A DNA stretch of 59,809 nucleotides from an uncultured archaeon (GTDB lineage Archaea > Nanohalarchaeota > Nanosalinia > Nanosalinales > Nanosalinaceae): the NCBI GenBank assembly GCA_964629245.1, contig CAZVPZ010000001.1:1-59809 (forward strand), given 5' to 3'. How positions within the stretch are numbered: position 1 is the stretch's first letter; each line of letters begins with the position of its first letter. The notes under the pieces were generated by a model that was given only the letters and a program-made list of their open reading frames with translations, was not told the DNA's origin and did no database searches. The translations under genes and the position numbers were made by a program. Below, piece by piece: positions 1 to 59,809 of this stretch.

Positions 1-994
1 CCGCCTCCGCGGGAAGCGCCTCCTGCATCAGCTCTCCCAGGTCGACCCGGCCGGACTGGCACCGCGCCGATATATTGACCTCATCGTCTCCTGTCTGTGC
101 GACGATGTGGATCCACTCGGGCGTCTTCGCGGACATGTTGGTGGCGATGCTGGATGTTATGTGGAAGTCGCTCTCTATCCCGAAGAAGATTATCATCTTT
201 TCCCGGTCTATCTCCCTGTCCTCCTCGTAGTCCTCGACGGCGCGGTTGAACTCATCCTGCATCTCGAGGTAGACCTCGTAGATCTTCCTGTAGGCTTCCT
301 GTGCCTCTAGCTCCTTCAGGTCGCTGGAAGCCATCAGGGCCTCGTAGGCCAGCTCTGCAAAGTGCGCTGAATCCCTGTACGGCTTGATGTTGAGAACCGA
401 TGAGTACCGACCGTACTCGCAGTTCTTCGCCAGCTGCTGCTGTTCAAGTTCCTCAGGCAGGTAGGCCTCGTAGTCCTCCTTGAGCTTCTCGAAGAGTTCC
501 GGACACGAGTCGACGCCGAAGTCCTGTATAACTCCGAGCCCCGCGATCCACCGCAGGTCGTCCGCCATACCGAACTCGGAGGCGATGTCGAGGCATATCT
601 TGCTGCAGGGTATGTAGACCTCTCCGTCCTCCGTCCGCGGGTTCACGAACGCAACATCTGGCTCCCGGTCGAAGTTGTGGTGGTCGACCACCAGTACATC
701 CGCGTATCTCTCGTCCAGCTCCTCCAGCTCTTCCGCTCCAAGGTTGAAGTCTAGAACTATCAGCCTGTCTGCGCCCTCCAGCAGTTCGCGGTCCTCTTCG
801 CCCAGGTGGTAGGCCCGCTTCGAGGGTATCCTGACCTCGTCTGCTGGCGTACCCCTAAGATGTTCGAGAAGCTTGGAGATTATAGCAGCTGACGCGCTGC
901 CGTCCATATCCCAGTGGTGGACTACGACCACTTTCTCTTCCGGTTTTATTTCTTCAAGGAAACCTGTAGCTGGTTTCAGGAGTTCTGAATCCAT
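1..994 (-). CDS. DHH-family phosphoesterase, RecJ/GAN-like; C-terminal end runs off the left edge
   Basis: Absent from the ORF track because it is open at the edge. Own translation from ATG 994: MDSELLKPATGFLEEIKPEEKVVVVHHWDMDGSASAAII...RLIVLDFN...VLVVDHHNFD. DHH motifs are present (HxxDxDG, DxN, DHH). The frame stays open to base 1. Confidence 0.8.
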   Translation of the reverse strand, partial: MDSELLKPATGFLEEIKPEEKVVVVHHWDMDGSASAAIISKLLEHLRGTPADEVRIPSKRAYHLGEEDRELLEGADRLIVLDFNLGAEELEELDERYADVLVVDHHNFDREPDVAFVNPRTEDGEVYIPCSKICLDIASEFGMADDLRWIAGLGVIQDFGVDSCPELFEKLKEDYEAYLPEELEQQQLAKNCEYGRYSSVLNIKPYRDSAHFAELAYEALMASSDLKELEAQEAYRKIYEVYLEMQDEFNRAVEDYEEDREIDREKMIIFFGIESDFHITSSIATNMSAKTPEWIHIVAQTGDDEVNISARCQSGRVDLGELMQEALPAEA

Positions 995-1003
995 AGTATA
1001 GTT

Positions 1004-4000
1004 TTAGCCGGAGGTACGGGAAAAACTGAACTCGACCTCGCTGCTCTCGAACTCGACCTCTCCTCTGTTTTCAAGGTGTTCGCCCCCGTACTCGATGCGG
1101 GAGAGGTTGATACGCCTCTTGAGGACGTCCTCTCCCTGTTTTATATCTTCGATGTCTCCTTTCAGCACGAGCTCGACTTCTTCTCCGACATCGAGACCTG
1201 CTTCCTTCCTCTCCTGCTGGATGGCTCTCCCTACCTCATTCACGAGCGCCTCACGTATCAGCTCTTCTGTTCTCTCTGTGTCGATGTACACCGCACCCTG
1301 GGAGAACTCTTCGCCCTCCCGGCCTTCCGGCACGAAGGTCCTGACATCGAACATATCCGGTGCGAGCGAGAAGCCTTCCAGCTCTACTTTTCCATCACTT
1401 TCCACTTTTTCTGCCACCTCTGACGCGTCAGCTTCTGCCAGCGCTTTTTCCACTCTGGATACGTCATCCCCGAGTTCAGGTCCTGCGTTGGCGTAATCGA
1501 GCTTGACCTCGTAGTCGAGCTCCACCTTCTGGAAATCCACTTCCTTCGCGTTCAATCTCTCCTCCATCAGTTCTTCCAGGTCCTCGACTGCCTGCCTGAC
1601 CTCGGCGTTCCCGCTGACCGTGACCTTCTTCACAGGGTGACGCAGCTTGATGCCTTCTTCCTGCCTCAGCCTCGCAACTGTTTCTTCGACCTCCTGGAAT
1701 ATCGACATGTCGCGTTCGAGGCCGCGGTCGACCATCCCTTCATCGACCTCCGGGTAGTCCTCCATGTGGATGGAGTCGTTGCCGGTCCAGAGGTACTCCG
1801 CGAGGTAGGGCGTAAACGGAGATATCGCCTTCAGCAGCTCGGTGGTGACGTACCGCAAGGTCCACTCTGCCGCCTGCCTGTCGCCGCCCTCGTAGCCGGG
1901 TCGGAGGCGGTCGCGTATCATCTGTATGTAGGACCGGGAGAGGTCGTTCTTGGTGAAATTTTCTATCGCGGCCGCGGCCCTGTAGGCGCTGTATTCCGGC
2001 TCCGTGGAGGCATCGCGGACCTCCTCTATCATCGAATTCAGCCGGGATATAATCCACCGGTCCTCCAGTTCCAGGCTCTCCGGTTTTTCAACGTCCGACG
2101 TGTAGGTGTCCCGGTAGTTGTAGGCGTTCCATAATATATTCATGAAGTCCAGGTTCTCGTCCATCTCATCCCACCGGAAGCTCCAGTCCTCGCTGGGATC
2201 CTTCGAGAGTATGTAGAACCTGAGTATGTCGCGGCCGTACTTCTCGATAGCCTCCTGCGGGGAGACCACGATGCCCTTTGACTTGGACATCTCCCTTCCT
2301 TCCAGCATGACCTTGCCGTGGTAGATAACGCTGTCGAACGGTCTCTGCTCGAAGGTCATCATAGAGGTTATGAACTGGCTGTTCCACCACCCCCTTATCT
2401 GGTCGAATCCTTCGAGTTCGAGGTCTACCGGGCCCTCTTCCTCGAAACTGAAGTCGAGCCGGGGGTTCCTCAGCGAGGCCCACGGCGCGACACCGGAATC
2501 GAACCAGACATCCAGGACATCCGGAATCCTTGACATCTTCCCACCGCACTCTCCGCACTCCAGCTCCACCTGGTCGATGTAAGGCCGGTGGAGGTCGTCC
2601 GGTACCTCGGGAAGCTCGGAGCGGTCGCCTATAACCTTCGTATTGTCGCATCCCTCGCATTCCCAGATGGGCAGTGGTATACCCCAGTAACGCTGGCGCG
2701 ACACCGGCCAGTCGCCCAGCTGTTCCAGCCACTCGTGGAACTTCTGTCCGGCCCAGTCCGGAACCCAGTTCACCTCGTCGTTCGCATCAAGTAAATCGTC
2801 GCGGAACTGTGTAGCACCGAAGAACCACTGCGGCACCGCTAACTGCAGAAGTGGTGTGTCGCACCGCCAGCACTTGGGGTACTCGTGGTGCACACTTCCC
2901 GAATGCAGTAGGGCGCCTGCTTGGTAGAGGTCTTCCTTTATCTCCTCGTCAGCATCCTTCACGTACATGCCCTCGTACTTGCCCGCTGTCTCGTCGTACT
3001 CTCCCTTGAGGTCGACAGGATTCAATAGCTCCAGGCCCTCTTCCTGACCCATCTCGTAGTCTTCTTTACCGTGTCCTGGAGCAGTGTGGACCAGGCCGGT
3101 TCCGGATTCCAGGTCGACGTATCTCTCGGACAGTACCACGCGCCTCTCCACGTCTTCCTGTAGCGGGACGTGTTCCTCCAGCGGGTTGCTGTACTTTACG
3201 CCCTCAAGCTCACCCCCTTTGACCTTTTCGATTACATCGTAGTCCTCTACCTTGAACTCCTCCATCAGGTCTTCCACCAGAGCGGACGCGATCCAGACCT
3301 TCCTGCCGTCGAACTCCACCAGCGAGTACTCGTAGTCCGGGTTGACCATGATGCCGGTGTTGGATGGCAGAGTCCAGGGCGTCGTGGTCCATATCAGTAG
3401 TTCCTCTTCGCTGTTGTCTATCGGAAACGCGACGTATACCTCGGGGTCTTCAAGCCGTGTGTACTCTATCTCGTTGTAGGCCACCGCGGTCTCGCACCGG
3501 GAGCAGACGTGGACGCTGTACCGGTCCTTGTAGAGATACCCCTTCTCGTATGCCCGCTTGAATGTGGTCCATGCGCCCTCGATGTAGTAGTCGTGGTAGG
3601 TGATGTAGGGGTTCTCCCATGTCATCCAGACCCCCATGTCGTTGAAGTCCTGGTTCATCTCCTTGATGTGCATGTCGACGAACTGCTTGCATCTCGCCAC
3701 GAAATTGTCGACTCCGAAGTCCTCTATATCCTGCTTTTTCTCGAATCCCTCCTCTTCCTCCACCTTGTTCTCGATGGGGAGGCCGTGGACATCGTATCCG
3801 GGCTGTGCGTGCACGTCAAAACCCAGCTTCCTGTGGAACCGGAGGTAGTAGTCCTTGAGTATCTTGTTCATCCCTGTTCCCATGTGGATGGAGCCGGTAG
3901 CGTAGGGAGGGCCGTCGAGAAAGTAAAAGCGTTCTTCGCCATCATTCCTGTCCAGCACTTTTCCCCTCGTTTCGTTTTCCTGCCAGTGCTGTTGGACCTC

Positions 4001-4033
4001 CTCTTCTATTTCATCAGGGGTATACTCAGTCAT
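1004..4033 (-). CDS. ileS: Isoleucyl-tRNA synthetase
   Basis: 1009 aa. Class I HIGH region (SIHMGTG), KMSKS (EMSKSKG), CP1 editing-size insertion and Zn-Cys pairs. Confidence 0.95.
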   Translation of the reverse strand: MTEYTPDEIEEEVQQHWQENETRGKVLDRNDGEERFYFLDGPPYATGSIHMGTGMNKILKDYYLRFHRKLGFDVHAQPGYDVHGLPIENKVEEEEGFEKKQDIEDFGVDNFVARCKQFVDMHIKEMNQDFNDMGVWMTWENPYITYHDYYIEGAWTTFKRAYEKGYLYKDRYSVHVCSRCETAVAYNEIEYTRLEDPEVYVAFPIDNSEEELLIWTTTPWTLPSNTGIMVNPDYEYSLVEFDGRKVWIASALVEDLMEEFKVEDYDVIEKVKGGELEGVKYSNPLEEHVPLQEDVERRVVLSERYVDLESGTGLVHTAPGHGKEDYEMGQEEGLELLNPVDLKGEYDETAGKYEGMYVKDADEEIKEDLYQAGALLHSGSVHHEYPKCWRCDTPLLQLAVPQWFFGATQFRDDLLDANDEVNWVPDWAGQKFHEWLEQLGDWPVSRQRYWGIPLPIWECEGCDNTKVIGDRSELPEVPDDLHRPYIDQVELECGECGGKMSRIPDVLDVWFDSGVAPWASLRNPRLDFSFEEEGPVDLELEGFDQIRGWWNSQFITSMMTFEQRPFDSVIYHGKVMLEGREMSKSKGIVVSPQEAIEKYGRDILRFYILSKDPSEDWSFRWDEMDENLDFMNILWNAYNYRDTYTSDVEKPESLELEDRWIISRLNSMIEEVRDASTEPEYSAYRAAAAIENFTKNDLSRSYIQMIRDRLRPGYEGGDRQAAEWTLRYVTTELLKAISPFTPYLAEYLWTGNDSIHMEDYPEVDEGMVDRGLERDMSIFQEVEETVARLRQEEGIKLRHPVKKVTVSGNAEVRQAVEDLEELMEERLNAKEVDFQKVELDYEVKLDYANAGPELGDDVSRVEKALAEADASEVAEKVESDGKVELEGFSLAPDMFDVRTFVPEGREGEEFSQGAVYIDTERTEELIREALVNEVGRAIQQERKEAGLDVGEEVELVLKGDIEDIKQGEDVLKRRINLSRIEYGGEHLENRGEVEFESSEVEFSFSRTSG

Positions 4034-4095
4034 ACTCGCTCACTCGCTTCTGAAAGTTAAAAGGGTTGTTGCCCCTACAGTCCAGAACCAGTATT

Positions 4096-4144
4096 TGTAA
4101 TACAAAATACTGGATTATGCCGATATATGGGGGAGATGTATTAC
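4096..4144. promoter_or_regulatory. Conserved intergenic motif: TGTAATACAAA, 27 nt to ATATATGG, then 13 nt to ATGTATTAC
   Basis: The same three blocks with the same spacing recur at 19713-19760. The GTAWTAC core is palindromic. Here it sits inside a larger palindrome, CCAGTATTTGTAATACAAAATACTGG. Confidence 0.45.
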
Positions 4145-4154
4145 AAAAACGGGT

Positions 4155-4859
4155 CTATCTCCACTCGTAGCTCTTGCCGTCCCAGTGACCGCTCCTGTTC
4201 CGACCCCCTTCTTCATCTGCCGATTCTTCTTCCTGTTCGTCGTCCCGCTTTTCGGGTTCTTCCGGTTCCTCCTCTTCCTCTCCGTCACCGCTTTCTTCCG
4301 GTTCCGGTATTTCCTCTTCCTTCCCAGTTCTTCCGCCGCCGAGACCTCCTTCGAGGAGTTTGTCCGCGATACTTCCCTCGGTGAACCCCTGGCCGGCGGG
4401 ATGTGCTTCCCTCTTTCCCCCCGCTACTGTGGATGCGTCCGACATAGCCTGCTGGATATCGTCCAGCTGTTCCCTCAGCGCCTCCTTCTGGGGGAAGATT
4501 GCACCTGTCGGGGTGCCCGCGTTCTCCTCCCCCTTGAACCGGGGGAAGACCTGGATATATGCATGGGGCAGCATCTGGCCTCCAGCCTCCTCCACGTTTA
4601 CAGTTATTGATACGCCGTCCGCGTCGAGCCCGTTCTTGGCCTTCTCCGCTACCTCACGGGCCAGCTTCATCGCCTCCTGCCATTCCTCTTTCGAGAAATC
4701 CAGTACGCTTTCTGTGTGCTCCTTCGGTACGATCATGGTGTGGCCCTTCGCACGGGGATTGACCTCGAGCCAGGCGTAGAAACTGTCTGTCTCACCCACC
4801 GTGTAGAGCTGGTCGGGATTCGCTATCAGCTGGCAGAAAGGACACTGTTCGTCGGCCAT
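4155..4859 (-). CDS. HIT (histidine triad) family protein with long acidic C-terminal tail
   Basis: N-terminal CPFC, GHTMIVPKEH and a degenerate histidine triad (LPHAYIQVFP). The C-terminal 90 aa are E/D-rich. Confidence 0.8.
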   Translation of the reverse strand: MADEQCPFCQLIANPDQLYTVGETDSFYAWLEVNPRAKGHTMIVPKEHTESVLDFSKEEWQEAMKLAREVAEKAKNGLDADGVSITVNVEEAGGQMLPHAYIQVFPRFKGEENAGTPTGAIFPQKEALREQLDDIQQAMSDASTVAGGKREAHPAGQGFTEGSIADKLLEGGLGGGRTGKEEEIPEPEESGDGEEEEEPEEPEKRDDEQEEESADEEGGRNRSGHWDGKSYEWR

Positions 4860-4935
4860 GTAAAGGATTTGCCCGGCAACGCCTTTATAAAAGTGGGCGG
4901 TGATTGGTGGTTACAAGATTTGCAGGTGCATTTTC

Positions 4936-5310
4936 ATGTCTGAAGACGAATTTGACGACGATTTTGAACAGGATTTCGAAGACGACTTCGAAGAAACCCC
5001 AGAGGAAGAGGTAGAGCTTGAGGATGAAGTCGAGGAGGAAGACGATTTCGAGACGGAGACCCAGGACGACTTTGACGACGAGTTCGAGGAAGAAAGCGAT
5101 GATGAAGGCTCCGGAGAGGACTTCGACAAGCCCGTCGCAGAGGGCGACGTGGTGGAGCTCGAGATCCAAGACCTCGGAAGCAAGGGCGATGGCATCGCGA
5201 GAGTCGAGGGATTCGTGATTTTCGTGCCCGGCGGAGAGGTCGACGAGACCTATGATGTCGAGATCACCTCTGTGGGAAGGAAGTTCGCCTTTGGAGAGAT
5301 AGTGGACTGA
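4936..5310 (+). CDS. TRAM-domain protein with acidic N-terminal region
   Basis: The C-terminus (VELEIQDLGSKGDGIARVEGFVIFVPGGEVDETYDVEITSV) is TRAM-like. The ATG at 4936 is preferred over the track start at 4900. Confidence 0.8.
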   Translation: MSEDEFDDDFEQDFEDDFEETPEEEVELEDEVEEEDDFETETQDDFDDEFEEESDDEGSGEDFDKPVAEGDVVELEIQDLGSKGDGIARVEGFVIFVPGGEVDETYDVEITSVGRKFAFGEIVD

Positions 5311-5358
5311 GAACGCCGCTATCCAAGCTTTTTATCTTTTCTACTTTTCATTTCTATC

Positions 5359-5931
5359 ATGGATTATCAGGACATCGCGCTCGCCGTGATTCTGCTCTCA
5401 AGTCTCCTGGGTCTGTACCTCGCCCTGAATCCGATGGTCTTGGTAGATGCGATGGAGGAGCAGCATGACCACGGCAGTCATCCCCACGGTAACGAATCTG
5501 AGGGCTTCGTTTACGGCTCGGATCACGACCACGCTCTCTTCTACCTGGTGGTCAACGGCACCGAGATGGAGTTCTCCAAGCCCGAGTATCAGCTCGCTGC
5601 CTCCTACGTCCACCTGGAGAACAACAACTCTCATATCGTCCACAAGCACTCTGTCGGCGTCACCTGGGAAGACTTTTTCGAAACCATAAACGTCTCGATC
5701 AACTATACCAGGGAAGGGCTCTGTGTGGATGCGAGGGGGAAGAAGTACTGCGGCAACGGCACTGTATCTCTGGACGGTAAAATCCAGCCAGATATCGGGA
5801 CCGAGATACAGCAGGGCGCGAACATGATCATAGCTATAGGAAACCGGTCGGAGCAGACGCTTGAGAGGTACCGGGGCAGACAGCTACCGAGACATTACAA
5901 GCCGTCTGGGACTCGTGGAAGGAGGATATGA
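5359..5931 (+). CDS. Membrane-anchored His-rich hypothetical protein
   Basis: N-terminal transmembrane anchor followed by His clusters (HDHGSHPHG, HIVHKH) and a Cys pair. Confidence 0.65.
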   Translation: MDYQDIALAVILLSSLLGLYLALNPMVLVDAMEEQHDHGSHPHGNESEGFVYGSDHDHALFYLVVNGTEMEFSKPEYQLAASYVHLENNNSHIVHKHSVGVTWEDFFETINVSINYTREGLCVDARGKKYCGNGTVSLDGKIQPDIGTEIQQGANMIIAIGNRSEQTLERYRGRQLPRHYKPSGTRGRRI

Positions 5932-7067
5932 AGATGAAGAATCTGCTGGTACGTTACAGCGATATAGGTACGAAATCCCGCTATGTCAGGAACCAGATGA
6001 CGGCGGTCCTGAGACAGCGGGTGGAAGACAGGCTTGAATACGAGGATATAGACTACGAGAAGGTGTCAGGTGGACACGGCAGGATAATCGTGGAATCCGG
6101 GAAGACGATGGAAGCTGCGGAGGTCCTCTCAGAGGTTCCGGGCGTCGCCTCCGCTTCTCCCGCAGTCAAGACTGATGCCGCGATGGACGCGATAAAGAAG
6201 GCTTCCCTCGAATTCGATTACGGTGGAAGTTTCGGAGTTGATGCAAGGAGGGCGGGAGAGCATCCTTTCAGCAGTAAAGATGTCGAGGAAGAGGTTGGAG
6301 CGGTGGTAGAGGAATCGGAAGAGATAGAGGTCGACCTCGATGATCCTGACACTTGGCTGGGCGTGGAGGTAAGGTTCGGCGACGCCTACCTGTACACGGA
6401 TACCTTTGAAGGGCCGGGCGGCCTTCCGGTTGGCACGCAGGGCAGGCTCACGGCTCTGATAAGTGGAGGTATAGACTCTCCGGTTGCCGCCTACCAGGTC
6501 ATGAAGAGAGGTTGCGATGTTCTGCCGGTCTACTTCTACAACAGGCCAATAGCGGCGGAGGACCACTGGCTTCGCTTCCGGGCCGGGGTGGAAAAACTCA
6601 GGCGGTTTCATCCTTCCAAGACCTGGGAGGTCTACCGGGTAGATATGGAGGAGGTCAACAACGAGCTCATGGAGGTGGAGAGGGGAAGGATGTTGCTCCA
6701 CCGGATTGCCATGTTCCGCGTGGCAGGGAGAATCGCGGAGAGCGAGGGCTTACCGGGTATAGTCACTGGCGAGGCAATCGGCCAGAAATCCTCGCAGACG
6801 CCGTCTAACCTCGCGGCCACGTCTTCGGAGGTAGATAGACCGGTTTTCAGGCCCCTGCTTGAGTGGAACAAGCAGGAGATAGTTGAGAAGGCGAAGCAGA
6901 TAGGAACTTACGAGGATGCCTCTATAGCGTCTGCCTGCAGCACGATGGCACCGGATAACCCTGCGACGGAGATGAAGCCCGAGGACCTGGGAGAACTCAA
7001 GCGGAAGGTGGCTATAGACCGTCTCGTGGAGCAGGCCTGGGATTCTGCGGAGAAACTAAATCTGTAG
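5928..7067 (+). CDS. thiI: tRNA 4-thiouridine synthase ThiI (THUMP + PP-loop, no rhodanese domain)
   Basis: PP-loop SGGIDSPVAA and an N-terminal ferredoxin-like/THUMP region. The start overlaps the upstream stop (ATGA). Confidence 0.9.
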   Translation: MKMKNLLVRYSDIGTKSRYVRNQMTAVLRQRVEDRLEYEDIDYEKVSGGHGRIIVESGKTMEAAEVLSEVPGVASASPAVKTDAAMDAIKKASLEFDYGGSFGVDARRAGEHPFSSKDVEEEVGAVVEESEEIEVDLDDPDTWLGVEVRFGDAYLYTDTFEGPGGLPVGTQGRLTALISGGIDSPVAAYQVMKRGCDVLPVYFYNRPIAAEDHWLRFRAGVEKLRRFHPSKTWEVYRVDMEEVNNELMEVERGRMLLHRIAMFRVAGRIAESEGLPGIVTGEAIGQKSSQTPSNLAATSSEVDRPVFRPLLEWNKQEIVEKAKQIGTYEDASIASACSTMAPDNPATEMKPEDLGELKRKVAIDRLVEQAWDSAEKLNL

Positions 7068-7108
7068 CACCGAAAAGGTTATATACCCTGCACTGATTCT
7101 GAAAGGTT

Positions 7109-7411
7109 ATGACTCTGAAAGAGAGGAAAGAAGAGGCTGAGGCGATTCTTGACTCGGCGGAAATGCTGCTGGAAACTTTCGGAGGGGCTGGAGGTATCGC
7201 CAACAAGCTCCAGAAGAAGATAACGGAGCTGGAGGAAGAGCTACAGGACCCCGAGTCTGAGCAGAAGCTTAGCCAGCTTATATCGGATATAAAGGAGCTT
7301 ATGGACCAGCTCCAGGACCAGCCGATGGAGGAAGGACCCGAAGATGAGATGGGGATTGGTCCCGAGGACGAGATAGGAAGGGGTCCAGAAGACGATGTTC
7401 CGCCATTCTAG
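7109..7411 (+). CDS. Small acidic coiled-coil protein
   Basis: 100 aa and E/D/Q-rich. It shares its style with the 44250-44886 pair. Confidence 0.6.
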   Translation: MTLKERKEEAEAILDSAEMLLETFGGAGGIANKLQKKITELEEELQDPESEQKLSQLISDIKELMDQLQDQPMEEGPEDEMGIGPEDEIGRGPEDDVPPF

Positions 7412-7451
7412 CTCCGCCAGAGCTTTATAGACTTTCTACCCACTGGTTTCT

Positions 7452-7949
7452 ATGAGGAAGGACCGGATAGAGGTGAAAAGGTTTGGAGGGGATAAGAACG
7501 CTCTCCGCCACTGGAAAGATATAGAGTCGCCCTTCTCTGTGGCCCGCAACACCGTTCTCATAGTTCTGGCCCGCTATACCCCTTTAAAGCTGAAAAATGC
7601 GCTTCTCAGGCTGGCAGGTGTCGATGTGGGCGCCCATGTTTCAATAGGCCTCGATGCGACCTTTGATGTCTTCCGTCCGGATATGATTTCTATCGGTGCG
7701 AACACCACCATCGGGTACAACGCCACAGTTCTGGCCCACGAGACGACCCAGGATGAGTTCCGTGTCGGTAGGGTCGATATCGGGGAGAACGTGCTTATAG
7801 GCGCCAACACGACTGTCCTGCCGGGCGTGGTTATAGGCGACGGCGCCACGGTATCCGCCAACTCTCTGGTGAACCGCGACGTTGAAGAGGGCGAGTTCGT
7901 AGGGGGTGTGCCGGTCAGGAACCTCTCTCCTGAAGATGGAGGTACATGA
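7452..7949 (+). CDS. Hexapeptide-repeat (LbH) acyl/acetyltransferase
   Basis: Repeated [LIV]G-x4 hexapeptides (IGANTTIGYNATV, IGENVLIGANTTVLPGVVIGDGATV). Confidence 0.85.
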   Translation: MRKDRIEVKRFGGDKNALRHWKDIESPFSVARNTVLIVLARYTPLKLKNALLRLAGVDVGAHVSIGLDATFDVFRPDMISIGANTTIGYNATVLAHETTQDEFRVGRVDIGENVLIGANTTVLPGVVIGDGATVSANSLVNRDVEEGEFVGGVPVRNLSPEDGGT

Positions 7950-8511
7950 GGGCCGCACTTAACGCCGTGAGGCCGAAGGCGGAGGCCATCGCAGGGCTTA
8001 CAGGGTGGTCGTGTGGCGCGTAGATCCGGGTGTGCAGGTCGAGGAAGTAGTCAAGCAAGTCGTTGACCACGAACCAGGATGCGGCGAGTCCGAGGTGCCT
8101 GAAGTCGAAATCTGTGTAGTCGAGCACCAGGAACGCCTGCAGGAACATCAGTAGATGCGAGAAAAGCAGGAAAAGGTACATCGGAAGCGGGTTGGAACTG
8201 AAGAAGGTATCGAAGTAGAACAACAAGATGAAGACGGTCCACAGGCCGTACTTGATGTTAGCGATTGCTGCGAGAGCGTCTAGCAACCCGGATTTTCGAT
8301 TCTGGATGTAAAAGAAGAGTGAGGAGGCGATGAGGAGTGTAGCGAGAGGGGAGTCGGCCACGAAGATCCACAGGTGTGGTGCGGTTGCGGCGAACTGTTC
8401 CCTGTAGTAGTAGAAGCCGAAAGCTGTTCCCGCGAGGTTGACAGTTATTATCGCGGCCGCGAACCTGGAGAGTGAGAGTTCTCTGAGCTTCTCCGGCAGT
8501 ATCTGGACCAT
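7915..8511 (-). CDS. Multi-pass membrane protein (DUF1405-like)
   Basis: 198 aa with 5-6 hydrophobic helices. The family assignment is from memory only. There is a 35-nt convergent overlap with the acetyltransferase. Confidence 0.65.
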   Translation of the reverse strand: MVQILPEKLRELSLSRFAAAIITVNLAGTAFGFYYYREQFAATAPHLWIFVADSPLATLLIASSLFFYIQNRKSGLLDALAAIANIKYGLWTVFILLFYFDTFFSSNPLPMYLFLLFSHLLMFLQAFLVLDYTDFDFRHLGLAASWFVVNDLLDYFLDLHTRIYAPHDHPVSPAMASAFGLTALSAALMYLHLQERGS

Positions 8512-8518
8512 GTAGAAC

Positions 8519-9454
8519 TTATTTCCGGCGGCTTTTTTCTATCTCTTCCTCAAGACCGAGTCCCTCTACGAGGTTCTGGTAGCCCTTCCTCACGGTTACC
8601 TCGGTCACCCCTACTGCCGCTGCGATCTCCTGCTGGGTGACTTCCTCCCCTTCCAGCTTTGAGGCTAGGTAGAGCGCTGCCGCCACTATCCCGTCGGGAC
8701 TCCTTCCTGCTAGAAGTTCCTCTTCGCGGGCGTTCTCTATCAGCCTCCTTGCCCGTGCCTGTGTCTCTCCTTTCATACCTATCTGGGATCCGAAACGCGG
8801 TATGAAATCCTCGGGGTTGACGGGAACTATGCGGAGGTCAAGCTCTCTCGCAACGTAGCGATAGGTCTTGCCGAGTTCTCTCTCGGTTACGCCGGCTTCG
8901 TCCGCGATTTCTGACATAGTCCTGGGAACGCCGTGGTTTCTCGCGGTGACGTAGATCAGTGACGCGGCGATGTGCTCTATCCGCCTTCCCTTGACAACGC
9001 CCTGCTCTAGTGCCTTTTCATACAGCCTTCCTGCTTCTTCGAGAACTGAATTCGGAAGTTTGAGCATCGCGACGAGCCTTTCCATCTCTCCCAGGGCGAA
9101 CTTCATACGTCGCTGGCGGGACTCGTCCAGCCGTCTCTGCCATTTCTTCATCCTGTAGTACTGTCCGCGCTTGCTGGGTGAGACTCCTCTAAGGCTACCG
9201 CCCCCTATCTCGGTTGAAAGCCCGCGGTCGGCCTTGGTATAGGTTATAGGGGCGCCTGTACGCTTTATCTTCTCCCTCTCCTCGGAGGTGAAGGCCCTCT
9301 GTTCCGGGGCGGACTCCTCTATCATCTCCTCTTCTATGACTGTGCCGCATTCCCTGCAGAGCAATTCGGCTCTCTCAGTGTTCCTCCTGAAGGAGGTGGA
9401 ACCGCACACGGGGCATTCAAGCCCTTTTTCGTCGTTTTCCTCAGAATCTGGCAT
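8519..9454 (-). CDS. tfb: Transcription initiation factor IIB (TFB)
   Basis: N-terminal Zn ribbon (CPVCGS...CRECG) followed by two cyclin-fold repeats. Confidence 0.95.
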   Translation of the reverse strand: MPDSEENDEKGLECPVCGSTSFRRNTERAELLCRECGTVIEEEMIEESAPEQRAFTSEEREKIKRTGAPITYTKADRGLSTEIGGGSLRGVSPSKRGQYYRMKKWQRRLDESRQRRMKFALGEMERLVAMLKLPNSVLEEAGRLYEKALEQGVVKGRRIEHIAASLIYVTARNHGVPRTMSEIADEAGVTERELGKTYRYVARELDLRIVPVNPEDFIPRFGSQIGMKGETQARARRLIENAREEELLAGRSPDGIVAAALYLASKLEGEEVTQQEIAAAVGVTEVTVRKGYQNLVEGLGLEEEIEKSRRK

Positions 9455-9549
9455 TTTCCCTACCCGATCAATCTCAAATGAACCCCAAACTTCTTATCTC
9501 TTTCGCTTACCACCGGGAAACTGCCTCTGAACCGTGAAAACTTACTGCG

Positions 9550-10095
9550 CTAGCCTAGGAGGTATTTGAGTCCAGGGTTCTTCCTGACGAGTTCGGTATC
9601 CTCCAGGTACTCGTCGAGCCCCACTATCCTGCCGGCGCCGAAAGCCCCGAGACCGAACAGCAGTATGGCGTAGACAATGTGGTCGTCCACTACCCAGCCA
9701 TGCGCCAGGGGAAGTCCCTGCATAAGCCCGCCTTCAAGGCTGGAAGCCCAGAAAAGCATCATCATCACTGCAGACCAGAAGGCACTGGACCTGACCAGCA
9801 GGCCCAGCAGTAGCCCGAGCCCGGTCAGTGTAAGGCCCCACATCACAAGGGCGTCGACCATGGGTATACCGGCCATTATCGCCCAGGCGTCCACGAACGG
9901 GTTGCCAGCCGGCACGTTCTGGAGGTATCCGGCAGCGGTCCAGGAAGGATCCAAGAGCTTTTCAACACCGGCCTGGAAGAGTATCCAGCCCATCACGATA
10001 CGTAGGGACAGGATGGAGTAGCCGACCCAGTGATCGGAGTATTCGAACGAGACATCTCTTCCGAATATCTCTGTACGAAGCTCTTGATCTGACAT
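9550..10095 (-). CDS. DoxX-family membrane protein
   Basis: 181 aa, 4 TM, with LRIVMGWILFQAGVEKL typical of DoxX/DoxD. Confidence 0.75.
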   Translation of the reverse strand: MSDQELRTEIFGRDVSFEYSDHWVGYSILSLRIVMGWILFQAGVEKLLDPSWTAAGYLQNVPAGNPFVDAWAIMAGIPMVDALVMWGLTLTGLGLLLGLLVRSSAFWSAVMMMLFWASSLEGGLMQGLPLAHGWVVDDHIVYAILLFGLGAFGAGRIVGLDEYLEDTELVRKNPGLKYLLG

Positions 10096-10217
10096 AACTC
10101 AACTAACCGCCTGCTTCCTTATAAAGGTATTCTGCCCGCTGAAGGGTTTAGGCAGGCCTAAAAGGCCTTCTTGGTTCGCTACCAAGATTAATAAACAAGA
10201 CCTCATGAACTGTTTGT

Positions 10218-10733
10218 ATGGATAGAGGCACCGTTCTAAAACTTATCCTTGTCCTGTCGGTAATCGGGCTCGGGGTGGCTGGCTACCAGACCTACGAGCA
10301 CTACTACCTTGAGTCCGCGATTTGCGACCTGAGCAGCACTTTTTCCTGCTCCGCGGTCACCGGTTCGGAGTACGGGGAGTTTCCGCCCGGTTCCGGCGTG
10401 GCGACAGCCGCACTTGGAATGATCTGGTGGCTTGGAGTCATCTTCCTGACCAACGATCTGCGTAGGGGTGAAAACCGTTTTGAAGACGAGGAGTTCTATC
10501 TCTTCGGATGGCTGGCCTTCGGAATACTGTTCATGCTCTACCTTCTGGCGGTCGAGCTATACCTACTGCCACAACAGACCGGGGAGCTCATAATATGTCC
10601 GTTCTGCACTATTCAGCACTTCCTCATGACGCTGATATTCCTTATGTCTTTCAGCCTGCTGGAGAAACCGGTCGGGAGCTACCTTGGGAATGTTTTCTAC
10701 ACGGAGGTGGATGAAAGTGGCGAAGAAGCTTGA
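10218..10733 (+). CDS. Vitamin K epoxide reductase (VKOR) family protein
   Basis: Loop Cys pair C-x7-C followed by a Ser-rich segment (CDLSSTFSCSAVTGSEYG), plus an in-membrane CxxC (ICPFCTIQH). Four TM helices. Confidence 0.85.
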   Translation: MDRGTVLKLILVLSVIGLGVAGYQTYEHYYLESAICDLSSTFSCSAVTGSEYGEFPPGSGVATAALGMIWWLGVIFLTNDLRRGENRFEDEEFYLFGWLAFGILFMLYLLAVELYLLPQQTGELIICPFCTIQHFLMTLIFLMSFSLLEKPVGSYLGNVFYTEVDESGEEA

Positions 10734-11238
10734 TCCAAAACCGTTCTTCTTCCTCGGTATAGTGGCTGTTATAGCGGTAGGAGCGTGGTTCATACTCGGG
10801 ACAGGCGGTAGCAACCAGAACTACTACGATTTCGCTTCCTGTCTCGCGGATGAGGGGGCTACGATGTACGGTTTCGACGCGTGTCCGCACTGCAACAGGC
10901 AGAAAAGTATAATCGGACAGGATGCGTTTAAGAAAAACCTGACTGACAGGGGATATTATGTCGAATGCAGGCCGGAATCGGAGGCCGGTGAACAGCTTGG
11001 AGACCGGGCGGACAGGATTTCATCGGTTGAACCGTTGAGCCCGGAGGACACGCAGGGGGAGGCCTGTGAGGTAAATGTAGGACAGGGGACCCCCACATGG
11101 GTAATAAACGGTGAGAAATATGTCGGAGAGCAGAGCCTTGTCACCCTTTCCGAGGCAACCGGATGCGCCCTGCCGGCGGGATATCAGGAGTCTGGCGATG
11201 TAGGAGGATTCACTCCGGAGGAGAACAACAGTGGCTGA
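10711..11238 (+). CDS. Membrane-anchored thioredoxin-like protein (VKOR partner domain)
   Basis: TM anchor, CPHC and GTPTWVINGEKYVGEQSL. These match the Trx-like domain that is fused to VKOR in cyanobacteria. The ATG at 10711 overlaps the VKOR 3' end by 23 nt. Confidence 0.8.
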   Translation: MKVAKKLDPKPFFFLGIVAVIAVGAWFILGTGGSNQNYYDFASCLADEGATMYGFDACPHCNRQKSIIGQDAFKKNLTDRGYYVECRPESEAGEQLGDRADRISSVEPLSPEDTQGEACEVNVGQGTPTWVINGEKYVGEQSLVTLSEATGCALPAGYQESGDVGGFTPEENNSG

Positions 11239-12103
11239 GTTCGCATTCACACTGCCGATTCTGGGTACGCTGGCCTTCCAAGAGCTTGCGCTACCTGCCG
11301 TTGTTCTTGGAGCGGCTATCGACTCGGTCAACCCATGCGCCTTCGGCGTACTGATCTTCCTGATGACCTACCTGACGAAAGTATTTGACAGGAAGAGCAC
11401 CGTACTGATTGGAGGTCTCCTGTATACATCAGCGGTCTATATCACTTACTTCCTCGCAGGTCTGGGACTTCTCAGCGCGGTCCAGAACCCGGCGATATCC
11501 TACTGGTTCTACTGGGTCGCGACCTTCGTGGCGTTCTCGGCTGCGGCTTTCGAGATAAAGGATTTCTTCTGGTACGGCCGCGGCGTATCGATGGACATGT
11601 CGATTATCCCAGGTTCTGCGGACAGGATCAAGATGTGGACCCAGAAGATGCAGAAAATCTCGAAAGAGCGGCCCAGAACAGCTCTCGCGATGACTCTTCC
11701 CATAGGATTCGGGGCAGCAGCCTTCGAACTTCCGTGCACGGGCCAGGTCTACTTCGCTATACTCGGGCTCATCAACGCTTCCGGTGCAGGACCGGAGACA
11801 TGGGTCCCATGGCTACTACTTTACAACTTCATATTCGTCGCACCCCTGCTGGTCATAACTGCTCTGATGTACGTTGGGATGTCCTCCGACAGGCTCGAAA
11901 GATGGAGGAAGAAGAACCGCCGCTACATGAGGCTCCTGATGGGGCTGTTCCTATACACACTCGGGGCATTCCTGCTCTACTTCACCTTCAACCAGTTCCC
12001 TGTCAAGGTGGCCGCCACCAGCGGCAGGGTAGCGACCTTCCTGCTGTTCGCATCCCAGATAAGCATAGTCGGCTACGTACTCTACAAGGGATACGTGGAG
12101 TGA
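11231..12103 (+). CDS. CcdA/DsbD-family thiol-disulfide transporter (membrane)
   Basis: Two conserved membrane Cys motifs (DSVNPCAFGVL and ELPCTGQVY). GTG start with an 8-nt overlap with the upstream gene. Confidence 0.8.
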   Translation: MAEFAFTLPILGTLAFQELALPAVVLGAAIDSVNPCAFGVLIFLMTYLTKVFDRKSTVLIGGLLYTSAVYITYFLAGLGLLSAVQNPAISYWFYWVATFVAFSAAAFEIKDFFWYGRGVSMDMSIIPGSADRIKMWTQKMQKISKERPRTALAMTLPIGFGAAAFELPCTGQVYFAILGLINASGAGPETWVPWLLLYNFIFVAPLLVITALMYVGMSSDRLERWRKKNRRYMRLLMGLFLYTLGAFLLYFTFNQFPVKVAATSGRVATFLLFASQISIVGYVLYKGYVE

Positions 12104-12140
12104 AGGAATGATTGAAAAGCGTTCGAGAGTATCCTGACTT

Positions 12141-12566
12141 ATGTACGAGAAGATCCTCATACCGACCGATGGCAGCAAGGGAGCGGAGGTAGCGGTCGAA
12201 CACGCCCTTGAAATCGCTGACAGGTTCGATGCGGAAGTCCACACCCTTTACGTGGTAGATGTCCGTGTCAACCGGGTCTCGGACATATTCTCCGATATGC
12301 TGGGAGAGTTCGAGGAAGTGGGTGAAAACGCTACAGCTGCCATCGAGGAGAGGATAGAAGAAGCCGACCTCGACGCGGTAACCGAAGTAGTCAGGGGTAT
12401 CCCCTCGCGTTCCATCAGGGAGTACGCTGAGGAGAACAGTATCGACCTGATCGTCATGGGAACCCACGGCAACACCGGCCTCGACCGGTTGCTCCTCGGA
12501 AGCACCACGGAGAAGGTGCTCAGGACTTCTGAGGTGCCGGTGATGACTGTAAGACGTGAGGAGTGA
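12141..12566 (+). CDS. Universal stress protein (UspA family)
   Basis: 141 aa with ILIPTDGS...LIVMGTHG..G..R.LLGSTTEKV. Confidence 0.9.
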   Translation: MYEKILIPTDGSKGAEVAVEHALEIADRFDAEVHTLYVVDVRVNRVSDIFSDMLGEFEEVGENATAAIEERIEEADLDAVTEVVRGIPSRSIREYAEENSIDLIVMGTHGNTGLDRLLLGSTTEKVLRTSEVPVMTVRREE

Positions 12567-12681
12567 GATGGCCGGGGTTATCCCGGGTTCATTACTTTCG
12601 ATACTAGCGGCTATGATTTTCGGATAAGGGTTGGAAATTTTTACCAAAGCAAAATTAAAGAAGTCCTTTCAGAGGGGTAGT

Positions 12682-13776
12682 ATGAAACCGGGTTCCGGGA
12701 CCAGTACGATACTCCTTGTCCTGGTACTGGCCTCGGTTTTCATCCCTGCCGCATCCGCACAGGGGGGACAGGAAGAGAAGTGCCTCGCATTCTTCTATTC
12801 CCCATCCTGTCCCCATTGCGATGCGGTCGAACGCTACCTTGACGACGCACGCCAGGACCACGATATCAAGGTCGAGAAGTACGCCGCATCCGAGGAGCCG
12901 GAGAAGTTCGCGAGGTATCTGGAGGAGTTCGAGGTCCCCCCGAACAGGAGAGGTGCGGTCCCCGCGGTGTTTATCGATGGTGAGTACGCTGTCGGCTCTG
13001 AGAACTCCATAGGCCTGCTGGAACGGAAGTTCAACCAGGAAGGTACGATAGAATGCCCTTTAACCGATGAAAAAAGCAGTCCTGCGACGGTCGCAGGTAT
13101 CACGGGACTGGCCCTTGTGGACGCCGTCAACCCGTGTGCCCTTGTAGTACTCCTTATACTCCTCACCTCTATCCTCAGCCGCCGCCCTGAGAGGAAGACG
13201 GAGGCCCTGAAGGCCGGGATGGGGTTTTCAGCCGCTATATTTGGGGCCTACTTCGCGATGGGTGTTCTGATAGTACTCGGCTTCAAGTCGGTAGTCTCTG
13301 TCACCCAGATAGATATACAGGGTCTGTACCAGTTGATGGGTGCTTTCGCTGTGGTGGTCGGCCTTCTCAACATGAAGGACTGGATAAGCCACGGCTGGGG
13401 CGGCTTCGCGATGGAGGTACCGTTCTCTTGGAGGCCGAAGATGAAGAAGATTATAAAATCCGCTACATCGGCCAGGGGAGCCCTGGTCGCTGGGGTGATA
13501 GTAAGCCTGTTCCTGTTGCCATGTACGTCGGGTCCATACTTCGTCGCTGGTGGTCTCCTTTCAGGTTACAGCTGGGCCGCTGCGCTTCCCTGGCTCCTGC
13601 TCTACAATGCGGTCTTCATCGCACCGATGGTTGCGATTACGCTGGCGGTCTACGGGGGATTCGCCTCGGTGGAGAACGTGTCAGACTGGCGCGAAGAAAA
13701 CATAGAGAGGCTTCACCTGTTCGCAGGTATTATACTCGTAGCACTTGGCCTCGCGCTCTTGCTCGGGCTGGTATAG
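12682..13776 (+). CDS. Secreted Trx-like domain fused to a CcdA/DsbD-like membrane domain
   Basis: Signal peptide, FYSPSCPHC, then VDAVNPCALVVL and LLPCTSGPYF. The ATG at 12682 follows a GAGGGG and is preferred over the track TTG at 12631. Confidence 0.8.
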   Translation: MKPGSGTSTILLVLVLASVFIPAASAQGGQEEKCLAFFYSPSCPHCDAVERYLDDARQDHDIKVEKYAASEEPEKFARYLEEFEVPPNRRGAVPAVFIDGEYAVGSENSIGLLERKFNQEGTIECPLTDEKSSPATVAGITGLALVDAVNPCALVVLLILLTSILSRRPERKTEALKAGMGFSAAIFGAYFAMGVLIVLGFKSVVSVTQIDIQGLYQLMGAFAVVVGLLNMKDWISHGWGGFAMEVPFSWRPKMKKIIKSATSARGALVAGVIVSLFLLPCTSGPYFVAGGLLSGYSWAAALPWLLLYNAVFIAPMVAITLAVYGGFASVENVSDWREENIERLHLFAGIILVALGLALLLGLV

Positions 13777-13874
13777 GAAACGCCTGCGCCCGGATTGTGA
13801 ACGGAACTGATGTCAGTTCCATCAACAGGCCGGGTTCAAAGAACCCGGCATTGCGCAGTATTAGCGTAACAATA

Positions 13875-14031
13875 CGCCGGCGCCCGGATTTGAACCGGGG
13901 AGGGCCGTCACAGCCCAGCAGATATCTCGTTGTTCCAGGGCGTTTCATCATCGTGGCGTTCAGCCACTCGTGCACATCTGCTTGGCAACAGCTCGAATCT
14001 GCCGCGTTCAGCCAGACTCCGCCACGCCGGC
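13875..14031 (-). tRNA. tRNA-Ser(CGA) with a 68-nt intron at 37/38
   Basis: Hand fold: acceptor GCCGGCG/CGCCGGC, anticodon stem GCAGA/UCUGC, loop UUCGAG[intron]A. Long variable arm GGGCU..GGCCC, T arm CCCGG-UUCAAAU-CCGGG, discriminator G. Confidence 0.85.
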
Positions 14032-14094
14032 TTGGTGTATGAAAAGGGATGTGCCTGAAGTTTTTATTTAGTTGTATGCACGAAACTAACTCGT

Positions 14095-14772
14095 ATGGAA
14101 TACGGTTCGGTCATCTTCGACATGGACGGCGTCGTCCTTAAGTTCGACGGCGGTAACGACTTCAAGTGGAAATACGACGCGGTCAGGGACGCGCTCAGGC
14201 AGCTGGAGGTGGACCCAGGAGAGATGTCGCGGCTTGATCTTGACGCCTTTATGGGGGATCAGGGAGTCGAGAAATGTGTCGAGGCCTGTGAAAAGCAGGG
14301 TATCGATCCCGCCGAGACATGGGAGATGATAGCTGAGAAAACCACGAGGGCGCGGGTGCAGATGATGAAAAATGGTACTTTCCAGTTATACCCGGATGCG
14401 GGGAACGCGATAGAGGTCCTCCGGGAGGACGAGGTAGAACTGGGCCTTATCAGTAACGCGCCGGAGATGGCTGTAGAGGCGACAGTTAATTTCTACGAAC
14501 TGAAGTGCCACCTTGAATTTTTCCGCGGTATAACCAGCTTCAGAGATCTTTTCTCGAGGAAGCCGCATCCCGACCACCTCGAGTTCGCGAAGGCCGAGCT
14601 GAGGAGAACTCCCTTTCTCTACGTTGGTGACGTAGAATCCGACATCATCGCCGCCAGAGACGCCGGTATCGATTCTGTCTGGGTGAAGAGGAATGGCGGC
14701 GCGATGGACGTGAAACCTGATTACGAGATTGAAAGCCTGGACCGTCTAGTGGGGATAGTTGAGGAAGGATGA
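14095..14772 (+). CDS. HAD-superfamily hydrolase
   Basis: Motif I VIFDMDGVV and motif IV GDVESDI. Confidence 0.85.
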   Translation: MEYGSVIFDMDGVVLKFDGGNDFKWKYDAVRDALRQLEVDPGEMSRLDLDAFMGDQGVEKCVEACEKQGIDPAETWEMIAEKTTRARVQMMKNGTFQLYPDAGNAIEVLREDEVELGLISNAPEMAVEATVNFYELKCHLEFFRGITSFRDLFSRKPHPDHLEFAKAELRRTPFLYVGDVESDIIAARDAGIDSVWVKRNGGAMDVKPDYEIESLDRLVGIVEEG

Positions 14773-15425
14773 GATACGACGCCGTCATATTCGACAAGGA
14801 CGGCGTACTCTTGGACTCTCTTTCAGGAGGATACAAGTACGCCAACCGGATACGTGTTGAGGAACTCCGGAAGCGGGGAATCGAGACTGATGAAGAGGAG
14901 GCAAGGACTATCGTTCGGGCAAGCCACCGCAGAGAGCTTGAAAGGTTCATGGATGAAAAAGGCCTGTCATGGAAGGAAGTTGAAGAAATCGAGAAGAGGA
15001 TAGCCGCCATAAAGAACAGGAAGATAGAGGAAGGAGAGATACGGCTTTTTCCTGGTATCGAGAACCTGCTGGAGAGCATCGATGCTTCCAAGTCCGTGGT
15101 CAGTAATGCTCCCTGGAGGAACACCTGTTTCACCATGTTCTACTTCGGGATAGGCAGGTATTTCGAGAGGGTGGAATCGCCGTCCCTGGACGACCTGAAG
15201 ACCTACCTCAGGCTGAAAAAGCCGAACCCCGTTATGGTGGCGCGTGTCATAGAGTCTATGGAGGTAGAAAACCCTCTGATGGTGGGTGACAGCCAGGACG
15301 ATATAGAAGTGGCGCACAACACAGGGATTGATTCATGCCTTGTCCACAGGCGAAACGATTTTGAGGCAGAGCCGACGTACGAGATAGAGAGTATCGAAGA
15401 TCTGCCGCGGATACTTGACTCCTGA
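14769..15425 (+). CDS. HAD-superfamily hydrolase (tandem paralog)
   Basis: VIFDKDGVLLDS and VGDSQDDI. ATGA overlap with the upstream HAD gene. Confidence 0.85.
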   Translation: MRYDAVIFDKDGVLLDSLSGGYKYANRIRVEELRKRGIETDEEEARTIVRASHRRELERFMDEKGLSWKEVEEIEKRIAAIKNRKIEEGEIRLFPGIENLLESIDASKSVVSNAPWRNTCFTMFYFGIGRYFERVESPSLDDLKTYLRLKKPNPVMVARVIESMEVENPLMVGDSQDDIEVAHNTGIDSCLVHRRNDFEAEPTYEIESIEDLPRILDS

Positions 15426-15455
15426 CTTAAAAATCTGCAGCTCCAACCCGCTAAC

Positions 15456-16430
15456 ATGTCCCACGACGAGGAATGCTCGAAATGCGGCGATGAAGCCGTT
15501 ATCTTCCGCGAATACGAGGGCCGGGGGCTCTGCGAGAAACACTTTTCTATAGCCATAAATAAACAGGTAAAGCGCACCATAAGGAAGGGCGAGCTGGTCG
15601 AATCAGGTGATACTGTGGCCTTAGGGCTCTCAGGTGGGAAGGATTCGGCTGTCCTGCTTGACCAGCTGGTTGAGATATTCGGCGAGAGACCTGACATCGA
15701 TATAGTGGCGGTAGCGGTTCACGAGGGGATAGACGAGTACCGCGAGAAGTCGATCGGCGCGGCGGAGGAACTCTGCGACGAGCTCGGGGTAGAACTACAG
15801 GTAGGTAGATACGACGACTACTACGACCTCAAGATGGACGATGTCGCGGGCGCGGGAGCGCGCGGCAACTGCACCTACTGCGGCATCATGAGACGCGATC
15901 TCCTGAACCGTCTCGCCAGGCAGGTCGAAGCGGACAAGATAGCTATCGGCCACAATCTGGATGACGAGGCCCAGGCCATAATGATGAACTACATCAAGGG
16001 CGACAGCAAGCGCCTTGCAAGGATAGGCTCCCGGACTGACGCGGTATCCCACGACAAGTTCGTGCCCCGCATCAAGCCCCTGATCGACTGCATGGAGAAG
16101 GAGATAGCACTCTATTCACGCATCCACGACCTCGGGGTCATAGACCGCTGTCCACACGTCCGGGAGTCGACGTTGCGTCCCATGGTGAAGAGCTTCCTGA
16201 ACAGGCTGGAGTCGGAGATGCCGGGCACAAAGCACTCAATCGTTTCCCAGGGAAGGAGGATATCCAAGCTCGTGGAACAGGATGTGGAATGGCAGGACAA
16301 CCAGCTGAGAGAGTGCGAGGAATGCGGTGAGCCCTGTTCGAGCGATGTGTGCAGGAAGTGCCAGCTGCTTGCGGATATCAAGCAGGCGGCTGAAACAAGT
16401 GAGGAGCATGACTACAGGGTGGAAAGCTAG
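15456..16430 (+). CDS. PP-loop tRNA 2-thiolation enzyme (NcsA/Ctu1/TtuA family)
   Basis: SGGKDS PP-loop, N- and C-terminal Zn fingers (CSKCG..CEKH; CEECGEPC..CRKC) and CTYCG cluster ligands. Confidence 0.85.
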   Translation: MSHDEECSKCGDEAVIFREYEGRGLCEKHFSIAINKQVKRTIRKGELVESGDTVALGLSGGKDSAVLLDQLVEIFGERPDIDIVAVAVHEGIDEYREKSIGAAEELCDELGVELQVGRYDDYYDLKMDDVAGAGARGNCTYCGIMRRDLLNRLARQVEADKIAIGHNLDDEAQAIMMNYIKGDSKRLARIGSRTDAVSHDKFVPRIKPLIDCMEKEIALYSRIHDLGVIDRCPHVRESTLRPMVKSFLNRLESEMPGTKHSIVSQGRRISKLVEQDVEWQDNQLRECEECGEPCSSDVCRKCQLLADIKQAAETSEEHDYRVES

Positions 16431-16432
16431 GG

Positions 16433-16864
16433 TTATCTCGTGACTTCGACAGTTACCTCTTTTTCGTCAAGCGGATTCTTCTTCGTGGCCTGACTGGAGT
16501 TGAAAACTCTCAGCTTCAGGGCCTTGGAGCCGGAGTCAAGGCTTCCGAGGGCATCGGGACGGCCTGTAACTATGACGGTCTTTTTCCTTGTCAGCCCGCC
16601 GCTGGGTGCGTCACCCATGAAGTAGACGTACTGGGCCCGGTTGGCAAGTGAATCGTTCACCCGTGCTATATCTATCTCGGTGATGGCTACCGTGAAAGAA
16701 CCCGGCCGGTCGTAGTTGTTCCGGACCTGGAAAGTGAGTTCCGCGGAGCTGTTGCCTTCAAGGGATATCTTGTCTGTCGACATGACTATCTCGGGCGAAC
16801 TGTCGACGCATCCGGATGCGGCAACTACAACGGCGAGGGCCAGTATAGCTTTGGAGCGCTCCAT
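16433..16864 (-). CDS. Putative lipoprotein, function unknown
   Basis: Signal peptide with a lipobox-like AASGC; beta-rich. Confidence 0.65.
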   Translation of the reverse strand: MERSKAILALAVVVAASGCVDSSPEIVMSTDKISLEGNSSAELTFQVRNNYDRPGSFTVAITEIDIARVNDSLANRAQYVYFMGDAPSGGLTRKKTVIVTGRPDALGSLDSGSKALKLRVFNSSQATKKNPLDEKEVTVEVTR

Positions 16865-16962
16865 AAACAGTAATGGGGTGAATCTATTGTTAAATGGTTC
16901 TCAAATCTTGCGGCCACACCAAATTTAAGCCCTTGGATGATACCTAGTAATAACTGGTAGAT

Positions 16963-17925
16963 ATGAAAGCTATAATACTCGCAGGGGGTCACGCGACCCG
17001 GCTCTGGCCGATAACGAAGGACCGGGCTAAACCGCTCCTCCCTCTGGCGGACAGGCCGATAATAGACTACATGATGGAGGAACTCGACGGCGGGGTCGAC
17101 GATATCATAGTCTCGACTAACGAGAAATTCGCGGATGACTTCGAGGACTACGTCGACTTCTTCGACAGGGATGCGCAGGTGGTAGTCGAGAACCAGGACA
17201 GTGAGGAGGAGAAACCCGGGACGATAGGAGCTATAATCAACCTTATAGAGAAGGAGGATATAGACGACGATCTGCTCGTCGTTGGAGGAGACAACTACTT
17301 CGGCTTCAGCTTCCACGACCTGCTTGATTTCTGCCGTGAAAGGGATGGACCGGTCAATGTGGTCTACGACGTCAAGGACTACGAGATGGCTTCCAGCTTC
17401 GGCATAGTCGATGTCGAAGAGGACTGTATCACAGGATTTGAGGAGAAGCCGGATGAACCGCCTTCGACGCTCGCATCCACTGCCTGCTATTACTTCCCGC
17501 AGGAACATGTCTCGCTCTTCCACGAGTACGAGGAGCATTTCCGCGACAGCGACATACCCGCGGACCGGTACCTCGACGAGCCCGGCCGTCTGATCGAATG
17601 GGCGCACGAACAGGTGGAGATGTACGCCTTCCGCTTCAGCGGTGACTGGTTCGACATAGGGACGCAGGAAGGTTACCTTCAGGCGCAGCGGGCGGTCATG
17701 GAGGAAAACATCATACACGGCACCACGGAGAACTGCGACATAGGCGAGAACGTCATGGTGATGAAGGACGCCGAACTGGAGGAGGTCAAGATAGAGAACA
17801 GCATAGTTTTCCCTGGAGCGAAGGTGAGGGATTCCGAGGTAAGAGATTCGCTGATCGACAAGAACTCGGATATAGAAGGGGCGGATCTCAGCGGCGCTAT
17901 TATCGGCGCCCACACCACTCTTTAA
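16963..17925 (+). CDS. Sugar-1-phosphate nucleotidyltransferase
   Basis: MKAIILAGGHATRLWPITKDRAKPLLP signature, with a C-terminal LbH-like tail. Confidence 0.9.
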   Translation: MKAIILAGGHATRLWPITKDRAKPLLPLADRPIIDYMMEELDGGVDDIIVSTNEKFADDFEDYVDFFDRDAQVVVENQDSEEEKPGTIGAIINLIEKEDIDDDLLVVGGDNYFGFSFHDLLDFCRERDGPVNVVYDVKDYEMASSFGIVDVEEDCITGFEEKPDEPPSTLASTACYYFPQEHVSLFHEYEEHFRDSDIPADRYLDEPGRLIEWAHEQVEMYAFRFSGDWFDIGTQEGYLQAQRAVMEENIIHGTTENCDIGENVMVMKDAELEEVKIENSIVFPGAKVRDSEVRDSLIDKNSDIEGADLSGAIIGAHTTL

Positions 17926-17931
17926 TCCCTA

Positions 17932-18795
17932 TCAGGGTGCACCGAACCGCGATTCTGTTCCAGGCATCCCGTTAGTGCCCGTACCCATCGATGCGGCCGA
18001 GGGGAATTCTTGAGGCGGTGTCGCGGCAGAGTTGTCTGATTCTCCGTAGTTAACATCCCTGTAGTCGTCGAAGTAGAAGCCCCCGTCGGGGTCGAGGTCC
18101 TCGTAAAGGTTCTCCAGTTCTCCAAGGCCGTACCGTTCATCCAGAGCCTCGAGGTATTCTTCAACTTCATCACCTATCACCAGTAGCTCGTACTCTGTGC
18201 TGCCTAGCTCTACCTGATGGTAGAGGAAATCCTCGCCGATTTCCAGGCGACCTTCAAGCCCGTAGATGTCGCTCTCCTGTCCCAGGATTGTCTCGTAGGC
18301 TTCCACGTCAAACTCCTCGTCAAGGTCCAGACCTTCGCGCTCCAGCGCTTTCTCGAATTCTCTTGTCTCGTAGGGGTAGAAGTACCTCCCGGCTATCTCA
18401 CCGTTATCTACTATCTTGTTTGCAAGGGCCTGTGTCATACCTTCGACCTCTCTCCTGTCGCCCCGGGTCATCACCTCGTCGAGCCTCTGACTGAGCTCGT
18501 CCGAGATGCCGTACTGTCCCTGGAGCTTCTTGCCGAAGTCGCCGTTGAACTGCTGGCTGTGCAGCACTTCGTGTACGAGAGCGTTCTCAAGGGTCCGGTC
18601 GGCGTACCGTCCGAGATAGCGGTCGACCACGAGATGGGTATCGCCTGTTCCCGAACCGTGTATATCCTGCTGGGTCATCGCCGCAGTCTCATCCGGCAGG
18701 CCCTGTACGTGGACGTAGTCGAACTCGTGTTCCAGGCCGTACTTCTTCTCTATATCTTCAAGTACGTCCCAGACCACGTTTTCCCTGTTGACCAT
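17932..18795 (-). CDS. Acidic hypothetical protein with an HExxH motif
   Basis: 287 aa containing LVHEVLHSQQF. It starts 2 nt after the htpX stop, so it is probably co-transcribed. Confidence 0.6.
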   Translation of the reverse strand: MVNRENVVWDVLEDIEKKYGLEHEFDYVHVQGLPDETAAMTQQDIHGSGTGDTHLVVDRYLGRYADRTLENALVHEVLHSQQFNGDFGKKLQGQYGISDELSQRLDEVMTRGDRREVEGMTQALANKIVDNGEIAGRYFYPYETREFEKALEREGLDLDEEFDVEAYETILGQESDIYGLEGRLEIGEDFLYHQVELGSTEYELLVIGDEVEEYLEALDERYGLGELENLYEDLDPDGGFYFDDYRDVNYGESDNSAATPPQEFPSAASMGTGTNGMPGTESRFGAP

Positions 18796-18796
18796 T

Positions 18797-19660
18797 TTAC
18801 TCCACCCTCGTATTGCCTATGTTTTCGAGTCTTTCCTCCAGTGGCGGGTGTGTCGAGAAGTATTTCGTGAGTTTCTCTCCGGAGAACGGGTTCTCGATGA
18901 ACAGGCTCGCACCGGCTTCCTGGATTCTCGAGGCATGGTAGCCGGACCTCTCGTTTGTCCGGTGTATCTTCTCCAGCGCGGAGCCGAGGTGTTCTCCCTG
19001 GCCGTGTATCCGGACCGCATCCGAATCCGCCCGGAACTCCATCTTCCTCGATATCGCGAGACGGATAATCGTGGCTATTACCGGTGTCACTATCATGAAG
19101 GCAAGAGCACCGACAGCATCCCCCATATCCTCGTCGCCACCGAACATGGCTCCCCAGAACGCCAGTTCTGCCATCACAGCGACCGCTCCCGCCATCGTCG
19201 CTACCACGGCGTTTATCAGGGTGTCCCGGTTCTTGATATGGGCTATCTCGTGTGCGAGGACTCCTGCCACCTCTTCTCGATCTAGATTGTCCATAAACCC
19301 GTCTGTGACGCATACCACTCCTTTCTCCGGTGATCTCCCGGTGGCGAAGGCGTTGGGCGCCTCCATAGAGTTCCTGTATATCTTCGGCTTTGGGATGCCG
19401 GCGTTTCCCGCAAGTTCTTCAACGGTGCGGTGCAGGCCGGGGTTTTCCTCCTCAGTCACTTCTTCTGCACCGTACACCCTCAGTACTATCCTGTCGGAGA
19501 ACCAGTAGCTCAGGAAGTTCATCGCTCCTGCGAGTACAAGTGCGACCGCCATGCCGCCGGTTCCGCCGATGAGGTATCCTGCGCCCAGGAATATGCCTGT
19601 CAGGAGGGTCAGCAGGCCGAATACCTTGGCGTTCGTCTTGAGTCCGCGTGCGGTTACCAT
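18797..19660 (-). CDS. htpX: M48 zinc metalloprotease HtpX
   Basis: HEIAHIKNRD, 4 TM and a C-terminal THPP..RI. Confidence 0.9.
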   Translation of the reverse strand: MVTARGLKTNAKVFGLLTLLTGIFLGAGYLIGGTGGMAVALVLAGAMNFLSYWFSDRIVLRVYGAEEVTEEENPGLHRTVEELAGNAGIPKPKIYRNSMEAPNAFATGRSPEKGVVCVTDGFMDNLDREEVAGVLAHEIAHIKNRDTLINAVVATMAGAVAVMAELAFWGAMFGGDEDMGDAVGALAFMIVTPVIATIIRLAISRKMEFRADSDAVRIHGQGEHLGSALEKIHRTNERSGYHASRIQEAGASLFIENPFSGEKLTKYFSTHPPLEERLENIGNTRVE

Positions 19661-19712
19661 CCCGGTCTTTAACTGGCTGTTAACCTTAATAACATCTGGG
19701 AAAAAATCAAAC

Positions 19713-19760
19713 TGTAATACAAATTCGCGTTATATTCATATATATGGTTCTATGTAATAC
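19713..19760. promoter_or_regulatory. Second copy of the TGTAATACAAA / ATATATGG / ATGTAATAC motif
   Basis: Same blocks and spacing (27 and 12 nt) as at 4096-4144. It lies between the stop of the 19763-20953 gene and the htpX start. Confidence 0.45.
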
Positions 19761-19762
19761 GG

Positions 19763-20953
19763 CTATCCGGTTTTCTCCAGGAGTTCGTCTATGTCGCGGT
19801 GGAACCTCCAGTTCTTGCCCGGTGCTTCTTCCACCGGTATCCATACGGGTTCTCCCTCCCAGCTACCTTCGGGTTCTATCTCGGGGTTAAGTATCTCGGC
19901 GCTGAAGATGATTTCCGGCCCGCCGACAGGATTGATGTCTTCCTTGAGCGGCGCCTCTATCTCGATTCCATAGCCCGTCTCCTCCCTGACCTCCCTTACG
20001 GCGGTCTCCTCAAACCGCTCTCCCCGTTTCAGCGTTCCTCCTGGCAGGAGGTGGAAGTCTCCGTTGTGGAGAGCGAGAAGCTCTCCGTCCCTGACGATCA
20101 CCACCGCGGCAGTCGGTGGAGCCCAGAAAACCTTCCCGAACAGCTTTGCGAAGAGTGACTGGCCGTGCCACTGGAGCCAAGAAAAAGGGTGCATGGTGCG
20201 CTTTCCGGGTTCCGGAGACCTGAGAAGGGAGGTGGGCCGGGCCTGCAGTCCCTTCTCTAGGTACAGGAGGACAGACGAGATGAGGTAGCCGATTATAAAG
20301 AGGTAGGTAAGGTGCGAGAGGATAAGTTTGCTGTCGACCGGTTTAGCCGCCTCTAGGCTTTCTGCGAATTCAGGGTCCAGGTACCGGGGTGTACCGAAAG
20401 TGGTTCTTTTAACCCTGTTCAGATAGCTCTCCGAGACGGTGAGGTTGTTTTCTGACGCGAATTCAGAAAGCAGCTGGTTCCGGTCGGGATGTAGCAGTTC
20501 CTCGGCTTCCTGTTTTTCGATGTAGAGACTGCATCCCGCCCCTGGAAAGGCGTCGCTGTTGCTCTCAAGCCCCATGTAGCAGGGGGCAGGGTACCGTGGA
20601 TCGACCGGTTTCAGGCTTACAGCTACAAGGCTGGCGAATATTATCTCGGGCTGGCCTTTCAGGATGACGGTATCTTGGTTGTCTCTGGGCACATCGTTCA
20701 GAATCCTTTGCATCTTATCAAACTTGCCCGTCTGGTTGGTCTCGTAGAACCTCTGGACGAGCAGGTCCTGTGCCACCACGTACTTCCTGATTTCTGCACC
20801 CCTTTCGAGATTTTTTTCGGCTAGGGGGGCGTGTGCCTGGAAGATCAGGATACTTGAAAGCGATACCAGTACCAGTATGAAGGGCAGCGGGAGCTTCCAG
20901 TGCGAGTAGGAGAGGAACTTCACCAGCTCTTTCTTCAGGATCTCGGGGTCCAT
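19763..20953 (-). CDS. Membrane protein with an extracytoplasmic loop domain fused to a C-terminal NUDIX hydrolase
   Basis: Two TM helices flank a loop of about 190 aa. The C-terminus carries a Nudix box (GGTLKRGERFEETAVREVREETG). Confidence 0.75.
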   Translation of the reverse strand: MDPEILKKELVKFLSYSHWKLPLPFILVLVSLSSILIFQAHAPLAEKNLERGAEIRKYVVAQDLLVQRFYETNQTGKFDKMQRILNDVPRDNQDTVILKGQPEIIFASLVAVSLKPVDPRYPAPCYMGLESNSDAFPGAGCSLYIEKQEAEELLHPDRNQLLSEFASENNLTVSESYLNRVKRTTFGTPRYLDPEFAESLEAAKPVDSKLILSHLTYLFIIGYLISSVLLYLEKGLQARPTSLLRSPEPGKRTMHPFSWLQWHGQSLFAKLFGKVFWAPPTAAVVIVRDGELLALHNGDFHLLPGGTLKRGERFEETAVREVREETGYGIEIEAPLKEDINPVGGPEIIFSAEILNPEIEPEGSWEGEPVWIPVEEAPGKNWRFHRDIDELLEKTG

Positions 20954-21000
20954 GGAGACTTTTTCCCCGCGTCCTGATTTAAAATGGAAGGAGAAAAATA

Positions 21001-21116
21001 GTCTGGCAGCGTCCGCACGCTCCCGCCGGAAGGCAGTACTAATGCGATCGCTGAGGGACTTTACTTCCGTGTTCGGAATGGGTACGGGTGTTGCCCCCTC
21101 GCTGTGGCCGCCAGTA
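21001..21116 (-). rRNA. 5S rRNA (ends within about 5 nt)
   Basis: The minus strand reads CUGGCGGCCACAGCGAGGGGGCAACACCCGUACCCAUUCCGAACACGGAAGUAAAGUCCC...GCUGCCAG. The universally conserved CCGAACACGGAAG block is present. Helix I closes as CUGGCGGC/GCUGCCAG. Confidence 0.9.
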
Positions 21117-21138
21117 TTTCTGGAAATCCGGGTGAATT

Positions 21139-21146
21139 CTTTTAAA
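21139..21146 (-). promoter_or_regulatory. TATA box (TTTAAAAG) for 5S rRNA
   Basis: It lies 24 nt upstream of the inferred 5S 5' end on the minus strand. Confidence 0.6.
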
Positions 21147-21194
21147 TCCTTCAGATGGGCTGGAGTTAAATACCGGTCCTCTCAATTAAACCGT

Positions 21195-21437
21195 ATGAAA
21201 ATGCTTTCTTTCGTCCTCAAGATGGAGAAATCCCGGCTTCTGGATATCGCGACCGTCGCAGTTCTCCTGATGGATGTCCTGATAATCTACGGGAGCCTGG
21301 GCTGGAAACAGCGCTACGTTTTCGGGTTCAGCCTCGATCCCGGCATACTCGCGGTCCAGCTCACTGTATTGATGATAGCCGTTTACGGCCTTGAAACAGT
21401 CTACGACTCGATGAAGAGTGGCAGCGGTTACCGCTAG
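21195..21437 (+). CDS. Possible small 2-TM membrane protein
   Basis: This is the C-terminal part of track ORF 20952-21437; the 5' part of that ORF overlaps the 5S rRNA antisense. The call rests on hydrophobicity only. Confidence 0.3.
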   Translation: MKMLSFVLKMEKSRLLDIATVAVLLMDVLIIYGSLGWKQRYVFGFSLDPGILAVQLTVLMIAVYGLETVYDSMKSGSGYR

Positions 21438-21877
21438 TCCCAGTCCCGGGAAAGGATTTCTTTTAGCTCTTTTGCCCGTCCCTTCGGTATCCGGGAGGAG
21501 ACGAGTTCGTCCTTGTAGAAGCCGCAACCTATTACGCGGTGCTGGAACCTGAGAGCGACGTATCCCTTTGTCAGCCCAGTTACTTCTATCATGTCACCGT
21601 TCAGGAGGTCTTCCAGTTCGCGGCGGTCGAGGTCCACGACGTTTTTCTCCAGCCTGTCGCCCACCAGCTGCAGACCGTAGGTGGTTGGCTTGAGCCCGAT
21701 CTTCATCTGTCTTATGAACCGGATGCCGTAGGTCTCCGCCTCCAGTTCTGTCTCCATCTCCGGTGACGTTATCCAGATGTCGCCGTTTACCTCTCTCAGG
21801 GTGAAGGCTGTCTCCTCTCTCCCGATGTCGAACCGCTCCTCCAGGTATTCCCAGGCCTCATCCACGGAACCTGGCAA
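21434..21877 (-). CDS. PUA-like RNA-binding domain protein (RsmF C-terminal-domain-like)
   Basis: GYVALRFQHRVIGCGFYKDELVSSRIPKGRAKEL resembles the C-terminal domain normally fused to NSUN/RsmF methyltransferases. Confidence 0.6.
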   Translation of the reverse strand: MPGSVDEAWEYLEERFDIGREETAFTLREVNGDIWITSPEMETELEAETYGIRFIRQMKIGLKPTTYGLQLVGDRLEKNVVDLDRRELEDLLNGDMIEVTGLTKGYVALRFQHRVIGCGFYKDELVSSRIPKGRAKELKEILSRDWD

Positions 21878-22730
21878 TGTATATCACCCCGGATTTCAGA
21901 TGGGGAGGGTAAACCCTGACGGTTTTTTCCATCTCGTCGCTGTAGCTCCTGTCCTGAAAATTTTTGACGCCTTTTTCGTGGTCAACAGGCGGCCTGAGTT
22001 CTTCAAGCTCCAGCTTGGTCTCCGCCTGGGCGTGTTCCACTACCTCCTCGTTCTCCTCTGGTGCCAGGGTGCAGGTCGAGTAGACGATGACTCCGCCGGG
22101 CTTAAGGAGCTTGGAGGCTTTCTCAACGAGCTGTTTCTGTAGCTCCGCCAGGCCCTCTATTTCGTCAATGTCGGCGGCCTCGAAGTTCCTGCGTGTCCTG
22201 TCTCCCTCGCCGCTGCAGGGAGCGTCAACAAGGATGCGATCGTACTTCTCCTCGGGTAGCTGTCGACCGTCATAGTTAGTGGCCGCGATGCATGCCGCGC
22301 CAGTCCTGTAGATATTTGAGTGAAGGCTCTTCATCCTCTTCGAGGAAGAATCGTTTGCCACCAATGTGCCCTGATTGTCTATCCGGGAAGCTATCTGTGT
22401 TGCCTTGCCTCCCGGTGCGGCGCACATGTCGAGTATCTTCTCGTTCCTGCGGGGGTTCAGGGCTTCGACCGGTAACGCGGCTGATTCCTCCTGTACGTAG
22501 TATTCTCCGCGCCAGTGCATGGTCGTCTTCCCCGGCAGTTCTTCACCGTGCAATCGATAGATATCCGGGTTCCAGTCGGACCGTTCAACTATGTTGAAAC
22601 GGTCGTCCAGCCTCGGCTCGAAGTTCACGGCAGACTTGATCCTGTTCTTCCTTATCGTGGTCCTGGGATCGCTTTCACACGCTTCCTGGAATGCTTCCCA
22701 GTCCTCGATTATCTCCCTGTAGCGTTCCAT
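21858..22730 (-). CDS. NOL1/NOP2/Sun-family RNA cytosine-C5 methyltransferase
   Basis: DMCAAPGGKATQIA (SAM binding), VDAPCSGEG and YSTCTL catalytic Cys motifs. Confidence 0.9.
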   Translation of the reverse strand: MERYREIIEDWEAFQEACESDPRTTIRKNRIKSAVNFEPRLDDRFNIVERSDWNPDIYRLHGEELPGKTTMHWRGEYYVQEESAALPVEALNPRRNEKILDMCAAPGGKATQIASRIDNQGTLVANDSSSKRMKSLHSNIYRTGAACIAATNYDGRQLPEEKYDRILVDAPCSGEGDRTRRNFEAADIDEIEGLAELQKQLVEKASKLLKPGGVIVYSTCTLAPEENEEVVEHAQAETKLELEELRPPVDHEKGVKNFQDRSYSDEMEKTVRVYPPHLKSGVIYIARFRG

Positions 22731-22757
22731 GTGTGGTTTGAACCTGCTGACTCTTTT

Positions 22758-23324
22758 CTATATATCCTTCAGCGTCTTCTGCCCGCTCTCCTCCTTCCCG
22801 AATGCTTTACGCAGGTCTTTCTCTAGCTCTGGTCGCTTGGAGTTGTCGTAGAGAGTGGCGGCGGGATGGAACGTTGGCATTATCTTTCTCCCGTTTCTCG
22901 AAAATATCCTGCCGTGGATGGAGGTGATGCCTTTTCTGGTCCCGAGAAGCTGTCGGGATGCGAAGTTCCCGAGCGGGATGATTATCTCTGGGTCGACATC
23001 CTCTATCTCCATATCGAGCAGAGGTCGCCAGGCGTCTATCTCGTCTTTCCGGGGGTCGCGGTTCTCGGGTGGCCTGACCTTGACAAGGTTGGTTATATAG
23101 AGGTCGCTTCGCTCCACACCCATCTCTTCTAGTATCTCGTCCAGCTTTTCTCCCGCCCTGCCAACAAAGGGCTCTCCCTCCTCGACCTCGTTGGCTCCCG
23201 GCGCTTCCCCCACGAGCATGAAACGAGCATCCTTGGGGCCTGTTGGGGGTACGAAACGGTCTTCCAGGAAGTAACGGGTTTCCAGGTTATCGAAGAAGTC
23301 GCTGTACCGTTCCCTGAAGTCCAT
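22758..23324 (-). CDS. Uracil-DNA glycosylase, family 4-like, cysteine-free
   Basis: GEAPG..E...G.PFVGRAG motif A and HPAA motif B. The whole 188-aa sequence contains no Cys. Confidence 0.8.
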   Translation of the reverse strand: MDFRERYSDFFDNLETRYFLEDRFVPPTGPKDARFMLVGEAPGANEVEEGEPFVGRAGEKLDEILEEMGVERSDLYITNLVKVRPPENRDPRKDEIDAWRPLLDMEIEDVDPEIIIPLGNFASRQLLGTRKGITSIHGRIFSRNGRKIMPTFHPAATLYDNSKRPELEKDLRKAFGKEESGQKTLKDI

Positions 23325-23327
23325 GGC

Positions 23328-23558
23328 TCAGATTGCGCCCCTGATCTGGTTGGTGCCTTCCCTTTTGTTCCTCTTCGCCCAGAAAAGGAGGCCTACACCT
23401 AGTAATGCGGAGGGAACCGCCACTATCAGTCTTCCGGCAAACGTCACGTCCTGGACCTCGACTATCAGCGCCCCGATTGCAAAGATGATAAGGGCGATCC
23501 CCAGGAGGAGGCCGATAAGGTACTTTACACCGCTTGTTATCGAGACGAGCAGTTCCAC
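23328..23558 (-). CDS. Possible small 2-TM protein upstream of the UDG gene
   Basis: An in-frame GTG lies at 23558. The track ORF N-terminus (to 23705) runs through the tRNA-Tyr and its trailer, so it was trimmed. Confidence 0.3.
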   Translation of the reverse strand: MELLVSITSGVKYLIGLLLGIALIIFAIGALIVEVQDVTFAGRLIVAVPSALLGVGLLFWAKRNKREGTNQIRGAI

Positions 23559-23596
23559 GGGGAAGAATAGGGGGTGGAGTGATTTAAAACTAAATA

Positions 23597-23660
23597 TCCC
23601 GGCTCCAGGATTTGAACCCCGACGAAGATCGCAGATTTTCTGGAGGATATCAAATCGGGG
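23597..23660 (-). repeat. tRNA-Tyr trailer module ending in a second exact copy of the tRNA's last 22 nt
   Basis: 23597-23618 is identical to 23676-23697 (TCCCGGCTCCAGGATTTGAACC on the plus strand). It is preceded by a hairpin and a GATTTGA block homologous to the 25701-25769 module. Confidence 0.8.
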
Positions 23661-23675
23661 GGGAAGAAACGAATT

Positions 23676-23749
23676 TCCCGGCTCCAGGATTTGAACCTGG
23701 GACAAGTCGATCTACAGTCGACCGCTCTGCCAGACTGAGCTAAGCCGGG
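23676..23749 (-). tRNA. tRNA-Tyr(GUA)
   Basis: CCCGGCU-UA-GCUC..GAGC-G-GUCGA-CUGUAGA-UCGAC-UUGUC-CCAGG-UUCAAAU-CCUGG-AGCCGGG-A. The C1-G72 pair is typical of archaeal tRNA-Tyr. Confidence 0.92.
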
Positions 23750-23800
23750 AAAGACTTTCAGGCTTGACCGGTTAGCTCTTTGAGAAGCATCGGCTTCGTT

Positions 23801-23816
23801 CTGAGCTAGGCCGGGA
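23801..23816 (-). repeat. Copy of tRNA-Tyr positions -1 to +15 in the 5' leader
   Basis: CTGAGCTAGGCCGGGA versus CTGAGCTAAGCCGGGA (23735-23750), 15 of 16 identical. Confidence 0.75.
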
Positions 23817-23855
23817 GACCTGAAAACGACAGTATGAGACTGAGTGGTGAAGTTT

Positions 23856-25238
23856 TTAAGTGGATTCCTCAGGCTTGAATTCGGTGTTTATCTTTTCGCT
23901 GGTGGCTATCCTCTTGCCATCGACCTCGAGTTCGGCCCTTGGAAGGGTTATCCCCCCCTCGACCTCTACAATCGGTTTTATGCGGTACTCGAATACCCTC
24001 TGGTCGCCGGGCTCCAGTTCCTCTATTTCCCATGAAAGCCTTGTGCCGTTGTTTGTCTTCCTCACGACTGGTTTAGCCATCGAGAATTCTCTTTCCACGG
24101 ACGCTATATCAGGTATGAATTCCTTCACCTCGACATCTTTCAGGCTCCGGTTGGAGATGTTTTCAACCCCGAGGAAGACCTTCACACCGTTCTCATCTAC
24201 CTTGACACTCTTGGTGAAAAGGGCGGTTCTCTGTAGCGCCTTGAGGCCGGTCAGTCCAATGATGAGCATCACCAGGGCCACGCCAGGGATCCAGTAGTTG
24301 AAGGTATAGCTTATGATAGCGTCCTCTCCAGGCGAGGACTGGAATTTCCAGATGTACATCGTATCGCCACCGACCTGGATCTCTCTATCCGGTTTCTCCT
24401 CGAAAGCGACAATCGGCTTCAGGTAGGAGGGTATGGTCTCGTTCAGGGTTATGTTGGTCCTGACGTTACCCTGGTTTTCGGCCTTTATCTGTTTGGTATA
24501 GATGAATATCTTGTTCTTCACGCTCTCTGACCTCTGTATCCTTCTCTCCGAGCCGACCCGGATGGTCCTCGAGAAAGACTCTACCGTCTCATTGTTCTGG
24601 AAGACCTCAACTACCAGTTCTTTTTCCTCCGGGCCAGCATCCTCCGGTATCTTGAGCTGGAACTGGAATCTCACCTTGTCTCCCGAGTCCAGCGACATCC
24701 TGAGTTTCCTCCCATCTCGGACTGATTTCTCCTCCATAAGGCTTGCCGCCACCCTGTAATCCCGGAGTGAACGGGCCGCGGTGTTGTAGATAGAGGTGGT
24801 CGCCTCCACGGTTTCGCCGGGCATGTAATCCGTCCGGTTGAGGGATACCGATCTGATATTTAGGTCGAACTCTCTGTCTATCGAGAAGTAATCGTGGAGT
24901 TTCCTTGATTTCTCTGTTCCCGAGGCGCGGACGAAGACATCGAAACCGTAGTTCTGCTGTATCGCGTCTCTTGGAGGGGTTACTGTTATGCTGAAGTTTT
25001 CTTTCTCGCCCTGCTCAATCGTCTTTGCACCTTCAGAGTAGAACCAGGAGGACTGCCGGCTGGATATAGATACACTGAAGGCGTGGTCCTGTGTCAGGTT
25101 GTTCTTGACCTGGACACGGAACTCACCGGCATCGTTGGAGTTGGCTGACCTGTCCACCGCGTAGATGGATGCAGTGAAGCCCGACGCCTGTCCCACTATG
25201 AGGATGAAAAACACGGCCAGCAGGATATGTCTCTTCAT
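23856..25238 (-). CDS. Large exported/membrane protein with CARDB/DUF11-like beta-sandwich repeats
   Basis: Signal peptide and repeated V.V.N.G-type strands, with one TM near residue 320. The C-terminal domain is VENISNRSLKDVEVKEFIP... Confidence 0.7.
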   Translation of the reverse strand: MKRHILLAVFFILIVGQASGFTASIYAVDRSANSNDAGEFRVQVKNNLTQDHAFSVSISSRQSSWFYSEGAKTIEQGEKENFSITVTPPRDAIQQNYGFDVFVRASGTEKSRKLHDYFSIDREFDLNIRSVSLNRTDYMPGETVEATTSIYNTAARSLRDYRVAASLMEEKSVRDGRKLRMSLDSGDKVRFQFQLKIPEDAGPEEKELVVEVFQNNETVESFSRTIRVGSERRIQRSESVKNKIFIYTKQIKAENQGNVRTNITLNETIPSYLKPIVAFEEKPDREIQVGGDTMYIWKFQSSPGEDAIISYTFNYWIPGVALVMLIIGLTGLKALQRTALFTKSVKVDENGVKVFLGVENISNRSLKDVEVKEFIPDIASVEREFSMAKPVVRKTNNGTRLSWEIEELEPGDQRVFEYRIKPIVEVEGGITLPRAELEVDGKRIATSEKINTEFKPEEST

Positions 25239-25273
25239 GTTCTAAAATGGTCCTTCAGAATATTTAAAACCGG

Positions 25274-25675
25274 TCAGGAGTTTTTCTTCCCTGCTTTGAT
25301 CTCCAGCACGTATCCAAACGGGTCTTCAATGTAGAATGCGGGTGAGCGACCTTCCGAACCGAGTGGCGTCCCTTCTCTCATGATTTCGATATCGTTACGG
25401 TCGAGCAGCTGTTTTATCTTTTCGATATCTGCCTCAACCAGTACACAGAAGTGGTCGAGGTTTTTCCCGGAAGGCCTCTCGAAATCCGGCTTCGGCCGCA
25501 CGTTTATCACGGAGCTTGGTCCCAGCCGGAAGAAGAAAGATGTCCGGTCACCGTTCCTGTAATCTTCCAGCATCTCTGGCTGGAAGCCAAGGACACCGTG
25601 ATAGAATTCGACTGCCTCTTCTATCCCTTCTTCAGGGATTCTGATGTTGATGTGGTCTATCCGCCGTGCCTCCAT
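25274..25675 (-). CDS. VOC / glyoxalase-bleomycin resistance family protein
   Basis: IDHINIRIPEEGIEEAVEFYHGVLGF, 133 aa. Confidence 0.85.
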   Translation of the reverse strand: MEARRIDHINIRIPEEGIEEAVEFYHGVLGFQPEMLEDYRNGDRTSFFFRLGPSSVINVRPKPDFERPSGKNLDHFCVLVEADIEKIKQLLDRNDIEIMREGTPLGSEGRSPAFYIEDPFGYVLEIKAGKKNS

Positions 25676-25700
25676 GGGAAAGATATCTTTTCGAAGAATA

Positions 25701-25769
25701 AAATCCTATGGCAGGGCCGGGATTTGAACCCCGCGAAAATCATAGATTTTCTGAGGTTATCAAATCCTA
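25701..25769 (-). repeat. tRNA-Pro(CGG) trailer module ending in a second copy of the tRNA 3' end plus trailer (31 nt)
   Basis: 25701-25731 is identical to 25762-25792 (AAATCCTATGGCAGGGCCGGGATTTGAACCC). The internal 48 nt match the tRNA-Tyr module at 43 of 50 aligned positions (hand alignment). Confidence 0.8.
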
Positions 25770-25842
25770 TGGCAGGGCCGGGATTTGAACCCGGGTCCAC
25801 ACGTCCCGAACGTGCGATGATAGTCCCCTACACTACCCCGCC
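25770..25842 (-). tRNA. tRNA-Pro(CGG)
   Basis: GGCGGGG..GCACG-UUCGGGA-CGUGU..CCGGG-UUCAAAU-CCCGG-CCCUGCC-A. Confidence 0.9.
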
Positions 25843-25895
25843 AAAATCGTTCTACGATTTTGTTCGGGCCGAGAAAAACCTCTGGAGGTTTTCGG

Positions 25896-25905
25896 CCCCG
25901 CCAAA
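25896..25905 (-). repeat. Copy of tRNA-Pro(CGG) 5' end plus 3 leader nt (UUUGGCGGGG)
   Basis: CCCCGCCAAA also occurs at 25836-25845. The copy is followed on the minus strand by a long hairpin GGGCCGAAAACCUC-CA-GAGGUUUUUCUCGGCCC. Confidence 0.6.
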
Positions 25906-25969
25906 CTGCTGGCTTCTAGATAGGGAGTGGTGGAAAACTGTTTTAGTTTTTGGAGTAGAAACCGGGTTT

Positions 25970-26299
25970 ATGCACTGTCCACCGAAGATAAGGGAGCTTT
26001 TGAAGGTGCTTTACGACCTTTCAGGTTCCGAGGCGGAGCTTCTCTACTACCTTTGCGATAGTGAAGCACGGACCACGGAGATAGCCGAAGATATCGGTAA
26101 GGACCGTTCTACCGTCCAGCGCTACCTGTCCAAACTCCGGGCCACCGGGCTGGTCGAGAGGGAGAGCCGTGTTGAAGGCGGGAAGAGAGGCCGCTATTAC
26201 GTCTACAGTGTCCCTGATAAGGAGGAGATGAAGCGGAAGATACAGGAACGCCTTGACGAGTGGGAGGACGAACGTATCGAAGAACTCAGAGAGATGTAG
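25970..26299 (+). CDS. Winged-helix (ArsR/TrmB-like) transcriptional regulator
   Basis: EAELLYYLCDSEARTTEIAEDIGKDRSTVQRYLSKLRATGLVER. Only the last 109 aa of the 282-aa track ORF are plausible. Confidence 0.8.
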   Translation: MHCPPKIRELLKVLYDLSGSEAELLYYLCDSEARTTEIAEDIGKDRSTVQRYLSKLRATGLVERESRVEGGKRGRYYVYSVPDKEEMKRKIQERLDEWEDERIEELREM

Positions 26300-26356
26300 T
26301 TTATTTGTTCAACAAACTTACACAAATTTATAAGCGTTGCGATTCAGTTATGAACC

Positions 26357-26653
26357 ATGACATCAGACATAGAGGTCTTCACGACACCCAGCTGTCCTTA
26401 CTGTGTAAAACTCAAGCGGTGGCTTGATGAGGAAGGATACGAATACCGGGAGTACGACGTGTCAGAGAACCGTGAAAAGGCCGTAGAGATGATCCAGATG
26501 ACCGGCCAGAGGGGGGTTCCACAGACAATCATCAACGGGAAGAAAACAGTCCTTGGATTCCAGCCGGAGAAGATCGAGGAGATACTGGCCGAAGATACAA
26601 AAGAGGATCGAAAAAAGAACCGTGTTGAAGAACTGGAACAGGAAGATGAGTAA
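26357..26653 (+). CDS. Glutaredoxin-like protein
   Basis: TTPSCPYCVKLKRWL and GVPQTIING. Confidence 0.85.
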   Translation: MTSDIEVFTTPSCPYCVKLKRWLDEEGYEYREYDVSENREKAVEMIQMTGQRGVPQTIINGKKTVLGFQPEKIEEILAEDTKEDRKKNRVEELEQEDE

Positions 26654-26975
26654 GGACGTCACAGTCGAGGTCTTCTACTCGCCTACCTGTCAGAACTGCC
26701 CGCCCCAAAAACAGCTGGTCAGGAAATTTGAGTCGGATGATGTGAAGGTCCGGTTGACCGATGTTTCGGTGGAGAACCGAAGAGCAAAGAAACACGGCGT
26801 ACGGGCGGTTCCGACCACGGTAGTCGACGGCCCTCAACTGGATGGAAAGGTAGGTTTCCGCGGTCTTACCTCAGAGGAAAGGCTGGAAACAGCGGTAAAG
26901 GCCGCGAAGGGAGAGCTGCCTCCCGAAGAGCTAGAGAAGGAAGGAATAATAGGGAAAGTAAAAAATCTTTTATGA
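26646..26975 (+). CDS. Small thioredoxin-fold protein
   Basis: VFYSPTCQNCPPQK and RAVPTTVV. The ATG at 26646 overlaps the upstream stop. Confidence 0.8.
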   Translation: MSKDVTVEVFYSPTCQNCPPQKQLVRKFESDDVKVRLTDVSVENRRAKKHGVRAVPTTVVDGPQLDGKVGFRGLTSEERLETAVKAAKGELPPEELEKEGIIGKVKNLL

Positions 26976-27010
26976 GATCCTTGATTCTGGAAGAAAGCGT
27001 CTAGAGAGAT

Positions 27011-27211
27011 CTAGACCTCCTGGACGTCTACCGCTCTTGGACCTTTGTCAGACTCCTCTGTCTCGAACTCGACCTCGGTCCCTTCCTCTATCTCGTCGCC
27101 TTCCAGTTCGCTTTCGTGGAAGAAAACATCGTCGTCTTCGTCCTCGCTCTCGATGAAGCCGTAACGCTTCTTGTTGTGGAAGAACTTTACAGTACCTTGC
27201 AAGAAAAACAC
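27011..27211 (-). CDS. Cold-shock domain protein
   Basis: GTVKFFHNKKRYGFIE..DVFFH. Start is GTG at 27211 or TTG at 27202. Confidence 0.85.
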   Translation of the reverse strand: MFFLQGTVKFFHNKKRYGFIESEDEDDDVFFHESELEGDEIEEGTEVEFETEESDKGPRAVDVQEV

Positions 27212-27288
27212 CTCCGCTGTATTTCAAATTTTGATGGATAGCTTTAAATCAGCGAGCAATTATTATTAATCGGCTCCAACTATACTCT

Positions 27289-28086
27289 ATGTTCTTCGTC
27301 GGCATCGACCTGGCCTGGTCCGACAGCAACCCTACTGGACTGGCGCTGATAGAGGGCGGCCGGGAATCTGGTTCGCTTGTTTCAACTGAACTGGTGGAGA
27401 CTGATGAGGAGATAGTTGGCTGGGTAGAGGAGAAAGTGGCCGGGAGCGAGGCAGTGTTGGCGGTTGATGCTCCCCTGACAGTTCCGAACGAGACGGGCAG
27501 GAGGCCCGCCGAGGAAGTTGTTGGCAAGCTTTTCAGCAGGTATGACGCGGGGGCCCATCCCGCGAACCGGAACCGCCTGAGCCAGTGGAGCGGAAGGGTC
27601 CGGGGAGAGGACATCGTGGAAAAACTGGGAGAGAAGGGGTTCCACCACGATCCCTATCTTGATCTCCACGAGGAGTGCAGGAAAATCGTTGAAGTCTACC
27701 CTCATCCCGCGATGGTGACGATTTTTGACCTGGAACGTATCCTGAGATACAAGAAAAAGCCTGGCAGGAACTACGACTTTCTCTGGGGAGAGTTCGAGAG
27801 ATACCAGGAGAACATCAGAGGGCTAAGCGAAGAGGAGCCCTCCCTGTCGAAACCTGACTTGGCGGAGAAAGATGTCCAAGGACTTAGGGGTAGCGGGCTG
27901 AAGGAGTACGAGGATAAATTGGACGCGCTTTTCTGCGCCTACACCGGTTACTATTACTGGGCCAACCCGGACAGGTGCGAGGTTCTGGGAACTGAGGAGG
28001 GCGGCTACATCCTGACGCCCCTCAAGCCGGAGATGGAAGAGAAGCTGGAGGAGATACGGTCGCAGAAGGATTTGGGTTCTTTCTGA
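27289..28086 (+). CDS. DUF429-family (RNase H-fold) protein
   Basis: N-terminal FVGIDLAWS; 265 aa. The family assignment is from memory. Confidence 0.7.
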   Translation: MFFVGIDLAWSDSNPTGLALIEGGRESGSLVSTELVETDEEIVGWVEEKVAGSEAVLAVDAPLTVPNETGRRPAEEVVGKLFSRYDAGAHPANRNRLSQWSGRVRGEDIVEKLGEKGFHHDPYLDLHEECRKIVEVYPHPAMVTIFDLERILRYKKKPGRNYDFLWGEFERYQENIRGLSEEEPSLSKPDLAEKDVQGLRGSGLKEYEDKLDALFCAYTGYYYWANPDRCEVLGTEEGGYILTPLKPEMEEKLEEIRSQKDLGSF

Positions 28087-28112
28087 AAAAGCGATGGCGG
28101 GACCCGGGTTCG
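28083..28112 (-). repeat. Degenerate third copy of the tRNA-Pro(UGG) 3' end plus trailer
   Basis: CTGAAAAAGCGATGGCGGGACCCGGGTTCG versus CTGAAAGCGATGGCAGGGCCCGGATTTG (29014-29041). About 24 of 28 positions match, with a 2-nt indel. Confidence 0.55.
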
Positions 28113-28117
28113 CTTCC

Positions 28118-28804
28118 TCAAGGTATTCTTAGTTCAATTTCTTTCTTTAGGTGCATCAGTACAAGTGCGGGTGCATTCTTGATGAAATCCCATACTGCTC
28201 TAAATCCTGAATCCCTGAGGACCTTAATGAATCCCTTTTTCTTGGTGAAAAAGACTGGTCGACCAGCATAATGGTCTCTTTGATAATACTGGTCCTCATC
28301 TCTTTTTTCAACAATTTCTTTCACTTTCTTGGTGTTGTTCCAGTCTCCTCTCATCACTACCGTTCCTTCCGGATTGATTATATGTATTGAGTTGGGCATT
28401 CCTCCATACTTTCTGTGGGCTGTTCCTTCAATATCATCCACTAATACATTGCGTTCTATATCATAGTCTTCTGCAAACTCTCTGGCTCTGTCAAGTTTAT
28501 CTTGAAATGACTCATGAGCATCGTAGTTTTCTCCAGGATGAGCTTCTCTAGTGTACAGTAAGATGAACTCTACATCTTCGAACTTTTCCTGCAGTTTATC
28601 CATTGCTTGAACTTTTGAGTCTGTGATCGGGCAGGTGATACTGCCTGTTTCAAGGACCACCCAGTCTCCTTCGAAGTCCGATAGCTTGACTTTATTTCCT
28701 TCCAGACTGGTTGCTTCAAAGTCAGGTGCCTCATCTCCCGGTTCAGGTCCTCCGAATTCCTTAAAGTCGTAGTATTCAGGTCCAAAATGACGGTAGTTAT
28801 ACAT
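28118..28804 (-). CDS. Thioredoxin-fold peroxiredoxin/deiodinase-like protein on low-GC DNA
   Basis: DFEATSLEGNKVKLSDFEGDWVVLETGSITCP is an AhpC/TSA-like entry motif. Three 60-nt lines counted gave 35-45% GC, against about 67% in one line of the neighbouring gene. Confidence 0.75.
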   Translation of the reverse strand: MYNYRHFGPEYYDFKEFGGPEPGDEAPDFEATSLEGNKVKLSDFEGDWVVLETGSITCPITDSKVQAMDKLQEKFEDVEFILLYTREAHPGENYDAHESFQDKLDRAREFAEDYDIERNVLVDDIEGTAHRKYGGMPNSIHIINPEGTVVMRGDWNNTKKVKEIVEKRDEDQYYQRDHYAGRPVFFTKKKGFIKVLRDSGFRAVWDFIKNAPALVLMHLKKEIELRIP

Positions 28805-28926
28805 AAATTAGATGAGATATGGCAGAAATAAATATTTCCACATCGTCGGCAGTTTCGGAATTTCTATAAAATCAGGGTATATGCAATTGGCAGTTTGAAA
28901 ACTACGTCGAAGTTTTCTTGACCTAC

Positions 28927-28946
28927 AAAATTCTGGAAAGAATTTT
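28927..28946 (-). terminator. Hairpin plus U-tract after the tRNA-Pro(UGG) trailer module
   Basis: The minus strand reads AAAAUUCU-UUCC-AGAAUUUU directly after the second CCCUGCCA. Confidence 0.4.
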
Positions 28947-29022
28947 GGCAGGGCCCGGATTTGAACTTGAAGACAGGTCTTCGGCTGCTTCAAATCGCGG
29001 GCATATGCATCGCTGAAAGCGA
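28946..29022 (-). repeat. tRNA-Pro(UGG) trailer module ending in a second copy of the tRNA's last 21 nt
   Basis: 28946-28966 is identical to 29023-29043 (TGGCAGGGCCCGGATTTGAAC). The internal hairpin is GAAGAC/GUCUUC, with a GATTTGA block. Confidence 0.8.
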
Positions 29023-29095
29023 TGGCAGGGCCCGGATTTGAACCGGGGTCCATGCCTCCCAAAGGCACGATGATAGTCCACTACACCACCCCGCC
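29023..29095 (-). tRNA. tRNA-Pro(UGG)
   Basis: GGCGGGG..GUGCC-UUUGGGA-GGCAU..CCCGG-UUCAAAU-CCGGG-CCCUGCC-A. Confidence 0.9.
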
Positions 29096-29247
29096 AAGTG
29101 TTACGCTACTTGAACGCAACAAGCCATTCAACGGAATGGCTTCCAGATAGGGGTTCTGGAACGTATATTCTTGTCCGGTAGAAGGCTTTTAAACTAACTC
29201 GGTGGTAGCCTGAGGGATTTTAAAATCAGGATGCGCTTTTTCTTTTA

Positions 29248-30303
29248 ATGGATGACAAGGTAGTTGTTCTCGGGGCCGGCTTCGGCGGCCTCAATACCGC
29301 GATCAGGATTGCCCGGAGAGGACATGAGGTAAAAATTATCGACAGTAGCCGCTACCACGAGTTCACGCCAGGATTGATTGATGTCTATAGGGATAGAGTC
29401 TCCGAGGACCGCCTCAAGCTTGACATCGAAAGCTTTCTTCAGGGCATTTCAGTAGAATTCTCCCGGGAACACGTCGATGGTATATACCCGGAGCGGAACG
29501 TCGTTGAGACCGGGGGGAGGAGGCACGAGTATGACCAGCTCGTATTGGCCCTTGGGAGTGAACCCCATCCCCACGGAGTGGATATAAGGGATGCGGGTAT
29601 ACCTTACAGCCTCGAGCGCACAAAAGCTATAGTAGAAGACCTGGAGGAAGGAGACTCCGTGGCGGTCGTGGGTGGAGGTTATGTCGGCGTGGAGATAGCT
29701 ACAGAACTTGGCTGTCGGGGTATAGACGTTTCCGTTGTTGAAAGGTCCACGCGGCCGCTACCGGACAGTAATGAGAGGAGCAGCAAGCTTGCACTTGACT
29801 ACCTGAACCGGAAAGAGATCAATTTCCGGGGTGGCAAGGAGGTGGTAGGTGTTTCGGGGAGGGAGGTGAGTTTCCAGGATGGAACCACTATGGAGGCCGA
29901 TACAGTTCTCTGGGCGGCGGGTATCCGTACACCGAAAGTTGTCAGGGAGTCCTTCGGGGTCGGAGAAAAGGGTATCCCTGTCAACGCCGGCCTCGCCTCA
30001 GAGGAATACCCGAATGTCTTCGCGGTGGGTGACTGCGCCAAGAATGGTTGTGCGAAGACTGCTCGGAACGCCATGAGGGAGGCGGCGACGGTGGCGGAGA
30101 ATATTGATAGGTCGGAAGACCAGGAGCTTGCGCGTTTCAACAAGAAGACATACCCTGTCGTCATCAGCCTCGGTGACACCGGCATCTTCACCAAGGGAGA
30201 GTTTGCCTACCGGCACCCTCTTGTCCGGAGACTGAAGGACATTATAAGGATGCGTTACTGGTACCTGCTCCGGAAACTGAAGTGGAAAAACCGGTTTTCG
30301 TGA
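29248..30303 (+). CDS. Type II NADH dehydrogenase-like FAD-dependent oxidoreductase
   Basis: VVVLGAGFGGL and VVGGGYVGVE dinucleotide folds, plus GDCA. Confidence 0.8.
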   Translation: MDDKVVVLGAGFGGLNTAIRIARRGHEVKIIDSSRYHEFTPGLIDVYRDRVSEDRLKLDIESFLQGISVEFSREHVDGIYPERNVVETGGRRHEYDQLVLALGSEPHPHGVDIRDAGIPYSLERTKAIVEDLEEGDSVAVVGGGYVGVEIATELGCRGIDVSVVERSTRPLPDSNERSSKLALDYLNRKEINFRGGKEVVGVSGREVSFQDGTTMEADTVLWAAGIRTPKVVRESFGVGEKGIPVNAGLASEEYPNVFAVGDCAKNGCAKTARNAMREAATVAENIDRSEDQELARFNKKTYPVVISLGDTGIFTKGEFAYRHPLVRRLKDIIRMRYWYLLRKLKWKNRFS

Positions 30304-30309
30304 ACCGGT

Positions 30310-30756
30310 CTATTCAACGACCACAGTTCCGCCGTCGCCTGGTGCGACGTGGTTGTGGTAGCTCCAGGTCCCGACTTGGTTGAATGTAAACGTGTAGGTG
30401 TTCCCTCTCCCGCACTGATCGAAAGCGTTGTTTCCTCCCCCGTTGCAGTGTTCACGTAGGGAAGTTCCCGCGTAGTTTGTGTGGGTGGGGTGCTCGTCCG
30501 ACGCCACCCACATACCGCCGCTGGCCTCGTCCACCCATCGGACGGTCTCTCCCTCGTTGATGGTTGCCTGGGAAGGCCGGAATCCTTGGTCGGTGTAGGT
30601 GACGGTCGTTGCTCCGCCGCCGGAACCATCGCTTGAACCTGTATCAGTCGGACTCTGGTCCTGGTTGCCTGTGTTGCTTTCGGGGGCTGTACTAGAGCAT
30701 CCTGATGCCACCACAACCAGTACAAGTAGACCGAGAACTATTTTTCTCATATCCAC
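30310..30756 (-). CDS. Secreted cupredoxin-fold lipoprotein
   Basis: Lipobox VASGC, then a beta-sandwich with EGETVRW..H.TH....C......C...YTFTF...G.W.YH.H. Confidence 0.55.
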   Translation of the reverse strand: MDMRKIVLGLLVLVVVASGCSSTAPESNTGNQDQSPTDTGSSDGSGGGATTVTYTDQGFRPSQATINEGETVRWVDEASGGMWVASDEHPTHTNYAGTSLREHCNGGGNNAFDQCGRGNTYTFTFNQVGTWSYHNHVAPGDGGTVVVE

Positions 30757-30868
30757 CCTTTCTGGTGAGAGATTTAAGGCTCTTTTGCAGGAGTTACTCT
30801 AAGGTAATCCGGGGCTGAGTTGCGGGTTATCTTACAGCTTAAAAAACCAGAGTCGGGTAAAAGTCTTT

Positions 30869-32791
30869 ATGGTCCGGCAGATAGCGCTCGGCAACGGCTC
30901 CCTCCTCGTCAACCTCGACTCTTCTCTGCAGCTGCGGGACCTGTACTTCCCCTATGCGGGGCAGGAAAACCACGTTCTCGGCGAGGAGCACCGTATCGGT
31001 GTACACGCGGATGGTTTCTCCTGGATTGAGGACTGGGATACCGAGCCGCGTTACATGGATGAGACCATAGTCACAGAGTCGACGGCGAGGAACGATATCG
31101 AGGGCCTGGAGATGGAGTTCAGGAGCTGCGTTCACTGCGACAGCAACGTCTTCCTCAGGGAGATAGAGGTCAGCAACAGCCGGGAGGAGCCGAGGACGGT
31201 CGAACTGTTCTTCGAGCAGAAGTTCGACCTCTACGGATCAGGGATGGCCGATACCTGCATTTTCCGGCCCGAGGAGAACGGTCTGGCCCACTACAAGAAC
31301 AGGAGGTACGTCATGGTAGATGTCAAGAAGGCGGGAGGCTCTTCTCACGACTACAGCCAGTACGGCATCTACCGAGGCGATTCAGGAGGTGATATCGCAT
31401 CCGGCGGACTGAACGGTTCGCCTGTCGCGCAGGGTGATGTCTGTTCCGTGATAAGTATAGAGGTCGATCTCGAACCAAAGGGATCGGAAACTGTATATTA
31501 CTGGATCAACACCGGCAAGAACTTCGACCAGGTAAGGCGGCTAAACCGGCATGTCGAGGACAGGATAGAGAACTACTTCGACCAGACTGCGATGTGCTGG
31601 CGCGGCTTCCTAGGCTCGCTAGACTGCGACACTTCCAACCTGAGCGACCACGTGGAACGACAGCTGAAGCGGTCTATCCTCGTGATGAGGAGCCAGACCA
31701 ACGATAACGGTGCTATAACTGCGGCTAACGATTCCACGAACCTTGAGTTCAATCAGGACAAGTACGGCTATGTCTGGCCTAGAGATGCCGCATTAGTTGC
31801 GGCAGTGATGGCCCGGGCAGGCTATTCTGAACTCGTGAGGCCTTTCTTCGACTTCGCGGAGGAAGTTATCAAGGAAGAGGGTTACATGCTTCATAAGTAC
31901 AACCCGAACCGCTCCCTGGGGAGCTCTTGGCATCCCTGGGTGGGTGAGGACGGTGAACGTGAACTTCCCATCCAGGAAGACGAGACCGCGCTTGTGATCT
32001 GGGCGCTGAAGAAGTACTATGAGGTCACGGGCGAGAGGGCGATCCTGGAGGAGAAATGGAGTGGCTTGGTGAAACCTGCAGCTGACTTCATGTCCGACTA
32101 TTTTGACGAAGAGCTCTCACTTCCGAAGCCAAGCCACGACCTCTGGGAGGAACGCCGGTACATATCCGCCTTCACAGTGGCGGCTGTATACGCAGGGCTG
32201 AAAGCCGCCTCCGAGATAGCCATGGAGCTGGAGAAGGACGGTTCAGGGTACGAGGAGAGGGCGGCAGAGATAAAGGAGGAAGGACTCCAGCACCTCCGGT
32301 CTGGGGAGGAACGGCGGTACGGCCGCGGCATAGAGGAAGGCGAACTCGATGATTCCGTGGGCTCGGAGATATTTTTCCTGATGAAGTTCGGCCTGGTTGA
32401 CGGCGACGACGAGTACTTCAGGAACACTATGGCTGCGGTCATGCATGACCTGTCGCCGGACACAGAGGTCGGAGGCATCGCCCGGTACCAGGGCGACCAC
32501 TATCACAGTGCCACCGACGACTTCGATCGTGTCCCTGGCAACCCGTGGATAATATGCACTCTCTGGGTCGCACAGTACCTGATACAGATCGCTTCAACCC
32601 CCAAGGAACTGGAGGAGGCTCAGGAGTACATGCACTGGACATGCGAGAACTCGCTTGAAACCGGCTTGCTTCCCGAACAGGTCGACCCTTTCACCGGGAA
32701 GGGAAAATCGGTAGCGCCGCTCACCTGGTCCCATACTACATTTATTGAAACCGCCCTGATGTATTCGAACAGGAAGGAGGAACTGTCATGA
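30869..32791 (+). CDS. Glycoside hydrolase family 15 (glucoamylase/trehalase-like)
   Basis: YGYVWPRDAA and an (alpha/alpha)6 C-terminal domain; 640 aa. Confidence 0.9.
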   Translation: MVRQIALGNGSLLVNLDSSLQLRDLYFPYAGQENHVLGEEHRIGVHADGFSWIEDWDTEPRYMDETIVTESTARNDIEGLEMEFRSCVHCDSNVFLREIEVSNSREEPRTVELFFEQKFDLYGSGMADTCIFRPEENGLAHYKNRRYVMVDVKKAGGSSHDYSQYGIYRGDSGGDIASGGLNGSPVAQGDVCSVISIEVDLEPKGSETVYYWINTGKNFDQVRRLNRHVEDRIENYFDQTAMCWRGFLGSLDCDTSNLSDHVERQLKRSILVMRSQTNDNGAITAANDSTNLEFNQDKYGYVWPRDAALVAAVMARAGYSELVRPFFDFAEEVIKEEGYMLHKYNPNRSLGSSWHPWVGEDGERELPIQEDETALVIWALKKYYEVTGERAILEEKWSGLVKPAADFMSDYFDEELSLPKPSHDLWEERRYISAFTVAAVYAGLKAASEIAMELEKDGSGYEERAAEIKEEGLQHLRSGEERRYGRGIEEGELDDSVGSEIFFLMKFGLVDGDDEYFRNTMAAVMHDLSPDTEVGGIARYQGDHYHSATDDFDRVPGNPWIICTLWVAQYLIQIASTPKELEEAQEYMHWTCENSLETGLLPEQVDPFTGKGKSVAPLTWSHTTFIETALMYSNRKEELS

Positions 32792-33816
32792 AGGCGCTTG
32801 TCGCAGAAGGGACCGGGAAAGCATCGGTCGAAGACATAGAGAAGCCGGTCGAGGGAACCATAGTAAGGACCCTCCGAGTCGGGATAGATGGGACTGACCG
32901 GGAGGTGCTGGAAGAGGCAGAGGAACGGTTCCCGGACGGCGAGGACAGCATCGTGATGGGTCACGAGGTCATGGGAAGGGTCGTCGAGTCCGACACTCTG
33001 GAAGAGGGCACTCTGGTAGTGCCGACAGTGAGGAGACCGACATGCAACTGCCGGCACGCGTTGAACGGAAGACCTGACTTCTGTCCTGTCGGCCACTACG
33101 TCGAGCGCGGGGTCACGGGTGCCCACGGTTTCTGTGCCGAGTTCTTTGCGGAAGACAACCCCGATTACCTGGTGCCCATCCCGAACAGGCTGGAACAGAT
33201 AGGAGTGCTCGTAGAGCCTACAAGTATAGTCGACAAGGCGGTGACCGAGGCGTTCAAAGTCCAGCAGAGGATGGAGTGGTCACCTGAGAACGCTCTCGTT
33301 CTCGGCGCGGGGTCGATAGGCCTGCTTGGGTCGATGTTGCTGAGGAAAAGAGGGCTTGAAGTGACGGCTATAGACATCGTCAACCGCGACCACCCGAAAG
33401 CGCGTATACTCGATGATATAGGGGCTGAATACGTTGACAACCGTGAAACCGATATCGACGAGCTTGGAGAGTTCGATATCATTATGGAGTCCTCTGGAGT
33501 GTCGGAGCAGGTCTTCAGGGGGATGGGCGCTCTGGACGAGAACGGTATCCTTGTCTCTCTCGGGCTTCCCCTTGAAGAGTCGGCGACCGCCGAGGTCCCG
33601 GTGGCGAAGCTCCACGAGGAACTCGTTCTACGGAACAAGACCGTCATAGGGTCGGTGAACAGTTCGGTACCGCACTTTGAGCACGCGATAGACCACCTCC
33701 AGTACTTCCAGAATAACTTTCCGGTGGAGGACATCCTCGACCTTCAGGCCGGGTTGGAAAACTGGGAGCGAACGTTTGAAGGTCCAGAGATCAAAGGGGA
33801 GATAGTTTTCGAGTGA
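32788..33816 (+). CDS. Glucose 1-dehydrogenase (MDR zinc-dehydrogenase family)
   Basis: TLRVGIDGTDREVL and GHEVMGRV. ATGA overlap with the GH15 gene. Confidence 0.8.
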   Translation: MKALVAEGTGKASVEDIEKPVEGTIVRTLRVGIDGTDREVLEEAEERFPDGEDSIVMGHEVMGRVVESDTLEEGTLVVPTVRRPTCNCRHALNGRPDFCPVGHYVERGVTGAHGFCAEFFAEDNPDYLVPIPNRLEQIGVLVEPTSIVDKAVTEAFKVQQRMEWSPENALVLGAGSIGLLGSMLLRKRGLEVTAIDIVNRDHPKARILDDIGAEYVDNRETDIDELGEFDIIMESSGVSEQVFRGMGALDENGILVSLGLPLEESATAEVPVAKLHEELVLRNKTVIGSVNSSVPHFEHAIDHLQYFQNNFPVEDILDLQAGLENWERTFEGPEIKGEIVFE

Positions 33817-33820
33817 TACT

Positions 33821-34489
33821 ATGGAGATGCCCTCTGTTACCTCCGAACAGATGGCTGAGGCGGACCGTATCGTCTCCGAGGAGTACAGCATAACAGTAGC
33901 GAGGATGATGGAGAACGCGGGCTACCAGCTCGCGGATTTTATCCGGAGAAAATTCGGGCCAGACGACTCTATCACGGTATCTGTAGGAAAGGGAAACAAC
34001 GGTGGAGACGGACTGGCGGCGGCAAGGAGGCTGCATCTCTGGGGTTTCGATGTCTCTGTCAACCTCGCGACCCGTGAACTCGATGGCATCCGGAGGGAAG
34101 AACTGGAGATACTTGAGGGCCTCGGCGTCGAGGTGAAGGTTCAGGAGTTTTCAGGGGCGGACGTGGTACTGGACGCGATGATAGGTTATAACCTTGAAGG
34201 AGAACTGAGACCGCCGTTCGACTCCATGGTTGAAGACATAAACAGTTCCGGTGCAGAGATAGTCAGCATCGATATCCCGAGCGGTGTCAACCCTGACACT
34301 GGAGAGATGGTAGGTGAGGCTGTCGACCCCGATCACGTTGTCACCCTGGCGCTCCCGAAGCAAGGTCTCCGCCAGGTCGATGCCGAGATCTGGATAGCGG
34401 ATATATCGATCCCCCCGGAGGTCTACGAAAGATTTGGCGTAGATGTCTCTGGACTGTTCACGGAGGATTCTCTGGTCAGGTGGGGCTAG
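33821..34489 (+). CDS. nnrE: NAD(P)H-hydrate epimerase (YjeF N-terminal domain)
   Basis: GKGNNGGDGLAAARRL. Confidence 0.85.
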   Translation: MEMPSVTSEQMAEADRIVSEEYSITVARMMENAGYQLADFIRRKFGPDDSITVSVGKGNNGGDGLAAARRLHLWGFDVSVNLATRELDGIRREELEILEGLGVEVKVQEFSGADVVLDAMIGYNLEGELRPPFDSMVEDINSSGAEIVSIDIPSGVNPDTGEMVGEAVDPDHVVTLALPKQGLRQVDAEIWIADISIPPEVYERFGVDVSGLFTEDSLVRWG

Positions 34490-34893
34490 ATATCGAAGAC
34501 GTCGAGTCCCGTTCTCTCCTCCAGAGTGTGAGAGAGCTCAGTCTCCCCCTTTACGATAACTATCTCGAACGTGCCGGAGACCCTTGCGCTTGAGCAGTGT
34601 CCGCCTATACTGGAGAAGTCGCGCTTCCCGAGCTGGATGTGGGCGTGTATCTTGTCCGGACCGATGTTGCCCGCGAACGATGTCACCTCGAACTGGCCCT
34701 CGAATTCGCGCTCTAGGTAGTCCTGTTCGTCCACGTCGTAGTGGCCAAGTGTCACCCGATCCACCGCACCTATCGCGGTGAAAAACCCGCTGTCGATGTT
34801 TTCCTCCTCTCGTATCTCCGCCAGCGAATCCATGACTTGGTCGCCGGGGTCAAGCCGCGCAACGATGATGTCGCCCTCGTCTACGTATTCCAT
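34486..34893 (-). CDS. PPC (DUF296) domain protein
   Basis: ARLDPGD.V...L......I.SG...AIGAV..V.LG and HAHI. Confidence 0.75.
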   Translation of the reverse strand: MEYVDEGDIIVARLDPGDQVMDSLAEIREEENIDSGFFTAIGAVDRVTLGHYDVDEQDYLEREFEGQFEVTSFAGNIGPDKIHAHIQLGKRDFSSIGGHCSSARVSGTFEIVIVKGETELSHTLEERTGLDVFDI

Positions 34894-34943
34894 TTCAGCT
34901 CACCGTGAACAGGATGTCCGCGAACGCTTTATACTGTTTCGCT

Positions 34944-35915
34944 TCAGATTTTTTCCAGCCGACTCTTGTCCCGCCCCTCTTCGATATAATCGTCCTCCCC
35001 GAAGGGATGACCGCCGAAGCCGTGACGCATGAGAGCTATGGCCCGGTAGGCCTGGCTCTGCTCCCCGCGTGACTTGAAGAGTTCGTTCACCGACTGGGAG
35101 ATAACCGGTATCGGCGTCTCCGAGTTCATGGCCTCCTGGACCAGCCAGTTGACCTCGCCGGTGTCCTCGATGTAGTTCGGTATCTGCTCGAAGTCCGGGT
35201 TTTCCTGGCTCCTGAGTCCTTCTTCCATAAGCTCGACCAGCCAGGACCGGATGACTGAACCGTTAGACCAGTTGTGGAAAAGGTCCGCGAGATCTTCCTC
35301 GTCGATATCGAAATCTCCTCCTGCACCGTCCTTCAGGAGTTCGACGCCTTCACCTATAGCCTGCAGCATCCCGAACTCTATACCGTTATGCACCAGTTTA
35401 ACGAAATGACCGGTGCCGGGTTCGCCGATGTGGAGGAATCCTCCTTCCACCGAGAGTTTTTCGAGGATTGGTGCTGCGAGTTCCACCGCGTCTTCTCTAC
35501 CTCCGACCATAAAGCAGGCGCCGTTTCTCGCGCCCTCCCAGCCCCCGGAGGTCCCGCAGTCGATGAACCGTATATCTTCTCCCTCCATTTCCTGGTGGCG
35601 CCTCAGTGAATCCCGGAAGAACGAGTTGCCGCCGTCCATCACGACGTCTCCCTCACTCAGGTGCGGGACAAGATCTCCGAGAACGGTGTCGATAAGCTCA
35701 CCAGCGGGGAGCGATAGGTAGATAACTCTCGGCGGCTCTAGCTCGTCGGTGAATGTCTCGTAGCTTTCCACCTTCACGACTCCTTCCTTCTCCAGCTCCG
35801 GCTTTTCAGCAGGATCTTTACCGACCACGTGTATGTCTTTTTCTACAGCCTGCTTCGCGAGATTTCCGCCTATTTTACCGAGTCCAATTATACCGAATTC
35901 CAGCTTATCTGACAT
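34944..35915 (-). CDS. gnd: 6-phosphogluconate dehydrogenase, short NAD-type (GndA/YqeC-like)
   Basis: FGIIGLGKIGGNLA Rossmann fold, GTSGG and HNGIEFG. Confidence 0.85.
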   Translation of the reverse strand: MSDKLEFGIIGLGKIGGNLAKQAVEKDIHVVGKDPAEKPELEKEGVVKVESYETFTDELEPPRVIYLSLPAGELIDTVLGDLVPHLSEGDVVMDGGNSFFRDSLRRHQEMEGEDIRFIDCGTSGGWEGARNGACFMVGGREDAVELAAPILEKLSVEGGFLHIGEPGTGHFVKLVHNGIEFGMLQAIGEGVELLKDGAGGDFDIDEEDLADLFHNWSNGSVIRSWLVELMEEGLRSQENPDFEQIPNYIEDTGEVNWLVQEAMNSETPIPVISQSVNELFKSRGEQSQAYRAIALMRHGFGGHPFGEDDYIEEGRDKSRLEKI

Positions 35916-36044
35916 GCAGACAACTGGGCGCCACCAGAATTTAAAGCCGGGATTACGATGAGGTTATCTAGCGGATTTCCGGAACGTAACAACGTTACGG
36001 CCCGGTTGTCTCAGAGTTAAATCCCGCCCGTCCACAGGTTATGC

Positions 36045-36281
36045 ATGATAGAGATCGAGTACTGTGAGCCATGCGGCGAGTTCGATCAGGCGGAGATAGT
36101 CGAGAATCGGCTGCTTAAGGAGCTGGGAATCGGATTGGAGGATGTCCGGCTGGTCTCCTGCGACAGGTGCGTATTCAACGTCAGCATCGACGGGGAGACT
36201 GTGCACAGCCAGCAGAGCCATCTCCACGATGTGGGGACTGTGGTCGACACTGTCAGGGAGCACGTCGATTCAGGGGTCTAG
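36045..36281 (+). CDS. Rdx-family (SelW/SelT-like) CxxC protein
   Basis: IEIEYCEPCGEF...; 78 aa. Cys, not Sec. Confidence 0.75.
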   Translation: MIEIEYCEPCGEFDQAEIVENRLLKELGIGLEDVRLVSCDRCVFNVSIDGETVHSQQSHLHDVGTVVDTVREHVDSGV

Positions 36282-36898
36282 TCCCGGATAAGCACCGCCC
36301 GGGCCGGACTCCCATCGGCCTCTATCTTCAGCGGGAAACCTGAGAAGATGTACTCTCCCGGCTCAGCATCCCGGAGGTCCAGGCCCTCGAAGACGGTCAT
36401 CCGCTGGTTTGCGAGCCGGTGGGCCTCCCCTGCCTCATCTCCACCTTCGAACTCCACGAGGCTGAGATAGTCTATACCGACTGTCCTGACGCCGTTCTCC
36501 ACCAGGTACTTCACGCCGTCGAGCGTGAGATGCGCAAAGTCCTCCCGGAAACTGTCGTACCCTTTCAACGAGTTCTCAGTCTTGAGAAGTACGATACCGT
36601 GCTCCAGGCTTTTTCCCTCCAGATCATCTCTGCCTATGGCGCTTCCCGCGTCTTGGAGGTCGATGACCTGGCAGGGACCGTAGAATCCCTCAAGATCCAT
36701 CTCCGCGATGCTCTTCCCGTCCTTGAAAACATGCGCGGGGGCATCGACGTGCGTCCCGGTGTGGCTGCCGAGTTCCAGTTCGGACTCTGTGGTCGACTCT
36801 TCAGGCAGGGAGCGGTACTCCTCTATCTGGGGTGCGGGATTCCCGGGATAGACGGGCATGTCTTCCTTTATCTTCATCGAGATGTCGATTAAATCCAT
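36278..36898 (-). CDS. Cyclase-family protein / kynurenine formamidase-like
   Basis: GSHTGTHVDAPAH. Confidence 0.85.
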   Translation of the reverse strand: MDLIDISMKIKEDMPVYPGNPAPQIEEYRSLPEESTTESELELGSHTGTHVDAPAHVFKDGKSIAEMDLEGFYGPCQVIDLQDAGSAIGRDDLEGKSLEHGIVLLKTENSLKGYDSFREDFAHLTLDGVKYLVENGVRTVGIDYLSLVEFEGGDEAGEAHRLANQRMTVFEGLDLRDAEPGEYIFSGFPLKIEADGSPARAVLIRD

Positions 36899-36977
36899 AC
36901 AGATGGTTTCTGGAGCGGTTTAATTAAACTGGTGTGCCCCGGTTAATTAAACGCGGAAATCCAACATAGTTTCAAAA

Positions 36978-37952
36978 ATGGGGCTGCTGGACGATCTCCT
37001 GAGCGAGGAGACTTACTTCGCACTTTTCCTTGTACCGGTTTTCATCCTGGCAGTCATGTCACTGTTCCCTGCCCCTGCATCCCACTGGATGGAGTTCCTC
37101 TGGGTTTTCCCTCTGGCTATAGGATTTGCCCTCGTCGCCAACACCCTCGGTGTCAGTGGTGCCGTGCTCTTTGTCCCGTTCTTCGTCCTCTTCCTGCCGA
37201 TAGTAGACGCAGCTATACCTGTTGAACGCGCTATCAAGGCGGGGCTGATAACTGAGTTCTTCGGTATCACGAGTTCTTCGCTGGCTTTCATGCGTTTCGG
37301 TCTCGACGACCGGACGCTGGCTTGGACTACTTTCAAGGGTGTGCTGGCCTTCATTGTTGCAGGTTCTGTCATCTCCTTCATGGTGCCCGCGGCACTCCTC
37401 TACTTCTTCGTGGCTGGTGCAACGGTTATGTCATCTTACCTGCTCCTACACGAGGAGAGGAAACAGGCGAAGCTGGAAGCGTTTGGAGAGGAGATAGGAC
37501 GGCATAAGAAGGGTAGCCGGGAGAACGTCACAAAGGAGGATATCGAGGGCCAGGTCTACAGGTATTCCCGGGAAGGTTACGGCAGGAGGTTCAGGCTGTT
37601 CAGCCTCGGAGGTCTCTCACAGGGCATTTCCGGGGCGGGAATCGGCGAGCTGGGGGTCGTGGCGATGATCGAGACAGGTGTGCCCCTCCACGTTGCGATA
37701 GGGACGACGCATCTAGTGGTGGCGATGACCTCGCTGATAGCATCAGGCATCCACTTGGCCGGTGCCGCGGTCACTGGAGCAGGTGTGCCGTGGAACCTTC
37801 TCGTGGTCACCGTTCCCGGGGTCGTTATAGGGGGCCAGATGGCGCCTTACGTGGCCGCGAGGATAAAGACCCACTTCTTCGAGGAGGCCGCGGCAATTGT
37901 TTTCTTGTTTGCGGCGGCCGCACTGACCTTCGTGGGAGTCACCCTGCTCTGA
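36978..37952 (+). CDS. TauE/SafE (DUF81) anion exporter family membrane protein
   Basis: GVSGAVLFVPFF in the N-half and GAGIGELGVV in the C-half repeat. Confidence 0.8.
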   Translation: MGLLDDLLSEETYFALFLVPVFILAVMSLFPAPASHWMEFLWVFPLAIGFALVANTLGVSGAVLFVPFFVLFLPIVDAAIPVERAIKAGLITEFFGITSSSLAFMRFGLDDRTLAWTTFKGVLAFIVAGSVISFMVPAALLYFFVAGATVMSSYLLLHEERKQAKLEAFGEEIGRHKKGSRENVTKEDIEGQVYRYSREGYGRRFRLFSLGGLSQGISGAGIGELGVVAMIETGVPLHVAIGTTHLVVAMTSLIASGIHLAGAAVTGAGVPWNLLVVTVPGVVIGGQMAPYVAARIKTHFFEEAAAIVFLFAAAALTFVGVTLL

Positions 37953-38024
37953 CCGTTGTAAGTTACAGGTGGTAACTAGGTTTCTATAGGTAATCATATA
38001 AGAGTTCTTGGCAAGCTTCTTTCC

Positions 38025-38387
38025 ATGGAATCAGTAGAGAAGATGCCTGTCTGGTGTGCGGGTGAAGAATGGTGCCCTATCACCGCGACCGCCGATCTCA
38101 TAGGGAAGAAATGGCACCCCGTAATAATCCACAGGCTTCTTGTGAAGGAGGCGCTCGGTTTCAACGCCCTGAAGCAGGAGGTCGATGGTGTCTCAAGCAA
38201 GGTCCTCTCGGAGAGCCTCGACGACCTCCAGCAGAAGAAGCTGGTGGAGAGGGAGATAATAAACGAGAAGCCGGTCCGCGTGGAATACCGACTGACGGAG
38301 CGCGGCGGGTCGCTGGAGCCTGTTATCATGTCGATGAAGGATTGGGCGGACGAGTACCTGACATCTCCCGCGGTTTCGGGAGAGTAA
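38025..38387 (+). CDS. HxlR-family winged-helix regulator
   Basis: CPI....LIGKKWHPVIIHRL......F.ALK..V.GVS.KVLSESL..L....LVER..........VEY.LTERG. Confidence 0.9.
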   Translation: MESVEKMPVWCAGEEWCPITATADLIGKKWHPVIIHRLLVKEALGFNALKQEVDGVSSKVLSESLDDLQQKKLVEREIINEKPVRVEYRLTERGGSLEPVIMSMKDWADEYLTSPAVSGE

Positions 38388-38424
38388 CTGGGGATTCAAA
38401 AACCTCGCTGGACAATCAATCTCT

Positions 38425-38694
38425 ATGACCCTCTACGAGTTCTACGGGGAGGAATGCCCCCACTGCCAGAAGATGGCCCCGAAGGTCGAGAAACTGGAGG
38501 AAGAGGAAGGAGTCGAAGTAGAGCAGCTCGAGGTCTGGCACGATGAGGGAAACGCGGATAGGTTCCGCGAACTCGACGATGGGAAATGCGGCGGCGTACC
38601 GTTCTTCATAAACACCGAGAGCGACCAGTGGATGTGCGGAGAGACGGATTACGACACTCTGGTGGCCTGGGCCAGGGGAGAGGAAGTCAGCTGA
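38425..38694 (+). CDS. Small thioredoxin-like protein
   Basis: YGEECPHCQKMAP and GGVPFF. Confidence 0.8.
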   Translation: MTLYEFYGEECPHCQKMAPKVEKLEEEEGVEVEQLEVWHDEGNADRFRELDDGKCGGVPFFINTESDQWMCGETDYDTLVAWARGEEVS

Positions 38695-38711
38695 CAAGGA
38701 GGTGACAACCA

Positions 38712-38807
38712 ATGGGAGACGACGACAAGGTCTGCAGGGCATGCGGAGCAAGCTTTGACACTGATGAGGAGATGAAGGAGCACGCCGAGAAAGAACACGG
38801 TGCTTAA
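38712..38807 (+). CDS. 31-aa C2H2 zinc-finger micro-protein
   Basis: Not in the track because it is under 60 aa. MGDDDKVCRACGASFDTDEEMKEHAEKEHGA fits C-x2-C-x12-H-x4-H. It is tightly spaced between the Trx-like gene and the oxidoreductase gene. Confidence 0.55.
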   Translation: MGDDDKVCRACGASFDTDEEMKEHAEKEHGA

Positions 38808-38859
38808 ACCCTTTTATCCTTTTTAATATCTCTAACGAATCCTATACAGGGTCTCAGGG

Positions 38860-40221
38860 ATGAAAGAGTTCGATGCTATAGTTGTCGGTGCGGGCTCCGG
38901 GCTGGATATCGCCTCTGGCTACGCATCGCATGGCAAGCAAGTTGCGGTGGTGGAACCGGGCCCTCTTGGAGGAACCTGCCTCAACCGCGGATGTATACCT
39001 TCAAAGATGCTTATACACCACGCGGATGTAGCCTCCACTATAAAGGATTCTGGCAGGTTCCATATAGATGCGGAGCTGAACAGCGTCGATTTCTCCAGGA
39101 TAGTCGAGGAGGTGAACGAGACGGTATCTAGCGATGCGGAGCACATCGAGGACGCAGTTAGGGACTCGGACAACCACACGCTCTACAAGACAGAGGCGGA
39201 GTTCGTCGACGAGAAGGTCCTTGATGTCGATGGCGAGAAGATAACCGCGGACACTATATTCGTGGCGGCTGGAACGCGCCCGATGGTGCCGCCGGTAGAG
39301 GGGTTGGAGAGCGTTGACTACCTGACCAGCAAGACCGCGCTCGAACTGGAGGAACAGCCCGATGAACTAGTGGTAATAGGGGGCGGCTACATCGCGGTGG
39401 AGCTGGCCCACTTCTACAGCGCGCTCGGGACCGACGTAACGATAATCGAGATGGCGGACTCCCTGGTTAGCAGAGAGGACCGTGAGGTATCGCAAAAGTT
39501 CACGGAGCTGGCCTCTGAGAGATACGATGTCAACCTCGGGCTCAAAGCGTCGAAGGTAGAGGAGGTCGGCGAGAAGGTGAAGGTGACCGCGGAGGATGAG
39601 AACAGCAACAAGCATTCCTTCGCCGGCCACGACCTACTGGTCGCGGCGGGAAGAGTGCCGAACACTGACCGCCTCAAGGTCGAGAATGCTGGGATAGAAA
39701 CGGATGAGCGCGGCTTCGTGGAGACGGATGAGCACCTCCGGACGAATGTTGACGGCATCTACGCTATAGGAGATATCGCGGGCAACTGGATGTTCAAGCA
39801 CTCTGCCAACCTCGAGGCGGAACACGCATTCAGGAACGCGATGACCGGTGATGAGCACCCTGTCGACTACACCGCGATGCCCCACGCCATCTTCTCCTCG
39901 CCCCAGATCTCTGGCGTAGGCAAGACGGAGCAGGAGCTCGAGATGGAGGGTGCTGACTACGCGGTCGGGGCCTATAACTACGAGAACACAGGGATGGGGC
40001 TGGCGCTGAAGGAGGAAGACGGCTTCGTCAAGGTGCTTGCAGACCCTGAAACCCGGGAGGTACTGGGTTGCCACATCATCGGGCCCCATGCCTCGAGCAT
40101 CATCCATGAAGTGCTGGTGGCGATGAAGTCCGGCTCTGGAACTGTCGATGACATCACCGATACTGTCCACATACACCCGGCTCTCAACGAGGTAGTCCAG
40201 CGCGCCTTCAGGAACGTCTAG
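38860..40221 (+). CDS. Class I pyridine nucleotide-disulfide oxidoreductase (dihydrolipoyl dehydrogenase / glutathione-reductase family)
   Basis: GAGSG, the redox-active GGTCLNRGCIPSK, a second GGGYIAVE fold and a C-terminal HIHPALNE dimer-interface motif. Confidence 0.85.
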   Translation: MKEFDAIVVGAGSGLDIASGYASHGKQVAVVEPGPLGGTCLNRGCIPSKMLIHHADVASTIKDSGRFHIDAELNSVDFSRIVEEVNETVSSDAEHIEDAVRDSDNHTLYKTEAEFVDEKVLDVDGEKITADTIFVAAGTRPMVPPVEGLESVDYLTSKTALELEEQPDELVVIGGGYIAVELAHFYSALGTDVTIIEMADSLVSREDREVSQKFTELASERYDVNLGLKASKVEEVGEKVKVTAEDENSNKHSFAGHDLLVAAGRVPNTDRLKVENAGIETDERGFVETDEHLRTNVDGIYAIGDIAGNWMFKHSANLEAEHAFRNAMTGDEHPVDYTAMPHAIFSSPQISGVGKTEQELEMEGADYAVGAYNYENTGMGLALKEEDGFVKVLADPETREVLGCHIIGPHASSIIHEVLVAMKSGSGTVDDITDTVHIHPALNEVVQRAFRNV

Positions 40222-40775
40222 CGGGTGTAGTCGGCCTCGGCCATGCCCTGAGCTAGCAAATGACCCTCCATGGCGGATTCCAGCTCTCTTTTGCTGGCGC
40301 CCGCTTGTAGGTCGAGCACAGTCTCCAGGGCGTAAACCTTGAAGCGGTAGGTATGTGTCCCGCTGGGCGGCTTGGGTCCGCCGTAACCTATGTCTCCGAA
40401 ATCGTTCTCGCCCTGACGTGCGCCGTTCTCCAGCTCCGGGTCCTCCGGCAGACCCTCTGGCAGGCTGGAGTTGACTGGGATGTTCCAGACCACCCAGTGA
40501 ACCCAGGTCTGTCCAGGTGCATCAGGATCGTCCATTATAAGGGCTATCGACTCGGTTCCCTCCGGCACATCGCCGAATTTTACTCTGGGAGAAACGTCTC
40601 TCCCGTATTTTGAATACCTGTCGGGGATCGTGTTTTCGAAGGGAAGTTCGACTTTCATTTCGGACACGTTCCTGTAATTTGGCCCCGAGTCATAACTATC
40701 TAACCCTGCACAGCCTGAGGCCGTGGCCACAGCTACCAGCACCGCTGAAAGCTGAAAGGCGCGTCCCATATGCAT
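40218..40775 (-). CDS. PEBP (YbhB/YbcL) family lipoprotein
   Basis: The ATG at 40775 gives MHMGRAFQLSAVLVAVATASGC (lipobox). DDPDAPGQTWVHWVVWNIP is also present. Confidence 0.8.
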   Translation of the reverse strand: MHMGRAFQLSAVLVAVATASGCAGLDSYDSGPNYRNVSEMKVELPFENTIPDRYSKYGRDVSPRVKFGDVPEGTESIALIMDDPDAPGQTWVHWVVWNIPVNSSLPEGLPEDPELENGARQGENDFGDIGYGGPKPPSGTHTYRFKVYALETVLDLQAGASKRELESAMEGHLLAQGMAEADYTR

Positions 40776-40863
40776 TATAGTGTCTTTGACGGAAAAGAAG
40801 GTTACCCATGACTTATCATCATATTTTTTAATATAGGAGGATAGTAAAATCATAGAGCTTTCT

Positions 40864-41184
40864 ATGGAAACTATCACCACTGAAGAACTTGCGGCGAAGA
40901 TTGAAGGAAAAGATGACTTTGTGCTGGTAGATGTACTTGGCGAAGATCATTTCGCCGAGGAGCACCTGCCGGGCGCCGTCAACATCCCCTTGGACACTAT
41001 AGCGGAAGAGGCAACGAAACAGTTCGACCGCGACCAGGAGATAGTGGTCTACTGCGCCTCGGAATCCTGCCAGGCCAGCCCGAAAGCAGCGGAGAAGCTG
41101 GAGGCCATGGGTTTCGAGAACGTTAAAGACTACGAGCCTGGCGTCAAGGGCTGGAAGCAGGCGGGTCACGACATAGAGGCCTGA
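40864..41184 (+). CDS. Single-domain rhodanese
   Basis: VVYCASESCQAS active-site loop. Confidence 0.85.
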   Translation: METITTEELAAKIEGKDDFVLVDVLGEDHFAEEHLPGAVNIPLDTIAEEATKQFDRDQEIVVYCASESCQASPKAAEKLEAMGFENVKDYEPGVKGWKQAGHDIEA

Positions 41185-41559
41185 TCATTCAAGGAGTTCT
41201 ACTCTCACCTTCGTGCCGCTCTCGATCTCCCTCAGGCGCTGGTGGTCCTCTACCATCCCAAAAGGGTTGACAGGAGATGCGGCTCTGGGCTCGTCGCCGT
41301 CGCTCGCCGGCGTCGGACCCCAGAAGATGCATAGAGCGTTACCCCTCGGCCAGTACGCAACTGCTCCCCGAGGCACCTCCTCGTACGCTGCTTCCTCATC
41401 CTCGTTCACCGGTATCTTGAAGTAGAGCTCCTCTCCCCACCTGTTCGCGTGCCCCTCCACAGGCAGCGCGTTTTTCACCGCCCGCCATGTCCTCGGGTTC
41501 TCACCTGTCCACGACGCCTCGAGTTCGATATCGTTGATGGTGATGATCAGGTTCGCCAT
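41185..41559 (-). CDS. Cyclophilin-like fold protein (TM1367/PF04126-like)
   Basis: MANLIITINDIELEASW.....T......LP......RWGEELYF. The track N-terminus was trimmed to the ATG at 41559. Confidence 0.6.
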   Translation of the reverse strand: MANLIITINDIELEASWTGENPRTWRAVKNALPVEGHANRWGEELYFKIPVNEDEEAAYEEVPRGAVAYWPRGNALCIFWGPTPASDGDEPRAASPVNPFGMVEDHQRLREIESGTKVRVELLE

Positions 41560-41609
41560 ACTGAAGGATGGTCTTACAGGAATAAAAAAATCAAGAGGAA
41601 AGGTGATTT

Positions 41610-41975
41610 TCACCGGCTGGAGGTTCTCTGGATATCCGGTACTGGCTCGGACAGCCCTCTACTTCTGTGGCCGTAGCCCAGTCCCTGGAAGCCCGGTGAT
41701 TTCTTCATTACGTCCGTGTCCCTGTCCAATCGACCCTGAAGTGAGTATCCAACTGGTTTATCAGGGCCATCTAGATCGCTGCCGCCGGGACAGATGACCT
41801 GGACAGGATAGCTCTCTGCAATAACGCAGTCCTCCCTTTCAGGAGGTTCAAGGCCGTCTCCGGGTGCAGGTGCCACAGGTGGGACTCCTGGCCGGTTCAT
41901 TGGAGGAGGCTGGTGGGCCATCCCCAGACCTGCCAGCAGCACTGCAACCGCGGCCAGCACTGTTGTTCTTTTCAT
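41610..41975 (-). CDS. Secreted Pro-rich hypothetical protein
   Basis: Signal peptide MKRTTVLAAVAVLLAGLGMA. Confidence 0.5.
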   Translation of the reverse strand: MKRTTVLAAVAVLLAGLGMAHQPPPMNRPGVPPVAPAPGDGLEPPEREDCVIAESYPVQVICPGGSDLDGPDKPVGYSLQGRLDRDTDVMKKSPGFQGLGYGHRSRGLSEPVPDIQRTSSR

Positions 41976-42138
41976 GGTAAGAAGCCTAAGAACGAACACC
42001 TTTTTAAACAGGCCATAGGATGTTCGCCGAGAAACGAACGAAGAAGCCCTTTAGAGCAGTTCTGGAGAGTCAAGATAAAGCCTCTTTCTGGGATAGGAAG
42101 GCGGGTTCGTATCCTACGAGCGAACCCTCATTGATAAG

Positions 42139-42342
42139 AGCCCCGAGTGGGATTTGAACCCACGACCTGCCCCTCTCTTACGCCAGAGCGGTTCGACTTG
42201 GAGGTCGCCTGCACTCCATTCTCGCTCCGCTCGAATCCGTAATCATGTTCTGAAAGCCATGCTTTGCATGGGTTGACATGATCGAACTTTGTGAAGTTCG
42301 CGATACAAGGGGGCCGCTCTAGCCAAGCTGAGCCATCGAGGC
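42139..42342 (-). tRNA. tRNA-Thr(UGU) with an intron of about 129 nt at 37/38
   Basis: GCCUCGA-UG-GCUC..GAGC-G-GCCCC-CUUGUA[intron]A-GGGGC-AGGUC-GUGGG-UUCAAAU-CCCAC-UCGGGGC-U. Confidence 0.85.
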
Positions 42343-42417
42343 CTCTGGTATTGTTTAAGCCTGGTCGAACAGTTAAATATGGTTAGATTTTAATGGATGT
42401 AACTCTTCCTTTCCTCC

Positions 42418-43386
42418 ATGGACTGGGATTACAGGATAACCTCCGACTTCGAGGACCTGAAACAGTGGGATCTGGAGGGTGAGAGACTTGCGATGGGTTT
42501 CCGGCCGAGCGGGGAGTTGCATGTGGGAAACCTGCTCACTATCGGTTACGCCGCCGTTATATCCGACTGGCTGAAGCTGGAGCTCGATCTGAGCTGCTGC
42601 GACACTGACTGGAGCGCCCATATCCACGGCCACCACTTCCCGGAGAACAACCGCGTGATGCGCCTTTTCTTCAACCGGGCCTGCCCCTGCGGCGAGCATG
42701 AGAACATTGCAGAGCACCGCGTAGCCGAAATTCGGCCGTTCCTAGATGGTCTGGAGCAGGCGCTTGATATGGAGATAGATGTCAACTATCTCTCGGATTT
42801 CCAGGGCGACAACGGCTACGTCGACGCGCTCAGGACGGTGCTCAAGAAGATGGGGCCGCTAGACGAGGTCTTCGGAGGTGGTTTCCGGAGGCGGTACATC
42901 AGCCCCGTGGTGAACGTCTGTCTCGAGTGCGGCTACTCCCACGCCAAGGGCGCATCTTACTCTCCCGGCACTGACGAGCTTGTTTTCCCTTGCCACAACC
43001 CGGAGTGCTCCACCTACTTCGCCTCCGGCCCACTGACCGGTGAGATAGGGGTATACTACCTCGTGGACCCGGTTAGAGATGCGTGGCGTGGCGCCGCTGT
43101 CCACGTCTTCGGCGGTGATTACCGGGACGCGGAGAAGGAGATGAAGACGCCGAAGATCCAGAAGGTGGCGGAGATAACGGAACTCGCGACAGGGGGGACG
43201 CCGGCGTACTTCCTCGCGCCGCTTATAGCGGACGAAGAGGGAAAGCCGCTCAGCAAGTCGAAGGGAACTGGCAGGACTGTTGCGGACATTGACGATCTCG
43301 AGCAGTACGGCTGGGAGGTAGGGAGACAGGTCTCCGAGTGGCTGCTCGAGGAGAAGAAATACGTTTCCGAGTCGGAGCTAGTCTAG
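42418..43386 (+). CDS. Class I lysyl-tRNA synthetase-like catalytic core without an anticodon-binding domain
   Basis: HIGH variant PSGELHVGN, KMSKS variant KPLSKSKG 40 aa from the C-terminus, a Zn-type insertion CLEC...CHNPEC and FGGDYRD (compare GKDH). Confidence 0.7.
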   Translation: MDWDYRITSDFEDLKQWDLEGERLAMGFRPSGELHVGNLLTIGYAAVISDWLKLELDLSCCDTDWSAHIHGHHFPENNRVMRLFFNRACPCGEHENIAEHRVAEIRPFLDGLEQALDMEIDVNYLSDFQGDNGYVDALRTVLKKMGPLDEVFGGGFRRRYISPVVNVCLECGYSHAKGASYSPGTDELVFPCHNPECSTYFASGPLTGEIGVYYLVDPVRDAWRGAAVHVFGGDYRDAEKEMKTPKIQKVAEITELATGGTPAYFLAPLIADEEGKPLSKSKGTGRTVADIDDLEQYGWEVGRQVSEWLLEEKKYVSESELV

Positions 43387-43673
43387 AGGTCGTTGGGGTC
43401 GGGAGCCCTATCCTTTATATCTCGCTTCTTCTTGTCCTTGATCCTGTAAACGTTTACCGAGCGCTCGCACTCGTCACATTCGATCCACCACGGTCGCTGG
43501 CCGAGTTCTTCCGTTCCCTCGGTGGTCTCGCCGCAGTAGGGACAGGTCATCTGGTAGTGGTACTTCTCCATGTCGTAGGAGAACATCTTCAGGCGGCCTT
43601 CTTTCTCTCCCTCGTCGTTTTCAAGTTCCCTGTTCGTGACGTATTCCGCCCGGTCAAAGTCGATCTCTTTCAT
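43383..43673 (-). CDS. Zn-ribbon hypothetical protein
   Basis: CPYCG...CDEC. The ATG at 43673 is used because the track N-terminus overlaps the next gene. Confidence 0.55.
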   Translation of the reverse strand: MKEIDFDRAEYVTNRELENDEGEKEGRLKMFSYDMEKYHYQMTCPYCGETTEGTEELGQRPWWIECDECERSVNVYRIKDKKKRDIKDRAPDPNDL

Positions 43674-43708
43674 ACTATCATAGTTTTCAGGGGTCAGGTT
43701 TAAGTTTT

Positions 43709-44188
43709 TCAGGTCAGCATCTCGCGGTAAATCGTCTCGACTTTTTCCTCCGGTACCTCGACCTCGATTTTCGCCAGTCCTTCCGCCTCGAACGTCGCCT
43801 TTTCTATCTCCAGGAAGTCTTTTGGCGAGGAGAACTTGAGGTGTTTGATATCGGGGTTGTACTTCTTGAGCTGTCGCAGGTCCCACTCACGGGAGGTGTC
43901 GAGTATCCTGAGGTCGTAGCCCTCCACTGTCGCGAGCAGGGCGGTGACCGCATCCTTCCTGGTTTCCAGCCTGGCGTAGGCCTGCTCCTGGACAGGGTGT
44001 CCTTTGAGGCCGGGGTGTTCTTTCCCCTCGTAGCTGTAGCTCTCGATGCCGGGAACCTTTGAAAGAAGTTCCGGGTTCTCTGTCTCGACCGTTATCAGGT
44101 CTCCCTCCCTCCTGACGCTTTCCACCCTTTCCTCCAGGTTTTCCGCAAGTTTCTCCCGGTCTCCCGAGGCTTTTACCTCGACCTTCAT
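43709..44188 (-). CDS. Hypothetical protein; N-terminus weakly resembles the ThiI-type ferredoxin-like domain
   Basis: 159 aa. ...ITVETENPELLSKVPGIESYS resembles the NFLD of THUMP proteins. Weak. Confidence 0.55.
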   Translation of the reverse strand: MKVEVKASGDREKLAENLEERVESVRREGDLITVETENPELLSKVPGIESYSYEGKEHPGLKGHPVQEQAYARLETRKDAVTALLATVEGYDLRILDTSREWDLRQLKKYNPDIKHLKFSSPKDFLEIEKATFEAEGLAKIEVEVPEEKVETIYREMLT

Positions 44189-44249
44189 CCGTTGAAACCA
44201 TTGGGTGGCGAAAGCTTTTATTTCAGGTTTCTACAACCCTTTACTACAG

Positions 44250-44564
44250 ATGGCACTTTTCGACAGGGATGATGAGGACCCTGAAGAGGTCCGGATAAGA
44301 CAGCCCGAGGAAGAGGAGTCTAGTGAGGGAAAGCTGAAGCAGGAGGCAGAGGCAAGACTGACGGACAGACAGGAAGAGAAAAAGGAAAAGGAGTCGTCGA
44401 GTTCTCCGGGCATCGGGAGCTCGCTACCGGGAATGAGCTCGGGAAGTAGCGGTAGCGGCGTGGAACTTCAGGATATATATGACCAGAACGAGAAGATAAT
44501 AGGACTGCTGGAGGACATAAGGTCGGAACTTGATACCGGAGGTGGCGGAAATCAGCTATTATGA
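44250..44564 (+). CDS. Small acidic coiled-coil protein A
   Basis: Starts at ATG 44250 (MALFDRDDEDPEE). The C-terminus is LQDIYDQNEKIIGLLEDIRSEL. Confidence 0.6.
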   Translation: MALFDRDDEDPEEVRIRQPEEEESSEGKLKQEAEARLTDRQEEKKEKESSSSPGIGSSLPGMSSGSSGSGVELQDIYDQNEKIIGLLEDIRSELDTGGGGNQLL

Positions 44565-44568
44565 TAAC

Positions 44569-44886
44569 GTGAAGGATGACGTGAAGGACCAGAACACAGG
44601 TGAAAAGGCGAATTTCGATGCTCTCCGGAAGGCCGCCGAGGAATCGTCTGAGGACGACAAAGAGGGCGATGATACCGAGATAGAGGTACTTGAGGACGGT
44701 CTGAAAAGGGCGCGTGAAAAGGTCGAGGATTCCCAGCAGCCGTCACTAGGCGAGGGTCAAGAGTCCCGGCAGTCCACGGAATCGGGCGCGGCAGGTGCAG
44801 GTCCAGCTGCTCTGGAGCAGAAGCTGGACAGGATTATAGAGCAGAACGAGCGTATGATAGATATCCTTGAGAGCTTCCGGGGTTAG
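44569..44886 (+). CDS. Small acidic coiled-coil protein B (tandem paralog)
   Basis: The GTG at 44569 lies just after the upstream stop. The C-terminus is LEQKLDRIIEQNERMIDILESF. Confidence 0.55.
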   Translation: MKDDVKDQNTGEKANFDALRKAAEESSEDDKEGDDTEIEVLEDGLKRAREKVEDSQQPSLGEGQESRQSTESGAAGAGPAALEQKLDRIIEQNERMIDILESFRG

Positions 44887-44914
44887 CTCTTCCACTGTTT
44901 TGTTCTGAGCGTTT

Positions 44915-45190
44915 CTAGACCACTTCGACAGCTATCTTTCTCCTTCCCTCGTCGGTGGTCTCCATCTCTTCCTTCAGCTTGATTTCCAGCTTCAGCTGCT
45001 TGGAGGTGTTGCCCTCGAAGAACTCGAGTTCGACCGTGTTGTCCCTCGTTGGTTCGATTTCCACTTCTTCGCGGCCCTTGAAGCTGAGGCCTACGTCTCC
45101 CTCCCGTATCTTCTCCGAGAAGCTTTGAAGGAAGTTTGCCAGTTCCTCGTTCGAGAATTCAAAGTCGAGATCAACTTCTTCCGTTGCCAT
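44915..45190 (-). CDS. amphi-Trp-domain-like small protein
   Basis: 91 aa with an ...EELANFLQSFSEKIREG... pattern, then an alternating beta segment. Confidence 0.55.
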   Translation of the reverse strand: MATEEVDLDFEFSNEELANFLQSFSEKIREGDVGLSFKGREEVEIEPTRDNTVELEFFEGNTSKQLKLEIKLKEEMETTDEGRRKIAVEVV

Positions 45191-45224
45191 TGTTTAATGG
45201 TTGGTCTGAAATGTTTTATTTGTT

Positions 45225-45509
45225 TTATTCCTCGTCACCGGACTCCTCTTCCTCTTCCCGCTCTTTTTCGAGCTTCATGGAGATGAAGTGATCCTTCTCC
45301 TCAAGTTCCCTGATGGATTCGATGGCGAAGAAGTAGGCTGTCGCCACCATTATCATGCCAAGGAATCCCGGGCTGAGGTCGACCATGTCGACGAGGGGCA
45401 GAAGGGTTGAAAGCACAAGAAAGAGGCCCAGAACCAGTAGCGTGAATGATACCGCGACCTCTTGTTCGACTGTAAGCTTCTTGAATCCGAACCTGTCTTT
45501 TTCTGCCAT
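45225..45509 (-). CDS. Small 2-TM membrane protein with acidic tail
   Basis: Two hydrophobic helices and a C-terminal EEEEESGDEE. Confidence 0.6.
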   Translation of the reverse strand: MAEKDRFGFKKLTVEQEVAVSFTLLVLGLFLVLSTLLPLVDMVDLSPGFLGMIMVATAYFFAIESIRELEEKDHFISMKLEKEREEEEESGDEE

Positions 45510-45510
45510 C

Positions 45511-45885
45511 TTAATCGAGCTCCTTTGGGTCTAGCTGGGCGGTTTCAGGGTTGAAGGCGGATGGGAGGTGTATGTGGTAGGTTCCCTCCCGCTTCTGTAT
45601 CACGAGCGGTATCTCCTTCAGCAGTCTCGAGACGTTTATGTTGTAGACGCCTTCTTCCTGCACCCTTATAGAGTCTAAATCGAACTCGAATTTAATGTTT
45701 TCCCTTTCATCCACGCCTTCTACTATCATCTCTTCCATCTTCGAGGTGACTTCTTCCTGCTCCTCTTCCGTCATCTCGTCGTCCTTCTCGTACATGAAGA
45801 GTGAGGAGCCGCACTCACAGCCCTCGATGAGTTCCTCTGAGTCGTCTTCGTAGACCTTTCCGCAGTTCATACACCTGTGTGGCAT
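45511..45885 (-). CDS. Zn-ribbon protein of the GTPase/DUF2073 operon
   Basis: MPHRCMNCGKVYEDDSEELIEGCECGS. Confidence 0.7.
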   Translation of the reverse strand: MPHRCMNCGKVYEDDSEELIEGCECGSSLFMYEKDDEMTEEEQEEVTSKMEEMIVEGVDERENIKFEFDLDSIRVQEEGVYNINVSRLLKEIPLVIQKREGTYHIHLPSAFNPETAQLDPKELD

Positions 45886-45892
45886 AGCTGAA

Positions 45893-46291
45893 TCACTTCT
45901 TTTTCCCGTTGTCTTCTTCCAGTTTTGCGAGGAACGATACAGAGTCGCGCTCCTCCTTTATCTTCTCCATCACCCGTGAGTTGCCGACTATAGTCAGACC
46001 GCGCCTATACTGTTCGTTGAGGAACTTGTTGTAGAGGAAGCTCTTCGCCTTCTGGAAACGCGTGGAACCAGCGTCGAAACCCATGAACTCCACTCCTGGG
46101 AAGTCCTCGTCGACCTCATCAACAGCTGTCTCGATGAGTTCGCGCTTCTCCTCCGGGGTCCAGGCTTCCTCGAGCACTAGAACGGCGTTGTCCTTCACCT
46201 TTTCCAGCACGAGGTCGAGTTTATCCGCGAACTCGTTTTCAGCCAGCTTTTCCCTGGAAAGAAACTCTATAGTGACCCCGTCATCTGTCAT
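45893..46291 (-). CDS. DUF2073-like protein
   Basis: 132 aa, abutting the GTPase stop with a 0-nt gap. The family assignment is from memory. Confidence 0.6.
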   Translation of the reverse strand: MTDDGVTIEFLSREKLAENEFADKLDLVLEKVKDNAVLVLEEAWTPEEKRELIETAVDEVDEDFPGVEFMGFDAGSTRFQKAKSFLYNKFLNEQYRRGLTIVGNSRVMEKIKEERDSVSFLAKLEEDNGKKK

Positions 46292-46927
46292 CTAGGTTAA
46301 CCTTGCGACTATTTCCTCATAAAGTTTGTCAATGTTTTCACCCTCTTTCGCACTGATCTCGATAACAGGGTGCTGAGGGAAGGCGTCCCGAACTCTCGAG
46401 GGATCGGAGTCTTCGAGGTCTATCTTGTTCGCCACGACGAGGATAGGGATATCCTTGGCCTCCAGGTTGCCGATTATGGTGACGTTTACCTGAGTGTACG
46501 GATCTTCCGTCGAGTCGAAGATAACAAGGCAGGCATCGACATCGTCAAGATACTTGATAGCCTCCACTATACCCTTCGTGGCCTCTTTCGCTCTTCCCTT
46601 GGCGTCCTCTTCCTCGAGCCCGTGCTCTGTGAAGTCCTTGAAGTCGACGTTTGTAGAAATCCCTGGCATGTCGAGGAGGTTGAGTTCAAGTTCCTTGCCG
46701 TTCGCGTCCAGAGTGACGCGCTCCTTCTTCTCGACCATCCGGGTCTCGTGCGGTATCTCGGATACTTCGCTCATCTCATCTCCTGTAAGGTCCAGTGCTA
46801 TCTGGTTCGCAAGCGTTGATTTACCCGCGTTTGGAGGCCCGTAAATCCCTATGCTTTTGCTTCCCGTTTCTGAACTACCGAAGAGGTCGCTGAAGAGTTT
46901 CTTCAACCTGCCTATCAATTTTGACAC
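46292..46927 (-). CDS. Small Era/Arf-like GTPase
   Basis: G1 GPPNAGKST, G3 DMPG, G4 NKID. GTG start. Confidence 0.85.
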   Translation of the reverse strand: MSKLIGRLKKLFSDLFGSSETGSKSIGIYGPPNAGKSTLANQIALDLTGDEMSEVSEIPHETRMVEKKERVTLDANGKELELNLLDMPGISTNVDFKDFTEHGLEEEDAKGRAKEATKGIVEAIKYLDDVDACLVIFDSTEDPYTQVNVTIIGNLEAKDIPILVVANKIDLEDSDPSRVRDAFPQHPVIEISAKEGENIDKLYEEIVARLT

Positions 46928-47014
46928 CAGTCAATAATAAAAGCGGCTCACAGATATAAAAACCATTTCCCGGGATGGAACAGAATTAAAGCCTCGGGGT
47001 GGCCAACGCTAAAC

Positions 47015-47449
47015 ATGAAGACGGAAAAAGGGGTTATAGCGGTAGTCTACAAGGAGTCAGGTCTCAGCAATCGCTACCTGGTTCTACACCGGATAAAGAA
47101 CTGGGAGGGGTGGGAACTTCTGAAAGGCCATCTGGAGGACGGGAATTATGAGGAGACCGTCCGCATAGAGCTGGAGGAGGAAGCTGGCATCTCCCCGGGT
47201 GATATAGAGGATATAGAAGAGATGGGTGAAGAGGTCAGCTGGGAGTACGAGCGCGACGGTGAGGAGCGAAGTAAGCAGTACAGGGCCTACCGGGTGAAGG
47301 TTGGTAGCGATGTGACCGCAGATGTCTCCGATAACCCGCATGATGAACACGACCAGGCTTTTTTCCTCGGATTCAAGGACGCGAGAACACTTCTCCACTA
47401 CGACGACAACGTCGAGCTGCTTGAGGAAGCGGAGTCCCGCACCGGATGA
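47015..47449 (+). CDS. NUDIX hydrolase
   Basis: GHLEDGNYEETVRIELEEEAGI. Confidence 0.85.
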   Translation: MKTEKGVIAVVYKESGLSNRYLVLHRIKNWEGWELLKGHLEDGNYEETVRIELEEEAGISPGDIEDIEEMGEEVSWEYERDGEERSKQYRAYRVKVGSDVTADVSDNPHDEHDQAFFLGFKDARTLLHYDDNVELLEEAESRTG

Positions 47450-47486
47450 ACCGATTTAAAACTTGGAGGATATTTTGGTTCGTAGG

Positions 47487-47738
47487 ATGACAGAACCAGA
47501 ACAGATGCTGGAACTTTACCAGTTCGAGGGCTGTCCCTTCTGCTCGAAAGTTCGCCAGAAACTGACTGACCTGGAGATAGATTTCATCGCCCGCCAGGTA
47601 GGGCCGAAGGGCCACCGTGAACGCGTCGAGGGGGTATCTGGCCAGACGGGTGTACCGGTCCTTGTGGATCCCAATACAGACATCGTGATGCCGGAGAGCG
47701 ACGACATCGTCGAATACCTGGAAGAGCAGTACGGCTAG
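47487..47738 (+). CDS. Glutaredoxin / GST-N-terminal-like protein
   Basis: LELYQFEGCPFCSKVRQKL and GVPVLVD. The ATG at 47487 follows an AGGA. Confidence 0.8.
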   Translation: MTEPEQMLELYQFEGCPFCSKVRQKLTDLEIDFIARQVGPKGHRERVEGVSGQTGVPVLVDPNTDIVMPESDDIVEYLEEQYG

Positions 47739-48064
47739 AGGTTACCCGAAAGATAGTGGTAGAGTTCTTCCTCAGTATATTTTTCTTCGAGAGGGCCCTG
47801 CTCAAGTCTGCCATCCGCGTTCAGAAATAGACTCATTCCCCAACTGGCGTTTGCTTCCTCTCCCCCGATATCATAGTATTCTACCAATGCCTCAATGAAA
47901 TCTTGGCTGGCTGACACGCGATTGCCCTTCCTTCCATTGGGTAAATTAGCGGCCTTATAGAAATCTTCGTAAGCCTCATAAACCTCCTTAAAATCTTCAT
48001 CAGGGCTGCTACACCACGGCCATTCGATATCAGGTAACCATGTGTTCAGCCTCATGATTAACAA
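47735..48064 (-). CDS. Hypothetical protein on lower-GC DNA next to tRNA-Ile
   Basis: 109 aa with no recognised motif. Sampled lines gave 35-52% GC. Confidence 0.5.
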   Translation of the reverse strand: MLIMRLNTWLPDIEWPWCSSPDEDFKEVYEAYEDFYKAANLPNGRKGNRVSASQDFIEALVEYYDIGGEEANASWGMSLFLNADGRLEQGPLEEKYTEEELYHYLSGNL

Positions 48065-48149
48065 GAAACAGGAGAACTTTTTTAGTTTAATTAGTTATTT
48101 GTCGATAACAACGTGAGCCTGGTTTGTCAGCAGGATAGGAAATAGGCGA

Positions 48150-48299
48150 TGGACCGGCCCGGATTTGAACCGGGGATCTCCACGTATCCAAGTTCGGGGG
48201 ACTGATTTCCGGAAGCCATGCATACCATGGCTTGACGCGTGCTAACTCCGCGTCAGGAGTTATCAGCGTGGCGCTCTAACCTGGCTAAGCTACCGGTCC
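48150..48299 (-). tRNA. tRNA-Ile(GAU) with a 75-nt intron at 37/38
   Basis: GGACCGG-UA-GCUU..GAGC-G-CCACG-CUGAUA[intron]A-CGUGG-AGAUC-CCCGG-UUCAAAU-CCGGG-CCGGUCC-A. Confidence 0.85.
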
Positions 48300-48405
48300 C
48301 AGTTTTGAACGGGGCGCTGGCACGTAACCCAGTTTGGGGGTGAAAGTATTTTTAATCCCTCTGTCTCCGATTTCTTTTTCAACGACCTCAACGGAACATC
48401 TCTTT

Positions 48406-48891
48406 ATGGGAATAACTGGGGAGCACCGCGAGGACGTTGAAGAGGTCCAGGAATCCCTTGAGAGGAAGGTCATGGGTGAGAGCTTCCTTGACGTGAAGAG
48501 CGCCCTGGACAATGTACTGCCTTTCATGCTGCTTTTGCTCGGGTTCATAATACTGTTCAACTTCCTCCTCCCGGTAACACCCAGGATGGAGCAGTGGATA
48601 GTCTACGGCAACTGGGTTGTCCTGATTTACTTCGCTATCCGGGTCGGGGTCGAGTTCAAGCTCGCGAGTTCGGACCGCGAGTTCGTGCGCCAGCACTGGC
48701 TCGACCTGCTGATGCTGGTACCTGTCTTCTCCCTCTTCCGCGAGGTCAGGATGGCCCGGGCGCTCGAACAGGTTGGGCTTCTTTCAGCATCAGAGGACAT
48801 CATGACGGGTTCTGCTACTTTCCGCAGTACTGGTCTGGCGGCCAGGCTCACCAAGATATCCCGGATGATAAAGAGGAGTGTCGGGTTCTGA
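48406..48891 (+). CDS. Voltage-sensor-domain-like membrane protein lacking a pore domain
   Basis: Three hydrophobic helices, HWLDLLMLVPVF (S3-like), then a basic periodic segment RSTGLAARLTKISRMIKR. The ORF ends there. Confidence 0.5.
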   Translation: MGITGEHREDVEEVQESLERKVMGESFLDVKSALDNVLPFMLLLLGFIILFNFLLPVTPRMEQWIVYGNWVVLIYFAIRVGVEFKLASSDREFVRQHWLDLLMLVPVFSLFREVRMARALEQVGLLSASEDIMTGSATFRSTGLAARLTKISRMIKRSVGF

Positions 48892-48950
48892 TCGGAGCTA
48901 ATTGCTGGAAGCAGGAACTGGATTTTCTGGGGATTAAACTGGTAGCAGTT

Positions 48951-49024
48951 TGGGCCCGACGGGATTTGAACCCGCGACTCTCGGCTTAAAAGGCCGATGC
49001 TCTGCCAGACTGAGCTACGGGCCC
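48951..49024 (-). tRNA. tRNA-Lys(UUU)
   Basis: GGGCCCG-UA-GCUC..GAGC-A-UCGGC-CUUUUAA-GCCGA-GAGUC-GCGGG-UUCAAAU-CCCGU-CGGGCCC-A. Confidence 0.92.
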
Positions 49025-49097
49025 CGGTCTCGATGTGATATAATAGTCGAGTTTAGAAGTTAGGCTTATCAAACTGTCAGCGAGGTTGAGTTTCGAA

Positions 49098-49649
49098 TTA
49101 GTGTTCTTTCTCGCGATAAGTCCACGATCCAGCTTCATCCCTCATCTCGTAGATCAGCCCTATTTCCTGTCCAATAGTAACTAGCCAGCGGTAATCACTT
49201 CCTTCTTCCTGCCAGCCATCGACGAAATCGAATCCAGATTCTTGCAGAGCTTCCCTGTGCTCTTGGATGTATCTATCGTTCTTGAGGACCAGCTGTCCTC
49301 CGACCTGATCTTGGTTTATATCGTGGTAAACCTCTTCCATCTCAGGCACGGGAGGATTCGCTCCTTCCGGTATCTCCAGGACCACAGGGATGCCGTATTC
49401 CCGGGTCAGTTTATCGATTTTTTCGTCCCTGGCAGCCACCGCCCCAAAGATAGCTCTTCCCAGCAAATCGTAATTCCCGACAGAAACCAGCTGTGATTCT
49501 GGATTAGCTTCTATTTCGGTCCGCAATCTCTCGGCTGCCTTCTCCCGGGTCAATTTCTGGGAATTATCTATATGTGGTGATTCTTCCAGCTCTTCATCTG
49601 TGACATCGCCGCTTGCAACACTTTTCAGAAGCTGATCAACATCTTCCAC
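49098..49649 (-). CDS. Hypothetical acidic protein
   Basis: 183 aa with no motif recognised. Confidence 0.55.
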   Translation of the reverse strand: MEDVDQLLKSVASGDVTDEELEESPHIDNSQKLTREKAAERLRTEIEANPESQLVSVGNYDLLGRAIFGAVAARDEKIDKLTREYGIPVVLEIPEGANPPVPEMEEVYHDINQDQVGGQLVLKNDRYIQEHREALQESGFDFVDGWQEEGSDYRWLVTIGQEIGLIYEMRDEAGSWTYREKEH

Positions 49650-49674
49650 GAGACCTGTAGGGATTCAAAAATAT

Positions 49675-49836
49675 TTATTCCTTCCGGGGCTTGGCCGTGT
49701 TGAAATCGTTCCGTTTCGAGGTCTTGCCGAAACCGCAGGAGGCACATACCTTCTTCCTCAGGTGGAAGGCTTTCTTGCCGCATCTCCTGCACTTGCCGTG
49801 GGTCTTCTTGTTCCTTTTCCCCTTGTTGAGCCCCAT
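49675..49836 (-). CDS. rpl37e: Ribosomal protein L37e
   Basis: Not in the track (53 aa). [53 protein letters not shown]. It lies downstream of LSm, as in many archaea. Confidence 0.9.
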
Positions 49837-49873
49837 GTTCTGTCACCTGCGTTCGCGGTCCTGATAAACTGGT

Positions 49874-50107
49874 CTACTCCGGGCTTACCACTATGACGTT
49901 GTCCCCTCGGACAAGAAGCTTGCCGTAGTCGGTCATACTGTCGTCGTTCTTCACCGAGGCGTCTTCCAGCCACATGTTGAGGTGGAGGTCGAAAGCCTTG
50001 AGCCTACCTGTAACCGTAGAACCGTTTTTGAGTTTGGCGATCACTCGATCTTCCTTTGCTTTATCCAGTACGTCTAGTGGTCTTTTGCCTTGAGAGTCGT
50101 CTCCCAT
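49874..50107 (-). CDS. Sm-like archaeal protein (LSm/SmAP)
   Basis: Sm1 (VIAKLKNGSTVTGRLKAFDLHLNMWL) and Sm2 (LLVRGDNVIVV). Confidence 0.9.
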   Translation of the reverse strand: MGDDSQGKRPLDVLDKAKEDRVIAKLKNGSTVTGRLKAFDLHLNMWLEDASVKNDDSMTDYGKLLVRGDNVIVVSPE

Positions 50108-50247
50108 AATTCAGGACACCTGTATCCCTGCAATGCAGGTACAAGATATTTAAACCTACTGAGTTTCCGCTTTGCAGCGGTCTCATAGCCACTTCTAGGA
50201 ACCGGCGCGGCAACCATATTTAAAAGTTCGACTCCGGTTGAAACTGT

Positions 50248-50625
50248 ATGGCAGTCTGGCACGAAAGGTCGCTCAGGAAGAAGACCGGTGGAAGGACGCG
50301 GCCCTACCGGAAGTCCAGGAAATACGATCTCGGTTCGAAGTTCTCCGAGACCGAGGTGGGAGAACACCGGATTGAGAATAGACGTACCCGGGGTGGCAAC
50401 CAGAAGAATGTCGTGAAGAGAGCGGAAGAAGTCAACCTCTCGGTAAACGGCGATGTCAAGAGGACAGAGATAGAGTCGGTGGAAGACAACCCGGCTAATC
50501 CCAACTACATCCGCCGGTCGCTCCTAACCAGGGGGGCGGTCATATCCACTCCTGAGGGAGAGGCTGTGATAACCTCGCGGCCCGGTCAGGACGGCGTTGT
50601 CAACGCGAAGCTAGTGGACAAATAG
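50248..50625 (+). CDS. rps8e: Ribosomal protein S8e
   Basis: MAVWHERSLRKKTGGR...; 125 aa. TATA ATATTTAAAAG lies about 21 nt upstream of the ATG. Confidence 0.9.
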   Translation: MAVWHERSLRKKTGGRTRPYRKSRKYDLGSKFSETEVGEHRIENRRTRGGNQKNVVKRAEEVNLSVNGDVKRTEIESVEDNPANPNYIRRSLLTRGAVISTPEGEAVITSRPGQDGVVNAKLVDK

Positions 50626-50655
50626 GTTTTTACTTCTGGAGCACAAAAACCCTTT

Positions 50656-51102
50656 ATGGTCTACGAGAACCCCGAAAAAGATGCGCTGTACACTATCTTC
50701 GACGGCGACGTGGCTGAACTAGCGGACCGCCTCACCTCTTTCTGTAACAGCATCTACGGCGAGAAGTGCGAGTTCTACACGGTTTCAATCGAGAGGAACA
50801 GGGATGGCGGGTCCTGGAAACTCCACGAATTCCCGAATTTCGATGGGAGAGCTGTAAAAGCCATCAAGAACCATCTCAGCGCGAGGAGGGACCAGGTCAG
50901 GGTGCAGCTGGGTGGCGAGGATGAAGATTACCGGCTGGAGTTCCTAGTCTGCCCTGCACGGAACACAGAAAGCCTTGCAAGGTACGTTGAGAGGGAACAC
51001 CAGGAAGAGTTCGACCAAGACGCGCTCGTGGTGCTGGCAGTCCTAAGGTCGGGAGAGGGTTTCGAGGAACAGAGAGAGTTCATGGAGAATATAGAGAAAT
51101 AA
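50656..51102 (+). CDS. Hypothetical protein
   Basis: 148 aa with no motif recognised. Confidence 0.55.
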   Translation: MVYENPEKDALYTIFDGDVAELADRLTSFCNSIYGEKCEFYTVSIERNRDGGSWKLHEFPNFDGRAVKAIKNHLSARRDQVRVQLGGEDEDYRLEFLVCPARNTESLARYVEREHQEEFDQDALVVLAVLRSGEGFEEQREFMENIEK

Positions 51103-51119
51103 AAAGGGGGAAACGCCGA

Positions 51120-51245
51120 TCACTCCACGAGCCGCCTGAAAGCGCTCAAGAACGCTCGTGAAACTCTAAACGGCAGAAAAGAACGCCTTGGCTCGAACTC
51201 CACTGGGATCTGGTGGCCAGCGTCGTCCGCAAAGTCGGTGTCCAT
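51120..51245 (-). CDS. Possible 41-aa ORF
   Basis: MDTDFADDAGHQIPVEFEPRRSFLPFRVSRAFLSAFRRLVE, preceded by AGGGGAG. It competes with the origin interpretation. Confidence 0.2.
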   Translation of the reverse strand: MDTDFADDAGHQIPVEFEPRRSFLPFRVSRAFLSAFRRLVE

Positions 51246-51399
51246 CAAGTAACACTCCCCTTAGGAAATCTTTTATACCCCTTCATTTAAACGTCTGTTG
51301 ATTTGGCGTAGAACAGCCATAGCCGTGCTCTCAGGGTTCTTTTCGGCAACGGATGCCTCTTGCAGAGCCTGTCTCTCCCGCCACGGAAGCAGGTGGAGT
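51122..51399. other. Candidate replication-origin-like region next to orc1/cdc6
   Basis: ACTCCAC heptamer at 51122 and 51197 (plus strand) and inverted at 51393-51399. The 51197 copy reads CTCCACTGGGA, which is ORB-core-like. An AT-rich stretch (about 51255-51300) lies between the opposed copies. Confidence 0.3.
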
Positions 51400-51428
51400 T
51401 TTCCCTCGTACCTGTCAATCATCGACAT
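51273..51428 (-). CDS. Possible 51-aa ORF (leaderless-type promoter spacing)
   Basis: MSMIDRYEGKLHLLPWRERQALQEASVAEKNPESTAMAVLRQINRRLNEGV. TTTATAAA lies 23 nt upstream of the ATG. Confidence 0.3.
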   Translation of the reverse strand: MSMIDRYEGKLHLLPWRERQALQEASVAEKNPESTAMAVLRQINRRLNEGV

Positions 51429-51493
51429 GTCGATTAGTTGTCGGAGCCCGGTTTATAAACAATCGAAGACCCTTCCGGTAGTTCCGCGAATCC

Positions 51494-52513
51494 TCAGTCC
51501 TGGAGGCTGTACTTCCTCCAGCGGCCCTTTCCCTCGGCTTCGATCAGCCGGTAGTGGTCCATCTTCTGGAGGTACTTCCTCAGTGTGCGCTCCACCTTCG
51601 GCTCGTCAACTCTTTCCCTGTACTTCTCGTAGAGTTCGCCAGGTTTCACCTTTTCCTCCTCCCTTATGATGTCGTATAGGGCCTTCTGGTGTGGGTTCAG
51701 CTTGTCAACCGACTTCGACTTGTCCTCTTCCTCGGCCTCTGGAAGCGCATCCTCGACCACCTCCTGCGTTATATTCTCCATCTCCTGCCCTTCCGCCTCT
51801 TCCGCGGCTATCCTCAGTGCGTTCAGTGCAACCCTCGCATCACCTTCCGCCCTGTTGGCGATACGGTGGAGGAGGGAGGTCTCGACAGCCTCCTTCCTGA
51901 GACCCCATTCCCGCCGGTCCTCCAGGATGTCGACCAGTTCTTCCCTTGAGTATGCGGGGAAATGTATCTCCCTTGTTCCCTGTAGCGACGAGCGTATCCG
52001 ATCGTCAACGTCGTAGAGAGCGGTCTCCTTGTTCGCTATCATTATCAGTGCTGCCTGTTCCTCCCTGGCGAAGTCGTAAAGGATGCGTTCCTCCTCTATC
52101 TGGTCGACTTCGTCGAGTATGATTATGCTCGGCCGTTTCGATATCTTTTCCCGGAACTTGTCCACCAGCTCGTCTGTCGGAGTCCCGGTCCGGTGTATAA
52201 GGTTGACGCCGAGGTCTCGCAGCAGGTTGTAGTAGACCTTGAACCTGGAGGGATAACGCCAGCAGTTCACGCGACCAGAAACCACCTCGGAGGAGTAGCG
52301 CTGGAGTTCATCGACCACGTACTGTGCCATCGTGGTCTTCCCGGTCCCGGGAGGTCCGTACAAAAGCATGTTCCGGGGCGAGTCGTCCTCCAGCAGCGGC
52401 TCGAGGTTTCGCTTTATCTCCTGTATCTGGGAGTCCCTGTGGACCATCCGCTTCGGCAGGAAGCCTTCCCGGAGTACCCGGGCGTCCTCTATTATAGTGT
52501 TGCGCTTTCTCAC
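51494..52513 (-). CDS. cdc6: Orc1/Cdc6 replication initiator
   Basis: Walker A GPPGTGKT, Walker B IIILDEVD and a C-terminal winged helix. Confidence 0.95.
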   Translation of the reverse strand: MRKRNTIIEDARVLREGFLPKRMVHRDSQIQEIKRNLEPLLEDDSPRNMLLYGPPGTGKTTMAQYVVDELQRYSSEVVSGRVNCWRYPSRFKVYYNLLRDLGVNLIHRTGTPTDELVDKFREKISKRPSIIILDEVDQIEEERILYDFAREEQAALIMIANKETALYDVDDRIRSSLQGTREIHFPAYSREELVDILEDRREWGLRKEAVETSLLHRIANRAEGDARVALNALRIAAEEAEGQEMENITQEVVEDALPEAEEEDKSKSVDKLNPHQKALYDIIREEEKVKPGELYEKYRERVDEPKVERTLRKYLQKMDHYRLIEAEGKGRWRKYSLQD

Positions 52514-52551
52514 GGAACAATAATTATTCCGCTACTTTAAAAGTCCGGAAC

Positions 52552-52935
52552 ATGGTGTTCCGTGAGTTCCGGTATAACAAATTTCATATACAGCCGTCAG
52601 AAACCCTAGATATGGTAAGCATCATATTTTACCAGATAAGCATAGGACTCGGGGGCATATTCACGTCCGCGTTCTTCCTCTACCTTCTCAGCATCAACCC
52701 CGGCTGGGAGTGGAGGGTCGTCGCCTACAAGTTCACGGGCGCCCTCACGCTCTACTCGGTTATGATGTTCACCCAGGTGATAGAAGAGACGTGGGACCCC
52801 ATACATTTCGCGGGCTACACGCTTCCTTCGCTCCAGATAATATTCCAAGCGCTCGTGTTCGGCTTCCTTGTCGCAGGGCTCTGGGACATCTGGATCGGAA
52901 ACCGAGAGATAGGAGGGGAGAACCAAGGATTGTAA
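52552..52935 (+). CDS. Small multi-pass membrane protein
   Basis: 127 aa with 3-4 hydrophobic helices. Confidence 0.55.
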   Translation: MVFREFRYNKFHIQPSETLDMVSIIFYQISIGLGGIFTSAFFLYLLSINPGWEWRVVAYKFTGALTLYSVMMFTQVIEETWDPIHFAGYTLPSLQIIFQALVFGFLVAGLWDIWIGNREIGGENQGL

Positions 52936-52992
52936 TGCGAGCGTATTGCAGAATATCTATAAAATCCCTAAGAGGTTTATTTGTATTACCGT

Positions 52993-54078
52993 CTAGATGT
53001 GGCGCAGGTTGAGTTCAAGGACGTCCTCGTCCATCAGTTCGTGACCCTTCCCGACTTCCTGCCGAGGGAAAGCCGCGCTATCTCCTGTCACGCGGGCGGC
53101 CTTGAACCGGTCCTTCATATCGCCCGGCAGGTCGTCCAACGCGTCTTCCACCGTCGCACCCTCCCGCAGTATGAGTGGTTCGTCCTTGTCTGCCTCTTCT
53201 CCCTTCTCCTTCAGGTATACCCTTATGAGTCCCATCCTTTCGAAGATGAGTTCCCGGAGTTCGTCCAGGTTCTCACCGGTTTCGGCGGAGACAACCATGT
53301 CGTACTCCTGCTCAAGTTTTTCACGCCTTTCGTCATCGACGAGGTCGGCCTTGTTCACGATAATTATCCCCGGGACGTACTTCCGGTTGTCCATGAGCGC
53401 GTCGATGAACCTGTCGAGACCGACTTCCTCGCGTATAACCACGTCGGCGTTCACGTAACCGTTCTCCTGCATCAGCGCCTCTATAGTTGACTCGTCGATT
53501 TCAAGGTCGACTGTGGTGGAAACGCTGATGCCTCCCCGACCTTTCTTCTCTATCTTGACATCGGGCCGCTCTTGGTTGATGCGGATGCCCGAGTCGTAGA
53601 GCTCGTCCATTATCTTGCTGTACCGCATCTCTTCAGAGTCGAGAACCACCAGCACGAGATCCGCATTCCTGACAACGCTCAGGACCTGTTTACCGTCGCC
53701 CCTTCCCTCTGCCGCACCTCCTATCAGGCCGGGGACGTCAAGTATCTGAATGTTAGCGCCCCTGTACTGCATCATCCCGGGCTCGACATCGAGTGTCGTG
53801 AACTCGTACTCTCCCACCTCGCTTTCAGCGTTCGTCAGCGCGTTCAGGAGTGTTGACTTCCCTACAGAGGGGAACCCTACGAGTGCGACTGTGGCGTCTC
53901 CGTGCTTCTTGACCGCGTAGCCGGAGGTGTCTCCTGTACCCTTCGCTTTCTTCTCCTTCTCGTCATTCAGCTTGGATATCTGGGACTTCAGTCTGGCGCG
54001 CTCCTTCTCGGTCGCCTTGTTCACCGGCGTCTTCTCAAGCTTCTCCTCCAGTTCGGCTATACGGTCTTCGATGCCCAT
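52993..54078 (-). CDS. DRG/Rbg1-type OBG-family GTPase with a TGS domain
   Basis: VALVGFPSVGKSTLLN, DVPGLI, NKADL and a C-terminal TGS-like segment. Confidence 0.9.
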   Translation of the reverse strand: MGIEDRIAELEEKLEKTPVNKATEKERARLKSQISKLNDEKEKKAKGTGDTSGYAVKKHGDATVALVGFPSVGKSTLLNALTNAESEVGEYEFTTLDVEPGMMQYRGANIQILDVPGLIGGAAEGRGDGKQVLSVVRNADLVLVVLDSEEMRYSKIMDELYDSGIRINQERPDVKIEKKGRGGISVSTTVDLEIDESTIEALMQENGYVNADVVIREEVGLDRFIDALMDNRKYVPGIIIVNKADLVDDERREKLEQEYDMVVSAETGENLDELRELIFERMGLIRVYLKEKGEEADKDEPLILREGATVEDALDDLPGDMKDRFKAARVTGDSAAFPRQEVGKGHELMDEDVLELNLRHI

Positions 54079-54154
54079 ACTGGCTCAGTAATTGTAACCC
54101 AGATTTAAAATACAGCTTATGCTAGAAACCCTGGCGGGCAGAGAGCGCTGGAGG

Positions 54155-54451
54155 TCATTCAACGGTCTCTATGTTGCCGTCCCTGCTGATGTTCAGCTGG
54201 ATGCCGTCGCCCCATTCGCGGACGTAAGCTCCAGTGATGTGGACCTCCGCGCCTTCCTCCACCGCCTTTATCTCCTCTTCCCAGAGGGTAAGGTCGATGT
54301 CGCCGGTGTCGTCCTCGAACGTGCAGGTGGTGATCTTCTTCTGGCCGTACTTGGTGGAAACGGCGCGTGGACGTGGTAGCTCGGTTATCTTGCCCGTGAT
54401 TTCGACATCGTCGTCTTCTGGGCCAAGTTCCTCGACAGTCATCTCAGTCAT
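54155..54451 (-). CDS. Single OB-fold ssDNA/RNA-binding protein (RPA/SSB-like)
   Basis: ITGKITEL...TFEDDTGDIDLTLWEEE...V.ITGAYVREW.G.IQLNI. The ATG at 54451 is preferred. Confidence 0.75.
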   Translation of the reverse strand: MTEMTVEELGPEDDDVEITGKITELPRPRAVSTKYGQKKITTCTFEDDTGDIDLTLWEEEIKAVEEGAEVHITGAYVREWGDGIQLNISRDGNIETVE

Positions 54452-54546
54452 CCATAACCACTGAGGCTGAATACCCCGTCTAACTTTAAAAGATTTCCGA
54501 CTAGGCGTCCGCAAACCCTTTCATAGCCACCGTTAAACATCTATAC

Positions 54547-55443
54547 ATGAAACTGCCCTGGAAGAGTGGTGAGGAAGAACTCCGCGAGAGGATAGAGGAA
54601 CTCGAGGAGGAGAAGCAAGAACTCGAGCAGAGGTACGAGGCCGAGAGCAAGAGGCGCTCTGATCTGGCCCGGAAGAAACAGGAGGCCGAGGAGGAGCTGA
54701 ACCGGCTGAGGGACCGGCTCAGGTCTGAAAAGCAGGAGAACGAGGAGGAAGGCGAGCAGGTCGGTGACTCCTCCGAATCGGTGTCCTTTGACCGAGGCTA
54801 CCGCATCCTCCAGAAACTCTCTTCGGTGGAATCGCCGGAGAGGGACATGGTGACGGTATATTCCCCCGGCAAGGTCTCGAAGATAGACGACTTCCAGGGC
54901 CTGAAGAACGCGGTCTCTGCATCCAACATGGAGTTCCTGTCGGGCAAGGAATCCTTCATCGGCTTCCTGGACGAGGATTTCTTCTCTGCAGCGCTCAAGA
55001 CTAGACCGTTCTTCCAGCCGGGATGGTATCTCGCGACTTCCTTCGACCTGAAAGATGCGCTTGACTTCATAGAGGCGGAGAAGACCTGGGCGCTGGTTTC
55101 CGCTGGCGAGACCCGGATATACAGGGAAGCAGCGGGCGAGACCGAACAAGTCGAACGCTTAAAGTCCCGCGTCGACAGCAGGCAGTCGAAAGGAGGTTTC
55201 TCGCAGGACCGTTTTGAGAGGAAGCGGGAGGAGCAGATCGATGAGCATCTTGACGAGGTGGAGGGAGAACTGGGGAATTACGAAGATGTCTATCTCCTCG
55301 GTGAAAGGGCGCTGTGCAAGAAGCTTTCCGGTGAACACCTCGGCGGTTTCGACCCCAACCGGAAGCTCAGGGATGCGCTTTATAACTTTTCGGTGACACA
55401 AAATCCTAGAGATGAGAACGGTAACGTGGGAACAGGCGGCTGA
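54547..55443 (+). CDS. aeRF1-superfamily, Vms1/VLRF1-like putative peptidyl-tRNA hydrolase with an N-terminal coiled coil
   Basis: RQSKGGFSQDRFERKREEQ aligns to the GGQ-loop region of eRF1/Vms1-type domains. Confidence 0.6.
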   Translation: MKLPWKSGEEELRERIEELEEEKQELEQRYEAESKRRSDLARKKQEAEEELNRLRDRLRSEKQENEEEGEQVGDSSESVSFDRGYRILQKLSSVESPERDMVTVYSPGKVSKIDDFQGLKNAVSASNMEFLSGKESFIGFLDEDFFSAALKTRPFFQPGWYLATSFDLKDALDFIEAEKTWALVSAGETRIYREAAGETEQVERLKSRVDSRQSKGGFSQDRFERKREEQIDEHLDEVEGELGNYEDVYLLGERALCKKLSGEHLGGFDPNRKLRDALYNFSVTQNPRDENGNVGTGG

Positions 55444-55939
55444 GGCCGACGACGCGACGCTCCTCCTTGAGACGGGTGTCTTCGAGAAGCCCTACGACAC
55501 TATCCCTGGAGGCTCCCTAGAAGGGGAGAAGGTTGCCTACATCGACGGCCTGAACGATACGAGAGACGTCTTCGACTATTTCGAGGATTCCGGTGTCACC
55601 GATTTCAGCTACCTCGGACTCAGCCAGGACGCCATAAGGAAGGACAGGTACTCGGACCGGGAAAACGTGAAGTTCCTTGAACCAAGTGACCTGACAGGAA
55701 TCGGCATACACGGTTACGCTCCTTCTGGCCACTCGGCCCGTAACGGTGACGACATCTCGATTTTCGCGGGAACCGCGGTCGTCGAGAACTGGCCCGGCAC
55801 GGAGGGAAACCTTGACAGGTTCTACGACCAGGTCTCCAAGACTGAAGGGGTCAACGTGATGCACATCACTTCTGCCAACCCGAAGGACGGGGAAGGCAGT
55901 TTCCGGCTCGAACGTTTCGTCGACGCCCGCCTCGAATAA
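55412..55939 (+). CDS. Hypothetical protein overlapping the VLRF1-like gene by 32 nt
   Basis: 175 aa with no motif recognised. Confidence 0.5.
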   Translation: MRTVTWEQAAEADDATLLLETGVFEKPYDTIPGGSLEGEKVAYIDGLNDTRDVFDYFEDSGVTDFSYLGLSQDAIRKDRYSDRENVKFLEPSDLTGIGIHGYAPSGHSARNGDDISIFAGTAVVENWPGTEGNLDRFYDQVSKTEGVNVMHITSANPKDGEGSFRLERFVDARLE

Positions 55940-55978
55940 GAGTGAACAAGTTTTAATTCTCGGCCTGAAACCTAAACC

Positions 55979-56662
55979 GTGGACGTAAGAAAACTCAACC
56001 AGGCGTTGAGAGAACAATACGGCGAGCCTCCGCAGCCTTCTGAACAGTCAGGAATCGACTACCTGATAGAGACCATACTCTCCCAGAACACCAACGACGT
56101 GAACCGGGATAAGGCATTCAAGAAGCTGAAGCAGGGGTATGGCGGCGATTACGCCGCTATAGAGAACGCCGATACCGACGAGTTGGTTGAGACCATCCGT
56201 GTCGCAGGGCTCGGTCCGACGAAGGCGGAGAGGATCCAGGAAGCACTGGAAATCATCCGTGAGGAAGCGGGAGAGTACAGCTTGGAGTTCGTCGAGGAGA
56301 TGGACGTTGATGAGGCGAAGGACTGGCTGACCGCTATCCCTGGCGTAGGTCCGAAAACCGCGGCTATAATCCTGTGCTTTCACTTCCGCAAGCCTGTCAT
56401 ACCGGTTGACACCCACGTTCACCGGGTGTCGAAGCGTCTAGGTCTGATACCCGAGAAAGCGGGCAGGAAAAAGGCGCACGACATACTGGAGGAAAAGGTG
56501 CCAGACGATATCAAGTACGAGTTCCACCGGTTATTGATTACGCACGGTAGGGAGACATGCACCGCAAGGAACCCTGACTGCGAGAACTGCGTGCTGAGAT
56601 CCGACTGCAAATACTATAAAGAATTTGTTGAAGGGGATCGCTCCCCCAGCGAGTTCGGATGA
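55979..56662 (+). CDS. nth: Endonuclease III (HhH-GPD with 4Fe-4S)
   Basis: HhH IPGVGPKTA, catalytic VDTH and C-x6-C-x2-C-x5-C (CTARNPDCENCVLRSDC). GTG start. Confidence 0.9.
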   Translation: MDVRKLNQALREQYGEPPQPSEQSGIDYLIETILSQNTNDVNRDKAFKKLKQGYGGDYAAIENADTDELVETIRVAGLGPTKAERIQEALEIIREEAGEYSLEFVEEMDVDEAKDWLTAIPGVGPKTAAIILCFHFRKPVIPVDTHVHRVSKRLGLIPEKAGRKKAHDILEEKVPDDIKYEFHRLLITHGRETCTARNPDCENCVLRSDCKYYKEFVEGDRSPSEFG

Positions 56663-56663
56663 C

Positions 56664-56897
56664 TTACTCTTCGTCGTGATCGTGGTCGTGTCCAGGAGCG
56701 CCTTCCATCTCGCCCTGCCGCTCTTCCATCTCTTCAACGATTTCCTGGGCCTTCTCGTTGATTGTCTCTTCGTCGATCACGTCGTTTTCATCCAGTACGG
56801 CGAGCAACGAGTGAAGCGTGAGCTCCAGGTTGCCTAGCCTGTTCTGCATGATTTGCATCATCTGCTGCGCGTTCATCTGCTGTGGTTCGTCAGCCAT
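56664..56897 (-). CDS. Small acidic Q/M-rich protein
   Basis: The ATG at 56897 gives MADEPQQMNAQQMMQIMQNRL. The C-terminus is HDHDHDEE. Confidence 0.5.
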   Translation of the reverse strand: MADEPQQMNAQQMMQIMQNRLGNLELTLHSLLAVLDENDVIDEETINEKAQEIVEEMEERQGEMEGAPGHDHDHDEE

Positions 56898-57026
56898 TGT
56901 AAACACCTGAAAAGAAGATCGCAGGATGTCATCCTGCCATCCCTGCACCTTAGACAGGGACGGGGTAGAAACTTTTATAAAAGAAGTTGTATCTGTCCCC
57001 CAGAAAGTCGGTCGCGGTTCCAGCTA

Positions 57027-57332
57027 TCAGGGGAAAGAGTTACTCCTGCCGCTCGCGACCTTGTGGATTCCAAACCCGATGATTACGGCGAACAGGTAGT
57101 AGAAAGCAACCTGGCCCGCAGTACTCAGCGGGGTGCCGCCGATGTTTCCCAGGATGCTGCCGAGATTTGTCGCGCTGTAGACGATGTTCACCGGCAGCGC
57201 GACCAGTGCCAGGTAGGGAACATCAACGAACCTCGTCCCGACGCCTGCAACCACAAGCAACGCGAAGATTATCAGGGTCGGCTTCGACTTCAGCAGGCTG
57301 TACTTGTTCTGGCCGAATCCGTTCATATACAC
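57027..57332 (-). CDS. Small 3-TM membrane protein
   Basis: Hydrophobicity only. Confidence 0.5.
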   Translation of the reverse strand: MYMNGFGQNKYSLLKSKPTLIIFALLVVAGVGTRFVDVPYLALVALPVNIVYSATNLGSILGNIGGTPLSTAGQVAFYYLFAVIIGFGIHKVASGRSNSFP

Positions 57333-57373
57333 CAGAATTCTGTCTACCCGTTAATATGTCTTTCCTCTGACGC

Positions 57374-57784
57374 CTAAAGTGGAGTTCTTGCACCACACGC
57401 CTGGCATTTGAGTATCTCGACGCCTTTCTCCTTGATTATCTCGGTGTCGGGCCTGGAACATTCGGGACAGAAAACGAAGTCCTCGGCGTAATGCTTGAAC
57501 TTGGCCTGGACGCTACCCCTCCGGAACTCACCGTTCAGGACCAGCTCCTTGCCTTCGACGTGCCCCGCCGTCCCCAGCTCGTTCTGGATGTACTTGGATA
57601 GGTGCTTCGCGTCCCGGTTGTATTTCTCCACGAACTCCGAGAAGTTGGTCACGATGGTCTTGTTACCCTCCTTCCGGGTGTCAACCACCGGTACTTCGAA
57701 CCTCTCCTCACTCTCAAGATCCTCCGGCACTTCCTCAAGCCCGCGCTCCAGCAGCTCGTCGTAATCAGAATCAGTCATAGACAA
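57374..57784 (-). CDS. eif2b: Translation initiation factor aIF-2 beta
   Basis: C-terminal Zn ribbon CPECSRPDT...CQACGA and a conserved central domain. Confidence 0.9.
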   Translation of the reverse strand: MSMTDSDYDELLERGLEEVPEDLESEERFEVPVVDTRKEGNKTIVTNFSEFVEKYNRDAKHLSKYIQNELGTAGHVEGKELVLNGEFRRGSVQAKFKHYAEDFVFCPECSRPDTEIIKEKGVEILKCQACGARTPL

Positions 57785-57803
57785 TAAACAGACGGGAAGA
57801 TTC

Positions 57804-58182
57804 TTAACTGCGGTGGATTTGATCTACACCTTTATCTCCTTTTAAAATCGAATGAGCTCTTCTCCAAGTTATGTACGAGTATATCCCGAGCAGAGTCGCG
57901 ATTGTCAAAATCACTACAAGGGCATAAAGTGTTAGTTCTGAACTTTGTATCACTCTGAGAGCTGATTCGCCCATCTTTGCAGTGGTATTCTTTCTAAGTG
58001 ATGAGTTTATACTCTCCATCTGAGCTACCGACAAGGTCGTTCTTAACAGGTCTAGGCTCGTAGAGATAGTTAAACCATAGATTGAAGCGAAAACACCAGA
58101 ACCAATAAACAGGCCGCTATAAAGTGGCTAGAATTTTTGCTTTATCTCTTAAGGACTCCGAAATTTCCTTATCATCAGCCAT
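57804..58182 (-). pseudogene. Possible frameshifted small membrane-protein gene in an AT-rich islet
   Basis: The ATG at 58182 opens a 37-codon frame (MADDKEISESLRDKSKNSSH...). The track ORF 57804-58034 is open upstream to 58125 in the -1 frame (..LYSGLFIGSGVFASIYGLTI..). The two frames overlap. Confidence 0.3.
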
Positions 58183-58188
58183 CGGATT

Positions 58189-58929
58189 CTACAGCTTTTT
58201 TATCTTGCCGGGTTTGGGTTCGTAGAAGGTTCCTTCGCTGAGGAGGGAGTTGATGGTGTTTTCGAGCTGGTCTTCGGGCGCGTCGAGTTCCTCTATCAGG
58301 TCGGAGTAGTCCGCACCTTCATCCTCGTCCAGTTTCTCGACCGCTTCTATGACCTTGCGTTCCAGGTTCTCGTGTTCTTCATCCGTGGTGTCGAACTGTT
58401 CGCCGAACGACTGCAGTAGCGCATCCACCTCCTCCTCGTCCAGCTTGCCGGCCATCTCTTTCTCTATGTCTTCCCGGGATTTGCCGCTGTCTTTCAGCTG
58501 TTTCACGCTGTCGCGGATGGATTTCCACTCCTCCTCGGTCTTCCGGTTCCTGAGCTGGTGGAGAAGCTCGTGCTTGACGTCCCGCTTGATGGTTATCTCG
58601 GGATTCATGTAGATCTCCCCCTGGTACTCCCGGACCTTGCCCACCGCTTCAACGATGTCACCCTGCTCGAACTCCTCGATGGCGTCGAGCTCGTTGAAGA
58701 ATTTCAGTTGGACGGTGTCGGTGCCGTCGTCAATCGTTAGCGAGCCATAGGTCTCATCATCGTTCACGAACGTGTCGACCACAGTCCCGACAATCCTGGC
58801 GCGGGACATCCTTCGTCCGTCAGGTGTCAAAAGGTAGTTGGGGGTGAAACCCTCCTTCTGGAAGTACTTGCCCGAGTTGAGTTCTTCTGCCGTAGTGAAC
58901 TTCGCGGTCTGTCTCTTCTGCTGTGGCAT
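58189..58929 (-). CDS. RPA32/Stn1-like OB-fold protein with a C-terminal winged helix
   Basis: OB core RIVGTVVDTF...GSLTIDDGTDTVQLKFF...GDIVEAVGKVREYQGEIYM, an acidic linker and a wH tail. Confidence 0.7.
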   Translation of the reverse strand: MPQQKRQTAKFTTAEELNSGKYFQKEGFTPNYLLTPDGRRMSRARIVGTVVDTFVNDDETYGSLTIDDGTDTVQLKFFNELDAIEEFEQGDIVEAVGKVREYQGEIYMNPEITIKRDVKHELLHQLRNRKTEEEWKSIRDSVKQLKDSGKSREDIEKEMAGKLDEEEVDALLQSFGEQFDTTDEEHENLERKVIEAVEKLDEDEGADYSDLIEELDAPEDQLENTINSLLSEGTFYEPKPGKIKKL

Positions 58930-58960
58930 GGTAATATTCTCGAGTCAAAGTCTTTTGTAT

Positions 58961-59809
58961 CTATACCTGCTGGATGTGGCCGCTCTGGGGCTCCCATAGC
59001 TCGCCCTCTCTCCGTAGTCGATCTATTATCTCCTCGGCCTTGTCGCGAGAGATGCCCTGCTCCTCCGCGGTCTGGAGGACCTCCTGTATCTCTACCGGCT
59101 GGTCGTCGCCTCCGTGGCTCCTGATTATCTTCTTAATGCTCTGCAACCTGTTGCGCTGCGAGGAGGACACTCCTGATTCAATCATGTCGATGTCGTAGTC
59201 TCCGGTTTCTGGATCCACGCCTACCTGTTTCAGGCAGTAGGTGAGTATGTCGATGGCGCGCTGTGCGTCCTTCTCCCTGACCTCGTCCTGGAGGTGTGCA
59301 CGTGCAGATGCCTCCGCGACCCGGACGAGAGCCTCGAGCTGTCTCGCGGTTATCGGGACGCTCTGTCCTGCCTCGTCGCTCCCGCTCGAACGCATCCCGA
59401 CATAGAACTCCTGGATGCGGTCGGCCGCTTTCTGGGTTAGCTGGGGCTGGACGTTCTTCTTGGCGTAGGCGATGTATTTGCGGAGTACGTCCTGGCTGAG
59501 CTCTCCCTTGGTCTCCTCAGGGTTTATGTGGTTCTTCAGCACCTGTTCGGAGAGACGCTGGTCCTTCTCCTCGTCCGGCTCGTCCTTCACCGGGAAGATA
59601 AAATCGAAACGGGAGAGCAGCGTGTCGCCTATGTTTATCTGCTGCGGGATGGGCTCGTACGGGTCGAACCTCCCGAGCTTGGGATTGCCCGCGGCGAGTA
59701 TCGCTGTCTGGGCGTTAAGCGTGGCCTGGATGTTTGCCTTCGACACGGAAATCTGCTGCTGTTCCATCGCCTCGTGCAGTGAGGAGCGGTCCTCCTTGCT
59801 CATCTTGTC
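58961..59809 (-). CDS. mcm: MCM helicase, C-terminal part (N-terminus beyond the right edge)
   Basis: DKMSKEDRSSLHEAMEQQQISVSKANIQATLNAQTAILAAGNP (sensor/arginine-finger region) and a C-terminal wH. The frame is open to base 59809. Confidence 0.9.
   Translation of the reverse strand, partial: DKMSKEDRSSLHEAMEQQQISVSKANIQATLNAQTAILAAGNPKLGRFDPYEPIPQQINIGDTLLSRFDFIFPVKDEPDEEKDQRLSEQVLKNHINPEETKGELSQDVLRKYIAYAKKNVQPQLTQKAADRIQEFYVGMRSSGSDEAGQSVPITARQLEALVRVAEASARAHLQDEVREKDAQRAIDILTYCLKQVGVDPETGDYDIDMIESGVSSSQRNRLQSIKKIIRSHGGDDQPVEIQEVLQTAEEQGISRDKAEEIIDRLRREGELWEPQSGHIQQV

Follow-up and report, generated by a model that had tools for sequence, protein, structure and literature searches.

In Synechococcus (3kp9/4nv2) and in Arabidopsis, where the protein is known as LTO1, VKOR is fused to a thioredoxin-like (Trx) domain. 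In thylakoids, this VKOR-Trx protein acts on the same compartment as CcdA and HCF164, and the Trx domain of LTO1 has isomerase activity in vitro (PMC3842002). CcdA, represented by a Thermus structure (5vkv), is a minimal electron transporter of the DsbD superfamily, with ResA, CcsX or HCF164 as partners. VKOR is also found in CPR bacteria, beside an MdbA-like oxidoreductase (Meheust et al. 2019, PMC6744442). The stretch of DNA analysed here, 59,809 nucleotides long (the window), holds a cluster of six genes, each of which we found as an open reading frame:

9550-10095, minus strand: DoxX-family membrane protein (181 aa, about four TM helices, PF07681)
10218-10733, plus strand: VKOR (171 aa, 4-TM core, PF07884)
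10711-11238, plus strand: TrxP, a membrane-anchored VKOR-type thioredoxin-like protein (175 aa, 3kp8/3kp9 match)
11231-12103, plus strand: DsbDl1, a DsbD/CcdA-superfamily membrane protein, VKOR-linked long form (290 aa, GTG start, SfLAP)
12141-12566, plus strand: Usp, universal stress protein (141 aa, PF00582)
12682-13776, plus strand: fusion of a signal peptide and thioredoxin-fold domain (CPHC) with a 6-TM DsbD-like domain (364 aa, Glutaredoxin and SfLAP)

The gene identities in the initial annotation broadly hold, given the Pfam matches and, for TrxP, the match to 3kp8/3kp9, and the CPHC motif it reported is present in both Trx-like domains. The overlaps from which it deduced translational coupling were confirmed on the DNA. 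The TrxP ATG at 10711, preceded by the SD-like sequence GGAGGTGG, lies 23 nt inside the VKOR gene (stop codon TGA, 10731-10733), and the DsbDl1 GTG at 11231, preceded by GGAGGAG, lies 8 nt inside the TrxP gene (stop codon, 11236-11238). The cluster is a composite of a conserved core, Usp and a self-contained fusion unit; the core consists of DoxX on one side and, on the other, VKOR followed by the membrane-anchored Trx and the DsbD-like membrane protein. In our preferred reading, to which we assign a probability of about 60%, this core (DoxX, VKOR, TrxP and DsbDl1) is an extracytoplasmic thiol-disulfide module, accompanied by Usp as a passenger and by the fusion as a second, reductive unit.

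Relatives go by the names Nanohaloarchaea or Asbonarchaeaceae; a TFB gene is present and fits an archaeal host. Among 15 archaeal genome loci, the VKOR, TrxP and DsbDl genes are collinear in this order in 10, and a DsbDl gene lies less than 4 kb from VKOR in 13. The gaps between these genes are no longer than 5 nt, or the genes overlap. The CPR bacterial contigs examined have the same order of VKOR, Trx and DsbD-like genes, so the module is not confined to archaea. A reverse survey starting from DsbDl gave 80 metagenome loci, 63 of which could be evaluated. A gene for a VKOR-type Trx is located directly upstream of DsbDl in 41 of the 63, with VKOR fused or adjacent to that Trx in 29 of the 41: the upstream partner is a VKOR::Trx fusion in 25 loci and a pair of split VKOR and Trx genes in four. 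A Trx gene occupies this position in 12 loci, five of them clearly without VKOR, while VKOR alone does so in one and a membrane-anchored CSVC protein in eight; in nine loci, DsbDl has its own N-terminal signal peptide and CxxC domain (CPHC in seven). An exported CxxC partner is fused to DsbDl or encoded directly upstream of it in 59 of the 63 loci. Some loci have DsbA-like genes along with the module, and the CPR loci hold a DsbA/MdbA-like gene. The gene set first suggested for a test of co-conservation reduces to the VKOR-Trx-DsbD-like triad; co-conservation extends neither to Usp or the fusion nor to the full set of five or six genes. Beyond this salt-loving nano-archaeon, the four-gene core recurs in other tiny symbiotic archaea and in tiny symbiotic bacteria, and no earlier description of it there is known to us.

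VKOR matches PF07884 with E = 4.4e-18. Its two loop cysteines (C36 and C44) and its active-site pair at the outer end of TM4 (C127-P-F-C130) are invariant, together with T48/S50, in 25 homologues of 156-183 aa. TrxP has no Pfam match; in a phmmer search it matched the Trx-like domain of Synechococcus VKOR (3kp8/3kp9, E = 5e-10 and 1e-8), and it has C58-P-H-C61 plus four more cysteines (C44, C86, C119 and C152). Two loci encode VKOR::Trx as a single ORF (L018 and L024, 344-346 aa), and CPR bacteria have VKOR::Trx fusions of about 270 aa; TrxP is collinear with the C-terminal half of both. Judged by sequence, VKOR and TrxP together correspond to the VKOR-Trx fusion enzyme of bacteria and plants, divided into two proteins at the cytoplasmic linker between TM4 and TM5. 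The Trx had been described as VKOR's partner; the two do form a linked unit, but they are the parts of a known fusion protein rather than an independent pair.

The redox cysteines are all predicted to lie outside the cell. VKOR has no Lys or Arg in loop 23-59 and three in loop 79-98, which by the positive-inside rule puts the Cys loop outside. The Lys-rich N-terminus of TrxP (MKVAKKLDPK) fits an N-in anchor with the Trx domain outside, and the K/R-rich loops of DsbDl fit an N-out topology like that of CcdA. Homology to the Synechococcus VKOR-Trx structure agrees with the positive-inside rule and supports the outward orientation of the CxxC motifs in the initial annotation.

A system with an oxidising and a reducing arm is plausible and partly supported. 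In the oxidising arm, the outward CPHC of TrxP would oxidise cysteine pairs of exported proteins, and the loop cysteines and CPFC of VKOR would re-oxidise TrxP and pass the electrons to menaquinone in the membrane. For Nanohaloarchaea, the menaquinone could come from the haloarchaeal host: the lipids of Ca. [quoted passage not shown] In the reducing arm, a cytoplasmic dithiol donor would send electrons across the membrane through Cys36 (TM1) and Cys169 (TM4) of DsbDl1 to an outward-facing Trx-fold partner. Since DsbDl is almost always partnered, most often with a VKOR-type Trx, this Trx family is the most likely acceptor for DsbDl1, and the cell would gain a capacity for reduction and isomerisation beside oxidation. 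The core module in the window encodes no partner Trx besides TrxP, and if VKOR and DsbDl1 both acted on this one TrxP the two could drive a futile cycle, unless they are kept apart kinetically. The sequences themselves show the gene content, the motifs, the predicted topology and the conserved synteny; which way the electrons flow, which proteins are partners, that a quinone is the acceptor and what DoxX does are our inferences. The initial idea of a complete oxidative and reductive Dsb-like unit survives in part: the triad forms one unit in which two arms are plausible, but not all of the genes are co-conserved.

DoxX matches PF07681 (31.1 bits against a cut-off of 23.6), has no cysteine and is transcribed divergently from VKOR. 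To our knowledge, no biochemical function has been established for this family. DoxX orthologues lie less than 3 kb from VKOR in 8 of the 15 archaeal genome loci, with their position and orientation differing from locus to locus, and the metagenome loci have DoxX in 8 of 16 cases with VKOR and 0 of 15 without (Fisher p = 0.002). Far from being the mere neighbour that it was taken for, DoxX co-varies with VKOR; it is probably a VKOR-specific accessory with a quinone-related role.

That DoxX co-varies only with VKOR would also suit a thiol relay from a cytoplasmic NAD(P)H-dependent dithiol donor through DsbDl1, TrxP and VKOR to scavenged menaquinone. Such a relay would serve not folding but the production of quinol, or the detoxifying or poising of quinone taken from the host, with DoxX using or handling the quinol; in a milder form, TrxP would be a PDI-like carrier poised by VKOR (oxidising) and DsbDl1 (reducing). 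DsbDl does come right after a VKOR-fused Trx, in the 25 metagenome loci and in two archaeal genome loci, and the surrounding genes often include none for a further exported Trx-fold protein. The module is hosted by DPANN and CPR organisms, in which respiratory chains are usually absent. VKOR supplies quinol in vertebrates and has been proposed to do likewise in giant viruses (PMC13486548). We nevertheless consider this relay unlikely, while keeping it in view. It would spend cytoplasmic reductant, and no known quinol-dependent enzyme is encoded within the module; the five clear TrxP-DsbDl pairs without VKOR indicate that DsbDl does not require VKOR; and the DsbA-like genes beside the module in some loci fit ordinary protein oxidation.

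DsbDl1 has seven predicted TM helices and two invariant cysteine sites, N34-P-C36 in TM1 and L167-P-C169 in TM4. The motifs DSxNPC, ExKDxxWYG, ELPCTG and YN are invariant in the family alignment (A3). A Pfam search gave a match to SfLAP (39 bits against a cut-off of 35) and none to DsbD_TM. Among the listed top-50 PDB matches to the AF2 model of DsbDl1 (pLDDT 85.4, pTM 0.77), the best TM-score was that of the CcdA NMR structure 5vkv (0.39/0.47), a match that is not significant (E = 2.5). The DsbDl family profile found no match among PDB sequences, and no 3+3 internal repeat was detectable in DsbDl by sequence. We conclude that DsbDl1 belongs to a divergent branch of the DsbD superfamily, mostly missed by Pfam and mostly unannotated. 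Both membrane proteins had been called CcdA, which is right as to the superfamily; canonical CcdA (PF02683) was rejected as their identity, since neither matches PF02683.

We think it improbable that both DsbD-like proteins are instead LysE/SfLAP-type translocators of small molecules or lipids (handling, for example, quinone or lipid), with redox genes as neighbours by chance. This would accord with SfLAP (PF11139), which is named after mycobacterial glycolipid-addressing proteins, being the sole Pfam family above threshold, with the NCBI label "GAP family protein" on homologues and with the non-significant Foldseek match to CcdA. It would not account for the Pro-preceded Cys in TM1 and in TM4 (NPC and LPC), invariant over 38 and 46 diverse sequences, for the exported CxxC partner of 59 of 63 DsbDl members, or for the weak matches of some members to DsbD_TM or DsbD, and no MmpL-type partner was found nearby. 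A CcdA/ResA-type role in cytochrome c maturation, as the JGI label "cytochrome c biogenesis protein CcdA" on homologues would imply, is very doubtful: Ccm, Ccs and cytochrome c genes are absent from the module, the window and the related loci examined, and DsbDl proteins abound in CPR and DPANN organisms, in which we know of no cytochromes.

The fusion protein matches Pfam Glutaredoxin (PF00462) and SfLAP, and weakly the NCBIfam models for DsbD (PRK00293, E = 7e-4) and MJ0307-type thioredoxin. Its best supported start is the ATG at 12682 (MKPGSG...), shared with public gene call P0001, and not the alternative TTG at 12631. The 46 homologues compared all have C43, H45, C46, C152 and C281; in the AF2 model (pLDDT 86.7) the N-domain matches thioredoxins with probability 1.00, and the TM domain shares 33% identity with DsbDl1. 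In L001-L005, homologues of the fusion occur on their own, and the fusion gene is missing at all 15 VKOR loci, including that of the closest relative (L006), which is 83% identical and otherwise syntenic. The fusion appears to be a reductive unit in its own right, additional to the core and from a paralogous branch. Usp (PF00582, E = 1.5e-38) is cytoplasmic and has no cysteine. The closest relative (L006, identical to L010) is the only one with a counterpart after its DsbD-like gene; in L013 the sole Usp match is weak (E 2e-4) and falls in an ORF of 298 aa that lies another 0.7 kb or so downstream. Usp is a lineage-specific passenger. A chance grouping of six membrane and stress genes that are unrelated and not functionally linked is suggested by the lack of co-conservation of Usp and the fusion gene, but is contradicted for the core by its order in two domains of life, its overlapping or abutting genes and its fusion events, so that this explanation, left only for Usp and possibly the fusion, has a negligible chance of holding for the cluster.

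Our preferred reading, of a thiol-disulfide module with a passenger and a second reductive unit, can be set against the described systems. With Synechococcus VKOR and LTO1 the locus shares the VKOR core, the loop Cys pair and the TM4 CxxC, the motifs of the Trx-like partner (...YG..CPHC..QK... YVEC ... PTW.ING) and a fifth TM helix that puts the Trx domain outside, and some relatives among the DPANN and CPR organisms have the single-chain form. In the window and in all the Nanohaloarchaeota relatives, however, the enzyme is encoded by two translationally coupled genes, the archaeal operon-linked Trx has about 30 inserted residues and one more Cys pair, and a DsbD-like gene follows and DoxX accompanies. 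DsbDl1 resembles CcdA in being small, polytopic and N-out, in having one essential-looking post-Pro Cys each in TM1 and TM4 and in being paired with a membrane-anchored exported Trx-fold protein. It differs in lacking a profile match to CcdA in the PDB, in the extra seventh TM helix of the VKOR-linked archaeal form, in having no ties to cytochrome c maturation, and in its partner, an oxidase-associated VKOR-type Trx. The fusion had been likened to a minimal DsbD/ScsB (PMC3322552), and its topology is indeed alike, with a signal peptide, a two-cysteine exported redox domain and then a TM core (the alpha-beta part, N-out); its N-domain, however, has an MJ0307/glutaredoxin-like thioredoxin fold rather than being a non-thioredoxin alpha domain, the gamma domain is absent and the core has six TM helices, not eight. 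As with LTO1 and CCDA/HCF164 in the thylakoid lumen and in cyanobacteria (PMC3842002), a VKOR-Trx oxidase and a CcdA-type transporter would serve one extracytoplasmic compartment, but here both arms are encoded in one tightly coupled operon with DoxX, in hosts not known to have photosynthesis or cytochromes, and within the core no HCF164-like partner is dedicated to the reducing arm. The CPR system (PMC6744442) and the module described here have in common a VKOR-based route to disulfides in ultrasmall symbionts and a DsbA/MdbA-like gene in the CPR loci; the DsbD-like and DoxX genes, unmentioned there, are conserved neighbours in our loci.

ORF calling recovered all six genes of the cluster where the initial annotation had placed them:

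9550-10095, - strand: DoxX gene (ORF and Pfam)
10218-10733, + strand: VKOR gene (ORF and Pfam)
10711-11238, + strand: TrxP gene, for a membrane-anchored VKOR-type thioredoxin-like protein (ORF)
11231-12103, + strand: DsbDl1 gene, for a VKOR-linked DsbD-like protein of 290 aa (ORF)
12141-12566, + strand: Usp gene (ORF and Pfam)
12682-13776, + strand: Trx::DsbD-like fusion gene (ORF and Pfam)

The two overlaps are likewise real in the DNA: TrxP starts 23 nt within the VKOR gene (GGAGGTGG-ATG at 10711), and DsbDl1 starts 8 nt within the TrxP gene (GGAGGAG...GTG at 11231). The DoxX protein matches PF07681 with 31.1 bits (cut-off 23.6) and is devoid of cysteines; Usp is full length, with residues 1-138 matching profile positions 1-141 of 141 of PF00582 (132.9 bits). 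The flanks of the cluster code for TFB, a DUF1405 protein and HAD hydrolases, the window proteome is strongly acidic, and relatives are labelled Nanohaloarchaea or Asbonarchaeaceae (phylum Nanohalarchaeota), indicating that the host is a halophilic DPANN archaeon. Only ~4 candidate exported proteins are encoded in the window outside the cluster.

VKOR matches PF07884 with 66.1 bits (cut-off 27.5; E = 4.4e-18). All 25 homologues retain the loop pair C36 and C44, the CxxC pair C127 and C130 (start of TM4), and T48/S50. From hydropathy and the positive-inside rule, these cysteines are predicted to lie on the extracytoplasmic side of the 4-TM core; the Cys-bearing loop of 37 residues has no K/R, as compared with three in the TM2-TM3 loop. 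TrxP has no Pfam match. We detected similarity to the Trx-like domain of crystallised Synechococcus VKOR (3kp8, E = 5.2e-10; 3kp9, E = 1.1e-8), with alignment of ...MYG..CPHC..QK..., YVEC and PTW.ING. TrxP begins with a Lys-rich segment followed by a single TM helix that resembles the fifth helix of the bacterial VKOR-Trx fusion, and is predicted to be N-in, Trx-out. By the same two sequence-based methods, all CxxC motifs are predicted to face outward, in agreement with the extracytoplasmic role first assigned to the cluster. Four TrxP cysteines besides CPHC are kept among orthologues, which would fit structural disulfides in an oxidising compartment. At two related loci, L018 (labelled Aenigmatarchaeota) and L024, VKOR::Trx is a single ORF of 344-346 aa, collinear with the window gene pair, and CPR bacteria have a collinear single ORF of ~270 aa. 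We infer that VKOR and TrxP are the split form of a VKOR-Trx fusion enzyme. A sequencing error or pseudogene was ruled out as the origin of the split, since ~24 independent close VKOR homologues are each 156-183 aa long with their own stop codon; together with the invariant cysteines and Thr/Ser, this indicates a split that is stable in the lineage.

The Trx partner varies among relatives. At L007/L016 (8496-9020), the called Trx gene encodes 123 aa, beginning at MYGFDACPHC; the product lacks a membrane anchor, and 150 nt separate the gene from VKOR. The start may have been called wrongly, there may be a frameshift, or the partner may be genuinely truncated. Several relatives with the module have a second, smaller VKOR-type Trx paralogue:

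L011, 4662-5054; L012, 7614-8009; L015, 9564-9956; L017, 9549-9992
L018, 12558-13073, - strand; L024, 3106-3600, - strand

The smaller paralogue (~130-170 aa, YGAYWCPHC) is without the 30-residue insertion and is nearer to the cyanobacterial domain. It could be a dedicated partner of the DsbD-like protein, and is absent from the window cluster.

We determined which genes of the cluster are conserved together. In a VKOR-seeded set of 15 distinct loci from species-representative genomes, VKOR, TrxP and DsbDl (the family of DsbDl1) are collinear, split or fused, in 10 loci, and a DsbDl gene is ≤ 4 kb from VKOR in 13. DoxX is ≤ 3 kb from VKOR in 8 of the 15, with varying position and strand. Usp is 3' of the DsbD-like gene at a single locus of the 15 (L013 also has a weak Usp-like match), and a fusion-type gene is found at none. 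Hence, the six-gene cluster, originally put forward as a complete Dsb-like system, stands only in part: the order VKOR, TrxP, DsbDl recurs, while in the window genome Usp and the fusion have been added to it. The nearest non-archaeal homologues of DsbDl1 are from CPR bacteria (~238 aa, 46-50% identical), and contigs of Ryanbacteria and Yanofskybacteria have the arrangement (DsbA-like) - VKOR::Trx - DsbDl - (DoxX). Using the DsbDl alignment as the seed for a scan of metagenomes, we obtained 80 loci, of which 63 were evaluable.

Partners of DsbDl at the 63 evaluable metagenome loci
VKOR::Trx fusion directly upstream: 25/63
VKOR and Trx as split genes upstream: 4/63
VKOR only upstream: 1/63
VKOR-type Trx upstream: 12/63, 5 of them clearly without VKOR
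Own N-terminal signal peptide and CxxC domain: 9/63, CPHC in 7
Membrane-anchored CSVC protein upstream: 8/63
None of these types: 4/63

Thus, by genomic context, an exported CxxC partner is fused to DsbDl or encoded immediately upstream at 59 of the 63 loci, most commonly a VKOR-type thioredoxin. In a comparison of loci with ≥ 2 kb of sequence to each side, some of them near-duplicates, DoxX is restricted to those containing VKOR (8/16 versus 0/15; Fisher p = 0.002). This specific linkage to VKOR suggests a quinone-related role for DoxX. We conclude that VKOR-Trx-DsbDl-DoxX is a conserved cross-domain module in ultrasmall symbionts. The CSVC protein, which takes the place of the Trx partner at L035, L038, L047, L059, L063, L066, L073 and L108, is ~145 aa long with the motif near residue 95, and is preceded by two small conserved membrane proteins (start MRDLVLY...).

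DsbDl1 is a paralogue of the TM domain of the fusion (33% identity). Both had been labelled CcdA; neither is a canonical CcdA, since PF02683 (DsbD_TM) is unmatched by either and the only Pfam family above threshold, narrowly, is SfLAP (PF11139; 39.0 and 40.5 bits, cut-off 35). Among 38 family members, 14 match SfLAP and 4 weakly match DsbD_TM; the others have no Pfam family. Motifs invariant in the DsbDl family are D-S-x-N-P-C (TM1), E-x-K-D-x-x-W-Y-G, E-L-P-C-T-G (TM4) and Y-N. N-P-C36 (TM1) and L-P-C169 (TM4) of DsbDl1 are invariant in 38 sequences, and C152 and C281 of the fusion in 46 fusion homologues. The AF2 model of DsbDl1 is confident (pLDDT 85.4). A Foldseek search of the PDB with this model gave nothing at E ≤ 1e-3; the best TM-score among the top 50 matches listed was to the CcdA NMR structure 5vkv (0.39/0.47; E = 2.5, not significant). 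The family profile had no match among PDB sequences even at E = 10. A 3+3 inverted repeat is undetectable by sequence (hhalign of TM1-3 versus TM4-6, probability 7%). All three K/R-rich loops of DsbDl1 are predicted to fall on the same side, which would put the N-terminus outside, as in CcdA. Given the cysteine pattern and the consistent presence of an exported partner, we file the DsbDl family as a putative divergent branch of the DsbD/CcdA superfamily.

Searching a 50%-identity representative library, we identified 576 family clusters at E ≤ 1e-30 and 3058 at E ≤ 1e-10. Most of the best 150 matches listed have an N-terminal extension like that of the window fusion. Nine representatives (P0292, P0368, P0392, P0400, P0403, P0407-P0409 and P0413) are proteins of 1,100-2,500 aa; in most, the DsbD-like domain spans residues ~150-390, with a large extension on its C-terminal side, and in P0292 it is at the C-terminal end (907-1126 of 1129). 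DsbDl1 orthologues at L013 (11025-12068) and L019 (11040-12062) have a hydrophobic insertion of ~55 residues between TM2 and TM3 that probably forms two extra helices.

The fusion protein has a signal peptide ending ASA-Q, then a thioredoxin fold (Foldseek probability 1.00), then TM1 entering from the outside. Pfam classifies its N-domain as glutaredoxin/thioredoxin-like, and NCBIfam gives weak matches to DsbD (E = 7e-4, far below cut-off) and to MJ0307-type thioredoxin. The initial annotation likened it to a minimal DsbD/ScsB. We found no DsbD/ScsB-type alpha domain; that domain is non-thioredoxin, whereas the N-domain of the fusion has a thioredoxin fold. Homologues are 36-58% identical and carry the names Nanohaloarchaea, Woesearchaeota, Diapherotrites and Halobacteria. 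They stand alone, unaccompanied by VKOR, TrxP or a further DsbD-like gene, at the five loci examined, which represent three independent contexts. With its MJ0307-like thioredoxin domain, the fusion would be a reducing arm complete in itself.

In the window, the fusion gene lies between Usp and a conserved intron-containing tRNA gene. In the closest relative, L006 (83% identity in VKOR), gene order is fully conserved between DUF1405 and TtuA, except that the fusion gene is missing. The fusion is thus a presence/absence difference between Usp and the tRNA 3' end (window 12567-13872 versus L006 10354-10490), and GC-rich hairpins are located at 13806-13850. The unannotated tRNA (13873-14030, - strand), by eye tRNA-Ser(CGA), was not found by ARAGORN or Rfam and is conserved in L006. 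Its acceptor stem is GCCGGCG/CGCCGGC, its T-arm is CCCCGGTTCAAATCCGGG, its variable arm is long, and position 37 is followed by an intron of ~68 nt. A 150-nt Rfam tRNA match at 48150-48299 (- strand), presumably also intron-containing, is not in the ARAGORN list.

By homology, the oxidising arm would carry electrons from exported thiols to the CPHC of TrxP, the VKOR loop cysteines, the VKOR CPFC and menaquinone. Nanohaloarchaea get lipids from their host, and in a lipidomic study the cells of Ca. Nanohaloarchaeum antarcticus and the enrichment culture were the only samples in which three (demethyl)menaquinone species were detected (PMC11035636); hence, a quinone acceptor is plausibly at hand. 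The cysteine pattern and partner rule suggest a reducing arm in which a cytoplasmic dithiol donor would act through C36/C169 of DsbDl1 on an exported Trx-fold protein, for which the candidates within the core module are TrxP or its paralogues only. Four thiol-redox genes of the window, unlinked to the cluster, possibly encode cytoplasmic electron donors:

28118-28804, - strand: peroxiredoxin/deiodinase-like Trx-fold protein
29248-30303, + strand: Pyr_redox_2 flavoprotein (checked as a possible quinone reductase or oxidase; best NCBIfam matches all far below cut-offs)
38860-40221, + strand: flavoprotein disulfide reductase of the dihydrolipoyl dehydrogenase / mycothione reductase type
47463-47738, + strand: cytoplasmic glutaredoxin-like protein with CPFC

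We propose, with a probability of roughly 0.2, that VKOR, Trx, a dedicated DsbD-like transporter and DoxX together make up a single machine in DPANN and CPR organisms, in which a single exported Trx would be wired to both a quinone-linked oxidant and a cytoplasm-linked reductant. Such a machine could be either a minimal redox-poised, PDI-like folding catalyst or a transmembrane thiol relay from cytoplasmic NAD(P)H to host-scavenged menaquinone in cells that lack a respiratory chain, with DoxX handling quinol. This reading is a rival to the two arms above and one that we consider doubtful: either a single relay would run from the cytoplasm through DsbDl, Trx and VKOR to quinone, or Trx would be a shared PDI-like carrier at an intermediate redox state. 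Most commonly, DsbDl comes directly after a VKOR-fused Trx, and the three proteins may therefore be parts of one path. Quinol supply by VKOR has precedents in vertebrates and, according to a proposal, in giant viruses (PMC13486548). Less probable still is that the DsbD-like proteins are non-redox LysE/SfLAP-type transporters: both window proteins match SfLAP above threshold, but the invariant cysteines and the rule of an exported partner contradict this reading. MmpL/RND genes are missing from the window cluster and from every related locus inspected. A function in cytochrome c maturation was rejected because the window and the related loci examined offer no Ccm/Ccs gene context, and chance adjacency of the cluster genes is excluded for the core.

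To our knowledge, little has been learned about extracellular disulfide management in archaea, and nothing about that in DPANN/CPR symbionts. These symbionts rely on surface proteins for host attachment. With our analysis, a one-off gene cluster becomes a recurrent cross-domain module of VKOR, Trx, DsbD-like transporter and DoxX, and DoxX is for the first time linked consistently, by genomic context, to a quinone-dependent thiol oxidase. The module also raises the question of how a quinone-dependent oxidase could operate in cells that scavenge quinone and, as far as is known, are unable to respire.

CcdA, DsbD and ScsB transporters are known (PMC3322552), and VKOR-Trx enzymes and DoxX proteins have each been known already. 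In CPR bacteria, VKOR has been described adjoining an MdbA-like oxidoreductase (Meheust et al., PMC6744442). Our literature search found nothing further on VKOR in DPANN/CPR other than one paper on Saccharibacteria, no report joining VKOR with DoxX, and no description of the VKOR-linked DsbD-like branch. The new part is the conserved VKOR-Trx-DsbD-like-DoxX module, including a transporter branch that is barely recognised by current libraries. By analogy, the closest functional precedent for the two arms in the window would be the thylakoid system, in which LTO1 (a VKOR-Trx) is found together with CCDA/HCF164, and the Trx domain of LTO1 has isomerase activity in vitro (PMC3842002).

Follow-up and report, generated by a model that had tools for sequence, protein, structure and literature searches.

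The window analysed here is the whole stretch of 59,809 nucleotides from the genome of a Nanohaloarchaeon, and its minus strand carries an intact tRNA-Tyr(GUA) gene flanked by partial copies of its own two ends. ARAGORN and Rfam (65.7 bits) agreed on the limits of this gene, which are those given in a preliminary description. The features of the locus are listed below in the order in which the minus strand reads them, where X is the copy of the tRNA 5′ end, Y is the copy of the 3′ end, X′ and Y′ are the antisense segments, and L numbers denote loci compared with the window.

23852–23860, minus: TATA-like element CTTAAAAAC, a promoter predicted from sequence reading, overlapping the stop codon of an upstream 460-aa gene
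23801–23816, minus: X, a 15/16 copy of tRNA positions −1 to +15 (sequence comparison), the 5′ arm of the leader hairpin
23784–23797, minus: leader apical stem-loop GAAGC-CGAT-GCTTC, which folds and whose stem covaries across 15 loci
23768–23778, minus: X′, GAGCTAACCGG, antisense of X and 3′ arm of the leader hairpin (fold)
23755–23762, minus: spacer motif CCTGAAAG between leader hairpin and tRNA, common to L010 (CCTGAAAG) and shorter in L004 (CTGAAAG)
23676–23749, minus: tRNA-Tyr(GUA), intact, with no encoded CCA (ARAGORN and Rfam)
23662–23675, minus: proximal trailer AATTCGTTTCTTCC, related to ACTTCGTTCC of relatives and present in L001, L017, L020 and L005
23650–23656, minus: Y′ core GATTTGA, antisense of the T-loop and 5′ arm of the trailer hairpin, decayed past the core in the window (sequence reading)
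23624–23640, minus: trailer apical stem-loop GAAAATC-TGC-GATCTTC, with one mismatch (sequence reading)
23597–23618, minus: Y, an exact 22-nt copy of tRNA positions 52–73 (sequence comparison), the 3′ arm of the trailer hairpin
23581–23596, minus: T-rich tract TATTTAGTTTTAAATC, a predicted terminator, kept in L001 and there lying directly after the proximal trailer

The tRNA-end copies beside tRNA-Tyr are real and lie beyond chance. The 22-mer GGTTCAAATCCTGGAGCCGGGA, which runs from the T-loop to the discriminator, occurs exactly twice in the window (23676–23697 and 23597–23618, an offset of 79 nt, as first described) and was matched in 0/100 shuffles; with one mismatch allowed, the Y repeat lengthens to 26 nt. 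The 16-mer of the tRNA 5′ end, TCCCGGCTTAGCTCAG, has its reported 15/16 copy upstream. Two or more matches to this 16-mer at ≤3 mismatches were reached by 16/100 shuffles, hence X alone is weak evidence, in contrast to its position and sequence, which are kept in relatives. A direct repeat identical to a tRNA end and starting in a tRNA loop is a mark of attachment sites, and this is seen in both Y (exact) and X (15/16). The outer sequences had been described as not belonging to a second tRNA, and this holds up, with a permissive Rfam scan of 23300–24100 returning the inner tRNA only and ARAGORN calling one gene. A second or split tRNA made of the outer pieces was rejected on the same grounds, as these gave no cloverleaf match to the tRNA covariance model. 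Two observations go beyond the preliminary description, namely that an antisense segment pairs locally with each copy and that the same design occurs at further tRNAs of the window.

On the minus strand the leader reads X, stem-loop, X′, spacer and tRNA. In its fold (−19.8 kcal/mol, z = −2.45) CCGG is matched to CCGG and UAGCUC to GAGCUA, and the leader covariance model matches the window at 23762–23821 with 50.4 bits. The apical stem covaries, with three pairs and ten cells changed on both sides, a score reached by 0/500 shuffles. The trailer mirrors this order, reading tRNA, short trailer, Y′, stem-loop and Y. In the window the trailer hairpin is no more stable than its shuffles (z = −0.44), and Y′ arms are longer in relatives, reaching 17 nt of Y′ paired with Y in L005 (−42.1 kcal/mol, z = −5.8). 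Counterpart trailer stems found elsewhere include GAAAATC/GATTTTC, GAAGCTC/GAGCTTC, GAAAAC/GTTTTC and GAAGAC/GTCTTC; six or more different stem sequences were observed, every one of them self-complementary. In nearly all loci the first position of X is +1 and the last of Y is the discriminator, the repeated block ending in the D-loop (X) or starting at the T-loop (Y), and only ~50–57 nt of DNA lie between the repeats.

The TATA-like element CTTAAAAAC or a close variant is also present at L001, L004, L010, L015, L017, L018, L019 and L021, and we infer from its sequence and placement that it is the promoter. It lies ~32–45 nt upstream of X where a leader cassette is present (the window spacer is ~36 nt) and ~33–43 nt upstream of the tRNA where there is none. 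As this distance is the same to X or to the tRNA, the leader cassette appears to behave as an insertion of ~55–70 nt within the transcription unit. On the other side, the T-rich tract TATTTAGTTTTAAATC after Y is likely the terminator of the unit. The earlier suggestion of a single transcript running from upstream of X to this tract thus stays plausible as a prediction, and, lying between predicted promoter and terminator, both cassettes would be transcribed with the tRNA.

Relatives were sought with the uracil-DNA glycosylase gene (Pfam UDG) located 250 nt downstream, which retrieved 25 Nanohaloarchaeal loci from species-representative genomes. tRNA-Tyr lies upstream of UDG in 18 of the 25, giving 19 loci for comparison with the window included. 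A leader hairpin is found upstream of tRNA-Tyr in 14/19 loci (15 covariance-model matches), and in 308 kb the model had no match outside the tRNA-Tyr upstream regions. A trailer hairpin with full Y is present in 6/19, with remnants in approximately four more. The preliminary description had left room for a scar private to one lineage, which can be set aside since relatives carry the flanking copies. X and Y follow the tRNA of their own lineage (CCCGGCT, CCCGACT, CCCGACC or CCCGCCC), and the acceptor and T-stem variants of each lineage are present in its copies. The shared CCTGAAAG spacer indicates that the leader cassettes of the window, L010 and L004 are homologous.

Trailer cassettes are not confined to tRNA-Tyr, as three further tRNAs in the window possess them:

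25701–25767, minus: trailer cassette of tRNA-Pro(CGG), GGATTTGA...GAAAATC-TAT-GATTTTC, then a 30-nt copy of the tRNA 3′ end + 9 nt flank
28946–28996, minus: trailer cassette of tRNA-Pro(UGG), GATTTGAA...GAAGAC-CTGT-GTCTTC, then a 21-nt copy of the tRNA 3′ end
13781–13820, minus: decayed trailer cassette following a Ser/Leu-like tRNA that has an intron; stem-loop GGAACTGA/TCAGTTCC, then TTCACAATCCGGGCGCAGGCG

The tRNA-Pro(CGG) cassette shows ~88% identity by eye to the core of the window Tyr cassette, and the L005 ortholog of the Ser/Leu-like tRNA cassette has the same layout. A tRNA-Lys in the window is followed by a trailer remnant that has no copy. Separately, the stem-loop motifs of the cassettes recur in tRNA introns and in other leaders.

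The trailer layout was also detected beyond the Nanohaloarchaeal loci, on some 30 or more high-GC metagenome contigs. Metagenome contigs were scanned with a generic hairpin pattern, GGATTTGA-N15–45-GGTTCAAATCC, and each hairpin was examined for an upstream direct copy (≤3 mismatches) of a 21-nt block made of its 3′ arm and the 10 nt that follow. At least 28 hairpins had such a copy, exact in at least 21 cases. Among the matches listed, 27 of the 28 copy-bearing hairpins lie in contigs of 53–72% GC; what they copy is the 3′ end of a tRNA gene located 72–142 nt upstream, start to start, with at least ten tRNA isotypes represented. Those high-GC hairpins among the matches listed that failed the copy test and were checked all follow tRNAs. 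We presume these high-GC, brine-type contigs to be Halobacteria. A search for 5′ (leader) copies in the high-GC loci found none, and no known RNA family of the Rfam type, tRNA and mascRNA included, was found on the cassettes of the window region or of 12 high-GC loci. The high-GC hairpins are more stable when read as the tRNA-sense strand (23/25; G-U pairs 25 vs 7), a bias compatible both with a structured RNA and with single-stranded DNA that folds. No such preference is seen in the leader hairpins of Nanohaloarchaea (sense strand favoured in 3/16).

Cassettes turn over between close relatives. Between the window and its closest relative, L001 (89% UDG identity), the tRNA is identical (74/74) and the flanks agree at 73/85 positions upstream (86%) and 92/117 downstream (79%), whereas the body of the leader cassette agrees at 15/41 only. 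L001 is without the trailer hairpin as a whole unit, its proximal trailer still adjoining the tRNA, and its leader apical stem belongs to a family found in distant lineages. At tRNA-Pro(CGG) the two genomes have the distal flank in common, with one cassette in the window and two unlike cassettes in L001, of which the distal one is truncated. Cassette families are shared across different tRNAs: one by the Tyr and Pro(CGG) genes of the window, one by Pro(CGG) of L001 and the Tyr genes of L020 and L022, and one, proximal trailer included, by L102 Arg, L194 Glu and L191 Ser, with Y local in every case. L121 and L191 hold arrays of unlike cassettes, each ending in a Y. The arrangement is polarised, the distal cassette being the shared or decayed one (L001 vs window at Pro(CGG), L121 vs L153, and the double leaders of L016 and L024).

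The explanation we favour, tentatively, is that the copies flanking tRNA-Tyr form the far arms of two hairpin cassettes, independent of each other and placed one at each end of the gene, and that these are small mobile insertion units resembling folded attachment sites. Each cassette consists of a short stem-loop with an inverted tRNA-end copy facing the tRNA and a direct copy facing away from it, and would be a miniature, gene-less insertion unit that targets tRNA gene ends. The D-loop and T-loop are the usual crossover places of tRNA-targeting tyrosine integrases, and the boundaries of the X and Y blocks coincide with them. The 22-nt repeats of haloarchaeal prophages, the 5′ tRNA fragment of Caldiarchaeum and the integrase-linked palindromes of bacterial viral contigs, all described below, lend this reading further support. 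The Y′:Y duplex could restore a double-stranded target within a single strand, in the manner of folded single-strand attachment sites. To judge from the comparisons above, the newest cassette may enter beside the intact tRNA, displacing older ones outward, where they would decay. The cassettes would be carried along in the tRNA transcript as leader and trailer hairpins, from which RNase P and tRNase Z would trim them, leaving the tRNA unharmed.

Several observations speak against mobility. A simple crossover in the T-loop would leave a chimeric 3′ end whenever a cassette passed from one tRNA to another, and a mechanism for such transfer is lacking. The repeated block measures 21–30 nt, unlike a fixed target-site duplication, and the sense-strand stability bias of the high-GC hairpins fits an RNA role equally. 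In several lineages vertical inheritance of the tRNA-Tyr leader cassette is suggested by the common CCTGAAAG spacer. Pfam searches of the neighbouring genes found no recombinase or transposase in the window neighbourhood, the variable DNA after tRNA-Tyr holds no integrase in L010 (a copper ATPase) or L018 (housekeeping genes), and no full-size parent element was found in that neighbourhood, in these two inserts or, as set out below, on the viral contigs searched. The integrase-bearing body that lies between the repeats of an attachment site is thus absent here. As for folded single-strand attachment sites, covarying stems and strand bias are both seen, data that fit RNA structure as well.

Other sources and known classes were considered and rejected. 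The attachment site might have come from a virus, but none of the viral contigs searched contains the Tyr 22-mer, and 112 viral-contig matches to the generic hairpin included none of the halophile type, being unrelated and mainly bacterial. The plasmid database, queried with a high-GC tRNA-Pro cassette, returned no match. A MITE disagrees with the cassette ends, which by eye are not inverted repeats, with the variable 21–30 nt block and with the restriction of the leader to tRNA-Tyr upstream regions in 308 kb. In a t-element the T-loop copy would be free, and here it is paired with GATTTGA, the cassettes also giving no Rfam tRNA or mascRNA match. K-turns, C/D-box guides for Cm56 and H/ACA pockets were dismissed by eye, the needed boxes and spacings being missing. 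An origin from mature tRNA fragments was discarded as CCA never follows Y, and a general enrichment of GAA...TTC hairpins near tRNAs was dropped because the pattern is too unspecific.

The main rival to the insertion cassettes is a functional pre-tRNA element, which we regard as possible but doubtful. The hairpins would then be caps that protect transcript ends, aid termination or direct RNase P and tRNase Z in a salt-rich cytoplasm, their tRNA copies being kept by selection; X and Y might, for example, tie up antisense segments which, left free, would invade the folded tRNA. The placement of the cassettes between a conserved TATA-like box and a T-rich tract agrees with such a role, as do the covarying stems, the sense-strand preference of the high-GC hairpins, the way in which the copies track lineage-specific tRNA changes and the spread of the design through two unrelated groups of salt-adapted archaea. 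The cassettes are however dispensable, the leader being absent from 5/19 tRNA-Tyr loci and the full trailer from 13/19; the trailer hairpin is absent from the closest relative and decayed in the window itself, and the Nanohaloarchaeal leaders show no sense-strand preference. A generic hairpin would suffice for protection, thus none of the known roles calls for an exact tRNA-end copy, and arrays of unlike cassettes are hard to account for by function.

Ordinary integration scars, decayed tandem tRNAs and an enclosing stem are less likely. In the first of these, which we consider unlikely, full-size integrative viruses or plasmids entered at both tRNA ends and left attachment-site repeats there, while later deletions reduced the elements themselves to a few dozen bases. 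Y agrees in length and position with the attachment repeats of haloarchaeal prophages, 22 nt and 43 nt (PMC3119063), and the site is variable, since the spacing of tRNA-Tyr and the UDG gene in relatives ranges between 44 nt and 5 kb. Random deletion, though, would not yield one hairpin design with covarying stems across lineages and tRNAs, the L001 proximal trailer adjoins the tRNA rather than Y, where a simple integration history predicts otherwise, and no integrase remnants were found in the neighbouring genes or the L010 and L018 inserts. Recombination scars or a small mobile element were among the readings of the preliminary description; the direction was right, but the evidence is of two separate hairpin cassettes of ~50–70 nt rather than a single 220-nt element, with no integrase or element body between the repeats.

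It is improbable that the cassettes are decayed tandem tRNA copies, that is, mini-tRNAs formed of an acceptor stem and a D- or T-arm half with intron-like stem-loops and kept similar to the live gene by gene conversion. The L005 trailer can be read in this way, with an acceptor-5′-like CCCGCUU, a T-stem-like CCGGA, an insert, the T-loop, the T-stem and the acceptor 3′ strand; the leader retains the D-stem pair GCUC/GAGC, the stem-loop motifs are common to tRNA introns and other leaders, and true tandem tRNA-Asp genes exist in L103. Y′ nevertheless contains the antisense of the T-loop, found in no tRNA, many Y′ arms (L112, L194) stop short of the acceptor-like strand, and adjacent cassettes in arrays are unlike each other.

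Least probable is the processing stem put forward initially, in which the outer copies form a 7-bp acceptor-like helix and a second leader-trailer helix (ACGAAG/CUUCGU), together making a tRNA-like or bulge-helix-bulge stem around the tRNA: X and Y are indeed complementary by construction, and ACGAAG and CUUCGU are complementary in the window, with comparable arm pairs in L005, L020 and L022, but every strand has a closer partner within its own hairpin, which makes the outer helices unneeded. The fold of the whole unit (233 nt) is dominated by the local hairpins, the outer helix being absent from the minimum-energy structure. A strict scan of 23560–23860 for bulge-helix-bulge motifs (two 3-nt bulges on opposite strands with a 4-bp helix between) gave one match, inside the tRNA, which is at the chance level (0.57 per shuffle). 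A processing stem like those of rRNA is absent. Furthermore, at most loci one of the two cassettes stands alone, the C7 change in X would break the outer helix but falls in an internal loop of the local hairpin, and the outer pieces have no tRNA-model match.

Returning to the insertion cassettes, we offer a more speculative extension. Salt-adapted archaea, comprising Nanohaloarchaea and the high-GC halophiles, may host an undescribed class of gene-less cassettes that consist of a folded attachment site only, recombine as single-strand hairpins with the D-loop and T-loop ends of tRNA genes, build polarised arrays and ride in pre-tRNA transcripts. In archaea they would correspond to the attC sites of integrons or to integration of the CTX type, with tRNA genes as the dock. 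No description of tRNA-end hairpin cassettes was found in the literature searched, whose coverage was incomplete, leaving an earlier description possible.

Partial tRNA copies near tRNA genes are usually taken for traces of large viruses or plasmids that have integrated there. In Haloquadratum walsbyi, tRNA 3′ duplications of 22 nt and 43 nt mark prophage ends and attachment sites (PMC3119063). Such haloarchaeal provirus and plasmid repeats resemble ours in being direct repeats of the tRNA 3′ end of ~22 nt, starting in the T-arm, lying downstream of an intact tRNA and carrying the sequence of the local tRNA. They differ in bracketing 5–50 kb and an integrase gene, whereas here the repeats enclose a gene-less hairpin of 55–57 nt, and the inverted copy and the mirror-image 5′ cassette occur only in the latter. 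In Caldiarchaeum, a 5′ tRNA fragment lies upstream of the gene with a 1.8-kb recombinase element between them, a case of tRNA gene disruption driven by mobile genetic elements from which a link among insertions, introns and tRNA fragments was proposed (PMC3293823). A 5′ fragment upstream of a full gene, left by insertion, would be common to both systems, although the insert there is 1.8 kb with a recombinase, and here a 50-nt hairpin holding an antisense copy.

Bacterial viral contigs (L205 and ~90 similar loci) contain a palindrome of inverted T-arm copy, loop and T-arm copy located 57 nt from a Phage_integrase gene. The likeness extends to the short loop and to a direct T-arm copy running to the tRNA 3′ end. 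The viral palindromes, however, have perfect 23-nt arms, sit on viral contigs of 10–40 kb beside that integrase and adjoin no whole tRNA, whereas those of the halophiles are imperfect, lie in the chromosome and contain no gene.

In integron attC sites and the CTX phage attP, an imperfect hairpin restores the recombination target through its stem, and gene-less units of this kind can stack beside a fixed site. The product of attC/CTX-type integration reads body, inverted arm, loop, direct arm and chromosome, with structure selected on one strand. By analogy, the cassettes would share the imperfect hairpin with a target-restoring stem, the gene-less stackable unit and the one-strand structure. 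The target in our case is a tRNA gene end rather than attI or dif, the hosts are archaeal halophiles, and no candidate partner of the integron integrase or Xer type was found. The t-elements of plant mitochondria, mascRNA and the Haloferax element upstream of 5S rRNA are cloverleaf mimics made of an acceptor and a T-arm. They too are non-tRNA mimics of tRNA ends within transcripts handled by RNase P and tRNase Z (predicted for the cassettes), but in the cassettes an antisense arm pairs with the T-loop copy, and tRNA-like models give no match.

Compared with these systems, what differs is a tRNA-end repeat contained in a tiny, structured, gene-less cassette that holds both direct and inverted copies, and the presence of such cassettes at both gene ends, turning over between close relatives and common in two unrelated hypersaline archaeal groups. 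If mobile, they would be a minimal tRNA-targeting element pointing to an unknown recombination activity, and would tie tRNA flanks to the stem-loop motifs of tRNA introns and leaders, bearing on the origin of archaeal tRNA introns and gene fragments. If functional, they would represent a new type of element in the leaders and trailers of pre-tRNAs. Either way, the cassettes affect the calling of provirus boundaries in halophile genomes, and also tRNA annotation, because partial copies can be called pseudo-tRNAs.

The distance between tRNA-Tyr and the downstream uracil-DNA glycosylase (UDG) gene ranged from 44 nt to 5 kb in the Nanohaloarchaeal loci retrieved through this gene (L001–L025), and the interval held a copper-ATPase block in one locus (L010) and SAM synthetase with other housekeeping genes in another (L018). 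The 3′ side of the tRNA is therefore a hotspot of gene insertion, though without visible integrases. In the window, UDG, an RsmB/F-like methyltransferase and a 147-aa ORF separate tRNA-Tyr from a solitary 5S rRNA gene (21001–21115, minus strand), which lies about 2.6 kb downstream of the tRNA.

The leader of tRNA-Pro(CGG) (25850–25915, minus strand) is a shortened form of the tRNA-Tyr leader cassette: its opening 10 nt duplicate the start of the tRNA (TTTGGCGGGG), and a GAAAACC/GGTTTTT stem-loop comes next. Three further tRNA genes of the window contain introns:

42140–42340, minus strand: tRNA gene with a long intron, recognised by its T-loop motif only
13877–14030, minus strand: Ser/Leu-like tRNA gene with a long intron, recognised by its T-loop motif only
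48150–48299: third intron-containing tRNA, detected by Rfam only

Neither of the two long-intron genes was called by ARAGORN, or by Rfam at gathering score. C/D-box-like motifs (GATGATGA ... CTGA) occur within the Ser/Leu-like intron (13930–13990, minus strand), which suggests that it encodes a putative guide RNA. Introns, leaders and trailers of different Nanohaloarchaeal tRNAs also have AAGTT(C/T)GATCAT and GAGAAAAC...GTTTTCGA in common, hence flank cassettes and introns may, judging from these motifs, exchange parts. The common motifs are located at:

L017:3640–3820, Nanohaloarchaeal locus
L005:8440–8560, Nanohaloarchaeal locus
42240–42310, minus strand, window

Small hairpins were also recurrent 3′ of tRNAs in high-GC metagenome loci (L081, L102, L112, L189 and others), with several in each trailer. 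Their loops follow the pattern GA(A/G)CG-N-(A/G)(C/T)GA and would form a GNA triloop with tandem G-A closing pairs.

The perfect palindromes GGATTTGAACCGTGGACCTCTGG-loop-CCAGAGGTCCACGGTTCAAATCC on viral contigs (L201–L312) constitute a large bacterial family with a GC content of about 0.62, and contig ends often lie near them. No whole tRNA was found in the four palindrome-bearing contigs checked (L205, L208, L225, L251). One palindrome (L205:8780–8837) has a Phage_integrase gene at a distance of 57 nt and looks like a hairpin-shaped attP.

What the first reader, a model, noticed from the sequence alone, without database searches (positions are those of the whole stretch)
25701..25905. Same nested architecture at tRNA-Pro(CGG), with a trailer module homologous to the tRNA-Tyr one and compensatory leader-trailer pairing
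**Repeated ends.** tRNA-Pro(CGG) lies at 25770-25842. It is followed 61 nt later by an exact 31-nt copy of its 3' end plus 8 trailer nt (25701-25731 = 25762-25792). It is preceded by a copy of UUUGGCGGGG (25896-25905).

**Homology to the tRNA-Tyr module.** The sequence between the two 3' copies matches the tRNA-Tyr trailer module at 43 of 50 hand-aligned positions. The plus strand reads GGATTTGAACCCCGCGAAAATCATAGATTTTCTGAGGTTATCAAATCC. The two host tRNAs are unrelated outside the T loop, so the module looks like its own conserved entity.

**Shared architecture.** Both modules keep three parts. These are a GAUUUGA block (complement of the T loop), a 7-bp hairpin, and a 6-bp stretch next to the copied T arm that is complementary to the leader.

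**Compensatory change.** The complementary 6-mers differ between loci (CGAAAA/UUUUCG here, ACGAAG/CUUCGU at Tyr). In the Tyr copy the differing base weakens the local hairpin to an A-C mismatch, while the leader pairing stays perfect.
Basis: partly seen in the sequence, partly recalled or inferred. Interest (0 to 1): 0.8.

Follow-up and report, generated by a model that had tools for sequence, protein, structure and literature searches.

The report
Pseudo-exon hairpin modules flanking tRNA genes
An intact proline tRNA gene of a salt-loving nano-archaeon sits between partial copies of its own two ends and small hairpin modules related to tRNA introns; the same layout recurs at many tRNA genes across this lineage and may show how archaeal tRNA genes gain introns or break into pieces.

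Summary
An exact 31-nt copy of the tRNA-Pro(CGG) 3' end lies 61 nt downstream. A 10-nt copy of its 5' end lies upstream. The spacer is 43/49 identical to the tRNA-Tyr trailer.

The window comes from a Nanohaloarchaeon (DPANN). In 45 tRNA genes from about 30 nanohaloarchaeal loci, 18 carry a downstream 3'-end copy and 12 an upstream 5'-end copy.

The general layout is 5' copy, GAA..UUC hairpin, antisense stretch, tRNA, antisense-to-T-loop, GAA..UUC hairpin, 3' copy.

The trailer hairpin shows covariation. It occurs only beside or inside tRNA genes. It shares sequence with genuine tRNA introns.

The inner tRNA is the functional gene. The outer copies are often degenerate, so I call them pseudo-exons.

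The "compensatory" leader-trailer pairing is not locus-specific. It follows from a CGAAR/YUUCG motif shared by all modules.

At Pro(CGG), leader and trailer can form a canonical bulge-helix-bulge. Its 3' cut falls exactly at the start of the copy. This motif is not found at other loci.

My best reading is an intron-related palindromic cassette family that spreads via conserved tRNA blocks and duplicates tRNA ends as it does so. Function is unproven. I found no description of it in the held library.

The parts
25770..25842 (-). Intact tRNA-Pro(CGG), the functional inner gene.
   Evidence: ARAGORN. Rfam tRNA model, 49.9 bits.
25701..25731 (-). Pseudo-3'-exon. It is an exact copy of tRNA positions about 51-73 (25709-25731) plus 8 nt of native 3' flank, TAGGATTT (25701-25708). 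The native T-rich flank TATTC follows it.
   Evidence: 31/31 identity with 25762-25792. The same flank TAGGATTTTATTC follows the last copy in relative L004.
25732..25769 (-). Type I trailer module. It contains the anti-T-loop GGAUUUGA (25760-25767), ACCUC (25753-25757) pairing with GGGGU (25728-25732), and hairpin h2 GAAAAUC-UAU-GAUUUUC (25735-25751) ending in UUCG.
   Evidence: Sequence. The MFE fold gives one long interrupted hairpin. Covariance model R1 scores it 49.3 bits. Identity to the Tyr module is 43/49.
25896..25905 (-). Pseudo-5'-exon UUUGGCGGGG: 3 leader nt plus the 5' acceptor strand.
   Evidence: At tRNA-Tyr loci the outer copy sits where a tRNA 5' end normally lies relative to the TATA-like box; that comparison was made at Tyr loci, not at this locus.
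25869..25895 (-). Leader hairpin h1, CCGAAAACCUC-CA-GAGGUUUUUCUCGG.
   Evidence: Sequence and fold.
25843..25861 (-). Second leader hairpin, AAAAUCGU-AGA-ACGAUUUU, directly upstream of the tRNA. It is the same GAAAAUC-type palindrome as trailer h2.
   Evidence: Sequence and fold.
25851..25870 (-). 5' half of the candidate leader-trailer bulge-helix-bulge: GGCC-CGAA-[CA|A]-AAUCGUAGA. The predicted cut lies between 25861 and 25860.
   Evidence: My own BHB scan, validated on the Thr and L010 Ser canonical introns. 2/300 shuffles reach this strength.
25727..25746 (-). 3' half of the candidate BHB: UCUAUGAUU-UUCG-[CG|G]-GGUU. The predicted cut lies between 25732 and 25731, which is exactly the first base of the 31-nt copy.
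23597..23656 (-). Homologous type I trailer module and pseudo-3'-exon of tRNA-Tyr: e* GAUUUGA (23650-23656), h2 (23624-23640), and copy GGTTCAAATCCTGGAGCCGGGA (23597-23618).
   Evidence: R1 scores it 49.4 bits.
23773..23815 (-). tRNA-Tyr leader module: pseudo-5'-exon CCCGGCCUAGCUCAG (23801-23815), hairpin GAAGC/GCUUC (23784-23797), and antisense GAGCUA (23773-23778).
   Evidence: Alignment of 17 leader modules.
28946..28996 (-). tRNA-Pro(TGG) trailer module and pseudo-3'-exon: e* GAUUUGAA (28989-28996), hairpin GAAGA/UCUUC, and a 21-nt copy (28946-28966).
   Evidence: R1 scores it 34.5 bits.
13781..13801 (-). Degenerate pseudo-3'-exon of tRNA-Ser(CGA), TTCACAATCCGGGCGCAGGCG, lying behind a different hairpin cassette.

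Best explanation
The interval is the flank system of an ordinary, intact tRNA-Pro(CGG) gene in a Nanohaloarchaeon.

**Anatomy.** The gene is followed by a roughly 38-nt palindromic trailer module: an anti-T-loop stretch, a short helix, and a GAAAAUC hairpin ending in UUCG. After that comes a pseudo-3'-exon, a second copy of the tRNA from the T loop to the discriminator. Upstream lies a pseudo-5'-exon followed by hairpins of the same kind.

**Family.** The module belongs to a lineage-wide family of short, intron-related hairpin cassettes. These occupy leaders, trailers and canonical introns of nanohaloarchaeal tRNA genes.

**Proposed spread (inferred).** The cassettes move between tRNA loci, and between strains, by recombination or template switching on sequence blocks shared by most tRNAs. 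These blocks are the T loop GGTTCAAATCC on the 3' side and the D-stem block TAGCTCAG on the 5' side. The cassette ends in a T-loop-like sequence, so re-entry at the resident T loop re-copies the tRNA 3' end and makes the direct repeat. At Pro(CGG) the left junction lies in a GGATTT microhomology between the native flank and the start of the module. That explains why this repeat runs 8 nt past the tRNA.

**Consequences (inferred).** The outer copies are by-products that decay or get remodelled. In the transcript the anti-T-loop pairs with the copied T loop, so the module folds on itself and leaves the tRNA free.

**Shown:** anatomy, family membership, intron homology, covariation, restriction to tRNA contexts, degeneracy of outer copies.

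**Inferred:** the recombinational mechanism and the absence of an essential RNA function.
For: - **Organism.** It is a Nanohaloarchaeon, by UDG homologs.
- **Census.** Of 45 tRNAs, 18 have a 3' copy and 12 a 5' copy. Chance expectation is about 1e-4 to 4e-3 per locus.
- **Family.** The covariance model hits only tRNA contexts and nothing in about 25 control loci. Covariation is above shuffles, 0/500. No Rfam family matches.
- **Intron relationship.**
  - The type I hairpin AGAAAATCTCCGATTTTCG is identical (19/19) in the L019 Tyr trailer and in the canonical intron of tRNA-Cys(GCA) in L006.
  - The 5' end of the Ser introns equals the start of the L026 Ser trailer (25/25).
  - That same intron 5' end occurs reverse-complemented in the L019 trailer and the L013 leader.
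- **Movement between loci.** The Pro(CGG) trailer is type I, otherwise typical of Tyr, in the window. It is type II plus a second layer in the closest relative L004, and it is absent in L008 and L020.
- **Allele discordance.** The window and L004 carry two different Ser trailer cassettes. Each of these is shared with more distant genomes.
- **Layering.** Outer, older copies are shorter or more degenerate. Examples are CCTGCCA in L004, ACTGCCA in the window, and the second copies in L007 and L010.
- **Outer 5' copies are mutated.** Examples are CACGGCT, CACGCCC, CCCAACT and CCCGGCC. The inner gene is always intact.
- **Native context.** At Tyr loci the promoter-to-copy spacing matches the promoter-to-tRNA spacing of loci without the module. 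The native flank and T run follow the last 3' copy.
- **No strand asymmetry.** The hairpins are Watson-Crick palindromes with no sense-strand G-U bias.
- **No mobile-element genes.** There is no integrase or transposase nearby and no viral-contig hit.
Against: - The tRNA-Tyr leader module keeps its order and primary-sequence motifs (GCTCAG-NN-CGAAGC..GCTTCT..GAGCTAAG) across genomes whose flanking proteins are only 66-75% identical. That argues for purifying selection, meaning some function, and against neutral debris.
- In most loci the 3' copy ends exactly at the discriminator and the 5' copy starts exactly at +1. A purely DNA-level switching model does not predict this. It fits an RNA-defined boundary or selection on acceptor pairing better.
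- The 12-13 nt acceptor part of the 3' copy stays identical to the tRNA even in heavily remodelled Ser trailers. This segment is short for gene conversion to maintain.
- The Pro(CGG) BHB cut site coincides with the edge of the copy.
- No enzyme or direct trace of template switching can be shown from sequence alone.
Confidence: 0.45

Rival explanations
1. **Functional nested precursor.** Leader and trailer pair, through outer acceptor strands and the CGAA/UUCG helix, to form a processing stem with a bulge-helix-bulge. The splicing endonuclease excises a tRNA-containing piece, which may be circularised by RtcB. RNase P and tRNase Z then finish it. This would work like rRNA processing stems and permuted tRNAs.
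For: - Pro(CGG) has a canonical, correctly handed hBHBh' (A4, C4, B9). Its 3' cut falls exactly at the first base of the copy, and 2/300 shuffles reach it.
- The MFE fold closes the whole precursor with GGCGGGGCC:GGCCCUGCC.
- The leader C and the trailer G flanking the GAA..UUC hairpins are conserved but unpaired locally. They would pair with each other.
- The modules are intron-related.
Against: - There is no BHB at Tyr and only a weak one at Pro(TGG), reached by 22/300 shuffles. No recurrent enclosing BHB appears across 45 loci.
- Only 5/45 loci have both outer copies.
- Cognate leader-trailer duplexes are no better than non-cognate ones.
- Local hairpins compete with the long-range pairing and would form first during transcription.
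- The Pro(CGG) trailer is a recent, lineage-restricted acquisition.
Confidence: 0.2
2. **Selected cis-acting RNA elements without splicing.** The antisense stretches (a*, e*) and their decoy copies form leader and trailer hairpins. These would tune pre-tRNA folding, end processing or stability, or yield small RNAs with anti-T-loop activity.
For: - The Tyr leader is deeply conserved.
- The hairpins show covariation.
- e* tracks T-loop variants: GGATTCGA with TTCGAATCC in L019, and GATTTGC with TGCAAATCC in the L006 tRNA-Cys.
- The copy boundaries coincide with the mature tRNA ends.
Against: - The elements are dispensable. Many orthologous tRNAs lack them.
- Turnover is high and cassette alleles are discordant with relatedness.
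- Folding shows no sense-strand bias.
- Quasi-palindrome correction could produce the tracking of e* without any selection.
Confidence: 0.2
3. **Integration scars.** The direct repeats are attL/attR remnants of integrated viruses or plasmids that target tRNA genes. The module would be the leftover arm of the element.
For: - Partial 3' tRNA duplications are the classic signature of archaeal integrative elements.
- A fragment of tRNA-Thr next to a recombinase-bearing insert is documented in Caldiarchaeum (PMC3293823).
Against: - Only 30-60 nt lie between the copies.
- No integrase or mobile-element genes occur within +/-5 kb.
- 5'-end copies with mirror-image modules also exist.
- The same module is found inside a canonical intron.
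- There are no hits in viral contigs.
- The architecture is inherited across many genomes.
Confidence: 0.05
4. **Three-exon tRNA.** The outer copies are the true exons. The stretches containing the inner copies are unusual introns at positions of about 15/16 and 50/51.
For: - The sequence is formally ambiguous, because either copy gives the same mature tRNA.
- At Tyr loci the outer 5' copy sits at the normal distance from the promoter, and the last 3' copy sits next to the native downstream flank.
Against: - Outer copies are often mutated so that the acceptor stem would break, while the inner copies are always perfect.
- No BHB exists at equal offsets in any locus.
Confidence: 0.03

Closest known systems
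Mobile or non-canonical BHB introns of archaeal tRNA genes, and the intron/leader homology of split tRNAs (Thermoproteales, Caldivirga, Nanoarchaeum; reviewed in PMC4033280, PMC4390854, PMC4090602; these three reviews appeared in search results but were not opened; their content is cited from my own knowledge)
   Same: - Short structured sequences shared between different tRNA genes and between intron and flank positions.
- Antisense stretches that pair with adjacent exon sequence.
- A DPANN host with many long introns.
   Different: - Here the tRNA is intact and the intron-like cassettes lie outside it. They are bounded by duplicated exon ends (pseudo-exons).
- No spliceable BHB occurs at most loci.
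- The cassettes are near-perfect palindromes.
Partial tRNA gene duplications at integration sites of archaeal mobile elements (attL/attR), e.g. the tRNA-Thr fragment in Caldiarchaeum subterraneum (PMC3293823)
   Same: A direct repeat of a tRNA end next to an intact tRNA gene.
   Different: - The spacer is tens of nucleotides, not kilobases.
- There is no recombinase.
- Both ends are affected, with mirror-image modules.
- The feature is conserved across genomes.
Leader-trailer processing stems with BHB motifs (archaeal rRNA operons, circularly permuted tRNAs; PMC3978253, PMC7714728; these two papers appeared in search results but were not opened; their content is cited from my own knowledge)
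   Same: At Pro(CGG), leader and trailer can form a canonical BHB enclosing the mature RNA.
   Different: - The motif is present at one locus only.
- The pairing is short.
- Strong local hairpins compete with it.
Repetitive extragenic palindromes and MITE-like small palindromic repeats (own knowledge)
   Same: Short palindromic units in sequence families. They are copied between loci, are gained and lost often, and occur in either orientation.
   Different: - They are restricted to tRNA leaders, trailers and introns.
- One arm is tRNA-derived and tracks the local tRNA.
- No associated transposase was identified.

Membership tests
Archaeal BHB (splicing-endonuclease) intron or processing stem | Two 3-nt bulges on opposite strands, separated by a 4-bp helix and flanked by helices, with the correct handedness. 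| tested here: inconclusive
   Met at Pro(CGG): A4/C4/B9, reached by 2/300 shuffles. Not met at Tyr. Weak at Pro(TGG). No recurrent motif in 45 loci. The scan recovered the Thr and L010 Ser canonical introns as controls.
Archaeal BHB (splicing-endonuclease) intron or processing stem | Excision and ligation yield a functional RNA (mature tRNA from the exons). | tested here: not met
   No BHB occurs at equal offsets that would join the outer copies to the inner body. The ligated outer 'exons' of Pro(CGG) lack D and anticodon arms, as read directly from the sequence.
Archaeal BHB (splicing-endonuclease) intron or processing stem | Cleavage by EndA, and ligation or circularisation, in vivo or in vitro. 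| not testable with these tools
   Needs RNA-seq, circRNA-seq or an enzyme assay.
Integrated mobile element with tRNA att duplication | An element-sized insert carrying an integrase or recombinase between the repeats. | tested here: not met
   The spacer is 30 nt. Pfam finds no integrase or transposase among ten major ORFs in the roughly 21.9-30.8 kb stretch; the full ORF list for 20.5-30.5 kb is. Relative L001 has none either.
Integrated mobile element with tRNA att duplication | The module or att sequence is present in viral or plasmid genomes. | tested here: not met
   0 matches in IMG/VR for the type I pattern. Only one pattern was tried.
Split tRNA gene (Nanoarchaeum/Caldivirga type) | tRNA pieces are encoded separately, each with flanking sequence complementary to its partner, and there is no intact gene. 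| tested here: not met
   An intact tRNA is present at all window loci. Orphan Pro(TGG) 3' pieces without a tRNA body exist in L007 and L027, but their partner could not be searched for.
Known Rfam RNA family | A match to a curated covariance model. | tested here: not met
   Only the tRNA model matches. All other hits are far below gathering scores.
Box C/D guide sRNA in tRNA intron or flank | C (RUGAUGA) and D (CUGA) boxes, with the antisense element ending 5 nt upstream of D/D'. | tested here: not met
   By inspection, the Pro(CGG)/Tyr module has no C or D box. The sequence after e* is not conserved as a box. C/D-like boxes do occur in the Ser introns, which are a separate feature.
Structured RNA/DNA hairpin family (new, defined here) | Recurrent copies, compensatory changes in stems, and context specificity. 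| tested here: met
   There are 14 strong copies, all downstream of tRNAs, plus an intron copy. Six pairs have double changes, and the covariation score is 0.177 against 0.074 in shuffles. There are 0 hits in the control loci.

The most novel reading that the evidence does not exclude
Nanohaloarchaeal tRNA genes may be caught in the act of gene disruption. Intron-derived palindromic cassettes invade the D-loop and T-loop regions and duplicate the exon ends. Depending on which copy later decays, the outcome would be one of four states:
- an intact nested gene, as here
- a non-canonical intron
- an orphan, separately transcribed tRNA piece, which would be a nascent split tRNA; the Pro(TGG) 3' pieces in L007 and L027 lie about 50 nt downstream of a TATA-like box
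- loss of the cassette

Where leader and trailer cassettes match, as at Pro(CGG), the splicing endonuclease would excise and circularise the tRNA precursor. This would give a mechanistic route for the origin of archaeal tRNA introns and split tRNAs.
Probability: 0.25. Interest if true: 0.85.

Novelty: new variant of a known kind. Interest (0 to 1): 0.62.

Why it matters
How archaeal tRNA introns move, and how split or permuted tRNA genes arise, has been debated for two decades with few intermediates to study.

Here intact tRNA genes are flanked by duplicated exon ends and by cassettes that share sequence with genuine introns. These cassettes vary between related genomes. That offers natural intermediates and testable predictions, such as the cut sites at 25861 and 25732, indel polymorphism in populations, and orphan exon pieces.

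There is also a practical point for annotation. Partial tRNA copies in DPANN genomes should not automatically be read as integration scars. In addition, ARAGORN in default mode missed three intron-containing tRNAs in this window and, run with introns allowed, called a tRNA-Cys in a related genome (L006) as tRNA-Ser.

Tried and rejected
1. **Three-exon reading** (outer copies as true exons). Rejected because outer copies are degenerate and no BHB exists at equal offsets.
2. **Integration scar.** Rejected because there is no integrase, the spacer is tiny, 5' mirror modules exist, and one copy lies in an intron.
3. **Box C/D or K-turn guide.** No boxes and no K-turn geometry were found by inspection.
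4. **Decayed tandem tRNA copies.** Hairpin loops of 3-10 nt and the missing arms do not fit.
5. **Transcription-factor palindrome.** The variable half-site spacing argues against it.
6. **Locus-specific leader-trailer covariation.** Rejected by the permutation test.
7. **Sense-strand RNA signature via G-U asymmetry.** None was found.
8. **Enrichment of GAA..UUC hairpins elsewhere in the window.** Counts are at shuffle level except next to tRNAs.
9. **Exact-protein lookup of the window's glyoxalase.** Not on record.
10. **Glyoxalase homologs as a route to more Pro(CGG) loci.** Synteny is not conserved, so no new Pro(CGG) loci were obtained.
11. **Metagenome scan with the type I pattern.** Only one further copy turned up, L084. 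The pattern was probably too strict.
12. **Literature searches.** Nothing was found on nanohaloarchaeal tRNA flanks.
Full report
**1. Observation**

All tRNA genes in the window are on the minus strand. ARAGORN and Rfam place tRNA-Pro(CGG) at 25770-25842.

- The 31-mer at 25701-25731 is identical to 25762-25792 and extends no further.
- On the RNA strand this copy runs from G51 of the T stem to the discriminator (23 nt), plus 8 nt of 3' flank (UAGGAUUU).
- UUUGGCGGGG (25896-25905) repeats 3 leader nt plus the 5' acceptor strand.
- The sequence between the two 3' copies, together with the copied T loop, aligns with the tRNA-Tyr trailer at 43/49 positions.
- The anti-T-loop block, the 7-bp hairpin and the UUUUCG/CGAAAA complementarity are all present.

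tRNA-Pro(TGG) has the same trailer layout, with a copy at 28946-28966. The intron-containing tRNA-Ser(CGA) has a degenerate 3' copy at 13781-13801.

**2. Organism and comparative material**

The neighbouring uracil-DNA glycosylase has its best homologs in Candidatus Nanohaloarchaea/Nanohaloarchaeota MAGs and genomes. A genome-collection scan returned 25 nanohaloarchaeal loci, L004-L028. Further loci came from exact-protein look-ups and one metagenome pattern hit. The closest genome is L001, which is the same contig as L004. Its flanking proteins are 79-89% identical to those of the window.

**3. General anatomy**

Across tRNA-Tyr, Ser(CGA) and Pro loci the layout is:

a - h1 - a* - s1 - [tRNA] - s2 - e* - h2 - e

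- a is a copy of tRNA positions 1 to about 15.
- a* is antisense to part of a (GAGCUAAG against CUUAGCUC).
- e is a copy from position about 51-54 to the discriminator.
- e* is antisense to the T loop (GGAUUUGA).
- s1 and s2 are the short spacers between the modules and the tRNA.
- h1 and h2 are small hairpins whose stems always begin GAA and end UUC. In leaders they are preceded by C, and in trailers they are followed by G.

Census of 45 tRNAs:

| Feature | Loci |
|---|---|
| Copy of the last 13 nt (at most 1 mismatch) within 250 nt downstream | 18 |
| Copy of the first 10 nt (at most 1 mismatch) within 200 nt upstream | 12 |
| Both | 5 |

Tandem layers occur. Examples are L007 and L010 Ser, L008 and L027 Tyr leaders, L004 Pro(CGG), and a short ACUGCCA copy behind a hairpin after the window's Pro(TGG).

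At Tyr loci the TATA-like box lies 40-53 nt upstream of the outer 5' copy where one exists. It lies 41-50 nt upstream of the tRNA itself where no copy exists (counted by eye). The native downstream flank follows the last 3' copy.

**4. The module is a family**

A covariance model of 14 trailer modules found only those copies plus two others:
- a hairpin-less e*/T-loop pair in the L004 Ser trailer
- a hit spanning the intron and the real T loop of a tRNA in L006

It found nothing in about 25 bacterial or other archaeal control loci.

On the model-guided alignment:
- 82.9% of cells pair.
- Six pairs show double changes, reached by 2/500 shuffles.
- The covariation score is 0.177 against 0.074 in shuffles, reached by 0/500.
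- Slid controls score at most 0.067.
- Caveats: the alignment is fitted to the model and the sequences are related.

There are two sequence subfamilies:

| Type | Consensus | Where found |
|---|---|---|
| I | GATTTGATA(A/T)CCTC(C)AGAAAATC-nnn-GATTTTCG | window Tyr, window Pro(CGG), L019, L084, L027 (partial), and an intron in L006 |
| II | GGATTTGATG..AGAAGCTC-loop-GAGCTTCGGGTTCAAATCC | L004 Pro(CGG), L023 and L025 Tyr, L002/L007/L010/L013 Ser |

e* follows T-loop variants: GGATTCGA with TTCGAATCC in L019. No Rfam family matches.

**5. Relationship to introns**

The L006 gene that ARAGORN called Ser(GCT) is a tRNA-Cys(GCA) with a 52-nt intron at the canonical position. That intron contains the type I hairpin, identical at 19/19 positions to the L019 Tyr trailer. 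It also contains a GAUUUGC stretch complementary to this tRNA's unusual T loop, UGCAAAUCC.

The 5' ends of the Ser(CGA) introns (AAACTTCnGAAAGTTTsATCATCAG) recur in three places:
- at the very start of the L026 Ser trailer (25/25)
- reverse-complemented just before the 3' copy in the L019 Ser trailer
- reverse-complemented just before the tRNA in the L013 Ser leader

The flanking cassettes and genuine introns therefore draw on the same sequence pool.

**6. Which copy is functional?**

The inner tRNA is always intact. Outer 5' copies carry changes that would break the acceptor stem:
- CACGGCU in L004
- CACGCCC in L017
- CCCAACU in L023
- CCCGGCC in the window's Tyr

Several outer 3' copies are degenerate. 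No bulge-helix-bulge exists at equal offsets in the two copies in any locus, so the outer copies cannot be spliced onto the inner body. The copied T arm keeps only 2-3 nt of its 5' strand. The outer copies are therefore pseudo-exons.

**7. Leader-trailer pairing and BHB**

I wrote a BHB scanner. It recovered the canonical Thr intron and the L010 Ser intron as controls.

At Pro(CGG) it finds a correctly handed motif:
- Leader half: GGCC-CGAA-[CA|A]-AAUCGUAGA.
- Trailer half: UCUAUGAUU-UUCG-[CG|G]-GGUU.
- The cuts fall after 25861 and after 25732. The second cut is exactly the edge of the 31-nt copy.
- Only 2/300 mononucleotide shuffles of the flanks reach this strength.

Elsewhere the picture differs. 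Pro(TGG) is weak, reached by 22/300 shuffles. Tyr has nothing. No recurrent enclosing motif appears in the other loci.

The 9-bp inner helix at Pro(CGG) exists because leader and trailer each carry a GAAAAUC-type palindrome. Cognate leader-trailer duplexes (-7.0 kcal/mol) are not better than non-cognate ones (-7.9). In the permutation test, 4010/5000 permutations were at least as good.

It reflects the shared CGAAR/YUUCG motif.

**8. Dynamics**

- The Pro(CGG) trailer is type I in the window.
- It is type II plus an outer hairpin+CCUGCCA layer in L004.
- It is absent in L008 and L020.
- The Tyr trailer module is present in the window, L008, L019, L020, L023, L025 and L084.
- It is partial in L007, L013, L018 and L027, and absent elsewhere, including L004.
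- L004 still keeps the s2 spacer ACTTCGTTCTC.
- The window and L004 carry two different Ser trailer cassettes. Each is shared with more distant genomes, which suggests exchange between lineages.
- Folding energies and G-U counts show no preference for the tRNA-sense strand. The modules behave as Watson-Crick palindromes.
- No integrase or transposase lies nearby, and the type I pattern has no viral-contig match.

**9. Explanation**

I favour an intron-related palindromic cassette family that spreads via tRNA blocks shared by most tRNAs (confidence 0.45). Because each trailer cassette ends in a T-loop-like sequence, re-entry at the resident T loop during recombination or template switching re-copies the tRNA 3' end.

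At Pro(CGG) the left junction lies in a GGATTT microhomology between the native flank (TAGGATTTTATTC, as in L004) and the start of the module (GGATTTGATAACC). This accounts for the repeat running 8 nt beyond the tRNA.

This mechanism is inferred, not shown. Several facts argue that some selected RNA-level role exists:
- the deep conservation of the Tyr leader
- the copy boundaries at the mature tRNA ends
- the persistence of acceptor-strand identity in remodelled trailers
- the coincidence of the Pro(CGG) BHB cut with the copy edge

I rate the endonuclease-processed nested precursor at 0.2 and a non-splicing cis-regulatory role at 0.2. Integration scars (0.05) and a three-exon gene (0.03) are largely excluded.

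**10. Comparison and novelty**

The closest known systems are:
- mobile or non-canonical archaeal tRNA introns, and the intron/leader homology of split tRNAs
- att duplications at tRNA genes
- BHB processing stems

This feature differs from all three. It combines an intact gene, duplicated exon ends on both sides, and intron-like palindromic cassettes outside the gene. Five literature searches in the held library found no description for Nanohaloarchaea, and one of the retrieved papers was also searched for these terms.

I classify it as a new variant of a known kind, namely disrupted or rearranged archaeal tRNA genes. My interest score is 0.62.

Noticed in passing
L007:1577-1596 and L027:956-975: Orphan 3' pieces of tRNA-Pro(TGG) (TTCAAATCCGGGTCCTGCCA) lie at the position syntenic with the window's Pro(TGG), with the same conserved downstream flank. 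There is no tRNA body upstream; only about 50-100 nt containing a TATA-like box separate them from a divergent gene. They are either relics after loss of the inner gene or separately transcribed tRNA pieces.
   Followed up: partly
window 13875-14031, 42138-42342, 48150-48299 (minus strand): Three tRNAs carry long canonical-position introns: Ser(CGA) 68 nt, Thr(TGT) 129 nt and Ile(GAT) 75 nt. ARAGORN in default mode missed all three. The Ser intron carries C/D-box-like motifs (CGATGATGA ... CTGA).
   Followed up: partly
L006:15936-16058 (minus strand): ARAGORN calls this gene tRNA-Ser(GCT). It is a tRNA-Cys(GCA) with a 52-nt intron at 37/38. The intron contains the type I hairpin and a stretch complementary to the tRNA's own unusual T loop (TGCAAATCC).
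   Followed up: yes
window 29096-29140 (Pro(TGG) leader) versus 13850-13874 (Ser trailer); also L007, L008, L014, L019: The Ser(CGA) trailer element (T)TGGTTACGCT..CGCAA is the reverse complement of the conserved Pro(TGG) leader element TTGCG..AGCGTAAC. The same short element therefore flanks different tRNAs in mirror orientation.
   Followed up: partly
window 28880-28945 (minus strand): Downstream of the Pro(TGG) 3' copy lies a conserved stretch, also present in L027. It has a GAAAACU..AGUUUUC hairpin (28897-28917) followed by ACTGCCA-ATTGCATAT. This looks like an older, shorter layer of 3'-end copy plus the ancestral flank.
   Followed up: partly
window 48920-48932 (minus strand): The tRNA-Lys trailer contains CCCCAGAAAATCC, which resembles the 5' half of the type I module (CCTCCAGAAAATCT). 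There is no 3' copy, so it may be a decayed remnant.
   Followed up: no
window 21001-21115 (minus strand): A stand-alone 5S rRNA gene with no 16S or 23S rRNA gene in the window (the Rfam scan of the whole window found none).
   Followed up: no
L020:5430-5524: The leader of the intron-containing tRNA-Pro(CGG) in L020 has a 14-nt 5' copy (GGCGGGGTGGTTTA), two GAA..TTC hairpins, GATCATCTGA, and an antisense stretch AAACCACCC. Its first hairpin (GAACTTCCGAAAGTTCGATCAT) resembles the start of the window's Thr intron.
   Followed up: partly
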